Positions 1-64,000 are shown, counted from the stretch's first letter. The stretch is DNA of 64,000 nucleotides from a virus (IMGVR_UViG_3300028833_000108:1-64000); one strand, 5' to 3'. The notes: a model not told the origin generated them from the sequence alone. Program-made: numbers and translations.

Positions 1-33
1 TCGAGTCTTTCGGGGTCTCTCATAATTTACCTC

Positions 34-993
34 TTACTCTGCCTTTACGTGTTTAAACCCAAGTTCCTTGGCTTCCTTTACGGTAATCGTGTCACCATCC
101 TGATACGCTTTCTTCTGTCCTTCTTCATTCAGCTCGCCGCTTTTGAAGGTAGAAGCAGGGACAGGATTGCCAGGATGGAAGGTGTACATACAATCGCCGA
201 TACCTTCTTCAGGACCAACAATCAAGATTGTAAAGTCAACTCGTTCACGCTGGTCAGTCTTCATGCACAAAGACAAGAATCCTGTTTTCTTAAAGTCGTT
301 AAAATAGCAGAGAGCATCATCAGGGAATTGGTCGATATCCAGCATGCCATGATAACCAGAAATATCTTCCGTAAAATACGCCTTGCAACAAGGAGACAAC
401 ACACCTTTTGTATCAATCCACGGAGACCAATTTGCAGACATCAGTTTGGCTTCCATTTCCTCAACAGTTTCACAGTCAGTGGTAGAACCGATGCCATTCT
501 TCAATCTCTGTTGGAGACACTTTTCAAAGTAATCAGGCATCTTCGCTTTAGTCTTCTGAATACAGTTTTTCACGTATTCATTAACTCTGTTCGCATCACT
601 AGCTTTGTCGTATTCTTCCTTAGCCACAATAAAAGCATCAACCAGCTTCGGCAATCTCTCGTAGAATTCATCAGCAGACTGACATTCATCCATCTGATGA
701 GCATACTTAGTAAAGACTGGGGCACCACCTGGACCAATAGAAAGTCTTGAAATTAGAATACGATTTGTAGGAAGATGATACATGCCAACACAGTATGTAT
801 CATCGTCAATAAACTTTATGTACGCAATACCCCAATCAAGCGTTGGCTTGTCATCCTTCATGAACGCCCATCTTGTCAATTTCGGGGTAATACCGAATTC
901 AATCAATCGGCTAACCATTCCAGTACGGTTCATCTTATCCTGAACCAACTTTCGCGCTTCTTGTATTGCCAAGCCTTCGTATTCGTCATTCAT
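34..993 (-). CDS. hypothetical phage protein (319 aa)
   Basis: Long ORF with phage-like codon usage and an AAGGGG SD-like site upstream; no family motif recognised. Confidence 0.75.
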   Translation of the reverse strand: MNDEYEGLAIQEARKLVQDKMNRTGMVSRLIEFGITPKLTRWAFMKDDKPTLDWGIAYIKFIDDDTYCVGMYHLPTNRILISRLSIGPGGAPVFTKYAHQMDECQSADEFYERLPKLVDAFIVAKEEYDKASDANRVNEYVKNCIQKTKAKMPDYFEKCLQQRLKNGIGSTTDCETVEEMEAKLMSANWSPWIDTKGVLSPCCKAYFTEDISGYHGMLDIDQFPDDALCYFNDFKKTGFLSLCMKTDQRERVDFTILIVGPEEGIGDCMYTFHPGNPVPASTFKSGELNEEGQKKAYQDGDTITVKEAKELGFKHVKAE

Positions 994-1008
994 AATAACC
1001 CCTTGATG

Positions 1009-1143
1009 TCATCTAGTAAAGATGTGACTAAGGTACGGGCACAGAATTACCGTGTCCTTAGGAATGCTAGCGCAAAGATTCTTTAACCCTTGCTCAATAT
1101 TCCCGTTTGCATTCGGAAGTGGTTTTATATCTATTACTGGCAT
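1009..1143 (-). CDS. putative 44-aa small protein (MPVIDIKPLP...HIFTR), probably leaderless
   Basis: Hand-translated. ATG lies 6 nt after the -10 box of a TTGACA-N17-TATTTT promoter and the ORF fills the intergenic gap; it is below the ORF-track cutoff. Confidence 0.4.
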   Translation of the reverse strand: MPVIDIKPLPNANGNIEQGLKNLCASIPKDTVILCPYLSHIFTR

Positions 1144-1149
1144 ACCCAT

Positions 1150-1178
1150 AAAATAGACTTTTATTATATCTTTGTCAA
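1150..1178 (-). promoter_or_regulatory. sigma70-type early promoter TTGACA-N17-TATTTT
   Basis: Consensus -35 at 1178-1173, 17-nt spacer, -10 at 1155-1150. Confidence 0.7.
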
Positions 1179-1195
1179 GAGGTCAATACGGGAGG

Positions 1196-1399
1196 CTAAT
1201 CATCAAACTGGGTAGCTCCTTTCAACGGCTTTCCGCACATGGGGCAACACTTGATGGCTACGCCTACCCATTCACCATTGTCAGTGTAGACAGAGAGGTA
1301 GTTGTCTTCGTCAATAAAAGCTTCAGCCTTACCATTGTCATTGAACAAGGGAAAACGCTCGGCTTCTTCGTTTGTTTCGTGGTCGCAGTATTTACACAT
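1196..1399 (-). CDS. small zinc-ribbon-like protein (67 aa)
   Basis: CKYC near the N-terminus and CCPMCG near the C-terminus. Confidence 0.65.
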   Translation of the reverse strand: MCKYCDHETNEEAERFPLFNDNGKAEAFIDEDNYLSVYTDNGEWVGVAIKCCPMCGKPLKGATQFDD

Positions 1400-1404
1400 A
1401 AGCG

Positions 1405-1641
1405 TTAAAAGAAGATGAATTTAATACAGGCTGCCATAGCGATGCCAATCATCAGCATCACTGGAACCATGAAGATTACAAGCCAAACAATGATACGCAC
1501 ATTGAAGGTGTTCGCCTCGATGTTGTACAGCTTAAAGTCAGCCATCAGGCGGAGGATTTGGTTGATAATGAAAATACCAATCTTCTCGAAGATATTCTGA
1601 TAGTCAGAAATGTTGTTTCTTTTGTATCTAGCGATAATCAT
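1405..1641 (-). CDS. small membrane protein (78 aa)
   Basis: Hydrophobic C-terminal segment IIVWLVIFMVPVMLMIGIAMAACI; tightly packed in the operon. Confidence 0.55.
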   Translation of the reverse strand: MIIARYKRNNISDYQNIFEKIGIFIINQILRLMADFKLYNIEANTFNVRIIVWLVIFMVPVMLMIGIAMAACIKFIFF

Positions 1642-1643
1642 AC

Positions 1644-2072
1644 TTATCCCTCGAACGCAACGTATTTAAGTTTGTACTTGGTGACAGTTTTCTTTCCATT
1701 CTGCTCTACTGGAATTCCCTCGCCGACAGGAAAGATTTTCAGGTTTTTAAGCCCGTAGCTTTCACAAATGTTCATCAGCTTCTTGCCGAACTTATTGGAT
1801 TCGCACTTGAAGGTCATCACCAGCTTGCCATCGACATTTTTCGCATCGACGCAATGACCCATGACCTGGTCTTCCCAAACAACATTGAGAGGAACTTTCT
1901 TTATTTGGCGTTCAATCGGGTTGAACTCCTGAATGATGAACCTCTGGTTACGATTGACTTGGTCAACAATTTGGTCAACAGTATCGACGGTATACCAGTT
2001 GCCGTCCTGTGTCGGATGGTTAGTGTCGATTACTTCGGCAGGAAACTGGTAGTCAACTTTAATCCTTGGCAT
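1644..2072 (-). CDS. degenerate prohead-protease (gp21-like) fold protein
   Basis: Start moved to ATG 2072 (AAGGAGG SD). The pattern DGNWYT..MGH..KFGKKL..IFPVGEG..YKLKYV parallels gp21 NGRxY..SH..PxGxxL..VSSRGxG..FxLxxxD, but the SSRG serine is absent. Confidence 0.45.
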   Translation of the reverse strand: MPRIKVDYQFPAEVIDTNHPTQDGNWYTVDTVDQIVDQVNRNQRFIIQEFNPIERQIKKVPLNVVWEDQVMGHCVDAKNVDGKLVMTFKCESNKFGKKLMNICESYGLKNLKIFPVGEGIPVEQNGKKTVTKYKLKYVAFEG

Positions 2073-2361
2073 TCTTAACCTCCTTGACGAAATCGGGGCC
2101 GCACAATACTTCAAGACTTCTTTCCATAATTATCATACGGCGCTGGAAGTAGTCGCTTACATTACGAAGGAACAGTCTGACCTGCTGTCCGCATTCCTTC
2201 TTGTTGATTACGTCAATCACGTCGCCATAAGCCCGACGACAAAACTTGAATTCATCTTGCAGGCGTTTCTTGTTTCCTACAAGGTTATCATACACTTTTC
2301 TCTGTTCGTCAGTAAAGGACTTTATAATCTTTTCTCTAAGTTCAGGTGTAATCTCGGCCAT
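2059..2361 (-). CDS. hypothetical protein (100 aa)
   Basis: ORF with a GAGG SD, overlapping the next gene in the operon. Confidence 0.7.
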   Translation of the reverse strand: MAEITPELREKIIKSFTDEQRKVYDNLVGNKKRLQDEFKFCRRAYGDVIDVINKKECGQQVRLFLRNVSDYFQRRMIIMERSLEVLCGPDFVKEVKNAKD

Positions 2362-2362
2362 G

Positions 2363-3205
2363 TTATACCTCGTAGTTTTCCAATAGATATCTATGTGCAG
2401 TTACCGCATTCCTTAACGCTTCTATGAACGTAGCGTGTCCATACTTCGCCTTTGGTCTCTCGTGATGAATATGCGTTATGCCAGTCCTAGGAACGCCAAG
2501 TCCTGCCAGGATTATCTCCTTGTCATAGAAGCATTCCACACCAAGGAAACCATCCTCTCCTCCCCAGCATCCGCTGAAAATGGGAGAAAATACACAGTTG
2601 TAACCGTAGAGTGTGCTGTTAATCTTGATTAGACGCTCGATGGCGGCCTTGTTCATTCCGATGTTGCATGACCATAGAACAGCCGAATCCAGAACAGGAG
2701 CTTCCTCGTCTATATTAGTAAACGGGTCTCGGAAGATGTTCCTGTACTTGTTATGCTCCCTCTGGTCGGTGTAGCCGAAGCCGAAGTCGTCTCGTCTTCC
2801 GCAAAGGACAATGGGCTTGTCACCAGACAAGTATTCGTCATATCCCTTGATGATGTCCCCTTCTGGCAAGCAATCACCATCGATAAACACCAGTTTGTCG
2901 CAACCATCCGCCAAAGCTTCCTTTATGCAGATGTTGCGGCAATATCCAGCAAGGAAATAATCGACATCAGGCGTCATCATTGGCCTGTACACGTTGTCTG
3001 GAACCTTGTCGTTGAATAACAGTTTCGAGAAGCTCTTACAGGAATGCTTCTCCATTATGGCAGTAGCCTCTTCCTGTAGTTTCTTTGGTTCACGGTCAAG
3101 CATGTAGTAGAGACGGTCAGGCTTCACCGTCATTTCATCTACCTTGCACAACATCTGGTCCATGTAAGGAACCTGATTCTTGCTTATGATGATAAGACCT
3201 ATCAT
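2363..3205 (-). CDS. glycosyltransferase family 2 (GT-A fold)
   Basis: RN..A..LVFIDGDC (DxD) motif, SCNIG, and C-terminal F.G.WGGED...HIHH. Confidence 0.85.
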   Translation of the reverse strand: MIGLIIISKNQVPYMDQMLCKVDEMTVKPDRLYYMLDREPKKLQEEATAIMEKHSCKSFSKLLFNDKVPDNVYRPMMTPDVDYFLAGYCRNICIKEALADGCDKLVFIDGDCLPEGDIIKGYDEYLSGDKPIVLCGRRDDFGFGYTDQREHNKYRNIFRDPFTNIDEEAPVLDSAVLWSCNIGMNKAAIERLIKINSTLYGYNCVFSPIFSGCWGGEDGFLGVECFYDKEIILAGLGVPRTGITHIHHERPKAKYGHATFIEALRNAVTAHRYLLENYEV

Positions 3206-4113
3206 ACAATCACCCCGACTACTCCGAGTGCAATAGCAATAATTGTCAAGGCAAGGAGAACATATTCCATCGGGAACTTTTTCTGCTCATTCAACGTTTC
3301 AAGAGAGCGAACCCTTTCCTGCAACGATATCTGTGCACCGATTACCTGCTGGTCCTGCTTTATCAACATGTTCAACTTGTCCGTTATGGACTTCTGGTTG
3401 TTTGCATAAATTCCGACAATATCATACAGTCCATCTACATTGTTCGCCAAGTCATACACAGCCTTGTTAACGCTTTCCTCGTCGCCAAAGTCATCCATGC
3501 CGTAATCGCCATTTGAAAACACCGATGCGAGCATGTTGTCAACTTCATGTTCCTCCTTCGGTGTAAGCACGGTAGACGGCTTCTTGCACGGAGGAGTGTC
3601 CATTTCTTCAAGAGGGGTAATCGGCAACTGGCTGTTGGGAATTGCCGCAAAGTGTTTCACGATATAACCATCCCTCTTTTCAATCTTTGTCGTTGCGAAG
3701 CTCTTTGGTCCAATCGGTATGAACTTGATGCCATCGTGCTTTCCTGGAACGGTATAGAGTATCATGTTCGTCACGACACCCTCACTCAGGAAGGCCATCG
3801 CAGTTTGGTTTCCGCCCATGATGTAAACAGGCTTGTCAATCCGCTTTGCCAACGTCAAGGCGGTAAACACATTGGTGGTGTACGACGTGTGTTTTAACCG
3901 TGTAGTCAATGACTTGGAGAACAGGATGCGTGAAGCAACACGTGTCTTGCGGAAACTCTTTAACTCATTGTAAGCATTGCGGCCCATGATAATCGTGTTC
4001 CCCTTGACAAGTTTTTCCATGTCCTTGTGAATAGCTTCGCAATCCCAAGGTATCGATGTCCCGTCTCCTATCGTCCCATTCTCATCAATCGTCAGCAGAA
4101 GTGTAATATCCAT
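3202..4113 (-). CDS. DHFR-like domain fused to a coiled coil and C-terminal membrane anchor
   Basis: DENGTIG..IPW, IIMGR and YIMGG DHFR motifs in residues 1-160; C-terminal TM segment YVLLALTIIAIALGVVGVIV. Confidence 0.75.
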   Translation of the reverse strand: MDITLLLTIDENGTIGDGTSIPWDCEAIHKDMEKLVKGNTIIMGRNAYNELKSFRKTRVASRILFSKSLTTRLKHTSYTTNVFTALTLAKRIDKPVYIMGGNQTAMAFLSEGVVTNMILYTVPGKHDGIKFIPIGPKSFATTKIEKRDGYIVKHFAAIPNSQLPITPLEEMDTPPCKKPSTVLTPKEEHEVDNMLASVFSNGDYGMDDFGDEESVNKAVYDLANNVDGLYDIVGIYANNQKSITDKLNMLIKQDQQVIGAQISLQERVRSLETLNEQKKFPMEYVLLALTIIAIALGVVGVIV

Positions 4114-4157
4114 ATCGAATAGTCGTTTAATCTTGTAATTAAATTACATTTTTTCGA

Positions 4158-5546
4158 CTAATTTAGGATATGGAGGTTCTTTGCCGCACGGGTAAATGCG
4201 GTATATTTCAGCTTATTCCTTTGGAGAATGTCCCAGTCACAGATGTTGATATCCTTCTCGACGACATAGACATTGTCGATAGTGGAACCCTGAGCCTTAT
4301 GAATAGTCATCGCATAGCTGTAATTGACATAGCAGAACGAGTTGATGAAGTCGTAGTATTCCTGCCACACCTCATGCCTGTTATGTACAGGACGCCCTGT
4401 AATAGGGTCAACCTCGGCACACAGTGTTTTTGCCTTGCCAATGAGCTGTCGCTTCAATGCTATGAAAGTAGGAAGTCCCTCGGCGGAAACAACCTTGATG
4501 TGACGAAGTTCCCTCTTGTTCGACGGGGCCAGGTAGTTATCCACAAGCAGGCTCCAACAAACGATGTTGGTTTCCTGTTCGGTATACTTTTCGGCTTCAA
4601 CCACTTCCAATCGTTCACCGTTAGCATATACCTGTAGAGTCTTATCCCCAGCCAACGGAATGCTGTATCCTTCCGTAACAATCAAGTCATCCCCTGGCGT
4701 ATATTCTTCCACTTCGTTGCCAAAGATATGACGCCTGATGAAGCAGTTAGACTTGTCTACGGCATTGTTGGTGTACGCAAGGAGACGGCAGAAGTTCTTG
4801 TTGTCCTTATATTCCTCGGACATGAAATCGGCGAAAAGGTTCTCAAAGAAAGGTTTCTTCGCCGTATAGAAACGGACACCCTCTCCACGTTCGTTCACAC
4901 GGTCAACATGCTCGAAGCAGTCTTCTGGACGGAACATGTTCCTGGGGTCACGGATGGGAGTAACAAGGTCGATGATAGGATTGTCCTCAGACACACGCAT
5001 GACCTTGGTCAGCCTGAATATGTTAGGAACACAGGAGAAAACTACCGAGGATGCAAAATTAACTGGAGGGAGCTGAGCTTCATCGCCAACATAGAGGATT
5101 TTCATCTGGGGAAAATCACGCAGAACACTCTGAATCATTGCATAGCAGTCGTCATTAATCATCGATGCTTCATCGATGACTATGAGACGATACTTACGAG
5201 CATGGCAGACACCATCTCGCACCAGAATCTTACCTTTGTCTTCGTTCTGTTCAAGTTTGAGCCCGAGCAGACCGCTGATGGTCTTGTCGTAATTCTTGCC
5301 ACTTCTCTGGGAAAGGACACGCACCGCCTCATTGGTGTAAGCGGTGCAGTATACCTTGATTTTCTTGAATTCTTTGGAAAGTTCCTTCAAGAATACGTGA
5401 AGGAGGGAGGTCTTTCCAGTACCTGCTGCACCAGTAAGTACCATTTCCCTCTGCGAAGCATCACGCATGAAGGTAAGCATTTCAGCCAACCCCTTGCGCT
5501 GGTCGGGGCTGAGCTGTTTCTTTGTAATTAGATTTGAGCGACTCAT
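4158..5546 (-). CDS. dda: Dda/RecD-like SF1B DNA helicase
   Basis: GAAGTGKT Walker A, IVIDEASM, GDEAQLPPV, YAMTIHKAQGST and YTAFTRA motifs. Confidence 0.9.
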   Translation of the reverse strand: MSRSNLITKKQLSPDQRKGLAEMLTFMRDASQREMVLTGAAGTGKTSLLHVFLKELSKEFKKIKVYCTAYTNEAVRVLSQRSGKNYDKTISGLLGLKLEQNEDKGKILVRDGVCHARKYRLIVIDEASMINDDCYAMIQSVLRDFPQMKILYVGDEAQLPPVNFASSVVFSCVPNIFRLTKVMRVSEDNPIIDLVTPIRDPRNMFRPEDCFEHVDRVNERGEGVRFYTAKKPFFENLFADFMSEEYKDNKNFCRLLAYTNNAVDKSNCFIRRHIFGNEVEEYTPGDDLIVTEGYSIPLAGDKTLQVYANGERLEVVEAEKYTEQETNIVCWSLLVDNYLAPSNKRELRHIKVVSAEGLPTFIALKRQLIGKAKTLCAEVDPITGRPVHNRHEVWQEYYDFINSFCYVNYSYAMTIHKAQGSTIDNVYVVEKDINICDWDILQRNKLKYTAFTRAAKNLHILN

Positions 5547-5553
5547 GCCGTTA

Positions 5554-5582
5554 AATATAGTTATTTAGTCGGCGAATGTCAA
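5554..5582 (-). promoter_or_regulatory. sigma70-type promoter TTGACA-N17-TATATT (dda, apparently leaderless)
   Basis: Consensus boxes; ATG follows 7 nt after the -10 box. Confidence 0.7.
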
Positions 5583-5586
5583 CATA

Positions 5587-6675
5587 CTAATATACTGTTT
5601 GCATGAACTGGGTGGCGTCAATTGCTTGTTGCACACTGTCATAAACCCGTGCATCCGTATTCATGGTCTGGTGGTTGTACTTGACTTGACGCCAGATTTC
5701 CTCAATACGGTCTTCACGCTCCTTGGCGTTGTAAGCCTTCATGTTGATGCCAATTCGGCTTCTTGGCGGGGGTGGAAGTTCACGTAGCTTAACAAGGCAC
5801 TTCAAAGCGTGTTCAAGCTTGTTTACCTTGACATTGTAAACGTAGCGATAATAGAAGCTTTCCGCACGTTGCGGGATATTCTCTATCATTTCCATCGTCA
5901 ATTCATCGGCAAACGCAAACTGGCCTTTCTTCAAAGCATCGGCAACCACATAGTCTGCGGCGGCAATCGTCTCGTCAAACTCCCAGTAAGGGAATTCGTT
6001 TAGACAGATTTCATACCACAGCCTAGCCATTTCTGGGTTCTTCGTGTCCTTGTAGCTGGTCGCAATGTAGTATGCAGTACGTAGGGAATGCCCCTTCTTC
6101 CACAACTTAATCAGGGCCTTCAAGTTACGGGCGACATCACGCTGCTTCTTGAAGTTGATGAACTCGTTCTTGAAAGTGATTACCTTTCTGGGTTCAGCCG
6201 TGTCGATAACATACTCGTGAATCGGGTTGATAAACCGAGATGTTTCCTTACGGACAATCCTGACACGAGGGAACTTCAATTTACTGGTAATCCTAGTGTA
6301 CATGACAATGTCCGAAGTCGAGTACATCGTGCTAGCCTTATCGAACTTTGCCCTTACGTCACGGGCGTTATCGAGCATGTCGTTAACGTCAACCCACATA
6401 ACGTATTCCTTAGTGGCAAGCGAGAAGCCGTAGTTCTTAGCCTTTCCGAAGTCGAAGTTTCCTTCATCGTCAAGAAACAGTGTGCCGACTGCATCAATGA
6501 TGACAGGCTGGCGCACCATCTTTTGGAACTTTCTGGCTTCTTCAAGCGTCTTGTCGGTAGAACCTGTATCGACGATAACAAATTCATCGGCAAGTCCTAC
6601 AAGCCGTCGCAAACATTCCTGAATTCTACTCTCACCGTTCCTGACAACCAGGACTGCTGACAGTTCATGTCTCAT
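5587..6675 (-). CDS. GT2 glycosyltransferase with C-terminal TPR-like helices
   Basis: VRNGE..I..CL, IVDTGSTDKT, FDFGKAKN, WVDVND and IHE motifs, followed by a helical TPR-like region. Confidence 0.85.
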   Translation of the reverse strand: MRHELSAVLVVRNGESRIQECLRRLVGLADEFVIVDTGSTDKTLEEARKFQKMVRQPVIIDAVGTLFLDDEGNFDFGKAKNYGFSLATKEYVMWVDVNDMLDNARDVRAKFDKASTMYSTSDIVMYTRITSKLKFPRVRIVRKETSRFINPIHEYVIDTAEPRKVITFKNEFINFKKQRDVARNLKALIKLWKKGHSLRTAYYIATSYKDTKNPEMARLWYEICLNEFPYWEFDETIAAADYVVADALKKGQFAFADELTMEMIENIPQRAESFYYRYVYNVKVNKLEHALKCLVKLRELPPPPRSRIGINMKAYNAKEREDRIEEIWRQVKYNHQTMNTDARVYDSVQQAIDATQFMQTVY

Positions 6676-6678
6676 ATA

Positions 6679-7344
6679 TTACCCATTCGTGTAATCGTCG
6701 TCGTTCAGTTGCTTTGCCAAGTCATCGACAGGCATTGAAGCGAAATCTTCCTCATCGGGCGTTACACCCATTTCGGCCTTTTCCTTTTCAAGCTTTTCCT
6801 CCTCGTCAATCTTCTTGTTTGCATCAATAGCGAACTCGTCGATGGATGAGTAGTTGTTCATCGTTCCTTCGTTCAGGGCGACAAACTTGATTTTCTTGCT
6901 ACGGGCAACCAGTTTGTTATGAGCCTGAATAAACGCACAGAACGTGATTTTTGCGAGGTAGTAATACGGGTCAACGTTCTTTGTCGTCTGCATCTTGACA
7001 GGGTCGAAGTTGTGGCTATGCTTGATAAGAAGTTCGATGGCACGGTCACGCATCTCCTGTTTCCAGTCGGGGGTGTAGCCACGCCACTTCTGGTTTCCTA
7101 GGTTCTTGTCGATAACAACGTTAAACACATAACCGAGTGCCTCTGACACGGGATAGTCCGTTCCGTACTTCTTTCGCATGTCTTTCAGCTCAACAAGCAA
7201 CTTGGTCAGAATTTCCTTGTCAATCTTGCCGCTTCTCATGCGGGCATCAAAAGCCTTCAACTGGTCTATTGTCCAGGAATAGCCGCTCTCGGGTATTTCA
7301 AAGTCAAGCGTGATTTCCGCATTGGTCGGTTCTACTTTTTCCAT
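6679..7344 (-). CDS. gp55: late-transcription sigma factor (T4 gp55-like)
   Basis: WRGYTPDWKQEM..AIE....HNFDP...PYYYL....AFIQ matches T4 gp55 FSGYT.SWKQEM...HNFD...NPHAY...AFVQ. Confidence 0.85.
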   Translation of the reverse strand: MEKVEPTNAEITLDFEIPESGYSWTIDQLKAFDARMRSGKIDKEILTKLLVELKDMRKKYGTDYPVSEALGYVFNVVIDKNLGNQKWRGYTPDWKQEMRDRAIELLIKHSHNFDPVKMQTTKNVDPYYYLAKITFCAFIQAHNKLVARSKKIKFVALNEGTMNNYSSIDEFAIDANKKIDEEEKLEKEKAEMGVTPDEEDFASMPVDDLAKQLNDDDYTNG

Positions 7345-7388
7345 ATTTTACTCATGGATTGAAACTCATAAGTAAAATACATTTTATT

Positions 7389-7420
7389 AAAAAAGTCCCG
7401 CCATATTTCTATGACGGGAC
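7389..7420 (-). terminator. rho-independent terminator
   Basis: GTCCCGCCAT/ATGACGGGAC stem with a U-tract on the minus strand. Confidence 0.65.
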
Positions 7421-7439
7421 TCAATCGGGGAGAAAAAAG

Positions 7440-7952
7440 CTATGCTTCAATGTACTTCTCTTGGTCATCCTTCGGGATTAGCTTCAAAGCCTCCCTGCTA
7501 GGAAGATTGGCAATGGTACGCCGAATCTTTTCGAACTTTCTACTTTCAATGTCCTTGTACTGCGGATACCAGCGTTTCTTGCTACCAAGCTTCTTTCGGT
7601 AGAACTGGTGAAGCACGTTGATATAGCAAAATAGAGGGAACATCGCCTTTTCGGCTTCCTTCATGGAGTCGAACTCGACCTGAGGGAATGTCTTAGCCAA
7701 AGCATTGACTGCGTTATCCGTCAAAATCAGGTACTTGTACTTCCACGGGTAGGAAAACACATCGTTCTCGAAATCAACACCACGCATGCTGAACTTACCA
7801 TACTGGTTCACCCGAAGAACGGCTGTGCTGAACTCCGAAAAGTTCATATAGAATCCGCCAGGGAAATTGTGGTCGTCCACAATCTCGACCGTGATACCAG
7901 CCTTTGACTGCAGTTCCTTGGCCAGATTATCGAGGAAATCCTTGATATTCAT
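7440..7952 (-). CDS. hypothetical protein (170 aa)
   Basis: ORF in a minus-strand operon with an AGGTGG SD-like site. Confidence 0.75.
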   Translation of the reverse strand: MNIKDFLDNLAKELQSKAGITVEIVDDHNFPGGFYMNFSEFSTAVLRVNQYGKFSMRGVDFENDVFSYPWKYKYLILTDNAVNALAKTFPQVEFDSMKEAEKAMFPLFCYINVLHQFYRKKLGSKKRWYPQYKDIESRKFEKIRRTIANLPSREALKLIPKDDQEKYIEA

Positions 7953-7960
7953 GAGACCAC

Positions 7961-8515
7961 CTACTTCAATTCATACGGGACGACTTCGGAAAGATTGTCG
8001 CTTTCCTTGGGCGGAATAAACATCGGGAAGAGAGCGTTGAAGATATACATTGCTGAATCACCAACGATTTCGGGGCACTGCTCAGCAGGAACCATTGCAA
8101 TGTCAATCTCAATCTTTTCCATCATGAACTGACCAAGCTCGGCATCGTTATCCCTTTGACGTTCAAGAGCTTCCTTATAACGGTCAGCAAGGTCGGTCTG
8201 CAACTTGGTGAACTCTGCGTTCTTTTCAGGCGGGAGCCTTCCGATAGCGTCCTCGAATTCCCTGATGTTGGAGAGAGGAGGAAGGTTGAACTTGGCGGCA
8301 ATGTCGCTGAGTTCCTTGGTGTACTTCAAGTATTCATCGTCAGGCTTGAATGCGTCGAGCATGCTAGAAACTTCCTTGTCGGTAGTTTCTAGGTTCTTGT
8401 GCATAGCGTACCTGAATGTGCTGCTGATACGACCAGTGAATAACTTTTCACCCATAGCCCTCTTGAAGGCCTGGTTCATGTCAAAAATAGCTTGATGACT
8501 CAGTAATCTTTTCAT
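7961..8515 (-). CDS. hypothetical helical protein (184 aa)
   Basis: ORF with typical codon usage. Confidence 0.75.
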   Translation of the reverse strand: MKRLLSHQAIFDMNQAFKRAMGEKLFTGRISSTFRYAMHKNLETTDKEVSSMLDAFKPDDEYLKYTKELSDIAAKFNLPPLSNIREFEDAIGRLPPEKNAEFTKLQTDLADRYKEALERQRDNDAELGQFMMEKIEIDIAMVPAEQCPEIVGDSAMYIFNALFPMFIPPKESDNLSEVVPYELK

Positions 8516-8555
8516 GTGAGTACCGTGTTGATGTTTCTGCTTATATAATATACAT

Positions 8556-10787
8556 TTATTTCAACTTATTACATTCTCCAATAATGGAGAACAAACCGTT
8601 ATTCTCAATATCCAGCTTGTAATCGAATAAGTCTTGGATAATTGCTTCACGGTGGGTGACAGCGAAAATCGTCGGGGTCTGCTTCGCTCTCGTGCGGACA
8701 AGCTCCACCATCTCCCTGAGGGACACATCGTCGGTCGAAACGTCCAAGATTTCGTCAAGGAACAGGCAGTTAATCTTGAAGTTCGCCACTCGGAAGACGA
8801 AGTCGCAGAACGCCATTGCGATAGCGAACGTAACCTTACGCTTCTGACCCTGCGAAAGCATTTCGTAGCAAGGGGCCGCACCATATACGGACTCGAACGT
8901 GTATTCCATGCTCTTGTCGAACACGATGTGGTACGGGAGATTGAAACGACGAAGATTGCTTTCGATTGCCTGGTTGAAGAACGGCACGAACATCTTGATG
9001 ACGTAAGATTTCAAACCGTCGTCCGAGCACATATAGGAAATGTACTTGCAAATAGCAATCTTGTCGGAGAAATTCGTGATTGATGCCATCACACCGTCCA
9101 ATTCATTTTGTAGCTCAACGAGATGGGCTTCGGAGTCCTTCAATGCCTTGTCATCGGTGCTGGTTTCTTCCTTCTGGATTGTAGTCCTCAGCATGGCAAT
9201 CTGGGACGTATTCTCCTGCAATGCGGTAGATGCCTTGTAATACTTTTCCCGTGCATCATTTGATTCAGTGACTGCCGAAGCATTTGCATTAATACAGTTA
9301 GTTAAATCACCCTGCTTTTTAGTCAGTTCACTGATTTCGTTCTGAATCTTCTGAATGTCGTTGCCGAATTTGTAAGCGCTAGCAGTCAGGTTGTTGAGTC
9401 TGGCGTTGGCAGATGCCAACTGACCGTTGGCCGGGCCCCACACCTCGCTCATGAACTTGTTGTATTCCTGAATGGTGGCATTAAGGTCTTCAATCTGCTT
9501 GTCAACAGCATCGTTATAAGCCTGCGTGGACAATTCAGCCAATTCTTTCTTCTTGGCTTCCGCTTCGTTGATAATAGCAACCTGTTCCGCCTTTAGTTTA
9601 CGCCACTGGTTACGGAAAGCTTCCTTGACATGTTCCACGTCAGCTTCGGTAGACGGCTTGCCGCATGTCGGACAAGGAACACCTGGCTTGACAGCAGTCG
9701 CCTGTGCGGTAACTTCCTTCATCTTGGCGTCAAACGTCTGGATTTGTCGGTCGTATGAAACAATGGTAGCATTGAGGGTGTTAATCTTTCCAATCAAGTT
9801 GTTCTTGAACAGGGTCAGCTCACTCAACTTATCCTGAGTTTCCTTGATTTTAAACTCTTCCGAGCGCTTATTGGCATTGTCGAACTGGCCAGTCAAAAAT
9901 CCGACGTTTTGCTTTTCCTTCTCAATATCCCCAAAAAGATTGACACAGGATGACATCTCATTGATTTTAGCCATGACAGTTCTCAATTCAGCCTGAGCGT
10001 CGTTGTACACCTTCACACGACGTTCTACTTCGTCTTGAACCTTCTTTGCTCCCTCAGAAGCCACCAGCAATTCAGGGGTCTTGCTTTCAAGTTCAGACAC
10101 CTGCTTCTTCAAGTCGTCTATCTGGGCATGCTTCTTAGCCTTCAAAGTTGCAATCATGCTGTTCGTATAGGTGATATCCGCCTTGATGCGGTCAACCGAG
10201 TTCTTAGCAAGGTCAAACTGCATGTTGGAATCGCTAAGAACCTTGTTGTTAGCATTCTTCCACTTCTCGGTTGAAAGCGAGATAGTGTTTTCAATGAGCT
10301 TGCGTTTCTTGTCGGCAGGCATTTCAAGCAGAGGGATAGTCTCCTGACTATTCTGTGCTATCGTAGTCTGATACAGAAGGAGCGACGGGCCGAGTACTCG
10401 GTTCTCGAAATCCTGCTGCGACATTCCAGCACGTTTCAGCTGCTCCTTACCGTCAACCCAGATTGTAAAGGTAGTCTTGAGGCTCTTCGCCTTCATGCGG
10501 CGTTCGATATGGTATTCGTGTTTACCAGTACCAGTATCGACATCGAAATCGAGCGTCACTAGCATGTCGGCGTTCTTGTTTTCCGTATTTTTCAAGTCGC
10601 TCTGGTTTCCACCACGGTAGGACTTACCGTAAAGGACATACGTCAGAGCCTCGACAATGGATGATTTTCCATACCCGTTCGGTGCGCTCAGGTAGATGAG
10701 GCCAGGATGGAACTCGACGACATTATCAATGTCGCCGTACGACATGAAATTTCTGAAAATAAGCTTTTTGAACGTAATCTCATGCAT
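8556..10787 (-). CDS. gp46: recombination endonuclease ATPase subunit (gp46/SbcC/Rad50-like)
   Basis: FRNFMSYG, APNGYGKSS Walker A, long coiled coil with CPTCG zinc hook, LSQGQ signature, LFLDEILD, VTH. Confidence 0.92.
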   Translation of the reverse strand: MHEITFKKLIFRNFMSYGDIDNVVEFHPGLIYLSAPNGYGKSSIVEALTYVLYGKSYRGGNQSDLKNTENKNADMLVTLDFDVDTGTGKHEYHIERRMKAKSLKTTFTIWVDGKEQLKRAGMSQQDFENRVLGPSLLLYQTTIAQNSQETIPLLEMPADKKRKLIENTISLSTEKWKNANNKVLSDSNMQFDLAKNSVDRIKADITYTNSMIATLKAKKHAQIDDLKKQVSELESKTPELLVASEGAKKVQDEVERRVKVYNDAQAELRTVMAKINEMSSCVNLFGDIEKEKQNVGFLTGQFDNANKRSEEFKIKETQDKLSELTLFKNNLIGKINTLNATIVSYDRQIQTFDAKMKEVTAQATAVKPGVPCPTCGKPSTEADVEHVKEAFRNQWRKLKAEQVAIINEAEAKKKELAELSTQAYNDAVDKQIEDLNATIQEYNKFMSEVWGPANGQLASANARLNNLTASAYKFGNDIQKIQNEISELTKKQGDLTNCINANASAVTESNDAREKYYKASTALQENTSQIAMLRTTIQKEETSTDDKALKDSEAHLVELQNELDGVMASITNFSDKIAICKYISYMCSDDGLKSYVIKMFVPFFNQAIESNLRRFNLPYHIVFDKSMEYTFESVYGAAPCYEMLSQGQKRKVTFAIAMAFCDFVFRVANFKINCLFLDEILDVSTDDVSLREMVELVRTRAKQTPTIFAVTHREAIIQDLFDYKLDIENNGLFSIIGECNKLK

Positions 10788-10804
10788 AGGACGCTAGACC
10801 CAAA

Positions 10805-11386
10805 TTAGAAGTTAAATGTGATATCGAAGGTGTAACCCGAGGTGAGGTAATCAGCCTTCGGGAGAACTGCGTAGTAGCCAAGGCAAAGGTCAACCTTGCC
10901 GAGCATGTAAACTACGCCAGCATACGGGCCCCAAGAATTGTCCGTATCGACAGTAGAGCCTGCGTAAACAATGAGGTCGGACAATAAAAGATAATCCAGT
11001 TCGGCTCCGAACTGGCTAACCTTCGTATCAGTATCAAAGAGGTATTCACCACCAATGCTGAACTTACCAATGTCCTTATAACCCTGTACAAACGGGCGAA
11101 CACTACTTTCATTCAATTCGACACCGACAGCGGCGACATCATAGATGTCCGTCCTGATAGACATGTTGGAAACCTGACCGTCATACAAGGCGGCAGCGAT
11201 TTCGACGTTACCCTTGATGATGGCACGGACGTTTTCGTAATGGACGGCAGTTTCAGCCTCATGGTCGAACGACACACCAGTACGGAGCTGGGCTACGCCG
11301 CCAGTGGAGGGGTTGAACCAGTCCCAACCCCCAGCAAATGCCATGGAGGTGCAGATAAAAGCGAGGATAAGAATGAGTTTTTTCAT
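10805..11386 (-). CDS. secreted outer-membrane beta-barrel protein
   Basis: Start moved to ATG 11386 (AAGGA SD). Sec signal peptide MKKLILILAFICTSMAFA, alternating amphipathic strands, C-terminal YTFDITFNF beta-signal. Confidence 0.7.
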   Translation of the reverse strand: MKKLILILAFICTSMAFAGGWDWFNPSTGGVAQLRTGVSFDHEAETAVHYENVRAIIKGNVEIAAALYDGQVSNMSIRTDIYDVAAVGVELNESSVRPFVQGYKDIGKFSIGGEYLFDTDTKVSQFGAELDYLLLSDLIVYAGSTVDTDNSWGPYAGVVYMLGKVDLCLGYYAVLPKADYLTSGYTFDITFNF

Positions 11387-11425
11387 GTTGATTTCCTTTT
11401 TTGTGGTTTGTGTATATATGCACAT

Positions 11426-11454
11426 AATATAGAAAATCAACAACAGGTTGTCAA
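11426..11454 (-). promoter_or_regulatory. sigma70-type promoter TTGACA-N17-TATATT (OMP gene)
   Basis: Consensus boxes with a 17-nt spacer. Confidence 0.7.
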
Positions 11455-11456
11455 GC

Positions 11457-12392
11457 TCATTCCAGCAAATTGATTGATTTGGTCAAAGTCCTTAACTTAT
11501 TTTCGTTACAGATGATAGGACTCATGAAGACACGGGTGTTTCCAAACATGACATGTTTCCACGGAAAGGATGACTGGGCGATTGGGAACGGCCTCAACGA
11601 GATGATAACATACGGGTTGTATGCATTCTCCTTGGCAAGGTCAAGAACCTGTATATTCGGGGACAACTGGATGTTCACATAGGCCCCCTGTGCCGAAATG
11701 ACCTTGGCGTAACCAGGGGTTCCATCACTGCGGAGGAGTATTGTCGGCTTGGACTTCGGCTTGGCAAACGATGCGAATAAGGTCGTCGCCTGAGACTGGA
11801 TTATCCTCAGGTAGTTCTCCATGTTGAAATACCCTATCGGGAGTACACTCTTATCTATCAACCCAGCCAGAATATTCACATACCGCCTGATAAGGGGTTC
11901 ATACATCTTTCCGTTATCGTAATCTAATCTACTTAGAAGAACATTGATTGCTTCAACATCTCTTACCTGAGAGCTGGACAACATGATATGGTTTCCAGCG
12001 GCATCGGTTATCGTGTTCATCGTAGCGTAGTTGAGCGCACGGAACGGAGCGAGATACACTTTCTCACCAAGCTTGATACGGGCATTCTCAAAGAAGTTCA
12101 ATCCGTCAAGGATGGTCTTGAACATATCCTTGGTCAAGTTTCCCCTGTGCTTGATGTCCAGTTTTACGGAATCGTTCATAACGTAGTACGACAGATTGCT
12201 GTAACCGTTTATGCGTACCGCTTTCACCTTGGTCCCATTCGCATTGGTGAACTCCATCGGTGAGGTTGTCACATAACTTGCCAACCCTGCTCCGCTTCCT
12301 AATCCCAATGCTTTTGCGACATTAAGGTAATCCTTTGATGCATCGGCAGTATAGATATACTGCGTGTTATCGTTTTTTATCTGAACTATCAT
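11457..12392 (-). CDS. hypothetical protein, probably late/virion (311 aa)
   Basis: Translationally coupled (ATGA overlap) to the upstream gp25-fusion gene. Confidence 0.75.
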   Translation of the reverse strand: MIVQIKNDNTQYIYTADASKDYLNVAKALGLGSGAGLASYVTTSPMEFTNANGTKVKAVRINGYSNLSYYVMNDSVKLDIKHRGNLTKDMFKTILDGLNFFENARIKLGEKVYLAPFRALNYATMNTITDAAGNHIMLSSSQVRDVEAINVLLSRLDYDNGKMYEPLIRRYVNILAGLIDKSVLPIGYFNMENYLRIIQSQATTLFASFAKPKSKPTILLRSDGTPGYAKVISAQGAYVNIQLSPNIQVLDLAKENAYNPYVIISLRPFPIAQSSFPWKHVMFGNTRVFMSPIICNENKLRTLTKSINLLE

Positions 12393-15300
12393 GTACTCTT
12401 CCTGAATGTCAACTCAATCTTTCTTGCAACACCACGAGGCACCTTGATGTAAAGTACGATTACAACCGTGTTGTCCTCGTTGATAGAAACAAAGCTCTTA
12501 TCCTCAACAACGACAGCCCTAGGTTCATATTTGTTGATTAGTTTTACACACTGGTTCAGCAACTTGGACTCGCCATTGAGGTCTCCAATAATCTCGAACA
12601 CGCTTTCTTCCAATGTTGAACCAAACTCGTCATCATACAAGCGTTCACCGAGGTTCGTCAACAGGATGCTGTAAACATTCTGCATTAAGCTGTTTTCATC
12701 AGCAGTGATGGTGAACGATGAATAGGACAAATCCTTGTTGTAGATAGGTTCATAATTCAGGTCAGAGAAACGAGACCGAGAATTCGGTTTCACAATCGAT
12801 GCCTTCCCATCCACATCAAGTTGTTTATCTTGGTCTTCCCTTGATATGATTTCAAACTTGACATCATCCGTCCAGTAACAGGCGTTAGCACCCAAGTTAT
12901 CATCACCTACATATACCTTAAGTTTGATATTAGACATGATTACACCTGGGTTCTTGATGGTAAGCGTCCTCCTGTCTGGCGTTCCAGAGAGAATTACGGC
13001 AGTAACCCATTCGCCGCCCTCGGTGAGCTGGTACTGTACGATATTGTTCATGAAATTCTGGTTAAACAATACGCTGCTTTCAGGAGCAATCATGATGCCG
13101 ATATCCTCGTGTACATCATAAATGTCCTTCGTCAGGATTATAGGAATATCACATTCAGTAACCTTGACATACCTTTCAATAGAAGCCGTCCTGCCACACT
13201 CGTCAGTCGCAGTGTAGGTAATCGTATGAATTCCAGAGTCGTCCCAGTTAGTGTTATCGATAGATATTTCGATGGAGCTCGCTGGCATAGCTTTACCAGT
13301 TCCGTCCTCGGCAAAAACATCCCATGGACTCGGTTCAGTCCAAACTTCACCTTTCTTCCACTTCATATTTTGAGCTTCTGGTGGGTCAAACTTGATGGTC
13401 GGAGCAGTGACTACCGTAACAGTGTTCACATAGTTTGACAATGCAGCAGAAACAGGATAATTCCTCCACTGTACACCAAAGGTCCTAGTAGTAGGTGTAC
13501 CTGGCTGAGCACTCGCTAGCACATTGATTGAAATAGTTGTATTCGAATCCGTACTAGGCCGTGGCTTTACTATCGAGAACGCTGTTGTATTCAGTCGCAG
13601 GTCAAGGAATCCATACTCTTCGCTGTCGAACAAGTTTACACCACGGTATGTCAGAACATCTCCCGTTGCAACACAAGTCTGTTCCTTCTTAAAGACTATT
13701 GGTTCTTGCCAACTATCTTTATTATGAATTTCACCAACGTTCGTGTCGCCAGCCCATACATCAAGTACACCATCGCTCTGACTTAGTTCATCTTCCGTAA
13801 GAACAAGGTCAAAAGTAAAGTAGTACATATCGTGGTCATCTTTCGAAATAGAACTAATCTTTTCTACTGGAATAGTGCCAAACCGTGCGAATATGCCAGC
13901 GTCCCCTGCATTAGATGATATATTTCTGGAAAGCAAGTTAGCTTCGGAATCACTGACCTTGAAGGTCAATGTATGCTTAGTTCCGCTACTGACAACTTTA
14001 TCAAGTTCCAAGTTAAATATAGTATTCCTAATAGTCAAGTTGATAGTAGTACAATTTCCTGCGGCATCATATATATCAAGACCGATACTACGCCGTAGGC
14101 TCATGTTAATCTTGATGAACCTGGCATCGTCATTTCCCAATATATATTCTACAGTACCCATACTAAAATTTTCCAGTAACTCGTCACCTATTTTATAAAT
14201 ATCATTCACATCTGAAATATAGATGTCGAACGGAACACCAGCCAAATGAGACTCTTCCTCCATATAATAGACAGGAGATTCTTCATCAATCTGGAGATAC
14301 AACCTATTGGCATAAGGAAGGGTGTCAACACCGTTATCCTTAACCATGACAGACGTAACTGTGCTATACATGAGTATCGGCCAATCCCCTTCTGACGAAG
14401 GGTTAGACGGAATTATACCACGAATGTAAGCAACATCCTCATCACTAAGAGATACATACTCGGGTTCGTCGGCGGATTCATCTTCTACCCAAGGTAGAGA
14501 AATGTACGCGAATGATAGTTTTATCCATACGTACTCTCCATCTTCTACAGGCTCGGCGCCAATATAATAGTTGACACCATATTTAAGTTTGATTCTAGGT
14601 ATATCGCGACCTGCTCCAGTGAAAATAGGTGCAAATACATATCCTTTAAATAAAGACGGGTACTTGGCATCCGACTTCAATATCTTAAACTCGGTAGCAC
14701 CGTCGTTAGAATCATTACGGACATCGTAGACAGGCATCACACGTTGCAGGTCAAAATCGTCGTTATATTCAAACCGTCTTTCATCAGGATGTCCATCTAC
14801 ACTACCAAGGCGCACCGAAGTTCCTTCTCCTATACCATCTTCCCATCGTATGTGGCCAAGTATGGCTGTGGCGTTTGCACTCAACTGGTTCAGGTTAAAT
14901 CCCTTCAATATCACAGCATTGTCTGGACCTACGTGCATGTAGCGGTCTACTGGACGGTCATGAATACCTTCAACAACCGCCAAGTCGGTAATGATTACAG
15001 GAGTTTCTTTATTAGACTGAACGATTCCGTCGTCATACACCGCACTTAAAGATGTAGAGTTATCTGCCGCTTCATCATGGATTACATCAAATTCCAGAGA
15101 AGCTCCACCATAACCATAACATCCATGAACATCTGGCCCAGTAACTGATAGATTATTCGGTTCGTTCTCAGAATCTGTTGCGGCATACGTAGAAATCATC
15201 CTTGATTTATTCCTGATAATTCCACATTCTCCTGTACCTAAGCGAGCATTCGCTTGTTCATCCACATCCTGATATGTAAAGTATACCTTACGAGCATTAT

Positions 15301-17410
15301 AATCAACTCTATCAACAGTTGCAGTGACCGTGTTGTAATGCTCGGTATTCATAATTTCAATAGTATCACCAGCAGCAAAGAACGGTTTGTCAGAACCCCA
15401 GCTACGAACATACATTATGTTTGATGGGTCAAACAACTTATCTGAAATTGTCGCAGCAAAAACATTGAAAGCCTTATCATCGACAACCTTCTTATTTTCA
15501 GTGATATCGAATGAATCGCACACAAGATACATGTACGTGTTATCAAGTTCAATCTTCGGAGGTTTTCTAATAAATGTCGGCGAGCTAATTGCTATATACG
15601 GCCAGTGACCCTCGTCATCTTCACGGCTAGCCATAATCATAGGGTCGCTCAAATTTAAATTACCCGACGGAGCATTAAGGAAAATCGTCTTTGTGTGTGA
15701 CTGGTCCGTAAACATCTTGGTCGTAAATTCAGGGTCAATGTCAAACTTAATGTATCTATTACTAGCTGTTCTACTAGGTGATTCAACAGAGAACTGGGAC
15801 ATACTTCCTACGACATCGCCTGTCCAAGTTCCTGGGTGTATCGCAGCAATCTCACTGTTCGACAGGTTTTCATCCCAGTTGTCTGTAAAATCAAACACGT
15901 CGATAGTACCGTTGTTTATCGCACCGCCCGCACGCTTACAGTATACAAACAACCTTGATACCATGTTAGGGTCAGATGTCGCAACTCCGTTATAAAATGG
16001 GATAGGAAACTTGATGATAGGTATCATGCTATCCTTAACAAGATGTATTTCAGGGCTACTACCGTTAACGTCGTTTGGACGACATCCATCTGGACTTCCA
16101 TACTGGTCAGAGCCATACCATGTATCTTGACAAGCATAATAGATAGCACTGTCTCTTGAATGGCTCTTTACTTTGGGAGGAGCAATATCAGAATGTTCCA
16201 CATTAAATGCAACATCGGATGAAGGCATACGGGGAGTGTACACCAGAGTTCCTGATGTTATGCCAGACGGGTAAGTTTCTCCATCAACAGGCTTTGCAGT
16301 TATGCTGTTGTTGCTAGCACTTTCAACAACCATGTGAACCTTGCTTGAACCGTTGTACATGAAAGTAACGGTATCTTTCTCAGCAAAATTATGTTTGCAT
16401 GTAATGCCGCTTGGGTCAGTATCAGTAAAGGTAAACACGACCGATGAGCCGCTTTCACTGGCAGACACGCTCTCGTTATACTCATACAACTCCCACTTTT
16501 CCCAGACGAGGTCAGTCCAATCAGAATGGTCATACCCATCTATGTGTTGATAGGTATTCTGGTTTACCTTCATCGGGTTATGATAGGTTTGATACTCAAA
16601 CGAAGTTGTTGTAGGTACGCTAGTGACAATAAAATCTCCCAAATACCTCTCACCCCTTCCAATCCAGTCACCATCATACAAACCAAACAATCTGCCCTGT
16701 GTACCAGTATACTGTGGGACATGAGATATAGACCTACTGTACAATGTAACAGAATCGCCTACTTTCAGACCGTGTGCTTCCTGTGTATCTACACGAACCG
16801 TCTCGACTTGGTACAATTTACTGATGTCGTCATCGCACCCAGGTATTCCACTATCAGGCATGGTATCCAATAGAGTCTGAATATGGCTAACCTCACCTCC
16901 AGCAACTTTGTGTTCAAACGCTATGTTAAGGGGGTTCTTGACATAGTCGTTATTAGTGGGATATCCTATGAATGAGAATGCTGATTCAATATCAAGCTTG
17001 GTGAACAAACCGTTATCACCTACGAATGGTGCGGTAATCCAAGCCTGCGAATTGGGATAGTTCAACATCTCATTAAACGTGCGGTTAACATCAAACCGCA
17101 CGATAAGTTCGGTATTGAACTGGCTATTGCCATCATCCAGCTTTGGTGGCCTATTCGGAGTAGTCCAGTCGTTGTATGACCCAGTTAGAGGAGTAGTCTG
17201 AGTGCCATCATATACCATCAATCCCTGATTTGCTGTAATCGTGGAATTAGGTGCGTTTGCTGTTAGAAAATGGCGAAGACGATAGCCTTGAATGGAAGCA
17301 TTGGCATCATCACCAGTTGCCTGAAAACGGTAATTCTCCTTGTAATGCTGGTCCTTATTTTCAATATTTTGCTCTGTTGTAAGCAACCGTATATATAGAT
17401 TTATCGCCAT
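12389..17410 (-). CDS. gp25: giant baseplate protein with C-terminal gp25 (GPW/gp25) domain and N-terminal beta-rich/Ig-like modules
   Basis: C-terminal ILLTNLGERLYDDEFGS..FE..INKYEPR gp25 motif; Ig-like APTIKF..GIHTITYTATDECG..IERYVKV; HGLKVGDSV-type modules; late promoter upstream. Confidence 0.8.
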   Translation of the reverse strand: MAINLYIRLLTTEQNIENKDQHYKENYRFQATGDDANASIQGYRLRHFLTANAPNSTITANQGLMVYDGTQTTPLTGSYNDWTTPNRPPKLDDGNSQFNTELIVRFDVNRTFNEMLNYPNSQAWITAPFVGDNGLFTKLDIESAFSFIGYPTNNDYVKNPLNIAFEHKVAGGEVSHIQTLLDTMPDSGIPGCDDDISKLYQVETVRVDTQEAHGLKVGDSVTLYSRSISHVPQYTGTQGRLFGLYDGDWIGRGERYLGDFIVTSVPTTTSFEYQTYHNPMKVNQNTYQHIDGYDHSDWTDLVWEKWELYEYNESVSASESGSSVVFTFTDTDPSGITCKHNFAEKDTVTFMYNGSSKVHMVVESASNNSITAKPVDGETYPSGITSGTLVYTPRMPSSDVAFNVEHSDIAPPKVKSHSRDSAIYYACQDTWYGSDQYGSPDGCRPNDVNGSSPEIHLVKDSMIPIIKFPIPFYNGVATSDPNMVSRLFVYCKRAGGAINNGTIDVFDFTDNWDENLSNSEIAAIHPGTWTGDVVGSMSQFSVESPSRTASNRYIKFDIDPEFTTKMFTDQSHTKTIFLNAPSGNLNLSDPMIMASREDDEGHWPYIAISSPTFIRKPPKIELDNTYMYLVCDSFDITENKKVVDDKAFNVFAATISDKLFDPSNIMYVRSWGSDKPFFAAGDTIEIMNTEHYNTVTATVDRVDYNARKVYFTYQDVDEQANARLGTGECGIIRNKSRMISTYAATDSENEPNNLSVTGPDVHGCYGYGGASLEFDVIHDEAADNSTSLSAVYDDGIVQSNKETPVIITDLAVVEGIHDRPVDRYMHVGPDNAVILKGFNLNQLSANATAILGHIRWEDGIGEGTSVRLGSVDGHPDERRFEYNDDFDLQRVMPVYDVRNDSNDGATEFKILKSDAKYPSLFKGYVFAPIFTGAGRDIPRIKLKYGVNYYIGAEPVEDGEYVWIKLSFAYISLPWVEDESADEPEYVSLSDEDVAYIRGIIPSNPSSEGDWPILMYSTVTSVMVKDNGVDTLPYANRLYLQIDEESPVYYMEEESHLAGVPFDIYISDVNDIYKIGDELLENFSMGTVEYILGNDDARFIKINMSLRRSIGLDIYDAAGNCTTINLTIRNTIFNLELDKVVSSGTKHTLTFKVSDSEANLLSRNISSNAGDAGIFARFGTIPVEKISSISKDDHDMYYFTFDLVLTEDELSQSDGVLDVWAGDTNVGEIHNKDSWQEPIVFKKEQTCVATGDVLTYRGVNLFDSEEYGFLDLRLNTTAFSIVKPRPSTDSNTTISINVLASAQPGTPTTRTFGVQWRNYPVSAALSNYVNTVTVVTAPTIKFDPPEAQNMKWKKGEVWTEPSPWDVFAEDGTGKAMPASSIEISIDNTNWDDSGIHTITYTATDECGRTASIERYVKVTECDIPIILTKDIYDVHEDIGIMIAPESSVLFNQNFMNNIVQYQLTEGGEWVTAVILSGTPDRRTLTIKNPGVIMSNIKLKVYVGDDNLGANACYWTDDVKFEIISREDQDKQLDVDGKASIVKPNSRSRFSDLNYEPIYNKDLSYSSFTITADENSLMQNVYSILLTNLGERLYDDEFGSTLEESVFEIIGDLNGESKLLNQCVKLINKYEPRAVVVEDKSFVSINEDNTVVIVLYIKVPRGVARKIELTFRKST

Positions 17411-17432
17411 AATTCACCATTTTAATCAAAAA

Positions 17433-17441
17433 TAGTTTATA
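17433..17441 (-). promoter_or_regulatory. late promoter TATAAACTA
   Basis: Exact motif 22 nt upstream of the gp25-fusion gene. Confidence 0.75.
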
Positions 17442-17450
17442 ATCGCGGCA

Positions 17451-18341
17451 CTAAATCGTTTCGCTTACAACATTGTCTTCTTCCTGTTCAAAAAGCTTAT
17501 TTTTCCGCAGATGCATGATGATATGCTCGCCAAGGGCATTGGTCATGTCGGTCAGGTCGTTCTCGATTAACTCTACTGGGAAATCTTCGACAATTTTAGC
17601 GGCTTTCTTGAAGAATTTAGGCGAATTATTCGTCCATACGGTATACATGAACCCGTCAGAGCCACACTTTACCGCCACTTCACGAATTGAGGCATTTCCG
17701 CCAATTCCGACAAGGTAAATGTCCTGATTGGAATTGTCATAGTCAACAATCGTCTGGTTGGCGGCGTTGTTGTAGTTCTTGTCCCTCTGCAAGGAGTCCA
17801 TTTCAGCCCCAGTCAGGGCATAGACCTCGACATATCCTCCCTCAGGAAGTTCGAGTTCCCTAACAGGTTCAATCTCGTTCTGGATGAGCAGCGTGTTCAG
17901 CATGGCTGCATCAAACTGGTTGCTTTCCAACAAGTTGCCTGCCGTCGCCTGCTGCAACGCTTCATCAATATAGTCCAGCGAGTCGATAACACCGAGGTGG
18001 TAAACGTGGGCGTTGTTATAGGAGAGCATCTCCGTTATCAACGAACCGCCACCCGCATCACTATCGATAGTATCAAGCGACTTTCCATACAGACGGAAAG
18101 CAGTAGAGAAGATGAGTGGAACACCGTTGATTACGGTAAAGTACAACGGTTCCAGGCTGTACTCTGGGTTATCCTCACCACCGCCACATGTGATGAAGAA
18201 GGGAACTATCTTGTTGTTAGCCTCTCCAGAATCATACAACTCGTCGAGCTGTTCGGCGAAGTTCTCCACCATCGTAGATGTCGTGTTCTCGTCCTCGTGG
18301 ACATAGAAATCCGACATCATTATGTAGAAATCCGACATCAT
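17451..18341 (-). CDS. acidic hypothetical protein (296 aa)
   Basis: Long ORF; the N-terminus MMSDFYI/MMSDFYV is duplicated. Confidence 0.75.
   Translation of the reverse strand: MMSDFYIMMSDFYVHEDENTTSTMVENFAEQLDELYDSGEANNKIVPFFITCGGGEDNPEYSLEPLYFTVINGVPLIFSTAFRLYGKSLDTIDSDAGGGSLITEMLSYNNAHVYHLGVIDSLDYIDEALQQATAGNLLESNQFDAAMLNTLLIQNEIEPVRELELPEGGYVEVYALTGAEMDSLQRDKNYNNAANQTIVDYDNSNQDIYLVGIGGNASIREVAVKCGSDGFMYTVWTNNSPKFFKKAAKIVEDFPVELIENDLTDMTNALGEHIIMHLRKNKLFEQEEDNVVSETI
18304..18341. repeat. 21-bp-period tandem duplication (17-nt exact core TAGAAATCCGACATCAT)
   Basis: Copies at 18304-18320 and 18325-18341. Confidence 0.9.
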
Positions 18342-18342
18342 A

Positions 18343-18678
18343 CTAGATAAGCTTCTTCAATGCGGAGGTGATGCGTTCAACGTATGCAGGGTCTGCATTC
18401 TTGTTGGATTCAAGTTCGGCAACGAAGTCCTCGATGCCCTTCTTGATGACAGCAGGAACATCGTCATCGGTGTAGGACTTGACGAAATCATCCTTGACTT
18501 CAACCAGCTTTCCGAGCTCGATGACTGCACCAGCCTTCTTGAGTTCGTCCATGGTCGGCACGAACTTGTCGTTAAATTCGTCGATGACGAGACGGATTGG
18601 AATGGTGCAACGGATTAGGTTGATGTAACGTCCGATTGCAACTCTGTCGCTAATGGTCAAATCAATAGTCTTGCTCAT
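18343..18678 (-). CDS. hypothetical protein (111 aa)
   Basis: ORF with an AGGGA SD and an extended -10-like AAAATGTATTTT upstream. Confidence 0.75.
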   Translation of the reverse strand: MSKTIDLTISDRVAIGRYINLIRCTIPIRLVIDEFNDKFVPTMDELKKAGAVIELGKLVEVKDDFVKSYTDDDVPAVIKKGIEDFVAELESNKNADPAYVERITSALKKLI

Positions 18679-18751
18679 GTTAATCCCTGTAAAATATAGG
18701 TACTTACGTCTTTAAAATACATTTTTCATGCGGCATTACGCAATCATAGGG

Positions 18752-18760
18752 TATAAACTA
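18752..18760 (+). promoter_or_regulatory. late promoter TATAAACTA
   Basis: Exact motif upstream of the small ORF and portal gene. Confidence 0.75.
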
Positions 18761-18791
18761 TTGGTAAAATACCAAAAATATACTTTAATCT

Positions 18792-19004
18792 GTGAATATG
18801 GGTGAACTGTATAGATATAACGGCCTTCCAGTCTTTCAAGTGGACTTGTGCGATTTCCGTACGATAGTCGATGCGGAAGTAAACAATCGGCGACTGTTGT
18901 CTAAGAACATCCTGAACGAAGCATTGAAAGAGTTCTACAAATCGGAACGAAAGCCAATCTTCTACGTGATGTTCCAAGGAATCAGATTCAAGTATCCCAG
19001 GTAG
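18792..19004 (+). CDS. small hypothetical late protein
   Basis: ORF between the late promoter and the portal gene. Confidence 0.55.
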   Translation: MNMGELYRYNGLPVFQVDLCDFRTIVDAEVNNRRLLSKNILNEALKEFYKSERKPIFYVMFQGIRFKYPR

Positions 19005-19010
19005 GAACAT

Positions 19011-20726
19011 ATGATTTTTTCATCGAAAAAGAAGAAACAGCCTGAGAATATAGCGTCCATGGTCATGACGCATATCAGGGACTACGGCGAGAACAACCCG
19101 AAAGGCGAACTCTTTGACCGTGTCTTCAATGGTCAAGACCTGCACCGCAACATATCGAGGTCAAGGAATGCGATAGGACAGGGTGTCCAGCAGATGATGT
19201 ACCCGAACGGGTTGTCACCTGACGGATTCTCCACCTACATGCCGACCATCATGATTAACGATGGCCAGATTGACCCGACCAAGGTACAGGACACTATTGC
19301 CGAAAACCAGGTGCAACTCTACTGGCGAAACAACGTGGAACGCATGTTGAAGTACAACATCATAGCCACCCGTTCGGAAGTGAACGAATCGCTGACCCAG
19401 ATTTGCAACGAGGCTATCTACAAGGACGACAAGGGTGACATCTGCAGCTTGCAGGTCAACGAGTATTCCGAAATCGCCGAAGTGACCAAGATGAGCTTGC
19501 AGACAATCTTCAAGAGGGACGTTCTCCGCAAGATTTGCAACTTCAAGAACACCGCTTGGCAGTACATGAAAAAGATGCTGACCGAAGGCCGCATATTCCT
19601 TGAAGTCGTGTACGATGAGGAAACCCACGAAATCGTCGGTCTTAACCTCCTTCCTGGCGAAAACATGATTGTCGTCGTTCAGGACAACATGATTATCGGT
19701 TACAGACAGATGCTCACGGGCACATACGCCCATACCAGCAAGAACTACATCGACTACTCCCCGAACCAGATTTTGTTCCTTTCCCTCGACCTTTATGGCC
19801 CAGGTGGCGTAAACGACCCGAGGTCAATTCTCGAACCAGCAGTGAAGGCCCATAACCAGTTGAACACCATCGAGGATAGCGTAGTTATGTACCGTGTCCT
19901 TTGGGGTTCAGAAAAGATGGTTCTCAAAGTGGACGTTGCTGGCCAGCCGAAACCGCAGGCCGAAGCCACGATGAAGGAACAGGCAAAGCTGTTCAGCCGC
20001 CAGATTGACTACAACTCCACCACGGGTGAAATCACTAACTGGGGTAAAGCGATTGGCCTGACAGAACACTTTATCATCCCTGTTCAGGGTGGCTCGTCAG
20101 GTTCAGACATCACAAGGCTACCTGGCGGTGACCAGCTCGGTAACATCGACGACCTCAAATTCTTCAAACGAAATCTCGTTAACGCCTTGATGGTGCCCCC
20201 TGGCCGTATCACTGCTTTGGCAGGTGACGGTGTCAACTACTCCAACGGTAAGATTGGTGAAGTCACTCAGGCGGAAGTCGCTTTCGCCCGTCTCGTTGAC
20301 AGATACCAGACACCGTTTGAACAGGGCCTCGTCAGGCTGTTCATTATGGTGCTAAATACCAAGAGGGAGTTCAGTGACAGCATCAAGGTGGAAGAGAACT
20401 TCGACATCAAGTTCAAACGCAGCAACGGCTTCCAGAGCTATATCGATGCCGACGTTTGGACAACCAGACTTGCCGTGTTCTCCAGCATGATGGAATTTGC
20501 CGTTAAGGACGAAGCTCCGAACAACCCGCTTTCTCAGGAATACTGCCTCCGTTACGGTCTTGGCATTTCTGATGCAGACCTCACCCAGAACCGCAAGTGG
20601 CGTGACCACGAACAGAAGGTTCTCCTTGGTGAGGAAACCGATATGGACAGCGGTGAAGGTGGTGGCCTCGGCGATATGGGTGGCGGCGGTGGAATGGCCC
20701 CCGCACCTGAAACTGGAGCCTTCTAG
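19011..20726 (+). CDS. gp20: portal vertex protein (T4 gp20-like)
   Basis: EVNESLTQICNEAI, NQLNTIEDSVVMYR, ITRLPGGDQLGNIDDLKFF, AL.VP..R and EV.FAR motifs of the gp20 family. Confidence 0.93.
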   Translation: MIFSSKKKKQPENIASMVMTHIRDYGENNPKGELFDRVFNGQDLHRNISRSRNAIGQGVQQMMYPNGLSPDGFSTYMPTIMINDGQIDPTKVQDTIAENQVQLYWRNNVERMLKYNIIATRSEVNESLTQICNEAIYKDDKGDICSLQVNEYSEIAEVTKMSLQTIFKRDVLRKICNFKNTAWQYMKKMLTEGRIFLEVVYDEETHEIVGLNLLPGENMIVVVQDNMIIGYRQMLTGTYAHTSKNYIDYSPNQILFLSLDLYGPGGVNDPRSILEPAVKAHNQLNTIEDSVVMYRVLWGSEKMVLKVDVAGQPKPQAEATMKEQAKLFSRQIDYNSTTGEITNWGKAIGLTEHFIIPVQGGSSGSDITRLPGGDQLGNIDDLKFFKRNLVNALMVPPGRITALAGDGVNYSNGKIGEVTQAEVAFARLVDRYQTPFEQGLVRLFIMVLNTKREFSDSIKVEENFDIKFKRSNGFQSYIDADVWTTRLAVFSSMMEFAVKDEAPNNPLSQEYCLRYGLGISDADLTQNRKWRDHEQKVLLGEETDMDSGEGGGLGDMGGGGGMAPAPETGAF

Positions 20727-20758
20727 GAAAGCCAGCAGGATATGGCAGCTGCTCAATA

Positions 20759-20789
20759 GCCCTCGTACCAAGTACGGGGGTTTTGTTTT
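20759..20789 (+). terminator. rho-independent terminator after portal
   Basis: CCCTCGTAC-CAA-GTACGGGG stem followed by a T-tract. Confidence 0.75.
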
Positions 20790-20802
20790 AAGATATACCT
20801 AA

Positions 20803-20811
20803 TATAAACTA
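20803..20811 (+). promoter_or_regulatory. late promoter TATAAACTA
   Basis: Exact motif upstream of ORF 20837. Confidence 0.75.
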
Positions 20812-20836
20812 TAGACATATTTCCATTAGGTATAAA

Positions 20837-21475
20837 ATGAATAGACGTAAACTCTTTTTGGAATCTATCAGCAAGTTAGGATTGACAGCAAATCAGTTGA
20901 ACGGCGTTATCTCATTAATGGAATCCGTATTGAGTGACAATAACGATTTCGATGACGATGACGGGAACGAGCCCGATGAATGGAATTATATGGACTGGGA
21001 CGAGGCTGATAGACAGGCTTTTCACAAGCTCGAACAATTCTTTGTATCAACTAACGGTCAGCCATCTAAAATAATGTCTCTACTCAACGAAGCATGGGAT
21101 GACGAGCTTGATTGTTGTGGAATTGAAATTGAAGAGGAGCATGAATACAAACGCTCCAGAACCGACGGATTCCCAAACATTACCGTTATATTCTCTTGGA
21201 CTGAGGACTGGGATAAAGGCACAAGAGCTAAGGCAAAAGTAAATCTCCGCCTCAATTGGAAGGGTAAACTATCGTTCGTAATCTTCGATGCCCGTGGCCG
21301 AAATGTGAATCCGTATTTATACAAGTTCGACGGAAAAGATATAAGCCAGTTTGAGGACCACTATGAAGTATCACCAAAATACGGCATTGATGAGATTAAG
21401 GATTTCATAGATGAAGTCATAAGTAAAGTCCTCTTGTTTACGAGCCTCAACAAGGATTTCCTGTATAGACAGTGA
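20837..21475 (+). CDS. putative internal head protein with N-terminal targeting leader (212 aa)
   Basis: Late promoter; lies between portal and capsid genes; N-terminus aligns with the leader of the Nudix at 23184. Confidence 0.65.
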   Translation: MNRRKLFLESISKLGLTANQLNGVISLMESVLSDNNDFDDDDGNEPDEWNYMDWDEADRQAFHKLEQFFVSTNGQPSKIMSLLNEAWDDELDCCGIEIEEEHEYKRSRTDGFPNITVIFSWTEDWDKGTRAKAKVNLRLNWKGKLSFVIFDARGRNVNPYLYKFDGKDISQFEDHYEVSPKYGIDEIKDFIDEVISKVLLFTSLNKDFLYRQ

Positions 21476-21560
21476 TTTTAATTTCAATGCAGATTTTGAG
21501 GTAAAAATTTTTTTGTGAAAATACCTCAATAAACTTAAAGTAGAACTCAAACAGTGCCAG

Positions 21561-23069
21561 ATGGCACAGGATAACATTATGCAACAGTTCAGACCTAAGT
21601 CAGCTACGAGCAAGTGGGCTCCGATTTTGGAATCCAACCTTGGCCGTAAGCTCAAGTCCCGTGCTGAAGCTGCTGTGGTTTCCACTCTTCTCGAAACCCA
21701 GTGCAAGCTCAACAAGGGTTTCCTCCCCGAATCTGCTAACGTCTCTGCAGACGTGGCTCAGTATCAGCAGTACGCTTTGCCGCTGGTACGTCGTCAGTTC
21801 CCTGACTTGCTCGCTATGCAGACCGTGGCAACCATCCCGACCACTACCCCGAACGGTATCTACTTCGCACTCCGTTTCCTCTACGACGACGAAGCTCCGA
21901 AGACCGTTGGTTTCCGTCGTGGCTTGAAGAAAGAAATCGGTTACGACCTCGTTGCCGACCACACTGGTGTGAAGGGCACGTTCAACCCGTGGACAACGAC
22001 CGCTGGTGAAATGCTTTCCAACTATGCCGAAGGTACGTTCGGTGGCCCGTCTTTCGACGGCGTTGCTATGAACTCTGGCAACAAGGCTGGCGATGCTTAC
22101 CTCACCAACCACTGGATGGACAAGCCGGGCTTCGGTGACCAGTACGATGCCGAAGAAGGCCACTACAACATCAAGAAGGCCAGCATCAAGGTGGTGTCTG
22201 GTGCTATCCGCGTGGGTACAAAGGCTATCAAGAGCCACTACACCCTCGAACTCCAGCAGGATATGGCTGCTGCTCACGGACAGGACGTTGAAGCCCTGTT
22301 GCTCGAAGGCTTGCAGTTCGAAATCCAGCAGGAAATCGACCGTGAAATCCTCGCTGCTATGGTGTCTGTCGCTCAGAACCCGATGTTCGGTGGTGAAGCC
22401 GCTATCACGGTTGACCTCTCCAAGGACGCTCACTTCAACGATGGCCGTTGGGTTGCCGAACGCATCGCTGGTGGTATCGTGAACACGATTATCGCCGTTG
22501 CCCGTAAGATTTCTCTTACGACTCGTATGGGCTCTGGTAACTTCGCAATCTGCTCTCCGAGCATCGTTGCAGCTATCTCTACCCTTAACTCTGGTATCTA
22601 CATCCCGACTTACCTCGGTACGGATGCCGCTGTTCAGCCGGGTGGTGGCGTTTCCGACGCTGGTTCTCTCCTGAATGGTCAGATTAAGCTCTACCAGGAT
22701 ATCTACTCTTGGCAGGACTACGCTCTCGTTGGTTACAAGGGACCGCGCCAGGGCGAATCTGGTATCATCTTCATGCCTTACATCCCGTACATCTTCTGCA
22801 AGACCGCTGGTCAGGAAGACGGTAGCCCACGTCTCATCGTGAAGAGCCGTTACGCCATTGTCAGCAACTTGCTGGGTTGCGGCCTGTTCTACCGTGTTGT
22901 TCGCTTCGTGAACAACGACCTCTTGGGTGTTTCCTTCACTGGCGACATTCCTTGGGAATCTAACGAAGGCCCGACCGTGGGCGTAACCCTCGACACCGTT
23001 GGTGTTGCTGTGGGTGGCCACACGCTCGACCGTCCGTTCGGTACGGCTGCTGCGGAAGAAGAGTGGTAA
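21561..23069 (+). CDS. gp23: major capsid protein (T4 gp23-like)
   Basis: KWAPILE, LPLVRRQFPDLLA, GIYFALR, KSHYTLELQQDM.A.HG.D.E, EIDREI, VGYKG, PYIP and KSRYA motifs; strong codon bias. Confidence 0.96.
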   Translation: MAQDNIMQQFRPKSATSKWAPILESNLGRKLKSRAEAAVVSTLLETQCKLNKGFLPESANVSADVAQYQQYALPLVRRQFPDLLAMQTVATIPTTTPNGIYFALRFLYDDEAPKTVGFRRGLKKEIGYDLVADHTGVKGTFNPWTTTAGEMLSNYAEGTFGGPSFDGVAMNSGNKAGDAYLTNHWMDKPGFGDQYDAEEGHYNIKKASIKVVSGAIRVGTKAIKSHYTLELQQDMAAAHGQDVEALLLEGLQFEIQQEIDREILAAMVSVAQNPMFGGEAAITVDLSKDAHFNDGRWVAERIAGGIVNTIIAVARKISLTTRMGSGNFAICSPSIVAAISTLNSGIYIPTYLGTDAAVQPGGGVSDAGSLLNGQIKLYQDIYSWQDYALVGYKGPRQGESGIIFMPYIPYIFCKTAGQEDGSPRLIVKSRYAIVSNLLGCGLFYRVVRFVNNDLLGVSFTGDIPWESNEGPTVGVTLDTVGVAVGGHTLDRPFGTAAAEEEW

Positions 23070-23095
23070 TCACTCTCTCCCCTGCAAAGGAACTA

Positions 23096-23127
23096 AGGGA
23101 GCTTGCCTTCGGGCAGGCTCCTTTTTT
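23096..23127 (+). terminator. rho-independent terminator after gp23 (UUCG loop)
   Basis: GGAGCTTGCC-TTCG-GGCAGGCTCC-TTTTTT. Confidence 0.9.
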
Positions 23128-23147
23128 AGTTACCTGTATTTTTGTAA

Positions 23148-23156
23148 TATAAACTA
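23148..23156 (+). promoter_or_regulatory. late promoter TATAAACTA
   Basis: Exact motif upstream of the Nudix gene. Confidence 0.75.
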
Positions 23157-23183
23157 TCAGTAGAAAATTATAGGCCACAAAAG

Positions 23184-23768
23184 ATGACCCCAGAATACGC
23201 ACTAGATACATTCACCAAGTCTATTGGAAAGATACTCACTTCCAAAGCACAGTTGGAAGCGGTGACTGATTTGGCAAAGACACTGCTTGAATTTGCCGAC
23301 CCGAGGAACGATGTTGACCACCCGTCCTGCTCGTCAGGTCTACTCATCACAGATGGAAAGGTATTCCTAGCAGAACTCCCGACAGGAAACAAGAAAGGCA
23401 AGCCTCATCAGTACGACCTACCCAAGGGACATGTTGAGAACGATGGTGAAAGCGTAAAGGATGCTGCATTCAGGGAAGCATTGGAGGAAACTGGGTACAA
23501 CTGGCACAAGTATTACAACGATGCCCACGGAATTTTCCGTAAACAGGTGCCCTTCCGTAAAGGAAACAACCTGATGCTTTATCGGATAAACCTGAAAGAA
23601 CTTCCACCGCTGACATCATATTCATGCAAGTCCTACTTCCATGACCCGAAGAAGAACGCCGCTATGCCAGAGGCTTGCTCTTACGAATATCTTCCGTTGA
23701 AGGAAATCGGAAAGTGGCTATGGCCTGAGTTCGATAAGACATTCAAGAGGGAAGGAATCAATTTCTGA
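23184..23768 (+). CDS. nudE: NudE-like Nudix hydrolase with N-terminal extension (late copy)
   Basis: Nudix box LPKGHVE.DGES..DAAFREALEETG and C.SYF...PE pattern as in T4 NudE. Confidence 0.85.
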   Translation: MTPEYALDTFTKSIGKILTSKAQLEAVTDLAKTLLEFADPRNDVDHPSCSSGLLITDGKVFLAELPTGNKKGKPHQYDLPKGHVENDGESVKDAAFREALEETGYNWHKYYNDAHGIFRKQVPFRKGNNLMLYRINLKELPPLTSYSCKSYFHDPKKNAAMPEACSYEYLPLKEIGKWLWPEFDKTFKREGINF

Positions 23769-23771
23769 GAA

Positions 23772-23787
23772 TGTTTCACGTGAAACA
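23772..23787. other. parS: parS centromere-like palindrome TGTTTCACGTGAAACA
   Basis: Perfect match to the canonical chromosomal parS consensus; the palindrome extends to 20 bp (23770-23789); intergenic. Confidence 0.75.
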
Positions 23788-23789
23788 TT

Positions 23790-23824
23790 AAAAGCCCCCG
23801 TGTAACACGGAGGCTTTCTTGTTT
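23790..23824. terminator. bidirectional terminator between convergent genes
   Basis: AAAAGCCCCCGTG-TAA-CACGGAGGCTTT stem with A/T tracts on both sides. Confidence 0.75.
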
Positions 23825-23837
23825 GTGTGGAGGTTTC

Positions 23838-24041
23838 TTAAATCTTTCCTACACTGTCATTTTTAAAGACAGCGTACTCACCAGCAAGACCATCAAGTTT
23901 CCAAGAGGTTACCACCGCCTTTACCTGTTCCCGTGTATCGGCAAGACCAAACTTGGCTCCTCGCTCGTTTGATGCACCAAGTATGATAAAATACTTAGAG
24001 CCAGTGTCCAACAATGTTCCTTTCTTTATTCGTTTTGCCAT
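23838..24041 (-). CDS. small hypothetical protein
   Basis: Start MAKRIKK with a GAGGA SD. Confidence 0.6.
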   Translation of the reverse strand: MAKRIKKGTLLDTGSKYFIILGASNERGAKFGLADTREQVKAVVTSWKLDGLAGEYAVFKNDSVGKI

Positions 24042-24052
24042 AATGTCCTCTC

Positions 24053-25405
24053 TTACCAAGCACCTGCAGCAGTCACCTGAGTACTCTCTTCGGTCGTCTT
24101 TGGCTCTTCTGTTGTTTTCTTGGTATACTTACGTTTTTCCTTGACTTCGGTCTTTGGCTCGTCTGGGTCTGGAACGACTGGCGTTTCAGGAAGTTCTCCC
24201 TGATGAACCTCACCCACTTCCTTCTTCATTTCCTCGTCCAAAACAGGGTTTCCAGGAATGGCTGGTTCATTGGTCAAACGGGAACATTCATCCAGCACTG
24301 CTGACATCTTACCGACAGTTTCCTTAGCGTCAATGCTGGACAGGTAATTCTTTTCCATGTCAGCTTCGTTCGGACGCAGGTTCAATGACATTGCGTCAAC
24401 AGGAGGATTGATGGGAACATTGCGTTCAGCAGGCTTCTGCTTACCCCAGTTATCCATGGACTCCTTCAAACTATCGCCGACACCCATACAGTTATCAGTG
24501 ACTACACGAGACTTATCGTACTGACGAAGACTTTCTTTCACTTCCTTGTCTTGTTCGGCTTCGGCACGTGAGACAGCTTCGTTGAAGATTTGAAGGGCTG
24601 ACGGATTGTCCTTCAATTCATCCTGCAGCAACTTCTTCTTTCTATCCGATTTGCCGAATTGGATATATGAACGTGCAAGTGACAATCCGATGAGCTTATT
24701 CGATTGTTCTTTCAGAGCCTCAGTTGCGCCATTCTGAATGGCCACATTGATTGCAACTCTAATGGAATCAATTTCCTTTTCGAGTTCATCAGACCTGGCG
24801 ATATCCCAGCAAGGACTTCCAAGGGTTTTCATCATACCCAAGTTCTTTGCGGCCTTCTTCACAGCATCGGGATTTTCCTTCACCAAGTTACGAATTGGTT
24901 CTGGATTACCTCCACCGAGGTCAATGTTGTTGAACAACTTGTCTGGGTCCGACTCTATGGTCTGGTTCGGCTTCATGAACGGGTCGGAAAGGATTTTTGC
25001 CTTCGCTGGAACATTTCCATTCATTCTCTGGAAGGTGTAGTCCTGCATGTTGCAAAACTCGTTAGGACCCTTCGGTTTCGGAATCAGGCTGGATTTCAAC
25101 GAACTGTTGTCGTTCGGATGGAAAACCTGCTGGAAAACATAGTTGCTAAAATCAATGTCCTGCTGTGTCACCATCGGGTGCGGGCCAGGTGCTGGCCACG
25201 GCTGAGGACGTGGCGGGAACTGGTTGGTCTGGTTTGACCACAGGGCAGGCGGGGTCGGACGCTTCGGCTGACCTGGCATTGTTGGCATAGGCATGGTTGG
25301 GCCCGTCGGGTGTTCATCCTTGTAGATATGCTTGACTGTTGCACCGATGTCGTACACAGCCTTCGCAAGATTTTCCATGATGCTTAGGATTTTTTCGTTA
25401 TTCAT
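24053..25405 (-). CDS. hypothetical protein with Pro-rich and low-complexity regions (450 aa)
   Basis: Long ORF with a GAGGA SD. Confidence 0.75.
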   Translation of the reverse strand: MNNEKILSIMENLAKAVYDIGATVKHIYKDEHPTGPTMPMPTMPGQPKRPTPPALWSNQTNQFPPRPQPWPAPGPHPMVTQQDIDFSNYVFQQVFHPNDNSSLKSSLIPKPKGPNEFCNMQDYTFQRMNGNVPAKAKILSDPFMKPNQTIESDPDKLFNNIDLGGGNPEPIRNLVKENPDAVKKAAKNLGMMKTLGSPCWDIARSDELEKEIDSIRVAINVAIQNGATEALKEQSNKLIGLSLARSYIQFGKSDRKKKLLQDELKDNPSALQIFNEAVSRAEAEQDKEVKESLRQYDKSRVVTDNCMGVGDSLKESMDNWGKQKPAERNVPINPPVDAMSLNLRPNEADMEKNYLSSIDAKETVGKMSAVLDECSRLTNEPAIPGNPVLDEEMKKEVGEVHQGELPETPVVPDPDEPKTEVKEKRKYTKKTTEEPKTTEESTQVTAAGAW

Positions 25406-25895
25406 GATTGTCCTCGTTATTGGTGTTTTTGGTTGAATCCTTTTCTACGACCTTAGTGCAAACATAATCCAGTAAACCGGCGACATCAAATCCATAGATG
25501 TCTTTAAGGTCCTGAGTGCAGTCTGCCTCGGGTTCGTTACTAATCTTATTGCACAAGTCGAGATAGGAATCGAGCTCCTTCTTCCTGGCAATAGCGTATG
25601 CCTTCAAAATCTTGAACTCATCTGCAGTTAGATTACTCAGATTGAAATCATAGTTTCCTTCGCCATGATTAGTGGTGGCTTTTCTCAGGATTTTGATGAG
25701 TTGGTCTCTCGCCTCGACACGCTTCTCGCTCGCATCCCATTCTTCCTTGGAATGTAGCTGATACATTGCCTCGTTTTTTGCTTTCTTGAACTTCTTCGCT
25801 TTACGGAACACCCACCATTCACGGATGAGCATGGCGATGAAGCCAAACACATGCATCGAGACAATGAAGCCGACTATAAGTATAATAGATTTCAT
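25398..25895 (-). CDS. membrane-anchored hypothetical protein (165 aa)
   Basis: N-terminal TM segment followed by a basic stop-transfer sequence RKAKKFKK. Confidence 0.7.
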   Translation of the reverse strand: MKSIILIVGFIVSMHVFGFIAMLIREWWVFRKAKKFKKAKNEAMYQLHSKEEWDASEKRVEARDQLIKILRKATTNHGEGNYDFNLSNLTADEFKILKAYAIARKKELDSYLDLCNKISNEPEADCTQDLKDIYGFDVAGLLDYVCTKVVEKDSTKNTNNEDNHE

Positions 25896-26347
25896 TTGCT
25901 TTCCTGGAACAATCCGAGTCTGTCGAATGTGCGGCTATATCCTTTGAACAGCCATTTCCTGATTTCGGAAAGCGGCTTGTATTCGTAGGCGATAACCTCG
26001 GGAACATTCTTTCCCGTTCTCTTGTCTGGGAAGAAGCTCTGGCACTTGTACTCGCCGATATCAGGCATTTCATCCTTCTTCAAGTCAAGGCGATAAAGGA
26101 CAATCTGCTTGCCCTTGATATAACTTACAGGTGCGTCACACAAAGCGATTGCACGTTCCTTATAAGAATCAAAATCGTACCCAGTCTCTTCCTTAGCTTC
26201 TCTAAATGCAGTGCCCCTAAAGTCACTGTCGAAATCCTCGACGTGACCCTTGGGCAAATCAAAATGGTGTTCACCAGGCGTCTGGTGCAACGGCAGCTCA
26301 ACCAGGAACTTCTCGCCGTCGGTTATTAAAAGGCCAGCCGATACCAT
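25892..26347 (-). CDS. nudE: NudE-like Nudix hydrolase (early/middle paralog, no leader)
   Basis: Nudix box LPKGHVE....FRGTAFREAKEETG; start moved to ATG 26347 (GGAGG SD); colinear with the 23184 copy. Confidence 0.85.
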   Translation of the reverse strand: MVSAGLLITDGEKFLVELPLHQTPGEHHFDLPKGHVEDFDSDFRGTAFREAKEETGYDFDSYKERAIALCDAPVSYIKGKQIVLYRLDLKKDEMPDIGEYKCQSFFPDKRTGKNVPEVIAYEYKPLSEIRKWLFKGYSRTFDRLGLFQESK

Positions 26348-26397
26348 ATCGGTTTCCTCCAATCTTTATTCTTCCTTAAAATATATTATTCAGCAGC

Positions 26398-26428
26398 AAA
26401 AAAGCCGACCGTCATTGCAGGTCGGCTT
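26398..26428 (-). terminator. rho-independent terminator after MFS gene
   Basis: AAGCCGACC/GGTCGGCTT stem with a U-tract on the minus strand. Confidence 0.75.
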
Positions 26429-26448
26429 AAAACAGGGTAAAATACAGT

Positions 26449-27576
26449 CTATTTCTTGCTCAGGTACAGCAACAGAAGGTTGAAACCATACAGTATGAAG
26501 CATGTGATGAACAAGGTATCTACTGGTAGCTGCTTCAAGAAGAGCGAAGCTATGCCTGCAATACCCCATGCGCTCAATGTCAGGGAATGGATTGTAGAGG
26601 TGTTCGTTATGCCGTACTTACTTGCGAGCAGGGCAGGCAAAGCGGAGAAGCCGCCACCATAACATGCGTTGATGAGCATGACGCTGACAACGAACAGGCC
26701 TAGTCCAGCAAAGCCGAAGTTAATCAAGCATAGAATAGAACTCAGTGCGAACAGGATGATATAAGGAGTGTATCGACCGAACTTGTCGCTAACCCAAGCA
26801 AATCCGAACCGACCACCAGCGTTGAAAACAGCACTCAATGTACACAGCAAGGTTGCCATCCCGATTGCCACTCCATAGTGGGAATAAAGCTGAGCTTCCT
26901 GACTGATGAAGGCTAGGCCGCAAGCGATGTTGAGGAAGAAGAACAACCAGATTGAAATGTAAGGCAATGTTCGGACAGTATTCCCGATATTGATTGTCTC
27001 AACCATAGGCGGTTTGTAATTGACAGGGAACTTCCTGAACAGGAACGATGTCACGATAAGCGGAACAGTATAGATTAGAGCAAGGAGATAGAACACTTGG
27101 TCGATAGCATAGTTTGAAGTAAGGTATGTGTACAGAGGGCTCGCAACGGATTTTGCCAACCCGAAGGATAGGATGGCAATGGCAGATGCGACCGCCTTGT
27201 TATGACGGAAGTATAGCATCAGCGTCTTGATTGGGGCAACATACCCGAGGCCACACGAGCATCCGAACAAAACTCCGTATGCGGCATAGAACATCCAGAC
27301 GCTTCCTACGCTGCAAGCGAAACCGCTCAGGAGGAATCCAGCTATGAATAAAATCACCGACATAACGTAGGTTGCCTTCGGGTTCCTTTCTACAAACTTT
27401 CCCATGAAAGCTGCAGACAGTCCGAGGAACAGAATGGCCAACGAGAAGGCGAACGACATGTCATGGTTGAGAACCGAGTTGACAGCGTTGGAGAGAAGAG
27501 ACCAGGCATAAACCTGACCGATACATAATGAAAGAAGGACGGTTGCAAGCACCGTCCTAATTTGTAGAATTTTCAT
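26449..27576 (-). CDS. MFS transporter, OFA (oxalate/formate antiporter)-like
   Basis: About 12 TM segments; IGQVYAWS, GLGYVAP, FNAGGR..AWVSDKFGR, CYGGGFS.LPA and LSAWGIAG motifs. Confidence 0.88.
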   Translation of the reverse strand: MKILQIRTVLATVLLSLCIGQVYAWSLLSNAVNSVLNHDMSFAFSLAILFLGLSAAFMGKFVERNPKATYVMSVILFIAGFLLSGFACSVGSVWMFYAAYGVLFGCSCGLGYVAPIKTLMLYFRHNKAVASAIAILSFGLAKSVASPLYTYLTSNYAIDQVFYLLALIYTVPLIVTSFLFRKFPVNYKPPMVETINIGNTVRTLPYISIWLFFFLNIACGLAFISQEAQLYSHYGVAIGMATLLCTLSAVFNAGGRFGFAWVSDKFGRYTPYIILFALSSILCLINFGFAGLGLFVVSVMLINACYGGGFSALPALLASKYGITNTSTIHSLTLSAWGIAGIASLFLKQLPVDTLFITCFILYGFNLLLLYLSKK

Positions 27577-27604
27577 GTTGAATGGTGTTTGTTACACCAA
27601 GAGT

Positions 27605-28585
27605 TTATAGTGCAGGATTTTCGTCATCCTCTACGAACGTACCGTTGATTTGCTGTTCGATGTAAGGGATTGACTTCGCAATCATTTCCAGAGCAGCCTT
27701 TTCATCAACAGCCTGACCACCGCAAGCAAGTCCGTGACCGCCCATAGAAACTGCACCAGGGGTAGTCGATTCAATCTTCTTTGCGAACTTGTCAAAGGAA
27801 ATCTTGTCGTTGTAACCACGGAACATCAAACCGATGTTGTGAGCCTTGTTGTTATTATAGATGTTAATCCAGTAGTTGTACTTCTTGCTATCCTGAATAC
27901 GGAGGCCAACTTCGGTAGAACGCTTGTCACAACGGGTCAACACGCCGCCAGAAGGAAGGTCAGTAAACTGCAGGTTGTTATAGATATCATTAACTTCGTT
28001 TTCAATCTTGTCGAGAACTACGATGTCGTCTTCGGTCAAGTTGGTATGGCCATCCTTGTAGGCTTCAATCCAAGCATCGAAATTGAGCTTGTACTTTTCC
28101 TTGAACAGCATGTTCAGTTTACATGCGTGTTCGAAGCGTTCCATATCAGTTCTAACCCAACGGTCAAACGTGTCGATGTAACCGATGAGTTCTTCGAGGT
28201 AGGAAATGTCCTTGACATCTTGGTAGAAATCATAGGTAAGACGGGCGCCGCAAGCAGACTTGTCGATAATTATTGCATTTGACGGGTCGTTAAGAGCAGA
28301 TGCACTAGCATGGTGGTCAAGAACCATGGTAGGAATGCCAGTTGCACGAACATTGTCCATGAAGGTCGCTGGCGTATAATCGGTAAAGATGATGGCGTTG
28401 TACTGTTCCTTGTTCGGAATGGTGTTGAATGTCAAGAGGTCATTATCCTTTCCGTAGTACATCTTGGCGTACTTTGCGTTAGGAAAGATTGTCTTGATGA
28501 TAAGATGGGAGCCGACTCCATCAAGGTCATAATGCGTGCAGTTGAGCACGTTCATGTTAGGATTTTTGAAGTATTGGATATCCAT
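27605..28585 (-). CDS. DHH/DHHA1 phosphoesterase
   Basis: THYDLDG, IFTD, LDHH and C-terminal GGHGLACG motifs. Confidence 0.88.
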   Translation of the reverse strand: MDIQYFKNPNMNVLNCTHYDLDGVGSHLIIKTIFPNAKYAKMYYGKDNDLLTFNTIPNKEQYNAIIFTDYTPATFMDNVRATGIPTMVLDHHASASALNDPSNAIIIDKSACGARLTYDFYQDVKDISYLEELIGYIDTFDRWVRTDMERFEHACKLNMLFKEKYKLNFDAWIEAYKDGHTNLTEDDIVVLDKIENEVNDIYNNLQFTDLPSGGVLTRCDKRSTEVGLRIQDSKKYNYWINIYNNNKAHNIGLMFRGYNDKISFDKFAKKIESTTPGAVSMGGHGLACGGQAVDEKAALEMIAKSIPYIEQQINGTFVEDDENPAL

Positions 28586-28622
28586 GGTTAGTGTCCTTTT
28601 TTCATAATATAGTTTATTAAAA

Positions 28623-30161
28623 TCAGTTTGTCAAGGTCTTGTCAGCAACGAAAGTATCACCAATTAAGGCCTCCATTTGTTCCTGTTCGGTAAAGGTAGG
28701 AATCTGCAGTTCCTTCAATGCGTCATCGAAGATTTGTTTTGCGCGAGATGCATACTCGGCGGCAACAATGATACTATCGTGGACTGTGCAGACAGGGCAG
28801 TGCAACTCGTCCTTGATTCTGCGGTAGACAACGCTGAAAATAAGGTGGCTTTCGGTTCGTTGCAACTCGTGGGCCAACTCGGAGTAGTGTCCACGCTTGA
28901 TAATCTGGATTGCCTTGTACAGGTTCGGAAACTTTTCCTGCCAGAGTTTCTGAATGGCTTCAACCAACTTGTGCTTCTTCCTCGAATAGAACCTTCCGCA
29001 GAACAGACAGGTAAGGAACTCCTTCTTAACCTTGTTACGGTCTACGTTTACATGTAAAGTTTTGTTTACATAGTCGAGGAAGTATTCGTAAAGATGTCCT
29101 GAAACAAGTAGAGTTCTGTATGCTTCCAACTCACTGAGGAAATCCTGTATGCAATCCCACTTGTCGTCATCAGTCCAGTATGGTTCTGTGATTCCACCTG
29201 TATAGGAAATCACAATATGTTCTCGGTCATCAAAATTAGATATATATCGGTCAAGCACACGGTACAAGAAAGCACCCTGAGAGCTCTTGATGTCAATTTC
29301 GACCGTCTTCTTGCCGTCACAGGTTATACAGTTCTTTCGGATTTCCTTTTTCATCTGGGTTATGTTCGTGTGAACACGCCCGTACGCATCACGTTTACAG
29401 TAAAGAGCGTATTTATCAGTAGCAAAACTGTTGAAGAGCTTGACTTTGTTCATTTCAGAGGTCATTCTGTCCGCAGAAATTGCTCCTGACGATACCATTT
29501 CACCTAAAATATCGTAACTTTTCTCTTCGTCTACGCTGAAATGGGTCAAGTCCTCGTAAAGTTCCCTGATTTCCGGCAATTTCATCTGCTCACAATGGAC
29601 TTCTTCGGCCCTTGCGGCAAGTTTTCGGTAAAGGAATGGGTTGGTAGCCATGATGACATGGACTCCGCCATGTCTTTTTTCGATATCACCCGCTTCTTCC
29701 TGAGCTCTCGTGTGTAAATATCGCTGAACATAGGTCAAAAACGGCTTTGTAAACCAGTAATGCTTGCATTTTCCTGGTATATCCTTGCTTCCCTTGATGT
29801 ACGAGCGGCTTCTGCCGATGATACCCCACTCTTCTAGGATGTGGACGTACTCCAAGTAGTTGGAACCGAGGATTCTATCGTAGATTTTCGAGTAGATTGG
29901 GACTGCCCACTTGTCGATATCGATTTTCCAATGGTGTTTCAACGCAAGGTTGAACGCAATTTGGTAGCGTCTGTAGACGGTGTTGACGATATAGACCAGA
30001 TATTCGAAATTTTTCTTATGCACTCCACCCAAACTCTCCGATTTTTCAACCATGGCTTCGAAAATGCGGTTTGGAACCAGCATCTTATCGAAGGAATAGT
30101 GGCTGTCTGACTCAGAAAAGTGGTCTAAAATACGTAAAGAAAGTGCAAAATTCGAACTCAT
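28623..30161 (-). CDS. family-A-related minimal polymerase (TV-Pol-like primase/polymerase) with N-terminal HTH-like region
   Basis: YGRVHT, motif A VEIDIKSSQ, motif B RNKVKKEF, LQRTES, motif C TVHDSII; no exonuclease domains. Confidence 0.7.
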   Translation of the reverse strand: MSSNFALSLRILDHFSESDSHYSFDKMLVPNRIFEAMVEKSESLGGVHKKNFEYLVYIVNTVYRRYQIAFNLALKHHWKIDIDKWAVPIYSKIYDRILGSNYLEYVHILEEWGIIGRSRSYIKGSKDIPGKCKHYWFTKPFLTYVQRYLHTRAQEEAGDIEKRHGGVHVIMATNPFLYRKLAARAEEVHCEQMKLPEIRELYEDLTHFSVDEEKSYDILGEMVSSGAISADRMTSEMNKVKLFNSFATDKYALYCKRDAYGRVHTNITQMKKEIRKNCITCDGKKTVEIDIKSSQGAFLYRVLDRYISNFDDREHIVISYTGGITEPYWTDDDKWDCIQDFLSELEAYRTLLVSGHLYEYFLDYVNKTLHVNVDRNKVKKEFLTCLFCGRFYSRKKHKLVEAIQKLWQEKFPNLYKAIQIIKRGHYSELAHELQRTESHLIFSVVYRRIKDELHCPVCTVHDSIIVAAEYASRAKQIFDDALKELQIPTFTEQEQMEALIGDTFVADKTLTN

Positions 30162-30168
30162 CGGCGAT

Positions 30169-30197
30169 AATATACAATAAAATTCCTACTTCAGCAA
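30169..30197 (-). promoter_or_regulatory. sigma70-type promoter TTGCTG-N17-TATATT (apparently leaderless)
   Basis: 17-nt spacer; ATG 7 nt after the -10 box. Confidence 0.6.
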
Positions 30198-30212
30198 GGC
30201 CCATACAATGAC

Positions 30213-30347
30213 TTAACCAGTGAAACAACCCAACTTCACCCGGTTAACACTATATGTTCTCACTTTTTACTTTAAAATATAAACTTAGGGTGAAAAAAAG
30301 ATATTTTAGTTAAGAAATCGTCAATTTTTTTCTCAACCCTAGTTTAT
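30213..30347. repeat. two imperfect inverted repeats in an AT-rich intergenic region
   Basis: TTAACCAGTGAA/TTCACCCGGTTAA (30213-30247) and ATAAACTTAGGGTGAAAAAAA/TTTTTTTCTCAACCCTAGTTTAT (30279-30347). Confidence 0.65.
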
Positions 30348-30357
30348 CCAATAGATT

Positions 30358-32106
30358 ATGAAAGTTTATTTTGACTTCCTTAAAGACAATTCATCGGTAG
30401 TCACCGTTTATGATGGTCAGCAAACTGAAATAAATCGAGTTTACTCATTTTTGAATTCCGCCATCAAGTACGAGGACAAGCAGGCTACATATACAGAAAA
30501 ATACAAGAACGGCTACGGCAAGGAGTATGTCAATTTCTACGACAAGGATGAACGGACTGTGCCTATCGGTCTAATCGCTAGGGTTTGCGGCTTGTTGAAG
30601 GGAAGGTTCCCAGGCATCCAGATTGGGTTGTCTCCTAGGATTGACTCGATGTTCAGGCCGAAGAGGGTTCTGACCAAGCAGGAAATCATCGACTATGCCG
30701 AGACGTTGAACATCCACGACCGCAAGGAGGGGTTCAAGCTCACCCTTCGTGACCATCAAGTTGAACTAATCTATCAGGCAATGCTGCATCGCCGTGGTTC
30801 GTTCAAGGCATGCACCGCTTCTGGAAAGTCGTTGGCGGTATATGTCATGGCCCGTTACATGACCGAGGTTGAGCACAAGAAGATTGCCGTCGTCGTTCCG
30901 AACTCTGGTCTCGTTGTCCAGTTGATGCAGAACTTTCATGATGACTACTCATGGGACGAGGCGCCAGATAACTGCACCCTGATATACGGCGACTCCAAGG
31001 ACAAACTGACTGCAGCCCAGAAGAGGAAACTTGCCGAGTTGAAACTTGGCGAGGAAGTCATGTTGAAGCCTATTGTCATCACGACATGGCAGAGCTTGCA
31101 GAAAAAGGAACCTTCCTTTTTCAAGCGGTTCGATGCGGTAATTGTGGACGAATGTCAAGGATGTCGTGGGCCAGTGCTTCGTCAAATCCTCGACTACTGC
31201 ACGTCTGCTGAGAACTTCAAGATAGGCGTGTCTGGCACAATTCCCGATGACGGTCTTGATGCTGGTTACATCGAATCGTCTCTTGGCAAGAAGTATGAAA
31301 TAGTGAGTCTGTGGCAGCTTGTTGAAAAGGGCCTTATCACTCCTGTCAAGGTTGTCGCCCTTTATGTTCCGTATCCGTTGGATTGCAGGACTACCATCTG
31401 CTACTCGAAGTTTGACGAGGAGTATTCAATCGTGACGGGTAATCGCAGCCGCTTCGATATTCTCGACATGCTCATTAACAACAAGAAGATAACGACTGAA
31501 CAGAATACGGTAATCCTGTTCCGCAACATCGACCCGTTGGAACGTGTTGCCGCTTACTTGCAAGAACATCATCCAGAATTCAAGTACAGTATCATCAAGG
31601 GTGAGGTCAAGGCTAATGAACGTGACCGTATCAGGTTGGAGATGGATGCATCGTATGGAAACATCCTTCTTGGCACATACGGATGTTTGCAGGCTGGCAT
31701 GAACGTCAAGAAGTTGAACAACCTCGTCTTTGGAGACCCAGGCAAGTCGATGTACATGATTATGCAGTCTATTGGCCGTATTGTCCGTAAGTGCGAAGGA
31801 AAGGAAATCGCTACTTGTTACGATATCGTCGATGATGCTTCGTACATGGTTCATGGCCGTACGCTCGGTGACCACATCAACGAGAACTGCATGGTGAGAC
31901 ATTTCCGTGAAAGGGTGAAATACTACGATGCCGACAAGATTCCTGTCCAGACAGTTGACCTTACTGGTATAGTCGAGGCCGATGTCAAGCTTGATGATAT
32001 CAAGCAGAAGAGAAAGGAAAAGGCTGAAAAACGGGCAAAGGAATTGGAGAAAAAGAAAAAGAAGGCCGCAAATGGCCTTCTCAAAAACTACCGCAGGCAG
32101 TTCTAG
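30358..32106 (+). CDS. uvsW: UvsW-like SF2 DNA helicase
   Basis: LRDHQ, TASGKS, ITTWQSL, VDECQ, GVSGT, GMNVKKL and QSIGRIVR..CYDIVDD motifs. Confidence 0.9.
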   Translation: MKVYFDFLKDNSSVVTVYDGQQTEINRVYSFLNSAIKYEDKQATYTEKYKNGYGKEYVNFYDKDERTVPIGLIARVCGLLKGRFPGIQIGLSPRIDSMFRPKRVLTKQEIIDYAETLNIHDRKEGFKLTLRDHQVELIYQAMLHRRGSFKACTASGKSLAVYVMARYMTEVEHKKIAVVVPNSGLVVQLMQNFHDDYSWDEAPDNCTLIYGDSKDKLTAAQKRKLAELKLGEEVMLKPIVITTWQSLQKKEPSFFKRFDAVIVDECQGCRGPVLRQILDYCTSAENFKIGVSGTIPDDGLDAGYIESSLGKKYEIVSLWQLVEKGLITPVKVVALYVPYPLDCRTTICYSKFDEEYSIVTGNRSRFDILDMLINNKKITTEQNTVILFRNIDPLERVAAYLQEHHPEFKYSIIKGEVKANERDRIRLEMDASYGNILLGTYGCLQAGMNVKKLNNLVFGDPGKSMYMIMQSIGRIVRKCEGKEIATCYDIVDDASYMVHGRTLGDHINENCMVRHFRERVKYYDADKIPVQTVDLTGIVEADVKLDDIKQKRKEKAEKRAKELEKKKKKAANGLLKNYRRQF

Positions 32107-35100
32107 TCCATTGGTAAGTATTTATCAAGGAGAGCTTCTCGTCTTCGCTTCGCTTTGAGGTCGAAGTCGTTCTCCTGTTGGCTCGTGATATTGTTCATCA
32201 ACCTTTCTATCGACATGTGCGAAGTTGCACCTGTTGTCAGCCTAGTTAGTCCTGGGTTGTTTCTACGGAGTGCAATAACCAAGTTCAACATATTTGTGTT
32301 GTTGAAGAGTATGTTTAGTCTCCGATTAATTTTTGTCAGAAGCTCACGGCATTTTGGGTTGTCCTTTATGGAGAGACTTCCAATAGTTGCCTTGATATAA
32401 TCTTCCATTTCGTTTATGTTTGTAAGGCTGTCTACATCTCGTGCTGTATATTCCTCAGGGTCTTGCAGTCCATAATGTACCCTGAGCATATATATCGCCT
32501 CGAACAGGATGTTGATGAGATATGCGTTCAGCATGAATTGCGGTTGGCAGCCATCTCCGTTTTCTGTGTATGCCTTTCCTGATGGAGAACTTCCCTTTGC
32601 CATCGTGTCCATGTCATTGGCTGTTACGTGGTCTATTGGGCTGAAAACGTCTGTAATAGCCGTATCGTTACTACATAGGTTCAATGCCTTGTTGTAAAGC
32701 ACTATTATAGATTCAGAGAGAACGACTATGTTGCTAAGTTCAATCTTATTGATATTTTCTGCGGCGTTTCCTTGGGATGAACGTTTCACTCCATCGAAAA
32801 TCTCGTTGATGATTGCTGTTTTGCGTCCACTATTGCCACTCCTATTTACCTTTTGAATAAGAGTATTCTGAACATCTGTAGTGAGCAGGTGGTTTTCCGC
32901 TAAGGTTTGCCTTATAGCCTTGCGTGCATTATCTGCTATTTCATCGTATTGTTCTCTGATATAGTTTAGATAGTACATCTGCGAGAAGTTGTCGAATGCT
33001 TCCGCTGAATTGTCCGTAGCGTAACTCTGCATGTGTATATCGGCTCTTTGCAGTCCTTCTTTGCTCACATCAGGAGGCACTACATCAGACAGTGTATCGA
33101 TGTGATACTGCTTTTTTATGAGGTCGATAATATAGTTGATATCGTTCAACTTGAACACATATGGTCTAATTTTACCTTGCAGATGTTCAATCACCGAAAC
33201 AAGTTTGCTAATGTCGTAGGCGGCGCTCTTTTCCTTACGTTTATCTTCTATTGGAGTAAACTTGTTTGCAGCCAGTTCCTCATCACTCATACGAACCCAG
33301 CCGTTTATCCTGTATATATAGGAACAGTTGCGTAGAGCATCGGATAGCATAGAGTTATTGTCTGGAACTTTATCCCAATCCATTCCGTTGATGATGTTTC
33401 TGGTAGTTTCAGTGTCAGTTTCAAGACGGCATACGTTGTTGTCTTCCGTTAGCAGTCCGCTGTTCGTCAAAAAGTCAAGTGCAGATTTTACTGGGTCTGA
33501 ACCAGTGAGTGTCATCGAGCTGATGTATTCGCCTACCTTTGCGTGCGCCGCCATCAACTCTACGATTCCAGGCAATGTGTTCAGAATGTATGTCTTGCCA
33601 TATTTGGTGATGATTATATTCTTGTACTGTGCACTGGTGTAAGTACGGTTGTATTTGTCTGCGTTCTTTTGGTTCAATACGCTTTGCGGGTCCATTTTGG
33701 CCATACGTGATAGTTCACTCAGTATGGTAGCAAATGCCTTTACATGAGTATCTCGTTCAGATGACATTCTACGTTCGTAGTCACGTTCGTATAGGAACCT
33801 ATCCTTTAGTTTACTAAGGGATTGAGCATTGTCTTTAATTGCAGGATACTCCTGTTTTATGTCGCCTGTCGTAAGGAAGTCCACTAATCCTTCGAGGTTT
33901 GCGTATGATGTGTTGAATAGCTCGTTTAGTAGTATACGGTTTAGTTCGTATATCATCGACTTAACGCCTGTTGTCGGCGTAAGCTTGTCAGGGACATCGC
34001 TTGGATGCCCGTTGATTGTTGCCAGCATTTTTGCTAGCATGAGCTTTTTGCTCTTACCGACAGAAATTTCGGTTGTTGTATCCGAATTGTCGTCATCTTC
34101 CTCGTATTGCTGCTCTCCTGTATAGTTGTCGATGACGCTGGACCCTTCGTCGCCGCTCTTCATTTTCGCACCACCCAGTTCGGATGCGTTTGATACCTTT
34201 TCTTTAATTATTCCGACAGTAACGAAGTATTCTGGGAAAAGAGCATGATATTGCTCCTCGGTAAGAATAACTTTTCGTTTATCCCTATACATGCCACGAT
34301 TGACTGGTGGGAGAGACTCTACTTTCAGAAGATTGTCCAGTACGGAAATGAATAGCTCGTACCTATCGCTTTCGTCATTTACAGCGGTGTCCTGTCTCAT
34401 CAAAGACATCTCGATAACTTTTGCTGGTCCTTCACTACCATCAAGCGTGCCATTTTTCGTGTATTTCATCGTGCCCGCAAATCGTGCCTTCGAAGCTTCC
34501 TTGAAGAACTCGTATATCGAGGGTGCTGACTGCACTCGTGTCTTGATGTTTTCTTCAGTCTCGTCACGTATATCATCGAATGCCGATGATGTCTCCGTGC
34601 TCTCATCTTTCTTTTTGATTACGAAATCTATTCCGTTTTCAAGGGACAGTGGACTGAGCGAGTTGCGAAAATTCTTTGCGATGTACGTGAAAAGGCCATT
34701 CATGTCCTTCTGTGTGAAGTGTGCGTTAGACATACGCTTCGCATACGGTTCGAGAATAGTTTCGATGTCCGACATGTCTTTCGTATTGGCGAACATACTC
34801 GATTCTGGATACCTTGTATGAAGAGCATCTTCTATTTCACTGATGTCAGGTCGCTTATTGAGGGTGACAAGTCTGTAGAACGCTGGATTCGCCATGTTCT
34901 TGACAGTAAACATTGACACGAAATGTCCGGCCAGGCCGTCCTTAGCGTCAGTTATGTCATCGACGAATACCCTCTCCATCATGTCCACCAACACATTGTT
35001 GATGTTCTTTCCCATATACAGCTCCATGAAGCTTACGGGGCTGTAAGGGAGTACGTTAAACTTGGCTTTCTCGTTGCTTGGGTTGGTCAATGCATCTATG

Positions 35101-35306
35101 TCAATCAAGGTAGAGACCCTATCGATGACCTTTTCGACGTTAATCGTCTGCTGGTCCTTGATTTTGTTATTGATTAGCGCTTCTAGGATGGTCTTTATGT
35201 TCTTTTCGGTATACAACTCGTGCAAGAAACCGTTGTTGAGCGATTGTCCCAGCACTGCGTGAATATAGTAAATTAAAGCATATTCCTTTTGAAGCGTTGT
35301 AATCAT
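32103..35306 (-). CDS. large helical late protein of unknown function (~1067 aa)
   Basis: Long ORF, probable start ATG 35306; late promoter at 35329-35337. Confidence 0.8.
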   Translation of the reverse strand: MITTLQKEYALIYYIHAVLGQSLNNGFLHELYTEKNIKTILEALINNKIKDQQTINVEKVIDRVSTLIDIDALTNPSNEKAKFNVLPYSPVSFMELYMGKNINNVLVDMMERVFVDDITDAKDGLAGHFVSMFTVKNMANPAFYRLVTLNKRPDISEIEDALHTRYPESSMFANTKDMSDIETILEPYAKRMSNAHFTQKDMNGLFTYIAKNFRNSLSPLSLENGIDFVIKKKDESTETSSAFDDIRDETEENIKTRVQSAPSIYEFFKEASKARFAGTMKYTKNGTLDGSEGPAKVIEMSLMRQDTAVNDESDRYELFISVLDNLLKVESLPPVNRGMYRDKRKVILTEEQYHALFPEYFVTVGIIKEKVSNASELGGAKMKSGDEGSSVIDNYTGEQQYEEDDDNSDTTTEISVGKSKKLMLAKMLATINGHPSDVPDKLTPTTGVKSMIYELNRILLNELFNTSYANLEGLVDFLTTGDIKQEYPAIKDNAQSLSKLKDRFLYERDYERRMSSERDTHVKAFATILSELSRMAKMDPQSVLNQKNADKYNRTYTSAQYKNIIITKYGKTYILNTLPGIVELMAAHAKVGEYISSMTLTGSDPVKSALDFLTNSGLLTEDNNVCRLETDTETTRNIINGMDWDKVPDNNSMLSDALRNCSYIYRINGWVRMSDEELAANKFTPIEDKRKEKSAAYDISKLVSVIEHLQGKIRPYVFKLNDINYIIDLIKKQYHIDTLSDVVPPDVSKEGLQRADIHMQSYATDNSAEAFDNFSQMYYLNYIREQYDEIADNARKAIRQTLAENHLLTTDVQNTLIQKVNRSGNSGRKTAIINEIFDGVKRSSQGNAAENINKIELSNIVVLSESIIVLYNKALNLCSNDTAITDVFSPIDHVTANDMDTMAKGSSPSGKAYTENGDGCQPQFMLNAYLINILFEAIYMLRVHYGLQDPEEYTARDVDSLTNINEMEDYIKATIGSLSIKDNPKCRELLTKINRRLNILFNNTNMLNLVIALRRNNPGLTRLTTGATSHMSIERLMNNITSQQENDFDLKAKRRREALLDKYLPMD

Positions 35307-35328
35307 GGAGCGTCCTTTCAATTAACAA

Positions 35329-35337
35329 TAGTTTATA
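35329..35337 (-). promoter_or_regulatory. late promoter TATAAACTA
   Basis: Exact motif, intergenic. Confidence 0.75.
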
Positions 35338-35347
35338 CATTTTGGGG

Positions 35348-35376
35348 TTGCAAAAACGCTAGTAAAAGACTATATT
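35348..35376 (+). promoter_or_regulatory. sigma70-type promoter TTGCAA-N17-TATATT (rnh)
   Basis: Consensus boxes. Confidence 0.65.
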
Positions 35377-35396
35377 GTAAAATTAGGAGTAAAATT

Positions 35397-36812
35397 ATGA
35401 TTAACACCCCTGCTACTTACAAGTATGATACAAACAGGCTCATGGTGATAGACTGGTCGTCGATAGCCCACCAGAACATCCATTCAATCCAGGCTTCTTA
35501 TAAGGCGGGTGACGATTATGGCATCCAGACCAAGGAAGACGAGCTCCGCCTGTGGCGTAACAAGATGGTGACATCGATGAACGATTTAATCCAACGGTTC
35601 AATCCCTTGGATATCATCATTGCCGTTGACGGAAAGTCTTGGAGGAACGATTTCGTCAAGGACTATTACGGGAAGCATACAATCGTGTACCACGATGACA
35701 CCTACATCTACACGGAAACGGAAAACTATGCCTACCGTATCGGAAAGCCTGACAAGAAGAAGGATGAATACACCGTGGAACGAATTGCGGTGAAGGACTA
35801 TCCGACGTTCCGTGGAAAGGACCATGTCCTTCTGAATGAACTTTCTCAGGCCAAGCAGGATTTGCTATGGGGCTTGTACGAGGTTAGCACAAAGTCCAAG
35901 AACGAAAACAAGACTCCTATCATCCCTAGCTACAAGGGAAAGCGTAAGTTTAGTGAATGGACTGCAAAGACTCCGAAAGACGAGTGGCAGAAGTACAAAG
36001 ACAAGTTTGCATTTGAGCTTGCCAAGTATTACCGTGCCCTTCCTATCCAGCTTGATGGGGCTGAAGGTGACGATGTTATTTACAGTTCCATCAAGGCGTT
36101 GCAGGATAGGTATAGCAGCATAGTTGTTGTTACCCGTGACAGCGATATGATGCAGATTGATTGCAGCAAGGCAGTGTTCTATGACCATCTTGCCGCCAAG
36201 TTCCTCTCATGCGAGTCCCCGTCTGAATATCTGATACAGAAAATCGTATCGGGTGATAGCAGTGACAACATCCACGGCATGAGTTTGCCTAACCCCAAGA
36301 CCCCTGGTCTTCCGAAGGCTACCTGTGTTGGTAAGGATGGCGCTCCCAAGTTTGTCAAGGCTTGCGGCGATGTGTATGAAACGGCAAAGAGAGAGGGTTG
36401 GGTTGACCAGTATATCAGGAACAAGACGCTGATTGACCTTAGTTGCACTCCCGACAATATCAAGAATGCGATTACCGAAGCATGCGGCAATGTTTGCAAC
36501 GGTGAATACGCTCCTGCTGAAAACATGGAACACATCGGCATCACGAAGGCTCAGCTTGATTTAATCAAGAATATGCGTGACCGTGGGTTCTACGCTTTCC
36601 ATCCTAGGAGCAAAGCGGATTGGTGCAACACGGCTTTTGCTTCGGAAAGGAATTACCAGTCTAACAAGATTGAACGTATTAAGGAAGACATGGAATCGCC
36701 TATTTCGGCTGCCCCTGTTCCGACTGCTGTTGGAACTGCGGCACAGCCTGAACCAGACTATAACGTAGGCAATGTATTTGATAGTCCATTCGGTGATGAC
36801 CCTCCGTTTTAG
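35397..36812 (+). CDS. rnh: RNase H / 5'-3' exonuclease (T4 rnh, FEN-like)
   Basis: VIDWS, IIAVDGKSWR, YKGKR, AEGDDVI, TRDSDMMQ, GDSSDNI and RNKTLIDL motifs; start ATG 35397 with an AGGAG SD. Confidence 0.9.
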   Translation: MINTPATYKYDTNRLMVIDWSSIAHQNIHSIQASYKAGDDYGIQTKEDELRLWRNKMVTSMNDLIQRFNPLDIIIAVDGKSWRNDFVKDYYGKHTIVYHDDTYIYTETENYAYRIGKPDKKKDEYTVERIAVKDYPTFRGKDHVLLNELSQAKQDLLWGLYEVSTKSKNENKTPIIPSYKGKRKFSEWTAKTPKDEWQKYKDKFAFELAKYYRALPIQLDGAEGDDVIYSSIKALQDRYSSIVVVTRDSDMMQIDCSKAVFYDHLAAKFLSCESPSEYLIQKIVSGDSSDNIHGMSLPNPKTPGLPKATCVGKDGAPKFVKACGDVYETAKREGWVDQYIRNKTLIDLSCTPDNIKNAITEACGNVCNGEYAPAENMEHIGITKAQLDLIKNMRDRGFYAFHPRSKADWCNTAFASERNYQSNKIERIKEDMESPISAAPVPTAVGTAAQPEPDYNVGNVFDSPFGDDPPF

Positions 36813-36831
36813 TGTTCTATGGACTATTCAG

Positions 36832-36866
36832 GGTGTCGGGAGACTTTCTCCCGACACTTTTGTTTT
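36832..36866 (+). terminator. rho-independent terminator
   Basis: GTGTCGGGAGA-CTT-TCTCCCGACAC-TTT. Confidence 0.85.
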
Positions 36867-36906
36867 TAAAAATGTAATTTAATGTTGAATATTGAGGGAT
36901 ATTATT

Positions 36907-38274
36907 ATGAACCCACGAGTATATCTATTGGCCAGGTTGGTCAAACAGTCCAAAATGAAGTTCAAGATGTGGTGCAAGTACCACGAAAACATGGGCTTCC
37001 GTAAAATTTACATCTTCCTGACCGATGAACCCGATTGGTTCCAAGAAGCAAAGAAGGAACTCATTGCCGAAAGTGACAGCTTTGTATTCATCAAGGCCGA
37101 CGAAAGATGGAGAAAGGTTAGCGAAATAGTCAAGGCGTTCTGCAAGCATTGCGGCAACGGTGACTGGGGTACGATTTTGTCTACGGACGAGTATATCTAT
37201 ACCGAAAAGCATGACAAGTTCAATGTCGGAAACCTTGTGGGTTACGTCATTCAGAGACTTCACGCACGTTCGGTCACTCTGTACAAGGAATATGTGAGGG
37301 AAAACGACGGTTTCGAGTTCAAGGCAAAGAACTACGATACCTATAGCATGGACGACGCAAAGTTCCCAGTGGCAAGCACGCTCCTGTTCAGTGTACAGGA
37401 TGTCAATAGCAACCCGCTTTCCAGCCCATGCACGCCAGCAAATCAGGCACAGTGGATTGACTCCCGCTGGCAGCCGATTAACAAGGACATCTTGACTACG
37501 CAGGTTCCTCGTTTCAGCGAATGTGCTGTCCGTGTAATCAAGCTAATTGAAAAGGATGCCGTTGACGAAGAGGCCGAAACCAGTTTCGATGAAAAGGCAA
37601 GTGCCTTCTGGCATTACTACCTGTATAAATTCCCTGAAATCACTCCTCGTTTCCCGCCGAAGGCAACTAAGCTTAAGGAGGAAACGGAAGAAAAGGTTAA
37701 GGAAATTGCCGAAGAACCAAAGCCGACTGCCCCTGCCGATGAAAATGTCGAGTACAACCTCGATGGCGAATTGGTTGGCCGTGTAATTGCTTCCATTTTG
37801 AACGGAAACGACTACACAAAGGTTCTTGAAGATATCCATAACGCAAGGCTTCCTGTATCTGATGATGCCGTGAAAATCGTTTACGACCGTGAATGCTACA
37901 ACATCATCGAAGGTAGCGAACCGTTCCAGCAACTGTTGCACATGTTGTCCGAAGGTTCCAAGCCTCAGACCATCATGAAGGAACTCCACGTGTCCCCGAA
38001 GAACTTGAAGAAGTGGCGTACGATGCTTGAAAACATCCCTGCCGAAATCAAGGCCAAGTTCGACAAGGCTTCTACCGAAGATGCTCCGCTGACCGTCGAG
38101 GAAGAGGTCATCCCTGTATCCGAAGCTGCGAAGACCGAAAAGAAGACGAAGAAGAAAGGCAGCAAGAAGAAAAAGACAGGCAAGGTCACGGTCGAGGATA
38201 TCGACAACGGTGTTCAACCTGGCACGAAGGACTGTCCCGTGGAAGAAATTCCTACGGATTCGCAGGACGAATAA
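36907..38274 (+). CDS. GT2/GT92-like glycosyltransferase domain (degenerate DxD) fused to a C-terminal HTH-like region
   Basis: WCKYHENMGFRKIYIF and W...LSTDEYI (canonical W..H...GF..IYI, W...DxDE); EGSKPQTIMKELHVSPKNLKKW HTH-like segment. Confidence 0.6.
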   Translation: MNPRVYLLARLVKQSKMKFKMWCKYHENMGFRKIYIFLTDEPDWFQEAKKELIAESDSFVFIKADERWRKVSEIVKAFCKHCGNGDWGTILSTDEYIYTEKHDKFNVGNLVGYVIQRLHARSVTLYKEYVRENDGFEFKAKNYDTYSMDDAKFPVASTLLFSVQDVNSNPLSSPCTPANQAQWIDSRWQPINKDILTTQVPRFSECAVRVIKLIEKDAVDEEAETSFDEKASAFWHYYLYKFPEITPRFPPKATKLKEETEEKVKEIAEEPKPTAPADENVEYNLDGELVGRVIASILNGNDYTKVLEDIHNARLPVSDDAVKIVYDRECYNIIEGSEPFQQLLHMLSEGSKPQTIMKELHVSPKNLKKWRTMLENIPAEIKAKFDKASTEDAPLTVEEEVIPVSEAAKTEKKTKKKGSKKKKTGKVTVEDIDNGVQPGTKDCPVEEIPTDSQDE

Positions 38275-38301
38275 CAGAATAGCCAAAAAACAATATAATT
38301 T

Positions 38302-38330
38302 AGTGGGAGCCCAATCGGGTTCCCACTTTT
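38302..38330 (+). terminator. rho-independent terminator
   Basis: AGTGGGAGCCC-AATC-GGGTTCCCACT-TTT. Confidence 0.75.
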
Positions 38331-38342
38331 GTTGGAGTTTTC

Positions 38343-38759
38343 ATGACCGAAGATAAGTTCAAGAATGACGTTTTGCCGATGGCAGAGAAGTACATTACGA
38401 TACCCGAAGCCGTTCCTGAGGTTGTCGAGTATTTGCGTAAAGTCTCGAATTATGAATACACTTTTGCTCGTTTGGTGGATGAAGAAACCCGTCTGGTTTC
38501 AGAAATGAAAGTGAAAATGGACGACTTGCTTTCCGAGGTCACCCACAAGCACAAGTTCAAGACAATTCCTCGTTACACGAACAATACGCTTCTCATGAAC
38601 CGTATCAACGGGGACCCTATTCTTGTGGACTGGAAAAAGAAGATTGCCGAGCAGGAGGAATACCTTAGCTCTATGAAGGATGTTTTAAGCATCATCCGAG
38701 AGAACAGGTTCGCCTGCCAGAAGATTCTCGACCACGAAGTGTCTGTGGGCCACCAATAA
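38343..38759 (+). CDS. uvsY: UvsY-like recombination mediator
   Basis: 138-aa helical protein directly upstream of uvsX; I.GDP.L and R.F..K patterns resemble UvsY. Confidence 0.55.
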   Translation: MTEDKFKNDVLPMAEKYITIPEAVPEVVEYLRKVSNYEYTFARLVDEETRLVSEMKVKMDDLLSEVTHKHKFKTIPRYTNNTLLMNRINGDPILVDWKKKIAEQEEYLSSMKDVLSIIRENRFACQKILDHEVSVGHQ

Positions 38760-38844
38760 CTTATAAACATAGTATGTCTAAGCATCAACAAGTCTGAAGA
38801 CAAGGACCCCCTGGGTTGAACGTCGAGACAGACAGGAGTAAAAT

Positions 38845-40110
38845 ATGCCTAGTAAATTGATAGCCAAGTTGAAGGGTATTAAGGCCTTCGAAGAAAACAT
38901 CATCAGCAAGAACGAGCCAGTCGAATACCTTGGCTGCGGAATCCCAGTTCTTGAAATTCTTTTCAGTGGTATGGTAAACCACGGTATCAAGAAGGGTCAC
39001 ATGTCGGAAATCGCAGCTCCGTCTACAATGGGTAAATCCATTATCGGCCTTTACTATCTTGCGACCGCTTACCACTCTGGAATGGATTGCATCGTTGTTT
39101 CATCAGAAGGCGCTTTCAACTTTAAGTTGGCACAGCGTCTCGGTGTAAATACCGACGAAATCATCGTGTATGAATCGAAGTTTATCCACCAAATCAATGA
39201 ATTTATCACAAACGCCCAGAAAGGATTGACCCGTAAGGAACGCCATAATGTATTCCTTCTGTTCGACTCTTGGGGACCGATTATTTCATTGCAGCGTGTT
39301 GAGGCCATCGAAAAGCAGACGGGTAAGGATGCCCCGACCGCAGACATGGGGCAGACTGCAATCAAGAAGAACGAACTTGCCAAGCTGATTAACGCATCCG
39401 AGTTTACCTCGCTTATCATCAACCACGTTTACGACAGCCTTGAACAGTACAAGGACCCGAAGAACATCCCTGGTGGTTGCGAACTGTACTTCAACAGCGA
39501 TGCCATCGTTCTGGTATGCACGAACGGAAGGGCGTACAAGACGAAGAAAACAGCCACACAAAAGGCATCCAAGATTGGTAAGATTGCTACCGCACAGATT
39601 AAGAAGGGTCGTGACGGTATGGAAGACCGCATGTGCGAATACCGTATTCTTACGAATGGTGGTATCGACCGCTGGTACGGATTGGTTGAAGATGCTATTG
39701 CGTCTGGGGTTGCTGTTGAAACCAAGAAGGGTAATCAGGGAACATTCCTCCATCGTCCTGATTATGATATAGACAAGGAAACTGGCGAACTTCTCCGTGA
39801 ATTCCGTTGGACTGACGATGATGCCGATGAATGCAACACGCAGGCGTTCATGGAACCGATTATAAGCGACCCGAAGTTCCTTGCTTACATCGAGAAGCAG
39901 TACATGTACGATGTATCCCTCTTTGCAAAAGACCTTGTTGGTGAAATGCCAGCACCTCTCACTGAGGAAGAGCAGACCAAGAAAAAGGCCCGCAAGAGCA
40001 AGTTGAAGGAAGAAGCTGCAGCTACTCCGAAGAACATCAGCGATGAAATCGAAGCAGTGCAGGAAGAAACTGCCGCCGAGATTGCTGCAAAGGGCGCAAA
40101 GTCGAAATAG
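38845..40110 (+). CDS. uvsX: UvsX RecA-like recombinase
   Basis: AAPSTMGKS Walker A, SSEGA, LFDS, INHVY, PGG..LYF.SD and GGIDRWYGL motifs. Confidence 0.9.
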   Translation: MPSKLIAKLKGIKAFEENIISKNEPVEYLGCGIPVLEILFSGMVNHGIKKGHMSEIAAPSTMGKSIIGLYYLATAYHSGMDCIVVSSEGAFNFKLAQRLGVNTDEIIVYESKFIHQINEFITNAQKGLTRKERHNVFLLFDSWGPIISLQRVEAIEKQTGKDAPTADMGQTAIKKNELAKLINASEFTSLIINHVYDSLEQYKDPKNIPGGCELYFNSDAIVLVCTNGRAYKTKKTATQKASKIGKIATAQIKKGRDGMEDRMCEYRILTNGGIDRWYGLVEDAIASGVAVETKKGNQGTFLHRPDYDIDKETGELLREFRWTDDDADECNTQAFMEPIISDPKFLAYIEKQYMYDVSLFAKDLVGEMPAPLTEEEQTKKKARKSKLKEEAAATPKNISDEIEAVQEETAAEIAAKGAKSK

Positions 40111-40123
40111 TAAGTACATAATT

Positions 40124-40160
40124 AAAAAACGGGCGGTTGTCTATCTTCCGCCTGTTTTTT
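40124..40160 (+). terminator. rho-independent terminator
   Basis: AAAAACGGGCGG...CCGCCTGTTTTTT. Confidence 0.7.
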
Positions 40161-40164
40161 AGTC

Positions 40165-40193
40165 TTGCAAAATTAGTAATGATAATGTATTTT
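40165..40193 (+). promoter_or_regulatory. sigma70-type promoter TTGCAA-N17-TATTTT (gp41)
   Basis: Consensus boxes. Confidence 0.6.
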
Positions 40194-40228
40194 TAGTTTG
40201 CAATGTGATAAATAACCGAAGGTGAAAT

Positions 40229-41743
40229 ATGGTAGTAGAAAATTTAAGTGATGAAGAGTATGTCCTGAGGTGTTTCTTTGAAGATGAAAATGTCCGTCTG
40301 CGTATTACGGACAAGATGCAAGAAGAGTATTTCGAAGACAAGGCTGATAAGCAGATTATCTACCTTATCAATGCGTTCCGTCGTAAATATGACCGTTATC
40401 CGACAGCGCAGGAACTCGTAACTGGATTAAATCAAAACCCAGGTTACAGCGATGAAGCAAAGGAACAGCTTCTCAAAATTACACGCCCTATTGGCGTAAT
40501 CGCTCCCGATGTAAAGAAGAACATTATTGAAGATTATTTCAAGTTCAAGGTTTCCCAGAGGCTTATGGAAGAGTACGCTCTCCACATGCACGGGAAAGAC
40601 CCGGCCGCAATGCGTGGCATCATGCCAAAATTGCAGGATGCGTTGAACTTCAAGCTTACGACAAACTTGGGTATCCATTACATCCGTGACGCAAAGTATG
40701 CAAAGTCTAAGCTAGGCGACATGGAAAAGAGTATCCCGTCGAAGCTCGGTGAAATCAGAAAGTTTACTAGCGAGAGCCCAGATGCGCAGGGAACTTGTGG
40801 TGGTTATTTCCGTAAATGTCTGAGCATTGTTGGCGGTACATCTGGCGGTGGTAAGTCGATGTTCATGGTTAATGAGGCCGCATTTGCTGCCACCCTTGGC
40901 TACAACGTTGTTTACATCAGTCTTGAACTTGATGCGGCAAAGATTTGGGAACGTGTTACTAGCGCCATCCTTGATGTTTCCCGTTACGATATCTCCAAGA
41001 TGAGTGACGAGGAAGTGATTGTCAAGCTGCAGGCAGAACACGACCCGTCGATACCGACACCAGGTAACCTGTTCATAAACTGGATGCCAACGAGAAAGAC
41101 GACACCTGACGACATCGAAGGCTACATCAATGAACTGGAACAGGTGGAAGGAATTAAGATTGACTTCCTTGTTGTTGACTATATTGGCATTATCAGTCCG
41201 AACGCAGGTACGTACAACAAGACCGACGGAAGCTACCAGAAAATCCTGTATTCTGCTGAACAGTTGAGAAACATGGCAGTTAACCGTGATATGGCTATAT
41301 TGACAGGAACACAGATGCAACGTGCTGGTTACCGAATGAAGGATATCGGTATGGACCAGACTGCTGGCTCAATGGGTCTTGGTGATACAGCAGACTTCTA
41401 TTACATCATCGTTCACGATGTTGCCTTGAAACGGGCTGGCTTCTTGACGGTTACGATAGGAAAGAACCGATTTGGGTCCAGTGATGTTCAGTTCAATGTT
41501 AGGGTCGATTGGCCTCACATGCGACTAAGTGATGTACAGCCAGAGGATATGGAAACCATTAACAGCATTATGATGGAATCCATGGCTCAGGAAGCGATGG
41601 CTGCAGCAGGACAAAGGAGACCTCCGCAGGCACAACAGCCCACTTTGCTACAACAACAGCAACCGCAACAGCAACAGCAGCCTAGACAGAAGAAGGAGAA
41701 ACCCATAGACCCGTCGTTCTCGTCAATGGCTCAGCTCTTCTAA
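40229..41743 (+). CDS. gp41: replicative DnaB-like helicase (T4 gp41-like)
   Basis: GGTSGGGKS, YISLEL, VVDYIGII, TGTQMQR, GSMGL..TADF and KNRFG motifs; Q-rich tail. Confidence 0.92.
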   Translation: MVVENLSDEEYVLRCFFEDENVRLRITDKMQEEYFEDKADKQIIYLINAFRRKYDRYPTAQELVTGLNQNPGYSDEAKEQLLKITRPIGVIAPDVKKNIIEDYFKFKVSQRLMEEYALHMHGKDPAAMRGIMPKLQDALNFKLTTNLGIHYIRDAKYAKSKLGDMEKSIPSKLGEIRKFTSESPDAQGTCGGYFRKCLSIVGGTSGGGKSMFMVNEAAFAATLGYNVVYISLELDAAKIWERVTSAILDVSRYDISKMSDEEVIVKLQAEHDPSIPTPGNLFINWMPTRKTTPDDIEGYINELEQVEGIKIDFLVVDYIGIISPNAGTYNKTDGSYQKILYSAEQLRNMAVNRDMAILTGTQMQRAGYRMKDIGMDQTAGSMGLGDTADFYYIIVHDVALKRAGFLTVTIGKNRFGSSDVQFNVRVDWPHMRLSDVQPEDMETINSIMMESMAQEAMAAAGQRRPPQAQQPTLLQQQQPQQQQQPRQKKEKPIDPSFSSMAQLF

Positions 41744-41782
41744 AAATATATTTTACCCAGTAGATTGAACTACTGGGTATTT

Positions 41783-42196
41783 ATGTATACCATTTTGGAT
41801 GAAAACCAGAGGCAGACGATTTGCGGCAAGATTGAGGCGATGTTTTCCACCCCTTCAGCCGTTGACGGAACTTGCGGCTTGTTCAGCATGCCTGAACCGT
41901 TGATTAAGGACAGGGCAGCTTATTTTAACGAATGCATTAAGTCGGTCTACCAGCTTTTGCACGAACGGGACTCCCAAATAGGGATGTTCGAGGTGGTGTC
42001 TAGCCTGGACGAGTATTTCGACATCGATTTCCTTGTCAAGAACGTATTCTCGGATGACATCATTGAGGCAATAATCGACCAGATTGCCGACGGTTTCGAC
42101 AAGGCAAAACGGGATGGACGGATTAACTTGGAAAATTCCAGTTTGCCGCCTGGATTGAAGGAAAGACTTATCGCACGTTTCGAAAAGAGGGTTTAA
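41783..42196 (+). CDS. hypothetical protein, weakly gp33 (late co-activator)-like
   Basis: Position near gene 32, and the MFEVV..L.EYFDI.....FSDDIIEAI segment loosely resembles gp33; identity unproven. Confidence 0.55.
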   Translation: MYTILDENQRQTICGKIEAMFSTPSAVDGTCGLFSMPEPLIKDRAAYFNECIKSVYQLLHERDSQIGMFEVVSSLDEYFDIDFLVKNVFSDDIIEAIIDQIADGFDKAKRDGRINLENSSLPPGLKERLIARFEKRV

Positions 42197-42197
42197 T

Positions 42198-42896
42198 ATG
42201 AAAAGATGTGCACTTAGCGATACGGATAGGAAGTTGTTGGATGCCAACAAGCAGGAAAAGAAGCAGCAGTTGGCGGCCTTGAACGCGGACATGCAGAGAA
42301 TGGTTGCCACCGGCCACAGCAAGATGCTTGACGAAACCCCGTTCCTGCCTACGGGCCCGAAGGCTTACCAGCTTGTCGAGACCGAGCATTACAAGAAGTG
42401 GATTCAGAAAATCCGCGATAGCGCTCCCGAAAAGAAGTGGGTTGGCAAGAGCTATTTCGGCATTGCCGACGAATACACCGAGGCTTCCGAGAAGGTTTCA
42501 GAGAAGCTGCTTGACCAGAAGGAAGTTGAGCAGATTACGGAGACTTATGTTGACGAAAACGGTCATCAGCAGGTCAAGATTCGTGACGATTACGACCCGA
42601 ACCATGCAAACGAGGTGGAAGATACCGAGTTGACCAAGGAAGAGAAGAACGTATTCGACTTCGCCACCATCAAGAACAAAGTTGTTGCCCACCTGGAATG
42701 GAGCCTTGACGACCTGTTCGACGATATCGAGGAGTCCTTGAACGAACTCCATGCTGGCGAGGAGGATTACCAGACGCCTGAGAACTTGAAGGAGGTCGTT
42801 GCCACCATGCAGAAGACCGAACAGCTCAAGATGCTCGAATACAAGCGTCAGCAGGCGGAGGCATTGGAATACGACAAGAAGAAAAAAATGCAGTAA
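42198..42896 (+). CDS. hypothetical acidic protein (232 aa)
   Basis: ORF with a GAGGG SD in the replication operon. Confidence 0.75.
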   Translation: MKRCALSDTDRKLLDANKQEKKQQLAALNADMQRMVATGHSKMLDETPFLPTGPKAYQLVETEHYKKWIQKIRDSAPEKKWVGKSYFGIADEYTEASEKVSEKLLDQKEVEQITETYVDENGHQQVKIRDDYDPNHANEVEDTELTKEEKNVFDFATIKNKVVAHLEWSLDDLFDDIEESLNELHAGEEDYQTPENLKEVVATMQKTEQLKMLEYKRQQAEALEYDKKKKMQ

Positions 42897-42900
42897 AGTA

Positions 42901-42976
42901 TTGCATTTGTCGTTTGGATAATGTATATTTGTTAAAACGATTTACATTATAAACTTTAATTGAGGAAATTTCCTCA
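42901..42976 (+). promoter_or_regulatory. gene 32 control region: sigma70 promoter (42901-42929), late-like TATAAACTT (42948-42956) and palindrome TGAGGAAATTTCCTCA (42961-42976)
   Basis: All three elements read directly from the sequence. Confidence 0.65.
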
Positions 42977-43010
42977 TTAATAACAATGTGAATTAACAAT
43001 AGGTAATAAC

Positions 43011-44453
43011 ATGACTAATAACCTTGATTTGAACTATGTCCCAGCGGCTGCTTCGGCTCCGCAATCCCCATCCACAGAACCAACACGTCCGGTAGATACC
43101 CGTGTCTGGAAGACCAGGTTGGACGACACCCACAAGTCGTATTCTGCCCAGGTTCGTATTCTTCCCAACATGAAGCGTGATGCCCAGGGCAACCTGGATT
43201 ACGACAGGGCAAATCCGTCCCCGTTCCGTAAGATTATGGTCCACTATCTCCGCATCGGAAATGGTGAAAAGAAGTACTTCAAGTGCTTGAAGACCACATA
43301 TACTGGCAACAAGCTGAAAGGCGTTTGCCCGTACTGCGACTGGACGTTCAACCGCTACTACATGCTCAAGAAGGCCGTTGATGCAGGCGATGCACTTGCA
43401 GCCGATGAATTGAAGACTAACCAGCGTAACCAGGCTTCCACGAGCTATGTTGCAAACGCTCTTATCCGTACGGATATGGTTCATAACGAGTTTAACAACC
43501 AGGTGAAAATCTGGGAACACTCGATGAAGGTGAATGAAGCTCTTGACTATCCTCGTGAACCAGAAGTTGTTGCACTGAGAAGGTGGAAAAATACCAAGGA
43601 AGGCCGCAAGAAGCCTGATTCCGAGTTTGTTCCGAACGAATTGGAACTCAGAAACGCCTCCCGTTTCTTCCCTGAACAGATTCGTGGTGGACGTGACTTT
43701 ATTGTTACGTGTCAGGAATCCGCTAGCGAAATTGACGGCAAGCCGATTAACTCATACGATGCCAGCAAGTTTGTTGACACGCCAAGTGATGTTGCCGCAA
43801 CAGATGCTGAAATCATTTCCTACTTGAACCAGTGCGTTGACCTCGACGAATATCAGAGGGAAGACCTTCCTGCTACTTATGAAGAAGCACAGAAGATGCT
43901 TAACGAGTGGTTGGTGTCTCAGACTGGAAATGCTGCCGTCAGCACTCCTGCCGACATCACTCCGAATGCAGCAGCTCCTGCCGCTACCCCGAACCCGAAC
44001 ATGACTCGTATGTCTGGTGCAGAATTCCTCGGTAACGCTCAGCCGCAACAGGCAGCTCCTCAGGCAGCTCCTCAGGCGCAGTACAGCAATCCTGCCGTAA
44101 TCAACGCTCAGCCGACGCAGCCTGTTCAGCCCGCAGCTCCTGCACAGCCGTCTCTCAACCAGATGGCAGCACAGCAGCCCGCACCGCAGATGGCTCCGCA
44201 ACCTCAGGTTCAGCCTCAGTATGCACAGCCGCAGCCGCAGTATGCACAGCCTACGCAACCGCAATATGTTCAACCGCAGTTTGCAGCACAGGCTCAGCCC
44301 GCAGCTCAGCCGATGCCTGCACAGCCGACGATGGCTCCTCAGCCGCAGGTTCAGGCCCAGCCTCAGTTTGCACCTCAGGCCCAGCCTCAGATGCAGCCAG
44401 CTGCTCCGACTCCGAACGCTGCAGGCTTCCCTGACGATGACCTTCCGTTCTAA
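43011..44453 (+). CDS. gp32: single-stranded DNA-binding protein (T4 gp32-like) with Q/P/A-rich tail and DDDLPF tip
   Basis: VRILP, PF....H, C..T....CPYC Zn site, YVAN.LI, VKIW, G.DF and SYDASKF motifs of gp32. Confidence 0.88.
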   Translation: MTNNLDLNYVPAAASAPQSPSTEPTRPVDTRVWKTRLDDTHKSYSAQVRILPNMKRDAQGNLDYDRANPSPFRKIMVHYLRIGNGEKKYFKCLKTTYTGNKLKGVCPYCDWTFNRYYMLKKAVDAGDALAADELKTNQRNQASTSYVANALIRTDMVHNEFNNQVKIWEHSMKVNEALDYPREPEVVALRRWKNTKEGRKKPDSEFVPNELELRNASRFFPEQIRGGRDFIVTCQESASEIDGKPINSYDASKFVDTPSDVAATDAEIISYLNQCVDLDEYQREDLPATYEEAQKMLNEWLVSQTGNAAVSTPADITPNAAAPAATPNPNMTRMSGAEFLGNAQPQQAAPQAAPQAQYSNPAVINAQPTQPVQPAAPAQPSLNQMAAQQPAPQMAPQPQVQPQYAQPQPQYAQPTQPQYVQPQFAAQAQPAAQPMPAQPTMAPQPQVQAQPQFAPQAQPQMQPAAPTPNAAGFPDDDLPF

Positions 44454-44472
44454 TCGTTAGTGATTTCTTCAA

Positions 44473-44499
44473 GGGCGTGCCGTTTGGCACGCCTTTTTT
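44473..44499 (+). terminator. rho-independent terminator
   Basis: GGCGTGCC-GTTT-GGCACGCC-TTTTTT. Confidence 0.85.
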
Positions 44500-44546
44500 A
44501 TTGGAATAATGTATTTTAATAACGAAAGTAAACTGATGGAAGTCTT

Positions 44547-45713
44547 ATGATACTTTTTGATACAAATTCTCCTGCACTTCGCTATGCCGCTTCACTCATT
44601 TCTGGTGTTGAAAATGAAGATGAACCAGTGAAGGTTGTTATTGGTGACGGCGAGGTATATTTCACCTTGAAATGTGGCCTTAAAATCAAGACGCCTGTTT
44701 GGAAAGGTGATTACGACGTTTCCGATTTTGACGACTGTTCCGAATTCTACTTCAACGCACGCTTCCTCGGCAAGGCGCTTAACACCTGCATCAACAGTGA
44801 ACAGATTGCGTTCATGCGACAGGATGACAAGGTTCATATCGCTGGTTTCCTGAAGAAGCCCGATGTTCCCGCAATCAAGAATGAAACTGATGTTCCCCCA
44901 GTTGAAGGTGGCGAGACTGGTAAGGAACTTGCTGAGGTGGAAGAACAGGAACCGATTTTCTCTTACGAAGCAGAACTTGTCAATGTTGAGCCGTTTGAGG
45001 AAGCGGTGTTCGGTAATTCTGACGCTACCTTCAAGATGGAACAGAGCGACATGGTTGAACTGTTCAGCCTTAGCGACTATTTCTCCGATGTTGACATTTG
45101 CCGCAAGTCTGGCGTTGTATCGTTCCGTGTCGGCAATGATGATATGTCAGTGGTCACCCGTTACAACATGAGTAATCTTGGCAACTCCAAGAGCGACCCG
45201 AACTTTGCTTTCAACGTAAGCAAGTCCACTATGAAACTCCTTTCCTTCATCGGTACTGGAACCGTAACGATTGACTATGACGAAAAGAATAGTTCAATCT
45301 CCGCAAGTGACGGTTCAATCACGGTAATCGCTCAGGTGTTCCCGAGCAAGTATGAGACATTGGTGTTCAAGGATGGCGAAACCAAGTTCATTACCCCTGG
45401 TACGGCATTTGACGAAGCCATTCCGAAACTTTGCGAGAGCTTTGGTGCTACGAACAAGGATGACGAATTCTCGTTTGAATACATCGGCCCGTGCAATGTC
45501 GGCATCACTTGGAAGGAAAAGTACGGTGAAATCTTCAAAATGATTTCAGTTGGCGAAGCAAAGCCGTTCGAACCGTTCGCCATCAAGTGCCGCTTGCTCA
45601 ACATCCTTATTGGAAGCATCCACGACAGTTCAGTGGTTTTCGCTGAAACTAAGAATGGCAAGCAGGTTGCCCTGTGTTCCAACGCAAGGTACAAACGAAA
45701 GGTGATATTCTAG
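44547..45713 (+). CDS. putative three-domain beta-clamp (DnaN)-like protein
   Basis: 388 aa; three repeats of a clamp-like pattern (FNARFL..AL / FNVSKSTMKLL / FAIKCRLLNILI) with linker ATFKMEQSDMVELF resembling DnaN EFTLPQATMKRLI. Confidence 0.5.
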   Translation: MILFDTNSPALRYAASLISGVENEDEPVKVVIGDGEVYFTLKCGLKIKTPVWKGDYDVSDFDDCSEFYFNARFLGKALNTCINSEQIAFMRQDDKVHIAGFLKKPDVPAIKNETDVPPVEGGETGKELAEVEEQEPIFSYEAELVNVEPFEEAVFGNSDATFKMEQSDMVELFSLSDYFSDVDICRKSGVVSFRVGNDDMSVVTRYNMSNLGNSKSDPNFAFNVSKSTMKLLSFIGTGTVTIDYDEKNSSISASDGSITVIAQVFPSKYETLVFKDGETKFITPGTAFDEAIPKLCESFGATNKDDEFSFEYIGPCNVGITWKEKYGEIFKMISVGEAKPFEPFAIKCRLLNILIGSIHDSSVVFAETKNGKQVALCSNARYKRKVIF

Positions 45714-45719
45714 TCCACT

Positions 45720-45743
45720 GGCCAGCTAAAAGCTGGCCTTTTT
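45720..45743 (+). terminator. rho-independent terminator
   Basis: GGCCAGC-TAAAA-GCTGGCC-TTTTT. Confidence 0.75.
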
Positions 45744-45750
45744 AGTACCC

Positions 45751-45779
45751 TTGCCAAATAACCCATCTTGTACTATATT
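45751..45779 (+). promoter_or_regulatory. sigma70-type promoter TTGCCA-N17-TATATT
   Basis: Consensus boxes. Confidence 0.65.
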
Positions 45780-45821
45780 TTATTGTTAAAGAAGTCTGTG
45801 TCCCAAATAGAGAGGTTTAAT

Positions 45822-46715
45822 ATGGGCGTCGTTCGTATGAGCCAAGAATACTTCAATGTATTGAAGACGATTAACTCGATGATGAAAATGAAGGCTGGTC
45901 TTATCTTTAAGGGAAAGGGAAGCGATGGCCAGTTTAACGGGAAATACTATTTCAACGGTATTTGCGACAGTGCGATGATACATGTTGTCGCATCTGAAAA
46001 CGACGTTGCGTTCGAGGAACCCCGTCTGCAGATTTCATCTCTTCCAGACTTCATAAAGTATGCTGAGGCAACAGGCTTCCCGAAGTGTGAAATCAAGGTG
46101 GCTCGTGAAAGAACCATCCGTGGTCTTGAATACGATAATATCATCTTTACGGGAAAGGAAAAGGATGCCCGTATCGGCGTTGCTGACGACTCTGTGTATG
46201 CGGACAAGAAGTACATGAAGATTTTCAACGAGCAGTTGGCTCTGGTTGCCCGTCTTGGTTTCAACGAAGATATCCTTCATGGGATTGTAAAGGACATTAA
46301 GCTGATTGCGAGCTGCAAGGCCCTTTCGTTTACGGTTAGCCCTGATTTTCAGTGCAAGATTCTTATTAAGGGGAGCGGCACGCAGCAAATCACAAGAAAG
46401 ATTGATGAACATTGTTTCTTCGTAGAAGATGAGGCACAGTGTCTTGACGCATTCGCTAATGGAAAGCAGAGATTGTTCCCGTCTGGTTCCCTCCGTTTCA
46501 TGGACACCATCGGCGGTGACGTGAATATCGAACTTCGCCGTTTCAAGAACAGTGCCAACGACCTTATGACCATGAAGGGCTACATCGTCAAGCCAGGTGC
46601 CCTTCTCGACCCGGCGAACAAGGACAAGAACGCTCCACGAAGTGAAATTAACGTCGTTGTAGCCAGCTCCGAATTCAGCGTAAAGATTGTATCTAACGTG
46701 GACTACTTTGCATAA
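45822..46715 (+). CDS. gp45: sliding clamp (T4 gp45-like)
   Basis: Start ATG 45822 (GAGG SD); RMSQEYFNVLKTINS..LIFKG resembles gp45 KLSKDT..LLKNFATINSGI; I.SL.DF.K segment; replication-operon context. Confidence 0.6.
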   Translation: MGVVRMSQEYFNVLKTINSMMKMKAGLIFKGKGSDGQFNGKYYFNGICDSAMIHVVASENDVAFEEPRLQISSLPDFIKYAEATGFPKCEIKVARERTIRGLEYDNIIFTGKEKDARIGVADDSVYADKKYMKIFNEQLALVARLGFNEDILHGIVKDIKLIASCKALSFTVSPDFQCKILIKGSGTQQITRKIDEHCFFVEDEAQCLDAFANGKQRLFPSGSLRFMDTIGGDVNIELRRFKNSANDLMTMKGYIVKPGALLDPANKDKNAPRSEINVVVASSEFSVKIVSNVDYFA

Positions 46716-47830
46716 TGGCTGATTTTCGTGACATTCCTAATGCGGATATGGAAGCCGCAGTACATGAGGCGTTCGACGAGTATTCTCTTGTCGAAGTGCT
46801 GAATGGATTTAACTTTGTATGCCCGTATTGCGGACAGATGCCTAACAACTCGTTTACTAAACCCGAGCGAAAGGCGTATGTGTACAGGGACACCTGGAAC
46901 TTTGTATGTTACAAGTGCAGACCTGCGCATCATGTTATGTGGGAATTTCGGGAATCATATCCTACGATATTTAACCGCCTGCTGTTCATGCTGTATGGAC
47001 AGGGTAATAAGGGCCCCCAGAAAAAGATTGAACGCCAGTATGTTGAAGGTGCATACCAGTTTAAGGATGGTGAGCTGGTTTCCCTCGAAGAAGAAAATGA
47101 CCCTGATGTTCAGATAGCCATTGATTTCTGCAAGAAACGTCAGATAAGGGAAAAGGTGTACAAGGAGTGGTTTGTATGCAAGAAGGATAAGCGCTTCTTG
47201 GATAAGAACCCTGATGGAACCTTGAAGTTGAATGAGTATGGTCTTCCTACTGGAAACGAGTACGGAAATCGTCTGATTATACCATACTACCGTTTTGGTG
47301 GCTCATGGGTTCAGTTCGATGCCCGAGACTTGACAAATAAATCGAAGATGCGCTATCGAAACTATGCTGGCGCTAAGCGTGAGCTGTACAATGGTGATTT
47401 TATCCATTTCAACAAGCCGTTTTTTATGCTTGAAGGTGCAATCGACTCGACCTTTATCAAGAACTCCGTTGCTGTCGGTGGATTGAAACACTTCAAGAGC
47501 TTTGTCGAGGCAGACCCTAATTTCAAGGAATACAAGGAAAACGGTGTCATCATATTCGATGCTGACGAAGCTGGTATTGACGACCTTCGTACAGTGATGA
47601 ATATGGGTTTCAAATGGTTCGACTGGTCGAAATTCCGCAATGACAATCCGCAGTCCCCTGATTTTGGCGGCAAGGTAAAAGACATCAACGAAGCCGTGCT
47701 AAATTGCTCCGAATTCAAGATGACGCCAGATGGCTATGTAGACCCTGAATTTATCATGGCCCACACATACAGTGCCGAAGCTGGAATCATGTTGTTGAAT
47801 ATGAAGTATGGTGCGCCTAGGAAGCGTTAA
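46715..47830 (+). CDS. gp61: DNA primase (T4 gp61-like)
   Basis: CPYCG...CYKC Zn finger, RLIIPY, FDAR, TOPRIM EGAIDS and FDADEAG, KDINE. Confidence 0.9.
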   Translation: MADFRDIPNADMEAAVHEAFDEYSLVEVLNGFNFVCPYCGQMPNNSFTKPERKAYVYRDTWNFVCYKCRPAHHVMWEFRESYPTIFNRLLFMLYGQGNKGPQKKIERQYVEGAYQFKDGELVSLEEENDPDVQIAIDFCKKRQIREKVYKEWFVCKKDKRFLDKNPDGTLKLNEYGLPTGNEYGNRLIIPYYRFGGSWVQFDARDLTNKSKMRYRNYAGAKRELYNGDFIHFNKPFFMLEGAIDSTFIKNSVAVGGLKHFKSFVEADPNFKEYKENGVIIFDADEAGIDDLRTVMNMGFKWFDWSKFRNDNPQSPDFGGKVKDINEAVLNCSEFKMTPDGYVDPEFIMAHTYSAEAGIMLLNMKYGAPRKR

Positions 47831-50144
47831 GCTTGTCGTTGTGGTCTTTGGCGTATGCGTTATCCCAGTTACTGTCATCAGTAAGATTCGTATTGTCAAG
47901 ACCTACCTCGATTGTCGGAAGTAGTTGCGACAGGTCGAGGTTTTCTGTATCGAACATAGAAAGTGTCGGGTCTTTCTGACTGATTTCCAAGTGTATGCAC
48001 GGGTCCACTTCCTTCGGTCCAAAACCCTTAGGAGCATAGAAATCCATCAACAGGGTTTGATATGAGTTGTCCTGTTTTCCGTTTGGCGTGTTCTTGTAAG
48101 GTTCCGATGACATATAGCAGATAGATGCGAATTTCTTCAACTGTGCTTCCGTAACCTTCGGGAACTTTGCATAACATACGCTCGTAGCAATATCGACACA
48201 CTGGGAAACCTCAGGGTCTTTCGTATGGTTAGATACAGGAGTGTCATAGCCGAATGACTTGCACTTTGCAATCATTGCATTCAATGCGGCCTTGGCACCT
48301 GCTGAATTAGGAGGGAAAGGTTCCTTTGCATATTTCTGTACATAGACTGGTTTACCGAAGCGGTCGGTAACAATAGAGCCATCCTTTGAAATCCTCGGTT
48401 CGAGACCGTCATCACCCTTTCCATAGAACTTGTACCAAATGCGTGCATACTCATCGTTTACTGCACGTCCACGTGAACCGTATGCGACAGTAGGCTGACC
48501 AGTCTTCTGCAATGAATTGAACATGATGGTCGCCTGTTTTTCAGGGCTTCTGTAAAGCGATGTGACCATCAGGTATTTCACCCCGGCCAGACGAGCAAGG
48601 TAAGTAATCACGTTCTTCGTCCTTGTTGACATTTCGCCTTCGCTAGCCTTATTGTCGATTGTTACATCGGTTGCTGGCGGCAATTTAGAGGCGACGTTTT
48701 CGTGTACAAGAACTCTGGCTGCAAAAAGGCCTTTCAGGTTTCTTGAAATCATATTGATACGCTTGCAGCGGCTATCTATACGGGCAAGGTCTGTTCCGTA
48801 CTCTGGTGGACGGAAACCTACGTACTTGTAAATAAGGTTTGCCTCGTCGCAACGACGTTTTCTCATGTCCATATCCAGTTCCTCTGGGTTTGTACCATAG
48901 GTTAGACGGGAAAGGATATCGGCTATGTAGGTGAAGTATTTGTTGGCAAGTTTTTCATCACGAGGAACACCCTCGACTGTAATGGACCTGGTGCTGTTCT
49001 TGTCTACGGTAACGACCTGTCCATTCATGATGTACTTGTCGCCTTTAAGAGGAACCATTGACAAGGGCTTTGCATAACCGAGATGGTAATACATTCCAGT
49101 ACGAAGACAGTAACTCAGGAATGCTGATGTTGCGTAATTGCCGCTTACATCACAAGCGAACCCTGCTGTCTTCAAATAGCTCACCAAAGCAGTCTTGACC
49201 GCTTCTGGACAGGAGTTATGGCTGAGCATACCCCAGTGGTAGTATGGCCAGTTCTGTGTGTAAACAATCGGGCCCCATACGGACATCTGCACATAGCGGT
49301 AGAAAGAGAACCTAATCTGCGTTTCCGTCAGGCTAAGTCCCTTAACATCGTCATCAAGCTGGTCATAACTCTTTCCGAGCACGACAGCGTTCGATGCTTT
49401 CATGATAAGCTCGAATTGTTCTTCTTGAATACCACCCTTGACATCACCTTGCGGCTCACCGTTTTCGTCAACGGTCACCACGGCAAATATCTTCTTGAGA
49501 ACCATCTCCCTCGTGCTGCCACCGATGTCCAGCGGAATACCTGCACCGATGTACACTGTACCTTCCGATTCGTAGAAGGTTGGACTCTTCTTAATCTCAT
49601 GGTCGTATAGGAATGACCAGTCTGGCATGAAGTGACCTTTTGGGAAGCACGAACCCATGCTGATGGGAAGTCCACCCAATCCAATCAGGAGAGGCGGGAG
49701 AATGTCGATATCGTACGGGTTAAGACCCATAGCGGCTGCGTTAGCCGTATACATGCTTTCGGCAGAGGCGCCAACAGGGGCGAATACGCCGCTAGCAGAA
49801 ATACCAGCCTGCAACGCATCTGTCTTCGACTTGGTACATGTGAGGAAGCCGTCAAGCTTGTTGATGATTTCTTCAAGCTTGGTCGTCATAACGCCGTAGG
49901 TCTCGTTTCCGAGGAAATCCTGTATCATGTCGGATATTGCGGAAGCGAGGGCGCTCATGCGGCGTTTGTTGTAGTCGGGAACGGAGTCTCGTTGCCACGG
50001 GGTCAGACCGTTGCTTTCGTCGTCGATGTCATAAAAGCCATGCTTGTTCAGAATTGAGTAGAATGCACCTTCTCTAGCGGTGGTTTGTGCAGCAGCATCG
50101 TCGATTGCCGTCTTTAGTTCCCCTGTGTAGTGACCTGAAATCAT
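47817..50144 (-). CDS. virion-associated peptidoglycan hydrolase: lysozyme (pesticin/GH24-like) plus M15-type peptidase domains
   Basis: FLYDHE...GTVYIGAGIPL and RRCDEANL (lysozyme); VTSLYRSPEKQA, SNH....CVDI and CIHLE (M15). Confidence 0.7.
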   Translation of the reverse strand: MISGHYTGELKTAIDDAAAQTTAREGAFYSILNKHGFYDIDDESNGLTPWQRDSVPDYNKRRMSALASAISDMIQDFLGNETYGVMTTKLEEIINKLDGFLTCTKSKTDALQAGISASGVFAPVGASAESMYTANAAAMGLNPYDIDILPPLLIGLGGLPISMGSCFPKGHFMPDWSFLYDHEIKKSPTFYESEGTVYIGAGIPLDIGGSTREMVLKKIFAVVTVDENGEPQGDVKGGIQEEQFELIMKASNAVVLGKSYDQLDDDVKGLSLTETQIRFSFYRYVQMSVWGPIVYTQNWPYYHWGMLSHNSCPEAVKTALVSYLKTAGFACDVSGNYATSAFLSYCLRTGMYYHLGYAKPLSMVPLKGDKYIMNGQVVTVDKNSTRSITVEGVPRDEKLANKYFTYIADILSRLTYGTNPEELDMDMRKRRCDEANLIYKYVGFRPPEYGTDLARIDSRCKRINMISRNLKGLFAARVLVHENVASKLPPATDVTIDNKASEGEMSTRTKNVITYLARLAGVKYLMVTSLYRSPEKQATIMFNSLQKTGQPTVAYGSRGRAVNDEYARIWYKFYGKGDDGLEPRISKDGSIVTDRFGKPVYVQKYAKEPFPPNSAGAKAALNAMIAKCKSFGYDTPVSNHTKDPEVSQCVDIATSVCYAKFPKVTEAQLKKFASICYMSSEPYKNTPNGKQDNSYQTLLMDFYAPKGFGPKEVDPCIHLEISQKDPTLSMFDTENLDLSQLLPTIEVGLDNTNLTDDSNWDNAYAKDHNDKLNAS

Positions 50145-50854
50145 TTCTTTCTTCCTCTGAGGTGGATGATTACGCTACCGTTTTCACCGTTGTTCTTACC
50201 ACTGTGCCCCTTTCCTACGAAAGTGTAATCCATTTGCTTGCCGTCGTGCATGAATGTCAGCTTGACATCCTTTTCGATGAAACCTGACCCGTTGCACACA
50301 TTGCATTTTTCCTGTGGTTCAAGCCCACGACCGTTGCAGACTTTGCAGGCCAGGATTACATCATGCAGTCCGTCTTCTTTGCGTTGGACCGTACGAACCT
50401 TGCCGATACCGTTACAGTGAGTGCATTTCCTGAAACGGCTTGCTCCTGTTCCAGAACAGTTGTAGCATAGGCACTTGCGGGTATAACCGATGGTGATTTC
50501 ACCTGGCTGGAACAACCGTTCGTTGCTAAGCCTGATTGTGCGGGTTACATTTCTTCCCCGTTTCTGGTATTTCTTGTCTACGGGCTTCTTGTGGAAGTTC
50601 TTGCAGATGTTGCATTCTCCGAACAGTTTTGACCATAGTGTGAAATCTGAGTTGTTTTGATGTTCACGGTCGTATTTCTTGCGGAGTTCTTCTGTTTTTA
50701 TCAGACTGTATGCTTCGGTGAGTTCAGCCATCTTGTCGGAGGTGTCCGTTCCAGAATGGTCTGGATGGTACAGTTTCGCCAATTGGCGATACGCTGCTTT
50801 CACCTGTTCGTCAGTGCAATCTGGCTCTATGTTTAGTACGGTATACGGGTTCAT
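50141..50854 (-). CDS. dnaJ: DnaJ-like co-chaperone (J domain plus four CxxCxGxG zinc-finger repeats)
   Basis: NPYTVL..AYRQLAKLYHPD; CYNCSGTG, CTHCNGIG, CKVCNGRG, CNVCNGSG; start MNPY at 50854 with a GAGG SD. Confidence 0.92.
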   Translation of the reverse strand: MNPYTVLNIEPDCTDEQVKAAYRQLAKLYHPDHSGTDTSDKMAELTEAYSLIKTEELRKKYDREHQNNSDFTLWSKLFGECNICKNFHKKPVDKKYQKRGRNVTRTIRLSNERLFQPGEITIGYTRKCLCYNCSGTGASRFRKCTHCNGIGKVRTVQRKEDGLHDVILACKVCNGRGLEPQEKCNVCNGSGFIEKDVKLTFMHDGKQMDYTFVGKGHSGKNNGENGSVIIHLRGRKK

Positions 50855-50876
50855 TTTGTGCCTCTTTTTCAATCAA

Positions 50877-50922
50877 TAGTTTATATTGCGTGCAGAAAAG
50901 CATGTCGCTACATTATAAACTA
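50877..50922. promoter_or_regulatory. divergent pair of late promoters TATAAACTA (- 50877-50885; + 50914-50922)
   Basis: Two exact copies back to back in the intergenic region. Confidence 0.75.
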
Positions 50923-50946
50923 TGTTAGAATAATGCTGGATTGACT

Positions 50947-51438
50947 ATGAATACAAGAATGATTGCAGAAGCGACTAACAAACGCAGGAAATCTAAGCGT
51001 AACAGTGGCGGAACCCCGAAGTTTGTTCCGAACATTGGGTTTGGCAAGCGTAACTTTGCGGGGGCTTGGACATCTGGACGAGCATACGGACCAATCTTTC
51101 CTATGGGTATGGGCTGGGGCGAGATGTCAAGCGTTCCTGGTGGTGCTTGTGGAGACGGTACGATTGCTGCTGATGCATCTGGTGCAGGTGCAGCAATGGA
51201 AGCTGTCGAGGACATCAAGAACGACGACGAAGACTTGATGATTAGCGACAAGGATAAGCTCATCTATGCCCTCCGTGGTATTATCGAGAATGCCAAGGTT
51301 GCATACGAGGCCGTTACGGGTGTTCCGTACGACGAAGATGACGATGTTCCTGACCCAAAGGATGAAGACCCGGCCAACCAAGACGAATTTGAGGATGACG
51401 ACGAAGGTTCTGACGAAGACGGTAGCGACGACAACTAA
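50947..51438 (+). CDS. late protein with basic N-terminus and acidic C-terminus (possible head core protein)
   Basis: Late promoter; IAE/AME motifs resemble prohead-protease sites. Confidence 0.65.
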   Translation: MNTRMIAEATNKRRKSKRNSGGTPKFVPNIGFGKRNFAGAWTSGRAYGPIFPMGMGWGEMSSVPGGACGDGTIAADASGAGAAMEAVEDIKNDDEDLMISDKDKLIYALRGIIENAKVAYEAVTGVPYDEDDDVPDPKDEDPANQDEFEDDDEGSDEDGSDDN

Positions 51439-51449
51439 GCGGTACGGTT

Positions 51450-53699
51450 ATGGATAGTAATAACGTCCTACAGAATGAAGTGTCCGACGTTTACCAGAAG
51501 ACGCTGATGAGTATACCACAAGGGATTACATCTTTTAGGGATGTGGTCACTAATAAGGATTTTATAAATAGTTTCATCATGTTCTTCGATGGAAGTAGGT
51601 TGGATAATGTTCGTATGGACGTTGACGACGACCGATGCCGCCAGAAAGTAATTGCACTTTTTAGTGAAATCCAGCGTGACCTGCATAACGCACGTAATAG
51701 CGATGTAGAGCTGGAAGGGTTGTCTAGTGACCTCAATATCCTCCGTATGTACATAGACGGTCGAAAGGATTATGACGATACAGTAAAAAATGCGTTGTAC
51801 AGTGCACAGAACATGTCCATGGATGACCCTGAGGCTGCGGCTCTCTTTAAACAGGCTGACGAGAAGCGTAAGGCGATTCGTGCGTACATGAAAGGCACTG
51901 GTGGAACATACGATTATACTCGTGAAGGAATACGGAATTATTTCTTAAACAAGGGTGTTATTGAGGAAGTCACGGACAAACATGGGCGTGAAACTGATAA
52001 TATAGTCAAGCAGGCAATGTTAGAACGCCCGTCTGAAGTCGAAGAATTAGTAAATGCGTTAACACGTCTTGTTGAAAGTGCTTATAAGGCTACGGACAAA
52101 GATGTTTGCCTATGGGTTGCTGACGTTTCTATGTCTGGATTGCGATTTGGTCGAGAGTATCTTGCCGAGCAGTTGGAAACTACGCCTGAGCAAGTCAATG
52201 AAATGTTGGTCTCATTTTCTGGTTCGGAACATCAGGATGATGACCCCAATTACCCGATTATCAGTGCAACAGCGGCGTGCCGAAGATTGGCTGTGCTTAC
52301 GAAAGGTAAGGTGACTTATCTTAATAAAAACGCAGAAGAGGAGAAAGAGTCGGGAGTAATGGTGTTGTCTGACCCGTACATGAAGTTGATTTTCGACATG
52401 ATTCAAAGCGGTAAGGTATCCAAAGAGCCTAACGGACCGATAAATATAGTTGATGCAACAAAGATAGTTCCAAATGACATCACGTCTCTTTGTAGGAAGG
52501 TCACCACGTCATTGTTTAACCTTGGTCCTATTGACGACGGTAAGGAACATACGGCAGTGCAGTTCAAACCCAACTTTTCTGTAAGTATCGATAAGTTGAA
52601 AACGTATATCGATTTCCTTACCAGCAATGAGTTGAAACCAGTTGTAGACGCTACCATACAGAAGGAGTGCATGAAGCTGGCAGAGGCATATATATTGACA
52701 AAGGCCGTGTATAACACATTCAATGGTGGCATCATGTCGTATTCTGATAGCGATACAACCTATGACGAAAAGAACCTTCCGTCGATAAATACTTTCTGTA
52801 AGGAAATCGGTAAAATTTGTGGTGAATACTCCAAGTTGGGTATTGAGCCAACCGATATTTTTGATGCCAAGATAATGTTCAGGTCTGATATTCCTTATTT
52901 CCCGATTGAGGAAATCATTAGTCAAAATGTAAACCTGTATGACAGAATGCGTCAGTACAGTACGGGTGCTAATGATGCGGCTGTAGCAAAGGCAAAGAAA
53001 CGTGTTGTTGAGAAGAATTTGCCAGTGCAAGATGTATCAGAAGAATTCTCATCTAAATTCAACCAAATGATGAAGGGAGCCGCCTCTCTTGACGAATACT
53101 GCGAGAATTTGAAGATATCTACGATGATAACATCTAGGCAGTTTGGTGTTGCCTTTAATATGGCGTGTATCGGCATAACATATGCTGATAATGCAGAGGT
53201 AAATGATAAGGATACTGAGTCCCACTTGTGGTCTGTATTGAAAAAGTTGGCAAATAATACTCCATCTGAGTTGGGTGAAGATGTGAAGAAGGAATTCATG
53301 AATGTCGCATATACACAAGAGAACCTGATGTACAGGTTGAACCTTGCTGTTAATGCTGGCGTGGTTACCTCCAAGAAGGGATATCACTTTTCTGGCAATT
53401 TGGGAACCATAGAAAATGGTGTTAACAAGCAGGCTGGACTTATCAACAGTGTTATGAAAATCTTCTTGGCGTACACAAGAGGACTGCGCTACAAGAAGGC
53501 TACCGTAGCTTTGCAGAAAAAAGGATTTACAGTGCCAATGTCTACCGATGTTGTCAAGCCCTATGTGGCGCTCGTGTATAACATAGCGAAAGAATATGAG
53601 GATGCCTTCGCCAGAAATAACGGAGAAGCATTGGGCTGCTCAGTGGAATGGTCACACAAAATAATTGAAGAATTCGAGAATTTATACAAGAGGGGTTAA
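51450..53699 (+). CDS. large hypothetical late protein (749 aa)
   Basis: Long ORF in the late operon. Confidence 0.8.
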   Translation: MDSNNVLQNEVSDVYQKTLMSIPQGITSFRDVVTNKDFINSFIMFFDGSRLDNVRMDVDDDRCRQKVIALFSEIQRDLHNARNSDVELEGLSSDLNILRMYIDGRKDYDDTVKNALYSAQNMSMDDPEAAALFKQADEKRKAIRAYMKGTGGTYDYTREGIRNYFLNKGVIEEVTDKHGRETDNIVKQAMLERPSEVEELVNALTRLVESAYKATDKDVCLWVADVSMSGLRFGREYLAEQLETTPEQVNEMLVSFSGSEHQDDDPNYPIISATAACRRLAVLTKGKVTYLNKNAEEEKESGVMVLSDPYMKLIFDMIQSGKVSKEPNGPINIVDATKIVPNDITSLCRKVTTSLFNLGPIDDGKEHTAVQFKPNFSVSIDKLKTYIDFLTSNELKPVVDATIQKECMKLAEAYILTKAVYNTFNGGIMSYSDSDTTYDEKNLPSINTFCKEIGKICGEYSKLGIEPTDIFDAKIMFRSDIPYFPIEEIISQNVNLYDRMRQYSTGANDAAVAKAKKRVVEKNLPVQDVSEEFSSKFNQMMKGAASLDEYCENLKISTMITSRQFGVAFNMACIGITYADNAEVNDKDTESHLWSVLKKLANNTPSELGEDVKKEFMNVAYTQENLMYRLNLAVNAGVVTSKKGYHFSGNLGTIENGVNKQAGLINSVMKIFLAYTRGLRYKKATVALQKKGFTVPMSTDVVKPYVALVYNIAKEYEDAFARNNGEALGCSVEWSHKIIEEFENLYKRG

Positions 53700-53701
53700 A
53701 G

Positions 53702-55093
53702 ATGGCCGCTAGGTTGGAACTATATAAATACACTGGTAAAGACGGAGACTTTGGTACACATGTGGAAAGCCTTGGTCTCAAGCGTATTGATACATGTGTC
53801 CCGTCTGTTTATTCAGACGAACATCTGAATGGTGACACAAAGCCGTCGGATGACGCAAGTGATTGTGCAACATATTGCATTTACAGGCCAGATGACCCTG
53901 AGTGCAAGGCATATTCTTTCGAGTGTGTTTTCAAGCTCATGTTGAAAGACCCGCCCGACGTTCAGTTGAGCAACGTTCGCCTGTATCCAGTCGGACCTCG
54001 ACCCGAGGAACCTGATACTGCTAGGCTGTACATAGGAAACTCTGTGGAATATCACCAGCCGACTAACACCAAGTCTGTAATTGCCGTGAACGATATTTGG
54101 GATTACAGCAAAGACCATCCGTTCTACTTGACGGTTGCTGGAAACAGCGGCCAGATGCTGGACTATCGTTTGACAAACACTTCGTACAATGTCGAGTGGA
54201 AGGACTACGGTTTCGGCAACGTGATGGTTATGAACGGGGTTCGTCAGCCGATGATACCTATTCCGAACAAGCAGGATGGCACCCCAGTGAAGGTGACGTT
54301 CTTTAACCACACGTTCATGCCGACCGAGGCTGACTTTATCAGGTTCGTTGACCCTGATACTGGCATCGACATTACCGACGACGAAGAATTTGTCATAGAC
54401 CGTGGTGTGGCCGAGAACAATGTGCAGTATTTGACTATTGCTGTGGACATGAAGTTCATGTTGGCCCATCCGAAGGGCATCATCTACCATATTCCGCAGT
54501 TCCCGCCTACGACAGGTTACTTTATCTCATGGGCATTGCTGCCTTCTCAGGCCGAACCTGGTGGCAAGGTCACGGACAAATTGGTGGAAACGGTTGATGT
54601 ACAGGTGAAGTGTGGCCCTCATGGTCATCCTGAATACTACCTGAACGGAGCTAGGAAGCCTATGCTGACCCTTGCTCCTGGTGTAATCTACCATTTCATC
54701 AACCATGACGGCTCTCGCTTCCCGATGAGGTTCATCAAGGATTGCCGCATCCCGAACGCAGCTGATGTGAATAACATAGTGGTTGACGGCGTGACTGTCC
54801 TCAATGGCGGTACAGACCAAGAGGAAATCTTTGTTGACCCAGAAATCACCTTGAAGCATGGCGCCTGCATAAATGCATATGAGGCTGTCTGTGAGATGAA
54901 TGTGGGAAATTCCGCCTTCGTTCACCCTATCTGCATGGTCGGAAACTACAATATTTGCCGTCCGATGGGCTCGATTTACAACCCGATGCTGGCCGGAGAG
55001 ACCGATTACGTCTACTTGCAGCTAGAAATTGACGGAAAGACCAAGCCTGGGTACTGTGTACCCGACATTAAGATTGAATATGATGAAAATTAA
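53702..55093 (+). CDS. virion structural protein with duplicated beta-sandwich module
   Basis: Internal repeat MNGVRQPMIPI..TFFNH / YLNGARKPMLTLAPGVIYHFINH, a pattern seen in myovirus structural proteins. Confidence 0.7.
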   Translation: MAARLELYKYTGKDGDFGTHVESLGLKRIDTCVPSVYSDEHLNGDTKPSDDASDCATYCIYRPDDPECKAYSFECVFKLMLKDPPDVQLSNVRLYPVGPRPEEPDTARLYIGNSVEYHQPTNTKSVIAVNDIWDYSKDHPFYLTVAGNSGQMLDYRLTNTSYNVEWKDYGFGNVMVMNGVRQPMIPIPNKQDGTPVKVTFFNHTFMPTEADFIRFVDPDTGIDITDDEEFVIDRGVAENNVQYLTIAVDMKFMLAHPKGIIYHIPQFPPTTGYFISWALLPSQAEPGGKVTDKLVETVDVQVKCGPHGHPEYYLNGARKPMLTLAPGVIYHFINHDGSRFPMRFIKDCRIPNAADVNNIVVDGVTVLNGGTDQEEIFVDPEITLKHGACINAYEAVCEMNVGNSAFVHPICMVGNYNICRPMGSIYNPMLAGETDYVYLQLEIDGKTKPGYCVPDIKIEYDEN

Positions 55094-55115
55094 TTTTTAA
55101 CAGTTGATTAAATCC

Positions 55116-55124
55116 TATAAACTA
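55116..55124 (+). promoter_or_regulatory. late promoter TATAAACTA
   Basis: Exact motif. Confidence 0.75.
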
Positions 55125-55156
55125 TGTGTATAATGAATCGTTTTACGAGGAAGAAA

Positions 55157-56650
55157 ATGTCTAACGAAAAAGAACAAAAACCAACGGTGCTTGAAGCAAA
55201 TCTCGCTTTCGATGCTTCGCCCGCTCTTTTTGAGTCAATTATGGCTGAAGGTCCCATCAAGTACGGACTGGACGACGACGGTATCGACATGATTACTACC
55301 CCAGAAGGTGATGAGGTTGTAGACCCTCGTTCCATCATGGATGTTAATGTCAATGCTCCTGTTCAGTCTGGTGCTAGGTTCAATTCAGAAATTGACCAAA
55401 TTTCCCAGGAAGAAGGCGACCAATACATGAGTCAGTTCCAGGACTACATCGAGAATATCCACAAGTTGGAAATCACCGATGATGATATCGATGTTGCTGG
55501 TGCTACTATTCAGATGCTGAACAATACTCGACAGGACGTTGCTGGTTACATCCATCAACAGATTGCTGACGCAACTGCTCGTCTTAGCAAGCAGAACGTC
55601 AACCCTGCTCAGCCTGAAGGTGTTGCAACTGACATGACTGGCGATGACCGTATCCCAAGTGAAGAAGTTCCTGGTGGTATGGACGCTGGCATGGAAGGCG
55701 GCATGGAACTCGGCGAGGAAGGTGCTCCCGACCTTGGCGATGACGGCTTGAGCGAAATTGATACCACGACCCATCTGACACCAGAGGAAGATACTGGTGA
55801 TGCTGGTCTTGGCGATGTCGATATGGGTCTTGGCGACCTGGGTTCTGAACCTGCTGCTGAACCTGCTCCTGAGGCTGGCCTTGATGCTGGTGCTGATATG
55901 GGTCTTGGCGAAGAGCCTGCTGCTCCTGCCGAAGGTGAAGGTGAAGGTGAACCTGCTTCCGAAGAAGGCGCTTCCGACGATGGTGACTACGACCCGTTTA
56001 GCGACCTAGACCTTGGCGAAGGCGAGTCCGCTGGTGAAGGTGAGCCTGCTTCCGAAGAGGAATCCGCTCCAGAAGAAGGTGCTTCCGAGGAAGAACCCGC
56101 TCCCGTAAGCGAAGATGAAGGTTCCGGTGAAGGTTCCGATGAACCCGCTGGCGAAGCTGACGAGGGCGAGGAAAAGGACAAGAAAAGCGAACCCTTGACC
56201 GAATCGGTGTACAAGCAAAATTTTCGTGCATGCCTTGAATCTGTGATTAACACATACCAAGAGCTCTGCAAGCGTCGTGACGCTCAGGCTAAGTGTGAGG
56301 CTATCGTGAATGCGGCAAACAAGAAGATGCTTGCTGAGTCCGTTAACCAGAACAGCCTCAAGGCAAAGTGCGAATCCATCGTTGGTGCTTACCGTCAGGC
56401 AACCGCCAAGACTAAGCTGAAAGCCAAGCTGGAATCCATTGTTGGAAAGTACCGTCAGCAGAAGATGATGGCTGAATCCGTTGCCAACAGTGCTCCCGCA
56501 ATGAACCAGAAGCCCGTCATGAACGAATCTGCTCGGTTTGCAAAGATGAAGGCTCAGTGCGAATCTATCGTTAACGACTTCCGTAAGGCAGAATCCACTG
56601 CTAATACGGCAAAGGCTATTATCGATAGCTACAAGCAGAGCCTCGTTTAA
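55157..56650 (+). CDS. putative prohead core/scaffold protein (very acidic centre, repeated xES motifs)
   Basis: Late promoter; many L/M-x-E-S sites (LFES, LTES, LAES, MAES, MNES); helical repeat K[CL]ES[IV]V..YRQ; high-expression codon bias. Confidence 0.6.
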   Translation: MSNEKEQKPTVLEANLAFDASPALFESIMAEGPIKYGLDDDGIDMITTPEGDEVVDPRSIMDVNVNAPVQSGARFNSEIDQISQEEGDQYMSQFQDYIENIHKLEITDDDIDVAGATIQMLNNTRQDVAGYIHQQIADATARLSKQNVNPAQPEGVATDMTGDDRIPSEEVPGGMDAGMEGGMELGEEGAPDLGDDGLSEIDTTTHLTPEEDTGDAGLGDVDMGLGDLGSEPAAEPAPEAGLDAGADMGLGEEPAAPAEGEGEGEPASEEGASDDGDYDPFSDLDLGEGESAGEGEPASEEESAPEEGASEEEPAPVSEDEGSGEGSDEPAGEADEGEEKDKKSEPLTESVYKQNFRACLESVINTYQELCKRRDAQAKCEAIVNAANKKMLAESVNQNSLKAKCESIVGAYRQATAKTKLKAKLESIVGKYRQQKMMAESVANSAPAMNQKPVMNESARFAKMKAQCESIVNDFRKAESTANTAKAIIDSYKQSLV

Positions 56651-56673
56651 TAAGGACTGCACTAAATTTCAAT

Positions 56674-56704
56674 AGACGACGGATATATGTCCGCCGTCTT
56701 TTTT
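56674..56704 (+). terminator. rho-independent terminator
   Basis: AGACGACGGA-TATATG-TCCGCCGTCT-TTTTT. Confidence 0.7.
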
Positions 56705-56728
56705 AATAGCCTGAAATTCGTACCAGAT

Positions 56729-56737
56729 TATAAACTA
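56729..56737 (+). promoter_or_regulatory. late promoter TATAAACTA
   Basis: Exact motif upstream of gp6. Confidence 0.75.
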
Positions 56738-56761
56738 TTTTTGAAATAAAGGCAGTTTATT

Positions 56762-59362
56762 ATGGCGACTAACATATCTCGTAAATACACTAATATCTCG
56801 TATGATGACATCAGGGACAACTTGTTGACCATCTTTAAGGCTAAGGGTGGAAAGCTGGCCGATTTTAGCACGTCGTCATACGGAAGAATGATGATTGAAC
56901 TTTTCTCTGGCGTGGCCGACCTCATGGCATACTACGGAGAAAGCTCGTTCAATAACGCATTCCTTGAAACTGCCTACAACACCCCAGCAATCTATGCTGG
57001 TGCTAGGATGCTTGGGTACAGCATTCGCAGACCCGTACCAGCAAAAGCGGCATTCGCCATACAGACGAAGAAGACAGGTGTTTACGGAAAGATTAAGATT
57101 TTCATCCCGATGGGAACCCAGTTCAGTATCGGAAGCAGCATCCTTACTGCCGTCACCGACTCCGAATGGGAATACGACAGAAACAACGACCCTGATGAAA
57201 CTGGCCTTTTGAAACTGATATCTGGAAACTGCGTTTGTGCAGAAGGATACTTCAAGGAAACTGTCTTTGTGTCCAACGGTACTCAGAACCAGACATTCTA
57301 TCTTGTCGATGGTGGATTTAGCGACTATTTCGGGGAAAATGACCCCAACTATTCAGAAGACCACAAGTTCGAAAGTAGGAAGAACACATTTACGAGTGTC
57401 ACTACGGATGCTTCCCTTGTAGATAACTTTGATAGCACCGATGCAATCAACGGAAATATCTACTGGAGAATTTCCCGTAGAGGTTTCATTGACCCTGCGT
57501 TGGAAAACAAGGTAAACGACATCGAAGCATTTGTCGAAGGTGAAAACTCGACAACCAACTATACGGTTTTGCTTGAAACTGCAAACGACGGAAGCGTACA
57601 GGTAAGGTTTGGCGACGGTTTGAAATCCGCTATTCCTTACGGAGAAGTGAAGGTTCATTACTTCTACACAAACGGTGAACGTGGAAACCTCATCAACGTC
57701 GTTGGAACGAAGATTAACCCGTACAAGTCCAACATCCATATTCGTAATGAATATGAGAACGAGTCCGATATCAAGCTGGATGACCTGAGCTTCGCTTTGA
57801 CTAGCGACGTTAGGGGTGGCCTTGACATTGAAAGCATCGATTCTATCAAGAACAATGCTCCGTCAATCTATGCTACTTTGGATAGGTTGGTGAATAAGTT
57901 GAGCTACCAGATATTCCTCAGCAGGTATGCGGACATCAAGTATGCAACTGCATTTGGCGAAGACATTCTGAATACTAAACTTCCTGACGGAACACTTGAC
58001 ATCAAGTACATGAACCAAGTTAGGTTCACTGCTATCAAGGACCTTTACAGGTTGAAGGATGACAAGTATTACCCAACAGCACCTGATGAGTATTTCCTCT
58101 CTGGTTTCAAGGTTAACGGATTGATGTATATTTGGCAATACGATAACCAGAAGATGCCTGACAAGACTTGTGCATACAAGTTTAGGGATGCCATGGAAGC
58201 CGCTGTTCAGAATGTGGCTGAAGCTATGGCTCTTACCCGTGGCGGTACGGTTGCTGAAAACAAGCAGATGCTGATGAAGGCTATGCCTACTGGACAGTCG
58301 TTCCAAGACATCATTACTCTCCCGTATGTAGATACGGTATTTGGAGCAAAGGTGACCCCGTATGACTTTGTTGAGGTCGGTAGCGAAATCGACAGCATCA
58401 TGAGGGCCTTGAACCGTCGTGGAATGATTACGGTCGGAGCTGGCTACCACATGTATGTGTACCCAGTTGTTCACAACTATAATATCAAGCTGGAACTTAT
58501 CCTGTATCGTGGTAATAATTTCAGCGACATCAAGGAAAAGCTGAAATACACTGTGTACAAGTATCTCAAGGACAATACCGATTTCAAGACAGGAATTTAC
58601 AGGTCGAGGATTGCATCCTTAATCCATACTTTCCCTGAGGTCGCTGGTGTGAATGTTACCTTCGAGGCGGCCAACGACATGTACGATGGTTTGGATTTGA
58701 CCGACTTGACATGGATGGGTGATGCAACGAGCGAGTATATCACATCTGGCTCTATAAGCAAGGACGGGTTCGAAATCACGCTTGGATATACACACCATGC
58801 TCCTGGTCATAGCTCTGTTACTGAAGACCTTACGTTCCCTGTTCCATCTCAGAATGAAATATCTAATCTCATCAGTGCATACTACAAGCAGTATCTGGCT
58901 ACGACCACTGAGGGAAAATATGTTGTCAGGGACGGTATCAACGAGGATGATGTAGACAAGTTTGTTGCATATATTTGGGACCTTTTGATGCAGTCTATGT
59001 TCAAGTCTGTGTATGCCGCATACAAGGATGCTCGTGGAACGGGCGACCTTGAACGTGCGAATAGGTATTACGACGTGATTACTGCCATCAAGGGATGGAG
59101 CATCACGAAGGAAAACAAGTTGGAGTTCATTGATACGGACGTTATTACTTCCATGACTGAAAAAAACGGAAACGTCATGTATGACTATATCCGCTACGGA
59201 CTGGAATATGTGAAACTCGTTCGAAACATCCTCTTGTACAAGGTTGCAAAGAGCCTTATCGACAAGGATGGAAACATTACGAACTATTCAATGGACAACG
59301 AGATTGTACAGTGCGAGATACATCCCGAGGATATCACGATTTCCTATGACAGGGAAATCTAA
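56762..59362 (+). CDS. gp6: baseplate wedge protein (T4 gp6 / baseplate J-like)
   Basis: SYDDIRDNL..DF..S, AFLETA...ARMLGY, VRFGDG, GGLDIESIDSIKNNAP..YAT.DRLV motifs. Confidence 0.9.
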   Translation: MATNISRKYTNISYDDIRDNLLTIFKAKGGKLADFSTSSYGRMMIELFSGVADLMAYYGESSFNNAFLETAYNTPAIYAGARMLGYSIRRPVPAKAAFAIQTKKTGVYGKIKIFIPMGTQFSIGSSILTAVTDSEWEYDRNNDPDETGLLKLISGNCVCAEGYFKETVFVSNGTQNQTFYLVDGGFSDYFGENDPNYSEDHKFESRKNTFTSVTTDASLVDNFDSTDAINGNIYWRISRRGFIDPALENKVNDIEAFVEGENSTTNYTVLLETANDGSVQVRFGDGLKSAIPYGEVKVHYFYTNGERGNLINVVGTKINPYKSNIHIRNEYENESDIKLDDLSFALTSDVRGGLDIESIDSIKNNAPSIYATLDRLVNKLSYQIFLSRYADIKYATAFGEDILNTKLPDGTLDIKYMNQVRFTAIKDLYRLKDDKYYPTAPDEYFLSGFKVNGLMYIWQYDNQKMPDKTCAYKFRDAMEAAVQNVAEAMALTRGGTVAENKQMLMKAMPTGQSFQDIITLPYVDTVFGAKVTPYDFVEVGSEIDSIMRALNRRGMITVGAGYHMYVYPVVHNYNIKLELILYRGNNFSDIKEKLKYTVYKYLKDNTDFKTGIYRSRIASLIHTFPEVAGVNVTFEAANDMYDGLDLTDLTWMGDATSEYITSGSISKDGFEITLGYTHHAPGHSSVTEDLTFPVPSQNEISNLISAYYKQYLATTTEGKYVVRDGINEDDVDKFVAYIWDLLMQSMFKSVYAAYKDARGTGDLERANRYYDVITAIKGWSITKENKLEFIDTDVITSMTEKNGNVMYDYIRYGLEYVKLVRNILLYKVAKSLIDKDGNITNYSMDNEIVQCEIHPEDITISYDREI

Positions 59363-59371
59363 GGGGCGAAA

Positions 59372-62300
59372 ATGGCAAAGAATCCTATTGCAGTAAATGA
59401 TGGCGGACTTTTCCGCTTCGTAGATTTCATGAACTACGTCCCCGACTTCCTGAAGGAAGAGGAGGACGTTGTTACCCTTATGCAGTTGTTCAGCGACTAC
59501 CTGAACAACGCTTACAGGAACCTTGAAGATTCGACCAGGTTTACGTTTAACTATTTTGCGACCGAGAGTACAGCCAAGGAAATTAAGAACCGTATAGACG
59601 AGTTCGTGAAGAAGCTATCTGCATGTGACAGCAATAACCTTTATGTGTATTACTTGTCGATGCCTAGAACTAATGCCACGTACAATACGACCACAGCGTT
59701 AACTTATATCAAGAACCCCATTTACTATGAAGGTGAGTTTAGTGAAACCATTCCGCTGGATGTGTTCAAAAACATGATGAAGGGAAACAGTAATGGTGAC
59801 CCTTCAAGCGATGGCGATGTTATCTATATCCAGTATAAGGACAATAGCATTTATCCGTATTACATCAACAAGGCTGACAACCTGTTGGTTCTTGACCCGA
59901 TGCGTACCTCACAGGACCCGTTCAAGAATACGCTCAACACGATGATTAACGGCGCACCCCGTGTGATTAAATTCATTCCAAAAGATGTTAGCGAACCGAT
60001 AGTATCATTTATCGGGCAAATTAACAACGCCAATGTGTACAGCATCAAGTTTGATGTCACTATTAACGAGGTGGAGAATGCTCCGTCGAAATACAGGACT
60101 GAAATAGGAACAGACACAATCGATGTGGACTTGTTCAACTACCTTGACGGCACTGATTATGTTTTCGTGGATAATGCTACTCATGCGGACATGTTCGAAT
60201 GGAACGGCGATACGCCTACTGGCGTATTCTATTTCAAAGACCTGTATAACTTTGTCAATGGGGAAAATTCATACATATATCAGGCGTACAGAATAGAAAA
60301 GGTTGAGTTTATTGAGAATGAGAACAGTTCATCTCGCTCTGGCTATGGCTATTTGACACTGTCCAATGTGGTTAACCTCAATGTTGGCGATTCGTTCATT
60401 ATCGAAAGTAACGAGGTTATCGGTACTAGCAACGGTCATAATGTTACTCTGGGTGGTTCGTACACGGTTCTTAACGAACCTTGCGGAAACGTTCTGAAAA
60501 TCAAGTTCAGACAGACTATCGACCTAACTCCTGGTCTTTCCCGTGTAAAGCATATGACAATGCCGAATAGGCTGTACAGGTATTCATTGTCATATTCTCA
60601 TCTTGGTTACGACTATTCTCGTATCACTCCGATAATCGAATGGGACCCAGAGGCATCCTTTAATGCTAATCTGGTCAAGGCAGGCGATACAGTATATCCG
60701 TACAATACTGTTGGTAATAGGAAGATTGGTGAACTGCGTTTTGAAAACATATACAGTTTTGAAGAAGACCCGAATGACAGCAATTCTTACATCCATGTGA
60801 AACCGAAGAATTTTGTTGATATTCCAGAGAGCATTGCAATTGAGGCTGGTGGTCACTATTATTTTGAATATCGCTATAAGGGTACGGGAGACCTGTTTGA
60901 TGACAATGCGTTTGATAACGTGTTTGACCATCCTCTCGCAAGTTATTCTGTATCTGGTGGCCATTCGTATTTTAGACGACTGAAAGAAAATACTCAGTTG
61001 AAGTTCCCTGCAATAGGAACTGGGCCTCAAGACAGCATAGATATAGGGGTGGCAAAATCATTGGTAGTTGATGTGTATGCGATTGAGTCTGCAATGGGTA
61101 TCTATGATGAATTTACTACGGATAATAGTGACGCTATAATGTATAGCGATGTCTGCCCTGATGCTGGTGATTTTTGCCTAATAGCGAAAATTGAACTTGG
61201 TGAAAACGGACTTACTCGAACAGCGGTTAACGAATTGTACACCATTCAGCAAGTTACTCTGATGGACCCCGCTGGCGCAAAGTATCATGTGGTATTCGAC
61301 AAGGATGTACCATTCCTTAATAAAGGAGTATATGAATTCAGCTTTTTGAAAGGCCCGAAGGATAAGTCTAGGGCTGTCCTTGGTGAAGTTGATGTTGCTA
61401 CAAATACTGCAAAGTGCCGCTATCGCTACGAAGATATCTTCACTGCCGACTACTGGATGCCATCTGATGGTTCATATCTATTGAAGTGTGCATACACCGA
61501 TGAATTTGGTGTTGTAATGCACATTTCAAAATATGAGGCAGAGCATGGCTACAATACTGGTGATATGATTTACTGGCCAGATACGCAGTCTGTGTATCGT
61601 GTGGTAAGACCTATTTCCAGTGCAGATACTAAGGATGAGGTGAAGGAAAACGGAGCCATCGTCCCTTACATGTACACTGTTGCGGACATAGCAAGAAAGC
61701 CTATATACAACGAGTACATGGAAGGTATTTTCCGTACATCTCAACTTGAATATGGCGAGACGGTTGACATTAGCCAATATGAAAAGCTGAATGATGTAAT
61801 GAACAGGCTGTTCATTGAAAAGGCTGATGACAACAGGCTGATTTTCGGATGGAAGGATAGGGACTTCCTGATGAACATGTCTACATACAACACTTCTGGT
61901 AAAGCTAGGACGGGTTTCTGTGAGTTCTATACTACTTACGATGAAAACGACATCGTATTGAAGAACATGGAAAACTACTCGGTGGCCAGTACGATTCCAG
62001 GTGAAGGAATAAATCTGAAAGGCCTTTCTAATACACTGACGGTGAATTCCACTAGAATGATAGCAAATGCTATTGAGCAAGGTACGTATCTAGTGGAAGT
62101 GACAGCGGAAAAGCATAACCTACCAGACAAGTCTAAGGTTAGGGTAACAGGAGCAAAGAGCCCTTATGAGTTGTTTGACTTCAACACCCCGCTTAATGAG
62201 TTTGATACAATTACCGTGATAGACAAGGATACATTCACGTACGTACGGCATTCCGATTACGACGAACCAACTGTTGTGACGTATGAGAAGGCTACTATCA

Positions 62301-64000
62301 CTGGATATCGTGACATCTACAATCCGATAACTCGGATAGATTACTACATCACAGACCCTGACGATGAGAAGTACAAGGCTGGCTATCTGTATGTACATAC
62401 CGCATACCCGCATGGATATTCAATCTATACGAAGGTTACTATACTGAATGCACCTACCAATACCGAAAACGATGGATGGATTGGTGAAATTCTAGGAGAA
62501 AAGCACAAGGTCGATGTTATCGTGGATGACTACGTATATGGAATTAAGTTGGATGCTGTTCATGTTCCGATGGAAGGCAAGCAGTGGCTCCATTACGAGA
62601 CGGGCACTTCCCATTCGAACAATCAGCTAGACAACTCGTATTCTATGGTGTCTCCAGAAGATGGCGATGTGTTGAAGGTTGGTGATACGTTCTACAAGGT
62701 AGGCATCATGGATTGGACTGAACTCTCTGGTGATACCATCGAGACGCCGTTCTATCTATACACCCACCAGAACATCATGGACATTACCGCGACTAACCCT
62801 GCTAGTGCCAAGGGTGACGATAACCTGATAGAATCGATAACGTTCGACGGAAACGATACCGTAACCGTTGTTGTACATGACAGGATGGACTTGGTTGCTA
62901 AGAAGAGCTGTGTGTACATCACTCAGGTATACCCGCTGGAATTTGATGGCCGCTACATGGTGGATACTGTGGTTACGCCACGTATGTTCACATACAAGGT
63001 CGTACCTAAGAGCATTCCTGAATTGGCTGGCCGTGCTGTAAACAACAATACGATGACCTGTACGGAAGGAAAATGGTTCAAGTACCTGGTTAGCGAAGTT
63101 ATGGTGAACCGTAAGTCCGTCTATGAAATCTTCAAGTACGGTAAGGCTATTGTTGATTCCATTGCTGATAGGCCGTCTCTGAGTTACGTGGAAACCGAGA
63201 TACCTCATGAATTTGAGGTTGGCACTAGAATTGTTCTGTATGCAAATGAAAAATACTATAATGCCATCGTTTCTACCGTAGTAAACGAAAAGGCGTTCCA
63301 GTACAAGTTTACTGACGGAAGTCCAGCAATCAACGTTCTCGGTGGTTATGTGTTCAAGGGTGTTTATATCCCAGAGAACAACCATATTGACGACGTTGAA
63401 CCTGTTGGTGTGTACAAGCAGTACCTGAATTGCATCGATGCTGAATACGACTTTGTGGAAGGCGACATCGTGTTTGCTTATGACAATCTTCGTGACGACA
63501 TGCCGAAAAGGTATATTGTCAAGCAGGGTCTATGGACACCGTGTTCCGAAAAGCGTATCATGAAAATAAAGAAGCTGGACATCGATAGGTATCACAACAA
63601 CGAATGGGACACGGCAAGCACCGACGAGATGATTGACGAATATGTGTACCATCCATATACCTACCCAGAAGTTGAACGTATGATTGCCGAGGATTTGGAT
63701 AACGGAATTTCGTCATACATCATGCCGTTCCATATCAGAAGCTACAACTTCTCCAGCCCGTATGTAGAGAACCTAGATACGACCGAACAGCCGATGCCGC
63801 AGTTCAATTCGAAGCACGACTATGCGTCTGTTGCACCTAGGTACGACATGGACGACAAGTTCAAGGGAATACCTGATATGAAGTACCCCCTTGTTGAAAA
63901 GCTCGAACGTCTAATTTATCTACGTGATGCCAAGGTTATCGACTATGACCTTATCGGCTACTTGGCAAGGTTCATGGGATATGACATTACTGATGCAAAG
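59372..64000 (+). CDS. giant gp7-like baseplate wedge protein, truncated by the window end (>1543 aa)
   Basis: ATG 59372 (MAKNPIAVNDGG..YVPDFLKE..). Absent from the ORF track, consistent with no stop before 64000. Ends YLRDAKVIDYDLIGYLARFMGYDI (gp7/P2 gpI-like); follows gp6. Confidence 0.75.
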   Translation, partial: MAKNPIAVNDGGLFRFVDFMNYVPDFLKEEEDVVTLMQLFSDYLNNAYRNLEDSTRFTFNYFATESTAKEIKNRIDEFVKKLSACDSNNLYVYYLSMPRTNATYNTTTALTYIKNPIYYEGEFSETIPLDVFKNMMKGNSNGDPSSDGDVIYIQYKDNSIYPYYINKADNLLVLDPMRTSQDPFKNTLNTMINGAPRVIKFIPKDVSEPIVSFIGQINNANVYSIKFDVTINEVENAPSKYRTEIGTDTIDVDLFNYLDGTDYVFVDNATHADMFEWNGDTPTGVFYFKDLYNFVNGENSYIYQAYRIEKVEFIENENSSSRSGYGYLTLSNVVNLNVGDSFIIESNEVIGTSNGHNVTLGGSYTVLNEPCGNVLKIKFRQTIDLTPGLSRVKHMTMPNRLYRYSLSYSHLGYDYSRITPIIEWDPEASFNANLVKAGDTVYPYNTVGNRKIGELRFENIYSFEEDPNDSNSYIHVKPKNFVDIPESIAIEAGGHYYFEYRYKGTGDLFDDNAFDNVFDHPLASYSVSGGHSYFRRLKENTQLKFPAIGTGPQDSIDIGVAKSLVVDVYAIESAMGIYDEFTTDNSDAIMYSDVCPDAGDFCLIAKIELGENGLTRTAVNELYTIQQVTLMDPAGAKYHVVFDKDVPFLNKGVYEFSFLKGPKDKSRAVLGEVDVATNTAKCRYRYEDIFTADYWMPSDGSYLLKCAYTDEFGVVMHISKYEAEHGYNTGDMIYWPDTQSVYRVVRPISSADTKDEVKENGAIVPYMYTVADIARKPIYNEYMEGIFRTSQLEYGETVDISQYEKLNDVMNRLFIEKADDNRLIFGWKDRDFLMNMSTYNTSGKARTGFCEFYTTYDENDIVLKNMENYSVASTIPGEGINLKGLSNTLTVNSTRMIANAIEQGTYLVEVTAEKHNLPDKSKVRVTGAKSPYELFDFNTPLNEFDTITVIDKDTFTYVRHSDYDEPTVVTYEKATITGYRDIYNPITRIDYYITDPDDEKYKAGYLYVHTAYPHGYSIYTKVTILNAPTNTENDGWIGEILGEKHKVDVIVDDYVYGIKLDAVHVPMEGKQWLHYETGTSHSNNQLDNSYSMVSPEDGDVLKVGDTFYKVGIMDWTELSGDTIETPFYLYTHQNIMDITATNPASAKGDDNLIESITFDGNDTVTVVVHDRMDLVAKKSCVYITQVYPLEFDGRYMVDTVVTPRMFTYKVVPKSIPELAGRAVNNNTMTCTEGKWFKYLVSEVMVNRKSVYEIFKYGKAIVDSIADRPSLSYVETEIPHEFEVGTRIVLYANEKYYNAIVSTVVNEKAFQYKFTDGSPAINVLGGYVFKGVYIPENNHIDDVEPVGVYKQYLNCIDAEYDFVEGDIVFAYDNLRDDMPKRYIVKQGLWTPCSEKRIMKIKKLDIDRYHNNEWDTASTDEMIDEYVYHPYTYPEVERMIAEDLDNGISSYIMPFHIRSYNFSSPYVENLDTTEQPMPQFNSKHDYASVAPRYDMDDKFKGIPDMKYPLVEKLERLIYLRDAKVIDYDLIGYLARFMGYDITDAK

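Follow-up and report, generated by a model that had tools for sequence, protein, structure and literature searches.

The internal proteins of phage T4 have a single feature in common, the N-terminal tag known as the CTS (available text of PMC3012670). The tag is found on the otherwise unrelated late proteins IPI-III and Alt, is 10 residues long, and is removed by the protease gp21; IPII and IPIII do not differ over these 10 residues, which end in F-I-A-E. Giant phages use propeptides longer than the T4 tag, which are cut at x-x-E, and in the large phages SPN3US, phiKZ and 201phi2-1 many head proteins carry N-terminal propeptides alongside a T4-like protease (available text of PMC5694885). T4 also encodes a Nudix hydrolase, NudE.1 (gene e.1), which acts in vitro on ADP-ribose, Ap3A, FAD, NAD and NAD-capped RNA and is inactivated by E64,65Q (available text of bioRxiv 10.1101/2024.04.04.588121). 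The T4 nudE gene is present in one copy, encodes no N-terminal extension, and lies two genes away from the internal-protein genes ipIII and ipII; its family is not known as T4 head cargo. Packaging and injection of T4-NudE-like proteins were proposed by Iyer, Burroughs, Anantharaman and Aravind in 2022, based on location in late clusters and on fusions to MuF, portal and capsid protease (available text of PMC9503650). Another comparison is offered by the decapping enzymes of poxviruses, which are eukaryotic viruses. There, D9 is early and D10 post-replicative. Both are Nudix enzymes, paralogous and encoded in one genome (available text of PMC7575113); they concern m7G caps and have no targeting leader, and their likeness to the pair described below is an analogy of logic, not of descent.

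The locus analysed here comes from a T4-like giant phage of about 400 kb from ruminant gut communities, represented by a fragment of 99.7 kb; the window, that is, the whole stretch of DNA under analysis, covers 64,000 nucleotides (IMGVR_UViG_3300028833_000108:1-64000). No near-identical DNA was found in the phage collection by a DNA similarity search, and the capsid protein of the phage has only about 30% identity to anything deposited. Two genes for NudE-type Nudix hydrolases, N1 and N2, are present in the window:

23184..23768, plus strand: N1, NudE-type Nudix hydrolase with an N-terminal leader (ORF, 194 aa)
23184..23291, plus strand: leader module of N1, codons 1-36, ending T-L-L-E, homologous to the N-termini of other late proteins
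23292..23327, plus strand: linker of N1, codons 37-48, between leader and Nudix domain, with the lowest pLDDT
23328..23765, plus strand: Nudix catalytic domain of N1, residues 49-194, aligning with N2 and T4 NudE
25892..26347, minus strand: N2, leaderless NudE-type Nudix hydrolase (ORF, 151 aa, GGAGG ribosome-binding site)

The initial annotation had described two colinear NudE-like paralogs on opposite strands, one with a leader of about 47 aa and the other starting directly at its catalytic domain, and all of the motifs it listed were found. N1 and N2 are paralogs, aligning colinearly with 66 identities over 146 residues (45%, E 3e-43, BLASTP). Residue 49 of N1 aligns with residue 2 of N2, which leaves N1 with an N-terminal extension of 47 residues that N2 lacks. 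The longest frame of N2 spans 25892..26362 on the minus strand, and translation probably begins at the ATG at 26347, which follows GGAGG by 8 nt, in agreement with the start that had been assigned to N2. Both proteins exceed the Pfam NUDIX (PF00293) cut-off of 21.1 bits, N1 with 39.9 bits (E 5.3e-10) and N2 with 33.8 bits (E 3.9e-8), and the pair matches phrog_1185 (E 1.8e-13 for N1 and 2.8e-13 for N2).

The Nudix box has the consensus G-x5-E-x7-R-E-U-x-E-E-x-G-U. R-E-x-x-E-E-T-G-Y is intact in N1 and N2, including both of the glutamates changed in the E64,65Q mutant of T4 NudE.1, and residues R97, E98, E101, E102 and G104 of N1 are invariant. In N1 the spacing from the Gly to the first Glu of the box is longer by one residue, and the first Glu is missing in N2, as in T4 NudE itself; judging from the alignment, the N-terminal part of the box is a family-specific variant, and the core catalytic part is present. 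The likeness to T4 NudE.1 further includes the same family, about 30% identity in the tblastn comparison, the same PHROG and shared invariant residues. A tblastn search matched 846 phage records, and among the matches listed most are annotated as nudE or Nudix hydrolase, with about 30% identity (best E 1e-7), and NudE of phage IME08 ranked second in the BFVD fold search (E 9.8e-10). No solved structure matched N1 by sequence at E <= 0.01. Foldseek against the PDB returned generic Nudix folds only, with Dcp2, RppH and an Ap4A hydrolase at the top, so that the substrate is not fixed by these matches. By analogy with the family, ADP-ribose, NAD, NAD-capped RNA, Ap3A or FAD could be substrates of the predicted activities of N1 and N2; Ap4A, ADP-ribose derivatives, NAD caps and immune signals, as suggested in the initial annotation, would be an extrapolation from T4 NudE.1. 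The two domains differ in pI, 8.66 for that of N1 versus 5.62 for N2. Both proteins also match, weakly, a portal-protein PHROG with a Nudix stretch, which is consistent with the proposal of Iyer et al.

In the AF2 model of N1 (pLDDT 86.5) the leader has two helices, residues 3-15 and 21-38, and linker residues 43-45 fall below a pLDDT of 50; the model suggests a separate helical hairpin joined to the Nudix domain by a low-confidence linker. With its amphipathic, charged sequence, the leader does not qualify as a signal peptide or as a membrane anchor. TLLEF(A/V)DPRN is invariant in 15/15 N1 orthologs, and the leader has a dN/dS of 0.10-0.33 with third-position bias; by these codon patterns it is translated and under purifying selection. 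An internal start was considered for N1 and rejected, as codon 1 is followed by no other in-frame ATG before the domain begins, and the late promoter motif described below stands at the canonical distance from codon 1. The T-L-L-E at the end of the leader is a putative prohead-protease site, with a predicted cut after E36.

The first 36 residues of the extension are a conserved N-terminal module on at least five late proteins encoded in the 99.7-kb fragment, in which a leader profile search found 5 strong N-terminal copies. In a complete 422-kb relative the profile matches at 19 places, and in another relative at 12. Seventeen of the places in the 422-kb relative were examined: 16 are N-terminal, and the late motif lies within 60 nt of 12 of the 17 and the other promoter motif within 60 nt of none. 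In public data, the profile matches 101 of 1.84 billion cluster representatives (E <= 1e-3); 96 representatives have 106 leader matches, of which 76 start within 10 residues of the N-terminus and 30 are internal. These internal copies resemble the propeptides hundreds of residues long that occur in SPN3US, phiKZ and 201phi2-1; those phages are, however, of another lineage, and the available text of PMC5694885 neither reports their propeptides as one conserved portable module nor describes a Nudix cargo. The module usually ends with hydrophobic-hydrophobic-Glu, then Gly, Ser or Ala. Position 33, the last leader position, is Glu in 79/96 representatives, with F/L/M/Y before it and G/S/A after it, and the terminal Glu is missing in 5 of 24 aligned leaders. 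Position 7 is near-invariant (Phe in 94/96). A Pfam search of the 24 leaders alone gave chance-level matches only. The cargoes are diverse: an SLT transglycosylase domain was found in 4 of the 99 representatives scanned, peptidoglycan-binding cargoes also occur, and most have no Pfam domain, as was also the case for each of 6 further tagged proteins searched (none in 6/6). SLT transglycosylase activity is found in ejected phage proteins, e.g. T7 gp16.

The conservation of this module bears on one alternative explanation, namely that a housekeeping enzyme for nucleotide sanitising or NAD salvage was duplicated in the ordinary way, giving two copies that differ only in dose or timing and an extension on N1 that is incidental. 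Nudix enzymes are common in large myoviruses (available text of PMC9503650), the same lineage also encodes a NadM-like Nudix protein adjoining a phosphoribosyltransferase gene, and the mutant phenotype of T4 NudE.1 is only mild (available text of bioRxiv 10.1101/2024.04.04.588121). Against these points, the extension is conserved and under selection, with homologues at the N-termini of many other late proteins, and N1 sits in the tree on a long stem branch (1.71 changes/site, support 95/93) after which it is almost frozen, which fits a changed role. We consider a housekeeping duplication quite improbable. N1 and its leader are present in 14/14 related loci; N2 is intact in 10 of these, disrupted in 1 and past the end of the sequence examined in 3, and in relatives it has 92-99% identity and never a leader. 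The disrupted N2, that of L015, is split by an insert with methyltransferase-like and transposase-like ORFs (names read from the sequences); a group I/II intron was considered as the cause and rejected, there being no Rfam match.

A protease of the type that removes the T4 tag is encoded by the phage: Peptidase_S77 (T4 gp21) was detected with 53.1 bits at G000 81926-82459 (phrog_207 E 2.7e-31), the protease itself occupying G000 81899-82645, and the gene was found in 5/5 related records. The leader is like the CTS in being an N-terminal tag on otherwise unrelated late proteins, in ending with hydrophobic-x-Glu in a phage that encodes a gp21-family protease, and in having Phe at position 7, as the T4 tag does. 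It differs in its length of 36 residues and its predicted two-helix hairpin, and in that the targeting role is putative and the cargo N1 is an enzyme. Comparison of the leader profile by hhalign with T4 core proteins (gp67 E 0.05, gp68 E 0.15, gp22 E 0.07) and with T4 IPIII (E 0.73) gave no significant similarity, and it is therefore proposed that the leader works like the T4 tag, not that it is a member of that family. Hydrophobic-x-Glu triplets also occur within the Nudix domains of both N1 and N2, so the motif alone is weak evidence of cleavage. In the mature parts of tagged proteins, no avoidance of cleavage-like motifs was found, with 8 observed versus 8.1 expected for the strict form and 92 versus 72, hence no depletion, for the loose form. 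The likeliest role of the N1 leader is that of a capsid-targeting propeptide.

The same observations could be explained differently if the leader were a prohead-core (scaffold-like) assembly module, with N1 either degraded or expelled at maturation or kept in the head undelivered, so that its role would lie in assembly or inside the capsid rather than at time zero in a newly infected cell. One further tagged gene of the window is relevant here:

20837..21475, plus strand: 212-aa acidic protein with the same leader, between the portal and capsid genes (leader profile E 4.4e-17)

This ORF, which has the late motif 34 nt upstream, stands where T4 has its core genes 67 and 68, and its ortholog P0053 matches Pfam GP67 weakly, with 22.7 bits where the cut-off is 27; the product of the ORF is a possible prohead-core protein. 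Small acidic proteins with hardly anything beyond the leader and an acidic tail exist (ORF 20837, P0053, P0017 and P0056), and in T4 cleavage of the core proteins yields fragments which exit the head (available text of PMC5694885). For N1 itself, in contrast, the Nudix domain has a dN/dS of 0.01-0.03 and keeps all catalytic residues, which is hard to explain for a scaffold, and the similarity of the leader to gp67 is the non-significant one given above. A role of the leader in the prohead core, without delivery of N1, is accordingly rated as unlikely, and a capsid-targeting propeptide is retained as the preferred reading.

The arrangement of the genes and signals around the pair is as follows:

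21561..23069, plus strand: major capsid protein of the T4 gp23 family, directly upstream of N1 (Pfam Gp23 E 3.6e-64)
23095..23124, plus strand: terminator-like hairpin between the capsid gene and N1 (13-bp stem, then a T run)
23148..23157, plus strand: late-type promoter motif TATAAACTAT, 36 nt before the N1 start, recognised by copy count and fixed spacing
23794..23816, no strand assigned: probable bidirectional terminator, a hairpin where the N1 gene and the N2 operon converge
23838..25895, minus strand: three genes downstream of N2 (165/450/73 aa) with overlapping stop/start codons
26377..26386, minus strand: second-class (pre-late) promoter motif ATATATTTTA, 39 nt before the N2 start, of the class ATRTAWTTTA
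26398..26426, minus strand: hairpin and T run separating an MFS gene from the N2 promoter, read from sequence and conserved in relatives
6679..7344, minus strand: gp55-like late sigma factor gene (phrog_234 E 2.1e-12), with the N2-class motif 38 nt upstream

The order of capsid gene and N1 is kept in 14/14 loci, and the hairpin between them (23095..23124) has compensatory stem changes in relatives. N2 and the three genes downstream of it probably form one operon; no Pfam family was found in these three genes, which vary among relatives (40-98% identity, or absent).

As a motif, the late promoter that the initial annotation placed before N1 is confirmed. The window has 9 copies of TATAAACTA, including the one at 23148-23156, versus 0.29 expected, and 9 copies were reached in 0/100 shuffles; TATAAACTAT precedes structural genes at fixed spacing; among the TATAAAC sites of the 99.7-kb genome, 15/22 sit 31-43 nt before an ATG. 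The genes behind the late motif include those for the capsid protein (variant motif), two baseplate wedge proteins and a tail fibre protein, as well as the protease operon. Late-like motifs are also found before the MFS and DHH genes, for which a virion role is not obvious, so the late motif by itself does not mean a virion protein. Upstream of N1 the motif is kept in 12/14 related loci while the flanks diverge; the L015/L016 clade lacks a late motif dedicated to N1, and N1 there overlaps with the gene that precedes it. The second class, ATRTAWTTTA, has 8 copies versus 0.57 expected and is also found upstream of the gp55-like and DHFR-like genes; upstream of N2 it is conserved in 9 loci, with a variant form in L015/L016. 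Of the two motifs, the late one precedes 20 of 73 crude gene calls and the second precedes 9, with no gene call behind both. The late/early split suggested at the outset is thus borne out to the extent that the two copies sit behind different promoter-motif classes, each conserved in relatives. Because N2 has no leader and stands behind the promoter class of the late sigma gene, it would be made in the cell before the late genes, and "early" is used for N2 in this sense. In four metatranscriptome runs compared with 20700-27700, the word depth of the capsid gene was far above that of its neighbours (contigs only, with no starts, strands or timing), and N1 and N2 were each touched by low-depth contigs that could be DNA carry-over.

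The genomic context also bears on the possibility that the leader has nothing to do with the virion and is an oligomerisation, localisation or auto-inhibitory tag, with N1 acting in the late-infected cell, e.g. on nucleotide pools or RNA caps before lysis. Packaging of N1 is a prediction, the cleavage-like motif is not avoided in mature regions, some of the profile matches are internal, and the SLT and peptidoglycan-binding cargoes could suit a lysis-related set. Yet one tagged gene lies between the portal and capsid genes and another beside the prohead protease gene; N1 follows the capsid gene in 14/14 loci; the tag ends in the type of motif cut by the protease family that the phage encodes; and the amphipathic, charged leader is no signal peptide or membrane anchor. 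A tag unrelated to the virion therefore seems improbable to us.

The reading that we favour, with a probability of roughly 0.55, is that N1 is a late, leader-targeted, cleaved, packaged and injected Nudix hydrolase and N2 its leaderless, pre-late copy. If the leader is a capsid-targeting propeptide, N1 would be a packaged and injected enzyme, and the combination of a late promoter with a clip-off tag common to late proteins makes it probable that N1 is taken up by the capsid and delivered along with the DNA. In the proposed sequence of events, N1 would be read from the late promoter class, beside the capsid gene; the phage would place the 36-residue two-helix leader on many otherwise unrelated late proteins, N1 among them; cleavage by the gp21-type prohead protease would fall directly behind the conserved hydrophobic-hydrophobic-Glu, whose Glu is E36 in N1; and mature N1, of about 18 kDa, would remain inside the head until it passes, together with the DNA, into the next cell. 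N2 would be made inside the infected cell, before the late genes. Head-packaged NudE-like enzymes had already been proposed (Iyer et al., 2022, available text of PMC9503650), and what is new here is that the leader on N1 is a module common to many late proteins. The link to the head would accordingly be a separate, putative clip-off leader instead of a fusion to a head protein, and the leaderless paralog in the same genome is an internal control. Unlike T4, which has its single NudE.1, this phage has two copies, with N1 behind its own late promoter directly after the capsid gene.

A wider reading, which we hold to be possible rather than probable, is that the leader is the portable loading code of a clade of rumen T4-like phages of about 400 kb, which would bring some 15-19 proteins per genome into the capsid, among them a NudE-type enzyme, lytic transglycosylases anchored in the membrane, and proteins of 1,300 residues without known function. 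NudE would have been duplicated so that one copy is pre-loaded, and this copy could destroy NAD- or ADP-ribose-derived immune signals or NAD caps in the first seconds, before phage gene expression. N1 and N2 would then be a natural tagged/untagged control, in which delivery by the virion would depend on the tag and on nothing else.

Should the tag function in the proposed way, the injected cargo of widespread, uncultured giant rumen phages would become definable from sequence alone, and most of the leader-tagged cargo is without known function. The 36-residue module would, if portable, be a candidate for loading foreign proteins into capsids, a purpose that the T4 tag has served. The action of a pre-loaded Nudix enzyme against nucleotide-based immunity would likewise become sharply testable, with tagged and untagged copies in one genome.

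The initial annotation had described two colinear NudE-like paralogs on opposite strands, with a leader of ~47 aa on the copy at 23184 and none on that at 26347. Both points were confirmed: the leader-bearing gene (N1) and its leaderless paralog (N2) encode colinear proteins with 66/146 identities (E 3e-43), and the start of N2 aligns after 47 extra N-terminal residues of N1.

The Nudix pair and adjoining genes
23184..23768, + strand: N1, 194 aa
23838-25895, - strand: genes between N1 and N2, encoding proteins of 165 aa (hydrophobic helix at the N-terminus), 450 aa (proline-rich) and 73 aa
25892..26347, - strand: N2, 151 aa, counted from the ATG after GGAGG
26449-27576, - strand: major-facilitator-superfamily (MFS) transporter, adjoining N2
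27605-28585, - strand: DHH-family phosphoesterase, in the same group adjoining N2

Both N1 and N2 passed the Pfam NUDIX model and matched phrog_1185, and the nudE genes of T4-like phages showed ~30% identity to each of them. Alignment with T4 NudE revealed that R-E-x-x-E-E-T-G and other family-invariant residues were kept in both paralogs; it was reported for T4 NudE.1 that changing the Glu pair (E64,65Q) abolished activity (bioRxiv 10.1101/2024.04.04.588121). The N1 domain is basic (pI 8.66) whereas N2 is acidic (pI 5.62), which weakly fits residence of N1 beside DNA.

The source viral record (99,696 bases, with the window as its first 64 kb) was rated 24% complete by CheckV; related records are 277-422 kb long, and one of 422,150 bases with terminal repeats (G001) was rated complete. 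The phage encodes a T4 gp23-family capsid protein, a portal protein, baseplate wedge proteins, a gp55-like late sigma factor and UvsX-, Dda- and DnaB-like replication proteins, and a gp21-type prohead protease is encoded outside the window in the same record. The capsid protein shares ~30% identity at most with any deposited phage, and a DNA-level search of deposited phages with the window gave zero matches. Sequencing runs containing parts of the window were labelled as sheep, bovine or unspecified gut metatranscriptomes. In two runs from two different studies, an RNA-library contig of the capsid gene stopped at 23043, which is 26 nt short of the stop codon, and continued into adapter sequence; this could reflect a processing site or an assembly artefact.

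Two motifs were enriched in the window: TATAAACTA, with 9 copies versus 0.29 expected, and ATRTAWTTTA with an A-rich run ahead, with 8 copies versus 0.57 expected.

Copies of the two motifs in the window
TATAAACTA(T), intergenic: 17433-17441, 18752-18760, 20803-20811, 23148-23156, 35329-35337, 50877-50885, 50914-50922, 55116-55124, 56729-56737
ATRTAWTTTA: 4140-4149, 7373-7382, 18713-18722, 26377-26386, 36872-36881, 38293-38302, 41746-41755, 44509-44518

The spacing of TATAAACTA(T) to start codons is near-fixed at 31-43 nt (over the whole record, 15/22 TATAAAC sites lie at this distance ahead of an ATG), and a Shine-Dalgarno sequence is missing from most downstream genes. Annotated genes preceded by the motif include those for the capsid protein (variant AATAAACTT), two baseplate wedge proteins and a collagen-repeat tail fibre protein, together with the protease operon. 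TATAAACTA resembles the T4 late promoter, TATAAATA, and a sigma factor of gp55-like type is encoded as well; TATAAACTA(T) is most likely the late promoter of this phage clade. The late promoter previously noted before the 23184 copy was recovered as a motif, TATAAACTA lying 36 nt before the N1 ATG, beyond a strong terminator 3' of the capsid gene. It is kept in 12/14 related loci despite diverged flanks; in two relatives, L015 and L016, N1 overlaps an upstream gene instead of having the motif.

The second motif lies 39 nt ahead of the N2 start. At distances of 35-50 nt it also precedes the start codons of the gp55-like gene, a DHFR-like gene and several replication-cluster genes of unknown function. 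It is retained upstream of N2 in 9 loci, a variant form being present in L015 and L016, where N2 is on the same strand as N1. The motif lacks a conserved upstream element and is similar to the Bacteroidota -7 box TAnnTTTG. The late sigma factor, whose gene carries this motif, must be made before the late genes, from which we infer that the class is pre-late. The late motif preceded 20 of 73 crude gene calls and the second motif 9, and no call had both. Late-like motifs (TATAAACTC and AATAAACTAT) were also found 33 nt before the MFS transporter and DHH phosphoesterase genes, so the motif tells to which transcription class a gene belongs and does not show that its product is in the virion. The MFS transporter next to N2, a membrane protein that this virulent-type phage has behind a late-type motif, is kept in relatives.

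The leader of N1 is translated. Among seven representative N1 orthologs, dN/dS was 0.10-0.33 for codons 1-47 versus 0.01-0.03 for the Nudix domain, third codon positions accounted for 36/62 variable leader columns, and no in-frame ATG was found between codon 1 and the domain. The stretch T-L-L-E-F-(A/V)-D-P-R-N is invariant in 15/15 N1 sequences, with the first 30 residues variable. In the AlphaFold2 model of N1, based on a 19-row alignment (mean pLDDT 86.5), residues 3-15 and 21-38 are helical, the linker has low confidence, with pLDDT under 50 at residues 43-45, and the Nudix fold is confident from residue 49 on. As helix 2 ends at 38 beside this flexible linker, the predicted prohead-protease cut after E36, the last residue of the leader module, would fall at the helix end. 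Fold matches were generic Nudix enzymes: Dcp2 and RppH headed the list in the PDB, and phage Nudix proteins, one NudE among them, did so in BFVD.

A leader-only search of related genomes matched the N-terminus of another protein. Four such sequences were made into a profile, and iterating it over the six-frame translation brought up additional copies with E-values of 1e-16 to 1e-25. Five proteins of the 99,696-base record begin with the module.

Leader-bearing proteins of the record
20837: 212-aa acidic protein, between the portal and capsid genes
23184..23768, + strand: N1, Nudix
65803..66870: 355-aa protein
80874..: 246-aa protein, adjoining the prohead protease
93393..: 1,346-aa protein

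The late motif lies 34-39 nt before four of these five genes, and the fifth is directly 3' of a late-motif gene. In the complete relative, the profile matched 19 places at E <= 0.05; of the 17 fetched, 16 were N-terminal, 12 had the late motif within 60 nt and none had the second motif. In L015 and L016, the leader is also present on the product of the gene that separates N1 from the capsid gene. At E <= 1e-3, 101 of 1.84 billion cluster representatives matched; five were multi-stretch repeat proteins and were treated as spurious, and positions were counted on the other 96. Profile position 7 is Phe in 94/96 and position 33 is Glu in 79/96, with F/L/M/Y before and G/S/A after; the final Glu is missing in 5/24 aligned leaders. 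Most hits (76/106) begin within the first 10 residues; the other 30 are internal, which could mean that propeptides are long, that starts are mis-called or that the module is used differently. In some proteins the module lies at about residue 256-330, and about eight representatives form a group in which it begins at residue 71-82. Proteins with such internal copies include L023 1182-2963 (-) in G001 and representatives P0088, P0096, P0105 and P0081; they may have long propeptides, fused upstream domains or mis-called starts. Six further tagged proteins matched no Pfam family and gave one marginal PHROG hit. An SLT lytic transglycosylase domain was detected in 4/99 representatives, each with a hydrophobic stretch after the leader, and weak peptidoglycan-binding matches in 3/99, with nothing in most. 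No model covered the leader in a Pfam search.

Tags of the T4 capsid targeting sequence (CTS) type are textbook knowledge, and the T4 sequence is removed by gp21. The T4 internal proteins are diverse, and the CTS, their sole common part, directs entry into the scaffolding core (PMC3012670); in SPN3US and other giant phages the propeptides are longer and are cut at x-x-Glu (PMC5694885). Packaging of N1 is proposed here based on one tag shared by unrelated late proteins, its terminal hydrophobic-hydrophobic-Glu, a gp21-family protease (found in 5/5 related records) and the location of tagged genes inside the head module. By analogy, the leader would bring N1 into the prohead, N1 would be trimmed after E36 and delivered with the DNA, and N2 would be made in the cell before the late genes. 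The earlier interpretation, one enzyme packaged and injected and the other made during infection, is supported in part, by the differing promoter-motif classes of N1 and N2 and by the leader being a translated module common to late proteins.

In many leaders the first nine residues (…Φ-F-x-E-S) look like a second T4-CTS-like site, and the 10-residue starting tag of T4 IPII and IPIII, with Glu at its end, likewise has Phe at position 7. The resemblance is not statistically significant, homology of the leader to T4 gp67, gp68, gp22 and IPIII is not detectable, and the only hint comes from an ortholog of the 20837 protein, whose match to Pfam GP67 is sub-threshold. Mature parts of tagged proteins show no depletion of the cleavage-like motif, and similar triplets also occur inside the Nudix domains. 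In T4 (L046, 62000-68500), nudE is two genes from ipIII and ipII, in the order nudE, e, ipIII, ipII, denV. Head packaging of T4-NudE-like proteins was proposed by Iyer et al. from late-cluster location and from MuF, portal and protease fusions (PMC9503650).

A maximum-likelihood tree of 23 rows placed the N1 orthologs in one clade (support 95/93), whose stem is long (1.71 changes per column), and leaderless proteins of more distant relatives grouped with N2 or were unplaced. T4 NudE was very distant, and since its branch was flagged as long the tree is treated as unrooted. Apart from fragments, the leader-Nudix architecture was found in two 90%-identity clusters only, which have 282 and 20 members. 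Most simply, this lineage would have duplicated a leaderless NudE gene, and one of the copies would have acquired a pre-existing leader and late promoter, then changed fast and later been frozen. In L015, a ~3.7-kb insert (L015 7614-11319) interrupts N2 within the Nudix box and N1 is intact; the insert matched no intron family, and its ORFs, named from sequence, are a 560-aa methyltransferase-like, a 133-aa and a 405-aa transposase-like one. The stretch 23838-25895 is a local hypervariable island, its genes being 40-98% identical among relatives or absent, with flanking N1, N2 and MFS conserved.

In the open-access literature searched, neither the leader nor a comparable phage Nudix pair was found described. 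The 36-residue leader family, outside every Pfam and PHROG model, appears to be new, as do its large cargo set and the combination of tagged and untagged Nudix paralogs with different promoter classes. T4 NudE.1 was reported to hydrolyse ADP-ribose, Ap3A, FAD and NAD and to decap NAD-RNA in vitro; an inactive mutant delayed lysis by about 15 minutes (bioRxiv 10.1101/2024.04.04.588121). The complete relative has a third Nudix gene (G001 323524-324579; L045 524-1579), encoding a 351-aa NadM-like adenylyltransferase-Nudix protein (cytidylyltransferase-Nudix fusion), which adjoins a YqeY-like gene and one of the nicotinate/nicotinamide phosphoribosyltransferase family. Together they are probably an NAD salvage module, and the NadM-like Nudix and phosphoribosyltransferase genes indicate that NAD metabolism matters to the lineage.
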